The position numbers and the translations under genes are program-made. Source: Fonticula alba ATCC 38817 (taxonomy: Eukaryota; Protista; Nucleariida). Taken from it: a stretch of DNA of 16,466 bases. The stretch lies in the NCBI GenBank assembly GCA_000388065.2, contig KB932230.1; one strand, 5' to 3'. This document shows positions 1-16,466 of this stretch, one piece after another. The notes under the pieces were generated by a model. The model saw only the letters and a program-made list of their open reading frames with translations, ran no database searches and had not been told where the DNA came from. Every line of letters begins with the position of its first letter. The stretch's first letter is position 1.

Positions 1-121
1 CCTTGCGTCCCTTTCAATGATCCTGTTTTCCCTTCCCCTTTCCCCTCACCTCTTGTCCTCCCGCCGCCTCTCTCGGCCATCCCACCATGCCGACATGGAC
101 GCCTCCGTCGAAAAAAAAAAG

Positions 122-463
122 ACGGTCGACGCCGGGATCCACTACCCCGGAGTGCTGTCATGTAATTTGTGCGCCGAGATCTTCCTGGCTCGACTGATTC
201 CGATCATCCCGGTCAGTGTACGAGTCACGCTCAAGCGCCTGACCGGAGACCTGCGGATCCTGATCAAGAAGCCCCCTTCGCAGCGCATTTGGCTCGGCTT
301 CCACGAGCGCCCGAAGGTGGAGTTGGAGTTCTCGCCCCAGCTTGGTGCCCAGGGGGTGGACTTGCAGGTCCTTCTTCGTTTTTTGGAGAAGCTGGTGCTC
401 GAGGTCATCGACGAGGTGATGGTCCTGCCGAGCATGGAGGACTTCTGGGTCCCGGTCATGTAG
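122..463 (+). CDS. 3'-terminal exon of an SMP-domain lipid-transfer protein (TEX2/Nvj2-like); the rest of the gene lies upstream of the window
   Basis: Translation DAGIHYPGVLSCNLCAEIFL...IPVSVRVTLKRLTGDLRILIKKPPSQRIWLGFHERPKVELEFSPQLG...EVIDEVMVLPSMEDFWVPVM* follows the TEX2/Nvj2 SMP C-terminal pattern (PPxxRxWxGF...P.LG...MVxPxMxD). Bases 1-90 are pyrimidine-rich and intron-like. The 5' exon boundary is uncertain: AAG at 119-121 is in frame, and GAG at 176-178 is an alternative. Stop TAG at 461-463. Confidence 0.72.
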   Translation, partial: TVDAGIHYPGVLSCNLCAEIFLARLIPIIPVSVRVTLKRLTGDLRILIKKPPSQRIWLGFHERPKVELEFSPQLGAQGVDLQVLLRFLEKLVLEVIDEVMVLPSMEDFWVPVM

Positions 464-631
464 GCCTACGTAGTTGTATACCGGGTCAAGCTCCAAACAA
501 TGAACTTCCCAGCCTTTGTGGATATGCCCATTGCTTTCCTACGGGGAGGGTTGTGATCTATTTGTCGGTATGCAGTTGGGTGCAAGCAAAAGGAGGTGTA
601 CATGGCCACAGGCAGTTCCGCCTACCGGCTG

Positions 632-3386
632 TTAGAAGTATCGCGGGAAGCCCGGGTCCACCTGGTTGGCCCATGCGGTGAAGCCACCGATCATATCAGC
701 GTAAAGGCCTGGCGCGTGGGTCGTCTCGAAGTGGTCCCGCGCGCGCTGGGATTCGTTGCCTCGGCGGCAAAGGGTGATGGCTGGGGGTTTGGTGAGCGAA
801 GGAAGAGCGTATTCGGAGCAGGAGAGGGGGAAGTTGGGATAGCAATAATCCGCCACAGGGCAACATACTCAGGTCCACCGAAGGGGAAGCCTGATGCTTT
901 TTCAGGTTTGACATTTCAACATCTAGAGAGCGTGTTCGTGCGCGCGCACACATGTGTGGTTGTGGTTGTGTGTGTGTGTGGGGGGGGGGGAGAGGGGGAG
1001 GGAGAGGAGGGATCGCGAGAAGGAGTGTCACTGGGAGCGAAAAAAGAAGAGCAAACGGAGCCGAGTCACACGTACGAGTCGTGCCAGCCAGATGCGCCAT
1101 GTTCCAATGGGTCGCCGGGCGAACATCGAGGAGCTCCACGACCAGTCCAGCCTCGAGTTGGGAGAGCGCCGGCGCACTGCCGGCCGGCTGGCCGGGCACC
1201 GCAGGGGCCAGGCACGACCCGGCGGACAGGGCGACCGCACTTCGGAGGCGCCAGACGGGACGACAGCCAGCATCCGCACAGCAGCTCTCACTATCGCCAG
1301 CAATACGACCACATGCGAGTCCCTCGCGGTCGGCCGCGGACAGAAGGTCCCGGACATCACCGGCCGTCAGCCGGGCATTCGACAGCCCAGGCTGCCCGAC
1401 CGGATGGACGTACATGCCGCAGTTGAAGTCCGGATGGAGTTTTTGTGCCAAGCCAGGGAACAGCTCCCACCCCGGAGCTGACAGATGCGCGGACCAGGCC
1501 CGGATCAGCTCTAGCTCCTGCTGGCGGGCATTCGGCGAAGCCAGTTGCTTAGCGACTTGAGCAATGATGATACTTGTGGGATTGGCTGGCAGAGGAGCCC
1601 CCTGTCGCGGGTCCACCAGAGGAATGGGTTTGCGATCGGCAAATGCGAAGGCCTCCGAGTCGGCCAAAGGCGCGCAGAGACACTTCCCAGGGGGCCGGCG
1701 CCAGCGCATGCGCGATGTGCGGAACTCCGCGGTGCGCCCATTCAGAGATAGGAGGTTACCAATCAGAGCAGCTTAATGTGTGTGTGTGTGTGTGTGTGTA
1801 TGTGTGTGTGTATGTGTGTGTGTATGTGTGTGTGTGTATGTGTGTGCGTGTGTGAGTGAAGGATAGAAATGCAGATATGCGAAGGAAGGCATGCTGGGAA
1901 GGGGCTTGCCACAGGGCAGCCGGGAGAGGGGGGAAGGGGGCAAGAAAGGAGCAGACGCACAAGTGCCGAACATGATCAACTTGACAGTCTCCAGAGCCTG
2001 AAGCAGGCCAATGAGGCCGGGGACTGTGACGGGGGGGAGGGTCAGCTCTAGTTGAGCACAGCCGAAGCACGGGAATGGGACAGGAGGGGTGAAAAAAAAA
2101 AGCACGCCGTACTCATGGCCACAACGCCGCTGGAGCCGCACGAGCCGACGGTTTGCGGCGGCGGCGGACGCGGATGAAGACACCGATAGCATGGGCCATC
2201 CTCCGAGCCGTTATAGATGGTAAGCTGGTGCGGGCGCAGACACGAGGAAAGGGGTCAGGATTTCTGGGCTTTGCATTCTGTGATCGGCTCCATTGCACGG
2301 AGATCGTACCTGCCCATGCCAGCCAAGGGCACTGCCTGAAACCAGGACCCGACCGGTGGCGACGCACGCATCGCTCAGAGCATAGCGGATGCTGACATTG
2401 TCCGTCGCATCGAGGACAATGTCATACCTGAGTGGCCCGCCGCAGGTCAGAAAGGGAGGGGAGGGATCCACCATGCGCGCGATTTGGCAGAGCTACACAA
2501 ACGCCCCGACTGGGGGACCGTACTGTTGGATGAGGTCGATGGCCGATTGGCGATCGAGCTTTTCCCGAATGACCGTGGTCTTTACCGAGGGATTGCGCCT
2601 GAAAGGCCGGTATGACAGTCAGTATCCGATGACGATGCAATCTCCGCGAGCAGGGCAAGGTATGGTCGCACGCGCGAATGCCTTCGGCAAGGGCCTCGGC
2701 CTTGGAGCGGCCGAGATCCGGGACACCGAAGGCAATTTGCCGGGGGAGGTTGCTGCGCTCAACGAGATCAAAGTCCACAAGGCCCAGCTCGCCTGAGGAG
2801 GTGGCCAAGAGGAGGACAGCCAAGACCGCCAGGATGTCAGCAGAAATGAAAGGAAGTGCAGTGATGCTGGGCGGGAAATGACGAAGAGGAGGGAATCGCA
2901 GGAAGTCCGGGGCAGCGCACCTAAACCACAGGCCCCGAGGTACAGACCGGCCGGGGCACCGAGCCCACCGCAGCCAACTAACAGGACCCGGGCCTGGGCC
3001 AAGCGAGCTTGTCCGGAGAGCTTGGCTGCGGGATTGATCGAGAATTCCGAGCACAGGTCGTTCCCCAGGCCCGGCAGGGTCCAAGGGGGGAGCTCAGCGG
3101 CCGAGAAGGAGAACTCCGGCAGCAGAAGCTGCCGCGAGTAGCGGCCAATTTCCTCGACGGTCAGCCCCTCGAGAGTGACGAGCTTCGGGACACCGCCAAC
3201 ATCACCGGCATCGCCAGTCTTGCCAGAGACAGTGGACCCGGCTGGGAGGCCAGCACAGTAGCAGGGGGTATGCGGCACAGACACGGGGCAGGTTGAGGCG
3301 GATAGACCCGCCTCAAGGGCCGCAATGTGTGCCTCTGCGCATTCGATACGCCGGCGAAGGAGATCCGTCTCCGTGGCGACGGACAT
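632..3386 (-). CDS. MOCS3: Adenylyltransferase and sulfurtransferase MOCS3/Uba4 (ThiF/MoeB E1-like domain plus C-terminal rhodanese), 617 aa
   Basis: Exons (minus strand): 3386-2921, 2792-2672, 2598-2524, 2427-2310, 2224-2113, 2023-1961, 1771-1076, 922-869, 780-632. All junctions are GT-AG and phase-consistent, total 1854 nt. Motifs: N-terminal coiled-coil-like [77 protein letters not shown], rhodanese loop [24 protein letters not shown]. Confidence 0.95.
1777..1854. repeat. Compound (TG)n/TA microsatellite in MOCS3 intron 6; reads (CA)n on the transcript
   Basis: About 78 nt of TG repeats interrupted by TA and one CG, immediately next to the inferred acceptor at 1772. Confidence 0.95.
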
Positions 3387-3469
3387 GAGGGGGAGCCAGA
3401 GCCGGGGCGCGAGGCAGGGCAGGCAGGACAGGAGGTAACAGTGCGGGTGGGGGAGGGGGCACAACGGTA

Positions 3470-3489
3470 GCGCGCGCGCGTGCGTGCAT

Positions 3490-3520
<31 letters not shown>
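3470..3520. repeat. Alternating purine-pyrimidine tract: (GC)n, then (GT)n, then (GC)n
   Basis: gcgcgcgcgcgtgcgtgcatgtgtgt...gtgcgcgcgcg is 51 nt of unbroken R/Y alternation, 84-134 nt upstream of the MOCS3 ATG. Confidence 0.9.
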
Positions 3521-3794
3521 AGACCGGAATATTGTGGGGGCTTTTTTTGTGAGAGACAGTCAGATCACTTGCCCACGGGAGCCGCCATCTGGAGAAAACC
3601 CACCCCTTTGTGGTATTCCCCCCCTTCGCGTCCCCACGCAAAATCCAGATGCCCTTGGTTTGGACACATTCTCCGACACTGGCCTGGTGGGGGAAAGCTG
3701 CTTGTGCGGCATGGAGTTGGCAGGTGTGCGTGTGTCTGAACACGCGTGTGCGATCGGGAGGCAGATCGATCGGCCCGGGGATTTCTCGCTGGCT

Positions 3795-3800
3795 TTTAAT
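3795..3800 (-). terminator. Candidate polyadenylation signal (ATTAAA variant) for the DDX51 transcript
   Basis: Minus strand reads ttaatagaATTAAAag, a rare AT-rich island about 100 nt downstream of the DDX51 stop. The role is inferred from position only. Confidence 0.35.
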
Positions 3801-3898
3801 TCTATTAAGGGTGTATTGTCTAAAAAAGCAGGATGAAAGGGTGCTCCAAATGGGTTTGTGCGCCTGTGTGGGTGTATGTACAACCGGTGTATTCCCCC

Positions 3899-6800
3899 TC
3901 ACTTGGACTCGGACTTCTTCTTATCCTTCTTGGCAGATTTATCCTCCTTGGAGGACTTCTTCTTGTCGGACTTGTCCTTCTTGTCGGACTTTTCCTTCTT
4001 GTCCTTCTTGTCGGACTTTTCCTTCTTGTCTTTCTTGTCGGACTTCTCCTTCTTGTCAGACTTGTCAGACTTGTCCTTCTTGTCAGACTTGTCCTTCTTG
4101 TCAGACTTGTCCTTCTTGTCAGACTTGTCCTTCTTGTCAGACTTGTCCTTCTTGTCCTTCTGCTCCTCCTTGTCGGACTTGGCCTTCTTGTCCTTCTGCT
4201 CCTTCTTGTCGGACTTGTCCTTCTTCGCAGACTTTGAACCCTCCTCACCAGGCTTCTTGTCATCCTTTCCGGGTTTCTCGTCGGACTTCTTCTTCTTGTC
4301 CTCCTTCTTGCTGGACTTCTTGTCCTCCTTGCGAGACTTCTTCGGCACCGGGTCCGGAGCATCCGCCTGGGCCGCATCATCGCGACTGCGCTTCCGGGCT
4401 TCCTTGTCACGGCCCTTGTCACTCTTCGAGGACTTGAGCACCTTGCCGGCCGACACGGCCTCGCGCCGGCGCTTCTTGCTAGGCTCGAGCTCGGGCTCCG
4501 GCTCCGGCTCCGACTGATTGTCATCCGAGGAATCGGAGCTCAACGAGGCCGAGGAGGAGGAAGAGCCAGCGGCGGCCCGGGCACCACGCTTACGCTTCTT
4601 CGACGAGCCACCATCTTCACCATCGTCTTCGGAGCTCTCCGACGAGTCAGAGGCGCTGGACGAATCGGAAGATGCAGAAGACAGGTTGGAGGAATCCGAA
4701 GAGGCGACCACCGCAGCCGGGATGGCCACAGGAGATAGCTTGATTTCTGGCTCGGTATCTGAATCGGAGCTCGAGGCCGAATCCGAGTCCGAGCTCGAAT
4801 CCGAAGAGGAGGACGAGCTGCTGGAATCCCCCTCCGGGAAGATGTATCTCCCGGCGCTGGGCAGAGCCGGCTCCTCCTCCTCCTCCTCCTCCTCGTCGTC
4901 GTCAGAGGCCGCCGAGTCAGAGCCGGATGCCGGCCCATCAGCAGACGGATCCGAGGCCCGAGGCGCCTCGATGAGGCCGACCACGGTGGCCACCGGCGGG
5001 ACCCCCTCCCACCGGGGAAGGGCCCACGAGTCGTCCATAGCGTCGAGGGCATACTTGGCCAGCAGAGCCTCGCTGGCCTGGACAGCGGCAGCAACCGACT
5101 GGCGAGTCTTCTCCGTGGTAGCCAGCTTCTCCTCGGCCAAAAGGTCCTTCAGGGCGGCGAGGGCCCGGCGGAAGCGCGGCCGCATGGGCTCCAGCTCGCG
5201 ATCGAAGTTGACGCGCCAGCGCTCAAGACGGTTGGCCTCCGGCGCCTGCCCGCCAAAGGACTTGATCGTTCGCCGGTGCATGTCCCGGAAGGGCCGCACC
5301 TCGGTCGGCAGGCAGATGGTGTGCGCGTGGCCAGTGCGCCCGGCGCGAGCCGTCCGCCCAGCGCGGTGAACATACGTCGGCAGGCGCATCGGCGCATCGT
5401 AGTTGATGACATGCTCGATGATGTCCAAATCCAGGCCACGGGCCATGGAGTCCGAGCAGATGAGACTATCCCCCCCCCCCCCCCCGTCACAGACCCATCC
5501 CAGGAAAGCGGCGCCAGGAGTGTGAGTTTCGAGGTTGCACGCTGCCCCAAGTGCCACTCTTGTGTGTTCCTCTGCCCGGCCAGGAGCAAAAGTGCACGAA
5601 GGAGGAAGGGGGAGAAATGCCAAGAAAGGGGCCGGCAGACCCACCGAGCAGCACGTACAGGTTGATATGGCCATTTCGGAAGCGATTGAGAATCCGCGTG
5701 CGAGACTTCATATCCAGGGCACCGGAGAATTCGGCCACCTCGATGCCACCGAGCAGCTGCACCAAGCGGAAGAGCCTATACGTGGGAAGCCGAGCAGGGC
5801 AACGTCAGCAAAGGGAACCCCCCGGCCGGGAAGGGAAGGAGGGAGGGAGAAATCGGGGGACCGAGGGAGCCAGGGTGGGGTGGGCCCGGCCGGCCGGCAG
5901 GAGCAGGCATCATGGAAAGCCGCCACTCCATGCCACGATGGGAGTCCATGACTGGGAGGATCATGGGCAAGTGTTCGCAACGCACCGGTGCGTGGATTCC
6001 ACACTGCTGACGAAGCAGACCACCTTCTGCATGCCCAGGCGGCGCAGAGCATACAGCAAGACCAGGGGCTTGTCCTCGGGCGCGGAGACTACCATGTGCT
6101 CGATCAGAGTGGGCGGCATGACGAAGGAGCGCTCCTCCTGGGTAGAGGTCTGGGAATGTGCAGCGCCGGTGGCCATGGCCGTGGCACCGTGCGGCTCCTC
6201 GGCCATCTGGGACACTGGCTGCAGGCCGAGGTCCACAGTAAAGAAGCGTGGCCGGAAGAGGCGCAGACTGGCGATCTTGGCCGGGTTACGCGTGAGCGTG
6301 GCACTAACCAGGATCTTCTGAAGGAACTGGTGCCTCGGCGGCTCGCGCATGCACGGGGTATGGCCCTGGGCCCGAAGGGACACGGCGTCCGGTTCCGGGG
6401 TGTTCCTGCGCACGAGCACATGCATTCGTGTACATGTATGGATGCATGCATACGTGTGTGTGTGTGTGTGAGTGTGTGTGTAAATGTGAAACGTGAGTAG
6501 GGGAAAGCAGACAAAGAGGCATGTGTACAAAGAGGCCTCAGCAGGACGCACCAGCTGGGCGCCGTGGCCCGCGGGTCGCATGCCTCGAGCACACGGGGCA
6601 GCCAGTTGTGGTACGAGTCATTCATCAGCCGGTCGGCCTCGTCAATCACCAGGAAGCGCAGATGCTGCAGGGTAAAGCCCGGGGTCTGGGCCAAATGGTC
6701 CATCAGGCGGCCAGGCGTGCAAACCAGAATGTCCAGGGCACTGTGGCCGCCGGCCAGGCGGCCGGGACCGGCAACATGCCCCGGAGCGTCATCCTCCGGC

Positions 6801-8056
6801 TGGAAGGCCGACAGCGCCGGATGCACCATGGAGGCCTGCTCCGCGGACAAGGACCGAATACCGGCGGCCAGGCCCACGCGCAAATCCGTCCCGGCGATCA
6901 GGCGACTGAAGACCTGGTGAATTTGCACGGCCAGCTCGCGCGTCGGCAGGACCACCAGCGCCCGGAGGCGGACCACCCGTCGACCGGTCAGGGCCTCGAT
7001 CACGGGCACCGCAAAGCTCAGGGTCTTGCCGCTGCCGGTGGGCGCGGCGATACACACGTCACCGGTGGCCAAACCAGCCAGTCCCAGTGGCAGGGGCTCG
7101 CCTCCGCCAATGGAGACCCCCGGCTCCGAGGGATTCTCCCGGCGAAGGGTCTGACACACGGCCGCCTGGATGGGGAAAAGCTTCTCAATGCCAAACTGCC
7201 GGGTCAGTGTACGTGCCATGGTCGAGGACAGGACCTCCGGCTGCGGCTCCAACAGCGACAGACCCTGTGTCAAGTCCGAGGGGAACACCTGGATGAGCGT
7301 GCCATCGGTGGACCGGGCGGTCGCGCGCGCCGTCAAGGACAACGAATCATCAAAGTCCTCCTCGGCCATGTCCAGGGTCTTGCCGGTGTCTGGCAGCCCA
7401 GTGGCGACATCCACCGCCGGGGTGGTGTACGCCCGGTCGATGAGAATCTGGCGGGCCTTCAAGTCGGCCAGCTGTCCGGGCATGTTCTCATTCAGGCTGC
7501 TCTCGTCTTCCGACTCGTCGCCATCCTGGTCGTCATCGCTGTCGGAGGAGAGGGCTTCCTCCTCCTCGTCGTGCGACTCGATCGGGGCGTCGGCCTCGGC
7601 TTCGAGGCCATCGGCATCGGCGTTGGCGGACTTGCGCGGGCGCGCGCGGAACCGGTTCGACAAGGGCCGCTGTTGAGCCAGCGCCTCGGCCCGGCGCTGC
7701 ACCCGGTGCCAGTTCTTCAGGGCATTTTTCGCCGGATCCAGGGCCTTCTTCTTCTTGGCGGACTTCCCTGGCGCTGGCGCGGGCCGAGCGGACACCGCGG
7801 ACATGTCAGCGGCTTTGTACGGGGGGAGGAAGAGGAGGAGGGGGGGGGGACGGGCTGAAAGGAGGGAGAGAGAGAGGCAGAGGCCGGGCAGAGGGGGAGA
7901 AGGGATGGAGAGAAGGAGACACAGGGAGAGGGAGAGAGCGAATAGGAAGGGGAGAGTGTGTTACCTCTATAGCGCGGGCGACCCCCCGCCGCAGCACCGC
8001 TCGAAAAAGCCCCGGCCCTTGCGTCTCCATGCTGTTGGAGATCGCTCCGCTCCACT

Positions 8057-8128
<72 letters not shown>

Positions 8129-8265
8129 CGGCTTGTCCCCTCGCCTCGCGCCATTCCCACCAGCCAGGGCGCTTTCTTGGGGGTCGGCTTTCCTGCCTGT
8201 TTCCGCGCCGTGCCGCGCCCCCGGCCCTTGTCTCCGGGCGAGGGAGAGAACCGCCGCGAAGCCAT
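3899..8265 (-). CDS. DDX51: ATP-dependent DEAD-box RNA helicase DDX51/Dbp6 (60S biogenesis) with long C-terminal low-complexity tail; about 1,154 aa (1,118 aa if ATG 7804 is used)
   Basis: Exons (minus strand): 8265-8127 (tentative), 7773-6552, 6405-5986, 5775-5659, 5465-3899, all phase-consistent. Motifs: Q motif LFPIQAAV, APTGSGKT, LPTRELA, TPGRLMDH, DEAD, SATLTRNP, SDSMARGLD, YVHRAGRTARAG. DDX51-type segments: GFTLQHLRFLVIDEADR, DKPLVLL, GGIEVAEFS. Stop TGA at 3901-3899. Confidence 0.92.
4064..4153 (-). repeat. Five perfect 18-nt tandem repeats encoding (KKDKSD)n, inside a wider degenerate KKD/KKE array (about 3911-4330)
   Basis: Plus-strand unit gtcagacttgtccttctt x5, in frame in the last DDX51 exon. 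Confidence 0.95.
8058..8126. repeat. (CA)n microsatellite of about 34 units; reads (GT)n on the minus-strand transcript
   Basis: Uninterrupted CA repeat read directly from the sequence. Confidence 0.98.
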
Positions 8266-8837
8266 GCGCCACAATCGCCTCGCGTGGGCAGCTACCAACG
8301 GAGTGGGTTCGGTCCGTCGGGAGCAGGAAATTGCCCGTCTCCAAGGAGTGGCCAAGAGACCTGTCGATACTCGTGAGATGTTGCTGCGTTTGTATTCAAG
8401 AGGCGAGGGGGGGGGGGGGGGCGGGTAGCGCATGCGGAGGCGAGTTGGGCATGGATGCCCCCTCCCCGCCCCCCCATACCCACCTCCGTCCCCACGCCAG
8501 GGGCCAGAGGATCATCCCCCCATGGCCGACCATCTTGCCGGATAGCTCTTTTGTCTTTTTCCAATGGAAGTAGCGAGCGGCACGATCCCACATGTACTAC
8601 TGTCCCATGCCATCGTCGCCAGGGCATGTATGGGTGCGGGCCTGATGGGCCCCGCTCGGGAGGAGGCGATCTCCTTCTACAGCGGAGGGAGGGGAAGAAA
8701 GCATACATGAGTGCATGCATGCGCGCGTATGCCCACAGGGAGCTGCACAAGCACGGATGGAGAGGAGAGAGAGAGAGAGAGGGAGCGGCGGGCATGGCAG
8801 GGGCCGGGATTCTTTTTTCCTCCGCCTGGTGACACCC

Positions 8838-9347
8838 TTAGGCGGTGGCCGCCGGGGCCGGGCTCCCGGCATGCTTGACCTTGAGGGCAGCCAGGGTCTC
8901 CTCGGACAGGCGCTCAAAGAGGCGGGCCGGGGTGCCGATGACATGGCCGGGCTTGATGCCAAAGCGGAAGGACTCCGACAGCGCGAGGAGCGGCAGGACG
9001 GCGCCAGACTCGGCAGCCGGGGACAGCTGCTCGCAGATGGCCACCGAGGTGGCCGGGATGAAGGGATGCAGCAGGGTGGCAATGAGGTAGACGAAGTTGA
9101 CCATGACATAGAGGAGGGTGTTGCACTCGTCGGGATTCTCGTTCAGCAGGGTCTGACCGAGCTATGGGCATGCCGCACGCGGGACACGCGGAACGAGCGG
9201 GGCGAGGAGAAAAAGGTTGCGCACGTGCGTGTGTGTGTGTGTGTGTGAGCAAGAGGAAGGGCAGGGCGTGCTTGTGCGCGAGTGCGAAAAGGAAAGCTCC
9301 CCCCTCGGCCAAGTCCCGATTCGGATGGGGGGGGGGGGGGGGGGGGG

Positions 9348-9385
<38 letters not shown>

Positions 9386-12300
9386 CCAAGAGCGAGAGAG
9401 GCCATGGGAGTGAGGGGACATACGCCAGTGGCAGTGATGAAGTTGTTTCCGGCGGCCGAGATACGCATGACCAGGTGCAGGGCATCACGAATGCGCAGGG
9501 TCTCCATGCGATCGAGGTACTCGGCCAGCAGGGTGTTGACCTCCTGCACGAAGGGATGGGTGGCCGGGTCGAAGTTGGGCCCAGGAGCCGGGACCTGGCG
9601 GCGGTAGCGCGAGTCCAGGAACTTTGGAGTGGGCATGGGAACACGGGCGCATGGATGTGCAACGGATATGTGAGAAGGCCAGCGAAAGGAAGGGCTGTGG
9701 CCCGGCGGGCTGGACAAATGACGGGGAGAAAATGCGGCCCTCGGGCCCGAGGGCCGATCGTACGCACGCCCAGGGTCCGGTTGACCAGGTTGCCGACATT
9801 GGCCAGCAGCTCGGAGTTGACACGCAGACCGAAGTCGGTCCAGTTGAACTGGGAGTCATGCTGCTCCGGGCGGTTGGCCAGCAGGTAATAGCGCCACAGA
9901 CAGGCCGGGATGCCGGAGGCGATGGCATCATCGCCGAAGACACCGATGTTCCGGGACTTGGAGAACTTGCCGCCCTCGTAGTTCAGGTACTCGGTGGTGC
10001 TCAGGTGGTTGAGCATGGTGTACTTGTCACCGGTGCCGATCAGCGAGCAGGGGAACATCACCGTGTGGAAGGGGACATTGTCCTTGCCCATGAACTGGTA
10101 CAGCTGCACCTGCTCCGGGTTCTTCCACCAGAGCTCCCAGTCGTCGGTGTACTCGGCCGTGATGGACAGATAGCCGATCGGCGCGTCGAACCACACGTAC
10201 AGCACCTTGTTCTCCATGCCAGGCAGGGGGACCGGGGTACCCCAGGACAGGTCGCGGGTCATGCACCGGGCGCGCAGGCCCTCACGCAGCCAGGACTCGG
10301 TGATGGACTTCGAGTTGTCGCTCCACATGCCTACATCGAGGGAGCATCGGGAGAGACACGGTGAGGGGGGACCAGGAAGGGAGGAGAGGGGGAAGGGAGT
10401 GAGGAGGAAAGAGAGATGGAGAAAGAGAGAGATGGAGAAAGAGAGAGAGGGAGAAAAAAGGGGGAAGAGCAAAGAAAGGCAGGGAAATCCGTGTCCTGGG
10501 GTCAAGGGACACGAGAAAAGCCCCAACATAAGCGGAGCGTGCAAGCCACCGAGTAACAACAGCAACAGCAACAGCAACAGCAGCAGCAAGGGACATGTAC
10601 GGGGGCTGGAGGACGTACCGGTGGAGGCCTCCTTGATCCAGGCCTGCAGGTCGTCCTGGACCTTCTCCAGGTGGAGGAACATATGCTCGGACTGACGCAT
10701 GACCGGGGTCGAGCGGCACAGCTTGCACCGGGGATCGATCAGCTCCACAGCATTGATGAGCTTGCCGCACCCGTCGCACTGGTCACCGCGGGCATCGGGG
10801 AACTTGCAGAAGTTGCAAGTGCCCTCGACAAAGCGATCCGACAGGAAGCGCTGATCCTTCTCGCACCACCACTGGTCGATGGTCTGCTTGGAGAAGAGCC
10901 CGCGCTCGTAGATGCGAGAGAAGATCCCCTGGGCAATGCCGGCATGCTTGGGGTCGGTAGTGCGGCCGAAGTGATCGAAATCAATGTCAAACCACTTGTA
11001 GATGGCCGTGTGCAGGGCATTGTACCGGTCGCAAATGGAGCGACAGCTCTCGCCGCGCTCGGAGGCCAGGGTCTCGGTGGCGGTGCCATACTCATCGGTA
11101 CCACACACGTAGAGGGTGTTGTAGCCGCGCTGACGGCAGTAACTACACAGGAGAGCGGGGGGGGGGGGGAACAGATGGGCCGCATGTCAGCAAAGTCACC
11201 GGGCAGGGGGAGGAGGGGGGATCGAGATTCCAGCCGCAGTCGGTGGGGTTCTACACGGACCGGGCATAAACGTCAGCCGACAGGACGCAGCCGATGATGT
11301 TGCCAAGATGCGGGCTGTTGTTGACATAGGGCAGGGCACTGGTAATCAGGATGTTGCGCTCGCCCTCCTTCGGCAGGCTGTGGGGGAATGCATTTCGGCG
11401 GAGGGGCAAAGCATGAGAGGAAGGCGACCGAGGGGGGAGAAGGAATTCCAGCGGAGGAAAAGACAGCTGTCAGTGGCAGAAGACGCTTTTCTCGGCGAAG
11501 GCGATATTACGGGCGGAGCGAGGGACAGGGGAGATGACAACATACATGGTGCCCGCGGAGGGAGACTGGTGGAAGAGCGACTCATCGACCATGCGCAGGG
11601 CGGCCAGAGGCTCGGTGCAGTCAATGACAATCAGGCTGACGCCCTGGAAAAGTATGCATGTGTGTGTGTGTGCGTGTGTGTGTGTGTACGGGGGCCCGTG
11701 GGTGTGCGAAGGAGATGTCAGAAGCAGGCACACAGTCGGTAATGCTCGGCCCACGCCTGCGAGGAGTCCCCTTTCCAGCGAGGTTCGCCATGGAGCAACA
11801 GCATGAGCCACAGGGCCCGAGGGCTACGCACGGCATTGGTGATGGTGGCATGGGCATCCAGCAGCAGAACCTCCGGGTTGCCGAGAGCCTCGGTCATGCC
11901 GGCCAGCAGCGGAGCCGAGACCAGCTTCTCCAGGAAGCCAGTCAGCGGGGTGGACACATCACGCGCATGGTTGCCAGCCAGACGGGCGAAAACCACGAGG
12001 TTCTCCAGCAGGGAAAGTTTCTGCTGGGGCGGGGCGGGGGCAGGTGCAAGATCGAGTCAGCAATGTGCGACGGTGAGGTGTGTGTGTGTGTATGTGTGGC
12101 TTTGGGGCGGCTTGCCAGCTATGCGGCATTTGGGAGTACCTGCTGGCTGGCGAAGTGCTTGGCGACCAAGGCGCTGACCGAAGCGTCGGAGCTGCCGGCG
12201 CTCAGGGTGTCCAGCAGGGTGAAAAGCCGGAAGCCGGCCAGGAACTCATCCAGGCCGATCAGACCGGCCGACTGGAGGATGTGCCCGACGATGGCGATGG

Positions 12301-12640
12301 TCGAGAAGAGGACCGACGCGCCGGACTTCACCTTCATGTGCACGTCGCCATGGTAGCCGGCAACTGGGGGACCTGGTCAGCAGACGGCCGGGAGGCATAT
12401 TCATGTATGTATGTATGTATGTGTGTGTGTGTGTGTGTGTATGCATCCACAAAGGAGGGCTGGGCAAGGGGTGGGTGGGCATCCGAAGTGGCCAGGGCCA
12501 AACGCACGAGCCTCATCGGCCTTCGGAGTAATCTCCAGCTGAACATTCAGACCGGCGTCGTTGGCGAGGCTGATCGCCGCGGCCACAAGGACCGCCTCGC
12601 TGATGTTCGACTGAGCCTGGATAAAGACGACAGGGGACAT
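8838..12640 (-). CDS. MARS1: Methionyl-tRNA synthetase, cytosolic eukaryotic type with N-terminal GST-like region, 793 aa
   Basis: Exons (minus strand): 12640-12508, 12372-12140, 12023-11832, 11643-11546, 11377-11261, 11142-10619, 10330-9768, 9621-9424, 9161-8838. Total 2382 nt, phase-consistent. Motifs: [21 protein letters not shown] (HIGH), CGTDEYGT, Zn knuckles (CNFC...CDGC...CKLC), [26 protein letters not shown] (KMSKS), [11 protein letters not shown], anticodon-domain helices. The N-terminal [12 protein letters not shown] resembles the GST-like domain of MARS1. Stop TAA at 8840-8838. Confidence 0.96.
9327..9382. repeat. 56-nt poly-G tract with a single C at 9348, in the last MARS intron (poly-C on the transcript)
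   Basis: Read directly from the sequence. Confidence 0.95.
10555..10589. repeat. Mixed (AAC/AGC)n trinucleotide repeat in MARS intron 10618-10331
   Basis: aacaacagcaacagcaacagcaacagcagcagcaa on the plus strand; reads as poly-Leu in the MARS frame. Confidence 0.85.
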
Positions 12641-13561
12641 GCTGGCAGGGGAGCAAGCAGGTGAGAGGGGGGGGGGGGAAGAAAAGGAAGGGGGAGGGGG
12701 GAGGAGGGCTCTGGTGCACATCAGCGGGGCAACCTGGGGATGCCGGCTCTTGGGCTTTTTGTCCGGGGGGGAGGGGGGGGGGGCCGCCGGGCCGGGGCGC
12801 CGGATGTTGATGCCTTGTGCCGGAGGGGGCTGGGTCGGGCCAACCAGCAGGGCCTGAGCCTGCGCATGTTTCTGCCGGACCAAGCCCGCCCCCCTCCGTG
12901 CCTCCTCCCCACGCGCTGCACCCCCCCCCCCCAGGGCACCCCGGGCAAGGCGGGGCGGGACGAGCGCGGGAACCAGCCCGCCAGAATCGATTGACATTGT
13001 GTTCTAGTGTGCGTCGACTCGCCGTGGGAACCAGAGCCTGGTGTCGGGGAGCGCGATATCCGAACTGCCGATGCATCGGCCCCACCGACCCGCGGAGTCC
13101 TGGCCGCGCCGGACCGCCACGTGCCGGTTGTCGGCGTGCCGGTCAAGCTGCGGCGGTGTTCAGGCCCCGTCCCGCACGAGGGGCGTGGCGGGGAGAGATC
13201 TTGTCCTGGGGGGCGGGGGTGGGGGCGCCCAGGCTCCCACGCACGCGGACGCCCACCCGCGTCGACCCTTTCTCCTCGAGGCCCGGGGCAGCCAGGAGTT
13301 GTGGCATGCCTATATGCCTCGGGGTTTCCTCGTGCTGTCGCGCATGTGCGCGTGTGCGGGCTGCGAGAGCGGCGTGGGCCGGGAGCATTCTCGAGGCGCA
13401 CGTCTCACCTCATGTAGCGGGATTTTTGGCTGCCCGCTCAAGCGAGATGGCCGCCCAGGCACCCCAGGCCATTCCTCCAGACACCTTTTTCTCTCTTGGA
13501 TTCCTCCTCCTCCTCCTCCTCCCTTTCCTCCCCTCTCCCTCTTTCCCTCTCGCTCCCCGGA
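12641..13561. promoter_or_regulatory. Head-to-head intergenic region between MARS (-) and tRNase Z (+); probable bidirectional promoter, includes an upstream MARS intron
   Basis: Divergent ATGs at 12640 and 13562. A clear intron 3' end (pyrimidine tract, CTCAC, CAG at 12644-12642) lies directly before the MARS ATG. No specific promoter motif was identified. Confidence 0.5.
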
Positions 13562-16365
13562 ATGCATTCTCAGTTGCTGGCGCTGAGGCGGGTGCCCCCG
13601 CAGCTACCCATCAGGCCATGCTTGTCGACAGCCGGCATGCGTCCTGCACTCGGCTGTCGATTCTACTCCGCGCAATCGGACGAGGAGGAAGCCTTCGACC
13701 GTTTGCTGACCCACTTGGATGACGCCGCCAAGGCCCCGGCCGGCATGGCAGCTACCGGTCCCCCGCACAGGGCCTCGGCCGGTGCTCCGCTCGGGGGCGC
13801 TCCTCCTGGGGGCAGCTTCCCCGGAAATGGTGCTTTCGGTGGCCACTTCCCGGGCAGCGCCATCCCTGGCGGAGGCGGCTCCAGTATGCCCCGCAATGGT
13901 CAGGGTGGTGGCTCCACCGGTGGTTTCCCTGGTGGCCACTCTGGTACTCCGGCCGGTGGCATCGGTGGCTTCCCCCGGGCGGCAGGTGGTTTCCCCGGCG
14001 GTGGCGGCGGCGGCGGCTTCCCGGGCGGTGGCGGCGGCTTTCCGGGCGGTGGCGGCGGCTTCCCGGGCGGTGGCGGCGGCTTCCCGGGCAGTGGCGGTGG
14101 CTTCCCGGGCGCCAATCGTTTCCCCTCTGGTGCCGGGGGCTTCCCAGGAGGACCAACTGGGTTCGCCAGTGGTCCATCAGGCTTCCCACATACTCCCGAT
14201 GGTACTTCTGCTCAAGTCGCTAGCAGTCGGCCAAACAGCTACTACAGCCCCCCCGCATCTCACGGCTTCGCCGGGGGCTATTCAACGCCCAGTCATGGTC
14301 AGGGATTCCCTGCTGGAAGACATCCTATGCCCAACATGGGCTATGCGCCTCCGGCTGGGGGCTATGCGCCTCCGGCTGGGGGCTATGCGCCTCCGAGTGG
14401 GGGCTATGCGCCTCCGGCTGGGGGCTATGCGCCTCCGGCCGGAGGCTATGTTCCCCCTGCCGGGGGCTATGCGCCTCCGGCCGGCCAATATGGCCCCCCG
14501 GCTGGGGGGTATGCCCCGCCTCCCGGGCGGTATGCTCCTCCTGCTGGATCCGGCGGCCATTTTGCCCCGCCACCGGCCGGTGACTTGAGCAGTGGCTTCG
14601 CGAAGGGGATCTCCCAGGGTGGCTATGGCGGCGCGCAGGCCGGTGACTTTCCTGGCCGGGCGTCTTTTACGGCGCCGGCCGCCGACTATCTGCGTGCCAT
14701 CGGCAGCAGCAGCAGCAGCAGCAGCACCAATACCAACATGCACCATATGGCGCCGCCAGGCTTCCCGATGATGCCGGACTACCTTGCTGGCGTGACCCAG
14801 CCGGCGGTGGCCCCCCAGGGGCGGACCTCGGCACCGCAGCCAAGTGAAGCGGCCAAGAATGACCCCCAGCGAAGCCGCTCGGGAAGTGCCCGGAACAGTC
14901 TTGGTCTGTCGGGGGTGGCCATTCCGCGTTTCGGCCAGGATGCCCCCCCGTCGGATGACTCGCCGGGGGTCATCCCCGAGGCTGACCACCTCTTCGATGC
15001 CGATGCGCGCGACATGCCCCAGATGCCCAGGCAGCGGGAGAAGCGCGAAAAGCGCGACCGGCGCTCGGAGAATGAGAAGCGAAGCAGCAACCGGAGCCTG
15101 GACCTGCAGCAAAAGGACCCGGAGCAGCTTTTCGCCGCGCTGGACTCGAACAAAAGGCACCGGTCCAAATCCAAGTCCAAGTCCAAGGTGCACCCGTCGC
15201 CAAGGATCACGACCACTTCCAAGGGCCACTTCGAGCTGGAGTTCCTCGGCACGTCCAGCAATTATGCGACTCCCTTCCGGAATACCAGCTGCGTGGCCCT
15301 CAAGACCGGTATGTACTCGGGGGTGGGCATCCCCTTTTTGGCGTGCTGCCTGTTTGGAAACCCGGAAATGGGCCGGTTGCCTGACCTGCTTGCTTGTTTG
15401 TCCGGCATGTTGCAGACAATTCCACCTGGCTCTTCGACGTCGGCGAGGGTACCCAGCGGCAGATGCTCCTGTCTTCTGTGCGGCCATCGCGCGTGGATCG
15501 CATTTTCATCACCCACCTCCACGGGGACCATGTGCTGGGTCTGCCGGGCATCCTGTTGAACCTTGCCTCGGATGCCACTCGGCAGATCCATGTCTACGGG
15601 CCGCCAGGTACTTTGGCATCGCCCCCTCGGCCCCTGGCGTTTCGGTCGACCGGCGCACGCTGGGCCTCCATGCCGCCGGGTTTCCCTCCCCCCCCCTGCC
15701 CCGTTCCTCTCCCTCTGGCTCCTTCTCCCTCCGGCAGTGTCACCCTTTCTTCGGCTAACTTCTGCGTGCACGTGCCACAAAAGGTCTCCGGAACTTCGTC
15801 CAGACCTCCCTGCAAACGACCTCCTCGGGGTGGAGCCGCAAGCCGCTGGTCATTCACGAGCTCTTCCGTCGCCGGTCTTCCCTCACCACGGAGGATGACT
15901 TCGTCATGGAAAATGGCTGCTTCAACCTGTACGCTGCCCTCGTTGCCTGGTTGGCCCTTTTTTTTTTTGCCACATCGCTCGGCCTTCATCTCGCTTACCA
16001 TCCGTCCGGTCCCCTGCCACACCTCTCCTCCTTGTTGGATCACCCCCCGCCCCCCCTCCAAACCCCAACAACCACATAAACACCCACACATCACCCCTTC
16101 CCGCGATGGTCCAGCATCTCGGCCGAAGAGGCCGGCGGCCTGGAAGTGCTGGCCGTGCCGATTGTGCACACAGTTGCCTGCTTCGGCTTCGTCGTCAAGG
16201 AGCAGCCCTTCCGTGGCCGGGTGGACAAGGAAATCATCAAGCGCCTGAAGCTGAGTCACATCCAAATGCGAGACATCATGGCCGGTGAGACGATCACCAC
16301 GTCCGATGGCCAGAGTCTGACCAAGGCTGACATCATCGGGCCCGACCGCCCGGGGCGCAAGATTG
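13562..16365 (+). CDS. ELAC1: Ribonuclease Z (tRNase Z, short/bacterial-like ELAC1-type catalytic domain) with long N-terminal extension and predicted mitochondrial presequence; 3' end outside the window
   Basis: Exons: 13562-15308, 15416-15607, 15784-15928, 16115-16365, then a donor GTGCGT at 16366; phase-consistent. Motifs: FELEFLGTSS...RNTSCVAL, WLFDVGEGTQRQ, RIFITHLHGDHVLGLPG (intact HxHxDH), IHVYGPPGLRNF, PIVHTVACFGFVVKE, flexible arm ending GPDRPGRKI. The symbol denotes the family; orthology is not established. Confidence 0.9.
13991..14110 (+). repeat. Coding tandem repeats (FPGGGGG)n, about 21-nt unit
   Basis: ttcccgggcggtggcggcggc-type units in tRNase Z exon 1, flanked by further dispersed GFPG motifs. 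Confidence 0.9.
14339..14548 (+). repeat. Ten 21-nt coding tandem repeats (GYAPPAG)n
   Basis: ggctatgcgcctccggctggg consensus; 210 nt = 10 units, degenerating toward the 3' end. Confidence 0.95.
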
Positions 16366-16466
16366 GTGCGTGCCCCTCCATCCCCATTCACGGCGAGACT
16401 GCCTGCCCCCATTGGCTCGGGGAGGTCGGTCGTGCATGTATTCCTCCCTCCTCCGCTCCCCCCCCC

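What the first reader, a model, noticed from the sequence alone, without database searches (positions are those of the whole stretch)
13562..15308. Short-form-type tRNase Z fused to a mitochondrial presequence and an about 555-aa N-terminal extension
Seen: one uninterrupted exon encodes MHSQLLALRRVPPQLPIRPCLSTAGMRPALGCRFY/SAQS (Arg-rich, acid-free, R-3-type cleavage motif), then about 500 aa of mostly low-complexity sequence, then the first catalytic strand FELEFLGT at residue 557. The first MBL domain has an intact HLHGDH. Established: in animals and fungi, mitochondrial tRNA 3' processing uses long-form ELAC2/Trz1, whose N-terminal half has a degenerate His motif, while ELAC1 is short, cytosolic and lacks such an extension. 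Inference: this is an organelle-targeted short-form RNase Z with a condensate-forming tail, possibly a distinct mitochondrial RNA-processing system.
Basis: partly seen in the sequence, partly recalled or inferred. Interest (0 to 1): 0.75.

Follow-up and report, generated by a model that had tools for sequence, protein, structure and literature searches.

The report
Short tRNA-trimming enzyme with long floppy head
This amoeba (Fonticula alba) gene makes a short, bacterial-style tRNA-end-trimming enzyme (RNase Z) behind about 530-555 building blocks of floppy, repetitive sequence; the gene and its single RNA copy are real, but the idea that it is sent into mitochondria is only weakly supported.

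Summary
The sequence observation holds. The window is the last 16,466 nt of Fonticula alba scaffold KB932230.1, and the gene is H696_06208, annotated as partial. Exon 1 (13562/13637-15308) encodes G/P/A/S-rich low-complexity sequence and runs directly into a short-form RNase Z domain (TIGR02651, E 5e-51, model positions 1-204 of 302). The HLHGDH motif and the motif III His are intact, and the domain carries its own exosite arm.

RNA contigs confirm three GT..AG introns. They show a fourth splice leading to "ILGDTSDPS", which lies off the scaffold, and they cover exon 1 with no internal joint. The extension and the nuclease therefore share one mRNA. The domain is ZS-type, not ELAC2-like.

The mitochondrial reading is weak:
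- RNA coverage starts at 13617, downstream of the first ATG, and NCBI starts the protein at Met26.
- 7% of random ATG-started frames in this GC-rich window are equally Arg-rich and acid-free.
- There is no amphipathic signal.
- NLS-like basic clusters sit beside the domain.

Short forms are already known in early fungi and choanoflagellates, and some carry a predicted MTS (Zhao 2010). Extended eukaryotic ZS are common; this one has the longest N-extension seen in my sample.

I could not test the protein's C-terminal third or whether Fonticula has a long form. The finding is a new member of a known kind, of moderate-to-low interest.

The parts
13495..13557 (+). CT-rich polypyrimidine tract just upstream of the first in-frame ATG. 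Either 5' leader or promoter-proximal region.
   Evidence: Sequence. Masked as a repeat by read laying. No RNA contig lies on 12900-13616.
13562..13666 (+). Candidate presequence, 35 codons from ATG 13562. It has 5 Arg, no Asp/Glu and RFY|S at residues 33-36. It contains the out-of-frame ATG 13618 and the annotated start ATG 13637 (Met26).
   Evidence: Not covered by RNA upstream of 13617. GC3 is 0.80 over the first 25 codons, a weak coding hint.
13562..15308 (+). Exon 1. N-terminal extension (556 aa from Met1, 531 aa from Met26) plus the first 26 residues of the RNase Z domain.
   Evidence: ORF. NCBI model P0001. RNA contigs without an internal joint.
14003..14111 (+). 21-nt tandem array, 5.2 copies, encoding GGGGGFP repeats.
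14338..14547 (+). 21-nt tandem array, 10 copies, encoding GGYAPPA repeats. This is the only stretch of exon 1 without RNA contig cover.
15014..15229 (+). Basic 72-residue segment (21 K/R, 9 D/E) directly before the domain. It starts at Met485/Met488 and holds two K[KR]x[KR] NLS-like clusters (KREK at residue 494, KRHR at residue 531).
15230..15308 (+). Start of the RNase Z domain: first beta strand FELEFLGT and the motif I / RN loop.
15309..15415 (+). Intron 1 (107 nt, GT..AG).
   Evidence: RNA joint in X1 and X3.
15416..15607 (+). Exon 2. Holds motif II HLHGDH at 15514-15531.
15608..15783 (+). Intron 2 (176 nt, GT..AG).
   Evidence: RNA joint in X1.
15784..15928 (+). Exon 3.
15929..16114 (+). 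Intron 3 (186 nt, GT..AG).
   Evidence: RNA joints in X1, X2 and X3.
16115..16365 (+). Exon 4. Holds the motif III His (16167-16169) and the exosite/flexible arm, which lacks the PGP motif. Ends at GRKI plus one base.
16366..16466 (+). First 101 nt of intron 4 (GTGCGT donor), cut by the scaffold end. RNA continues with TCATCCTCGGGGACACATCCGAC... (V-ILGDTSDPS, motif IV Asp). One contig runs 977 nt further.
   Evidence: Loose ends at 16365 in X1-X3. Scaffold end.

Best explanation
H696_06208 of Fonticula alba is an expressed, spliced nuclear gene for a bacterial-type short-form tRNase Z (ZS, the ELAC1/RnZ class). Its catalytic domain is preceded by about 530-555 residues of lineage-specific, intrinsically disordered low-complexity sequence.

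Shown:
- The domain has the di-zinc His motif, the motif III His and, from RNA, the motif IV Asp. It also has its own exosite arm in the same MBL domain.
- It is therefore ZS-type, and extension and domain lie on one mRNA.

Inferred from the family:
- It works as a head-to-head homodimer that clamps the acceptor/T arm of a tRNA with the arm of one subunit.
- It cuts the 3' trailer after the discriminator, or repairs tRNA 3' ends as ELAC1 does, at the zinc site of the other subunit.

Inferred for the extension:
- It grew largely by replication slippage. Two 21-nt arrays are still visible and have non-optimal codons.
- It acts at most as a flexible tether or weak multivalent interaction region.
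- The basic K/R/S segment next to the domain carries NLS-like clusters.

I consider a nuclear/cytosolic location somewhat more likely (about 0.55) than a mitochondrial one (about 0.35, including dual targeting from the two in-frame ATGs).
For: Identity:
- TIGR02651 RNase_Z E 5e-51, covering model positions 1-204 of 302. NF000801 E 1e-47.
- The alignment shows F/L/G/T, the RN loop, H67-H69-D71-H72 and H164 invariant.

One mRNA: contigs tile 13617-15307 and splice into exons 2-4. All introns are GT..AG. The next exon reads ILGDTSDPS, like the nearest relative P0131.

Gene model: NCBI H696_06208 is partial and cut by the scaffold end.

Extension is low complexity. There is no Pfam family on exon 1 at E up to 1.

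Extended eukaryotic ZS are common: 415-795 aa, N-extension median 72 and maximum 306 in the sample. Fungal ZS reach 554 aa (PMC2942849).

ZS plus ZL is the ancestral opisthokont set (PMC2942849, PMC3433465).

NLS-like clusters.
Against: - The C-terminal third (HEAT/HST loops, motif V His) is off the scaffold and unseen.
- The family score is below the curated cut-off because the protein is truncated (173.6 against 292.95 bits).
- The exosite lacks the usual PGP motif, and motif I lacks the Lys.
- Translation of the extension is inferred from scanning logic, not shown by peptides.
- Contigs cannot exclude an additional internal start giving a shorter isoform.
- Location rests on sequence signals only.
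Confidence: 0.8

Rival explanations
1. First reader's view. The protein starts at ATG 13562, is imported into mitochondria through a cleavable R-3 presequence, and is the mitochondrial tRNA 3' endonuclease of Fonticula. That would be a short-form enzyme where all known mitochondria use the long form.
For: - The first 39 residues from Met1 have 5 Arg and no acidic residue, and RFY|S fits the R-3 motif.
- GC3 is 0.80 in the 25 codons before Met26.
- An out-of-frame ATG at 13618 lies inside the observed RNA and upstream of ATG 13637. This makes ATG 13562 the cleaner scanning start if the TSS lies further upstream.
- ZS of other non-photosynthetic eukaryotes begin with MTS-like extensions: Plasmodiophora, Achlya, Mycena, rusts.
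- MitoProt predicted an MTS in several fungal ZS (PMC2942849 Additional file 2).
- Acaulospora ZS models carry a bS21 (organellar ribosome) domain.
Against: - No RNA contig covers 13558-13616 in any of four runs. Contigs start at 13617 and 13626 with no loose end.
- NCBI starts the protein at Met26, which leaves only MRPALGCRFY before an acidic stretch.
- 7.3% of random ATG-started 40-codon frames in the window pass the same composition test.
- The hydrophobic moment is not above shuffles, and there are 5 Pro in 35 aa.
- NLS-like clusters are present, together with a roughly 500-aa G/P-rich disordered region.
- Every experimentally localised mitochondrial RNase Z is the long form, and human ZS is cytosolic (PMC3790967, PMC9181182, PMC3084753).
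Confidence: 0.3
2. Dual targeting from one gene by two in-frame starts, as in human ELAC2 and Drosophila RNase ZL. Met1 would give a mitochondrial form and Met26 a nuclear/cytosolic form. This is a sub-case of the rival above.
For: - Two in-frame ATGs lie 75 nt apart and flank most of the Arg-rich segment.
- NLS-like clusters are also present.
- There is precedent in the long forms (abstracts of PMC3084753 and PMC4666369).
Against: - Met26 lies inside the putative presequence, not after it.
- There is no RNA evidence for the longer leader.
- All the weaknesses of the MTS listed above apply.
Confidence: 0.15
3. The functional enzyme is a short isoform starting at Met485/Met488. It would have a 69-72-aa basic N-extension, the median length for eukaryotic ZS. 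The upstream 1.4 kb would then be a leader, or a dispensable recently expanded low-complexity ORF.
For: - The median N-extension of 119 extended ZS is 72 aa.
- Met485/488 sit 69-72 residues before the domain.
- The G/P repeat part has low GC3 of 0.52-0.70, unlike true exons.
- Long ORFs also occur on other frames and strands here, for example 401 aa antisense.
Against: - RNA contig depth is similar across exon 1 and exons 2-4 (about 3-6 against 4-8), with no step near 15000.
- Ten in-frame ATGs and no stop lie upstream of Met485, so ribosomes scanning the observed mRNA would start earlier.
- 14600-15000 has coding-like GC3 of 0.75-0.80.
Confidence: 0.1

Closest known systems
Bacterial short-form RNase Z (B. 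subtilis RnZ, PDB 1y44; E. coli ZiPD/RNase BN, PDB 2cbn)
   Same: Best sequence matches (3e-35, 36-42% identity). Same order of motif I, HxHxDH and motif III His, then the exosite arm, then GDT.
   Different: - About 530-555-aa disordered N-terminal extension.
- An insertion of about 15 aa after model position 120.
- The arm lacks the PGP motif.
- Eukaryotic, intron-containing gene.
Fungal and other opisthokont tRNase ZS (Zhao et al. 2010, PMC2942849; Monosiga ZS, PMC3433465; human ELAC1, PDB 3zwf)
   Same: Short form kept beside the long form in early-diverging Holomycota and Holozoa. Variable length (376-554 aa), atypical flexible arms, and a predicted MTS in some. Grouping Fonticula with fungi is not rejected (p-AU 0.46).
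   Different: Not placed inside the fungal ZS clade in the quick tree. The extension is several times longer and made of G/P/A/S repeats. ELAC1 matches less well than the bacterial enzymes (3e-28, only the first 126 residues).
Arabidopsis TRZ2 and algal extended ZS (chloroplast short form; SAP-ZS fusions in green algae)
   Same: An organelle-targeted or N-terminally extended short form is an established eukaryotic pattern (PMC9181182).
   Different: Fonticula is a non-photosynthetic opisthokont, so a plastid role is excluded. There is no SAP or other domain in its extension.
Long-form RNase Z (ELAC2, yeast Trz1), the known mitochondrial enzyme
   Same: Same superfamily and catalytic motifs. 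Two in-frame N-terminal Met codons recall the ELAC2 dual-start arrangement.
   Different: In ZL the first MBL domain is a pseudo-domain without HxHxDH. Here the first domain is catalytic and carries the arm. ELAC2 matches are weak (1e-16).

Membership tests
Short-form RNase Z (TIGR02651 / tRNase ZS) | MBL domain with the HxHxDH zinc motif (motif II) | tested here: met
   HLHGDH at 15514-15531. Invariant in the alignment.
Short-form RNase Z (TIGR02651 / tRNase ZS) | Motif I / PxKxRN loop | tested here: inconclusive
   The RN pair is conserved (R24 invariant), but the sequence reads ATPFRN: the Pro is shifted and there is no Lys.
Short-form RNase Z (TIGR02651 / tRNase ZS) | Motif III His and motif IV Asp (GDT) | tested here: met
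   His at 16167-16169. GDT is seen only in the RNA continuation ILGDTSDPS beyond 16365.
Short-form RNase Z (TIGR02651 / tRNase ZS) | Flexible arm (exosite) between motifs III and IV, in the same domain as the active site | tested here: met
   A segment of normal length aligns to the arm. The PGP motif is replaced (LSHIQMRDIMAGE), atypical as in fungal ZS (PMC2942849).
Short-form RNase Z (TIGR02651 / tRNase ZS) | HEAT and HST loops, motif V His, and a total of one MBL domain | not testable with these tools
   The scaffold ends 101 nt into intron 4. The RNA contig extends 977 nt further, but only 30 letters of it are shown.
Short-form RNase Z (TIGR02651 / tRNase ZS) | Profile score above the curated cut-off | tested here: inconclusive
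   173.6 bits against a cut-off of 292.95. Only model positions 1-204 of 302 are present, because the protein is truncated.
Long-form RNase Z (ELAC2/Trz1) | N-terminal pseudo-MBL domain without the His motif, followed by a catalytic C-terminal domain without the arm | tested here: not met
   The first MBL domain has an intact His motif plus the arm. ELAC2 gives only 1e-16.
Cleavable mitochondrial presequence | Arg-rich, acid-free N-terminus with an R-2/R-3 cleavage motif | tested here: inconclusive
   Present from Met1 (5 R, 0 D/E, RFY|S). However, 7.3% of random ATG frames in the window share the composition.
Cleavable mitochondrial presequence | Amphipathic helix | tested here: not met
   The maximum hydrophobic moment was reached by 1463 of 2000 shuffles (11-residue window) and 1876 of 2000 (18-residue window). 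There are 5 Pro in 35 residues. This is a crude test; TargetP and MitoFates were not available.
Cleavable mitochondrial presequence | Encoded within the mRNA and translated | tested here: inconclusive
   RNA contigs begin at 13617 and 13626, which is 55-64 nt downstream of ATG 13562. Depth is only 3-4.

The most novel reading that the evidence does not exclude
Fonticula imports this bacterial-type short RNase Z into its mitochondria. There it would work beside a bacterial-type RNase P (a mitochondrial RNA plus the RnpA-like protein noted elsewhere in this scan), on tRNAs and on the tRNA-like elements in the mtDNA. That would be the first mitochondrion shown to use a short form. The MTS-like heads of ZS in Plasmodiophora, oomycetes and basidiomycetes hint that this could be widespread, which would overturn the rule that only the long form occurs in mitochondria.
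Probability: 0.25. Interest if true: 0.7.

Novelty: new member of a known kind. Interest (0 to 1): 0.33.

Why it matters
Reviews state that every mitochondrial RNase Z identified so far is the long, eukaryote-specific form, and that the reason is unknown (PMC3790967, PMC9181182). A mitochondrial short form in the sister lineage of fungi would be a counter-example. It would also fit the bacterial-style relics reported for Fonticula mitochondria.

As the evidence stands, the gene shows two things. The ancestral opisthokont ZS survives in Fonticula. And a housekeeping nuclease can carry a very long slippage-derived disordered head, the longest N-extension among about 120 extended ZS sampled. The comparative lead may be worth more than this single gene: many non-photosynthetic eukaryotic ZS begin with MTS-like sequences.

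Tried and rejected
1. Plastid TRZ2-like enzyme. This was my first guess from the GC-rich, intron-bearing sequence. I dropped it once the organism proved to be Fonticula alba, an opisthokont.
2. ELAC2-like long form. Rejected on domain architecture.
3. Phylogeny of 48 ZS domains. It was unresolved: the careful search did not finish in time, and in the quick tree Fonticula sits with an unnamed 439-aa protein and red algae at SH-aLRT 88-90. AU tests reject neither Fonticula+Fungi (p 0.46) nor Fonticula+Bacteria (p 0.41). Animal ELAC1 and alphaproteobacterial sequences were not in the set.
4. A hidden domain in the extension. Pfam found nothing at E up to 1. A word search with residues 400-582 found only the protein itself.
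5. Taxon names for the best unnamed hits. The listing of cluster members gave none.
6. A Fonticula long form or the missing C-terminal fragment. No tool here searches eukaryotic genomes. The earlier notes hold nothing under ELAC or tRNase, and no paper links Fonticula with RNase Z.
7. The exhaustive protein search and structure prediction were not run.
Full report
**Where the window lies.** A word search with the non-repetitive end of exon 1 returned a single protein, NCBI 'hypothetical protein H696_06208, partial [Fonticula alba]', 753 aa and 100% identical. Its gene lies at the very end of scaffold KB932230.1 of assembly GCA_000388065.2. The window is the last 16,466 nt of that scaffold. Fonticula is a non-photosynthetic opisthokont (Rotosphaerida). 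Notes from this scan had already named the organism, and I confirmed it independently.

The neighbours on the minus strand are a methionyl-tRNA synthetase (window 8838-12640) and a 1118-aa DEAD-box helicase (3899-7804). About 920-1000 nt of divergent intergenic DNA lie in front of our gene.

**The observation.**
- The frame is open from 13496.
- The first in-frame ATG is at 13562, and the quoted 39 residues follow.
- FELEFLGT begins at residue 557, nt 15230.
- Exon 1 ends at 15308 at a GTATGT donor.

Residues 40-530 are 23% Gly, 15% Pro, 13% Ala and 9% Ser. They contain two 21-nt tandem arrays: GGGGGFP x5 at 14003-14111 and GGYAPPA x10 at 14338-14547. HLHGDH is intact but lies in exon 2, at 15514-15531. 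One small correction: the second Met is residue 26, not 27.

**Gene structure and transcription.** Four 2012 runs held as Logan contigs were laid on 12900-16466. They come from two samples of one study and are evidently RNA, because their contigs skip the introns.
- They confirm introns 15309-15415, 15608-15783 and 15929-16114, all GT..AG.
- They show a fourth donor at 16366. The RNA continues with letters that read V-ILGDTSDPS, which is the motif IV 'GDT' of RNase Z.
- One contig runs 977 nt past that point, so the rest of the gene exists but lies off the scaffold.

Within exon 1 the contigs tile 13617-14395 and 14542-15307 without any joint. The only hole is the GGYAPPA tandem array, where a de Bruijn assembly is expected to break. 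One contig joins 14925-15307 directly to exon 2.

Ten in-frame ATGs and no stop precede Met485, so ribosomes scanning this mRNA should translate the extension. The region 14600-15200 has GC3 of 0.81, like exons 2-4 at 0.78-0.85. The G/P repeat part has only 0.52-0.70, as expected for young slippage-derived repeats.

**What the nuclease is.**
- NCBIfam gives TIGR02651 RNase_Z at E 5e-51 over model positions 1-204 of 302. The score of 173.6 bits is below the 292.95 cut-off only because a third of the protein is missing.
- An alignment with bacterial, fungal and protist short forms shows the FLGT strand, the RN loop, H-x-H-x-D-H and the motif III His invariant.
- It also shows a flexible arm of normal length between motif III and GDT, although the usual PGP motif is replaced. 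Zhao et al. describe the same atypical feature for fungal ZS (PMC2942849).

In long-form enzymes the first MBL domain is a pseudo-domain that keeps the arm but has lost the His motif. Here the active site and the arm are in the same first domain. It is therefore ZS-type whatever follows, and a downstream second domain is unlikely. The HEAT/HST loops and the motif V His could not be read.

**Relatives.** Two word searches, one over lengths 122-387 aa and one over 414-1318 aa, found no close orthologue; the best identity was 35-43%. They did find more than a hundred extended eukaryotic short forms of 415-795 aa:
- green and red algae, some with a SAP domain;
- Plasmodiophora, oomycetes and diatoms;
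- Glomeromycota, rusts, Cryptococcus, Mycena and Anaeromyces.

Measured with a bacterial profile, their N-terminal extensions have a median of 72 aa and a maximum of 306. Fonticula's 531/556 aa is the longest in the sample.

A 48-sequence tree is poorly resolved. Fonticula falls outside the well-supported bacterial clade and outside the fungal ZS clade (SH-aLRT 83), next to an unnamed 439-aa protein that shares the LGDTSDPS string. AU tests reject neither Fonticula+Fungi (p 0.46) nor Fonticula+Bacteria (p 0.41).

Vertical descent from the opisthokont ancestor is the simplest reading but is not demonstrated. That ancestor had both ZS and ZL, as Monosiga, cnidarians, chytrids, zygomycetes and basidiomycetes still do (PMC2942849; PMC3433465).

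**The mitochondrial claim, evidence for.**
- From Met1 there are 5 Arg and no acidic residue in 39 positions.
- RFY|S fits the R-3 cleavage motif. That motif is from my own knowledge; it was not tested with a predictor.
- The 25 codons before Met26 have GC3 of 0.80.
- An out-of-frame ATG at 13618, inside the observed RNA, would interfere with a start at 13637. This slightly favours a TSS upstream of 13562.
- Short forms of several non-photosynthetic eukaryotes begin with MTS-like extensions.
- MitoProt predicted an MTS in fungal LbiTrz2, LbiTrz3, CciTrz2 and SlaTrz2 (PMC2942849 Additional file 2).
- Two Acaulospora ZS models carry a bS21 domain. That bS21 is restricted to organellar ribosomes in eukaryotes is from my own knowledge.

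**The mitochondrial claim, evidence against.**
- In none of the four runs does a contig reach 13558-13616. Contigs from two different samples start at 13617 and 13626 with no loose end, so no upstream exon is indicated. Depth is only 3-4, so this is suggestive, not decisive.
- NCBI starts the protein at Met26. That leaves only ten residues before RFY|S, followed at once by an acidic stretch.
- In this 62-69% GC window, 24 of 331 (7.3%) arbitrary ATG-started 40-codon open frames have at least 5 K/R and no D/E.
- The candidate's hydrophobic moment is not above shuffles, and it holds five prolines.
- The 72 residues before the domain hold 21 K/R and two K[KR]x[KR] clusters, which look like nuclear signals.
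- All experimentally localised mitochondrial RNase Z enzymes are long forms, and human ZS is cytosolic (PMC3790967; PMC9181182; PMC3084753).

I put mitochondrial import, alone or dual, at about 0.3-0.35.

**Mechanism.** The catalytic residues and the arm are shown. The following is inferred from the family. It is a zinc-dependent homodimer in which the arm of one subunit holds the tRNA elbow while the other subunit cuts after the discriminator. Alternatively it removes damaged 3' ends, as ELAC1 does in ribosome quality control (cited in PMC9181182). A protein deAMPylase activity recently reported for RNase Z (PMC12663964) is a further possibility.

The extension has regularly spaced Phe/Tyr in Gly/Pro/Ala spacers (31 aromatics in residues 61-345). 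That composition is compatible with weak multivalent interactions, but nothing here tests condensate formation. Low-complexity tails occur in other housekeeping genes of this window: the helicase has a tail of about 300 aa rich in Ser/Asp/Glu and Lys. The extension may therefore be largely neutral.

**Novelty and verdict.** A short-form RNase Z in Fonticula is expected. An N-terminally extended eukaryotic ZS is a known pattern, and a predicted MTS on fungal ZS was tabulated in 2010. What is unusual is the size and repeat nature of the extension. The finding is a new member of a known kind.

The most novel reading still open is a mitochondrial short form working beside the bacterial-type RNase P relics noted elsewhere in this scan. 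It has perhaps a one-in-four chance and would be of real interest.

**Not testable here.** Three things could not be tested: the C-terminal third of the protein, the presence of a long form in Fonticula, and the transcription start. The scan has not reported this gene before on other DNA.

Noticed in passing
window 13618-13722 (+): An out-of-frame ATG at 13618 opens a 35-codon upstream ORF that overlaps the annotated start ATG 13637 and ends at TGA 13720-13722. It lies inside the RNA contigs that begin at 13617.
   Followed up: partly
P0124, P0152, P0146, P0159, P0163, P0002, P0126: Short-form RNase Z proteins of non-photosynthetic eukaryotes (Plasmodiophora, Achlya, Mycena, rust fungi) and of unnamed metagenome proteins start with 37-100-aa basic, acid-poor, MTS-like extensions. 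This may point to an overlooked class of organelle-targeted ZS.
   Followed up: partly
P0125 residues 418-462; P0132 residues 648-689: Two Acaulospora morrowiae ZS gene models end in a Ribosomal_S21 (bS21) domain (E 1e-9 and 8e-9). This is either a true fusion or two merged neighbouring genes.
   Followed up: partly
P0128, P0129, P0130, P0198, P0222, P0227: Green-algal-type extended ZS carry a SAP domain in their N-terminal extension (PF02037; P0128 residues 130-160, E 5e-8).
   Followed up: partly
window 3899-5674 (-), tandem arrays 3920-4234: The DEAD-box helicase gene ends in a low-complexity tail of about 300 aa (Ser/Asp/Glu run, then KKDKSDKK-type repeats from 18/27/36-nt arrays). It is another housekeeping protein with a long disordered appendage.
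   Followed up: no
window 8058-8126, 1777-1858, 9327-9382: A perfect (CA)34 microsatellite, a (TG)n array and a 56-nt poly-G tract lie in non-coding parts of the window.
   Followed up: no
window 15309, 15608, 15929, 16366: The four donors of this gene read GTATGT, GTACTT, GTACGC and GTGCGT. The second donor has T, not G, at +5.
   Followed up: partly
window 14282-15487 (-): A 401-aa antisense ORF and 289-304-aa ORFs in other + frames overlap exon 1. They are by-products of stop-poor GC-rich repeats and are not evidence of genes.
   Followed up: no
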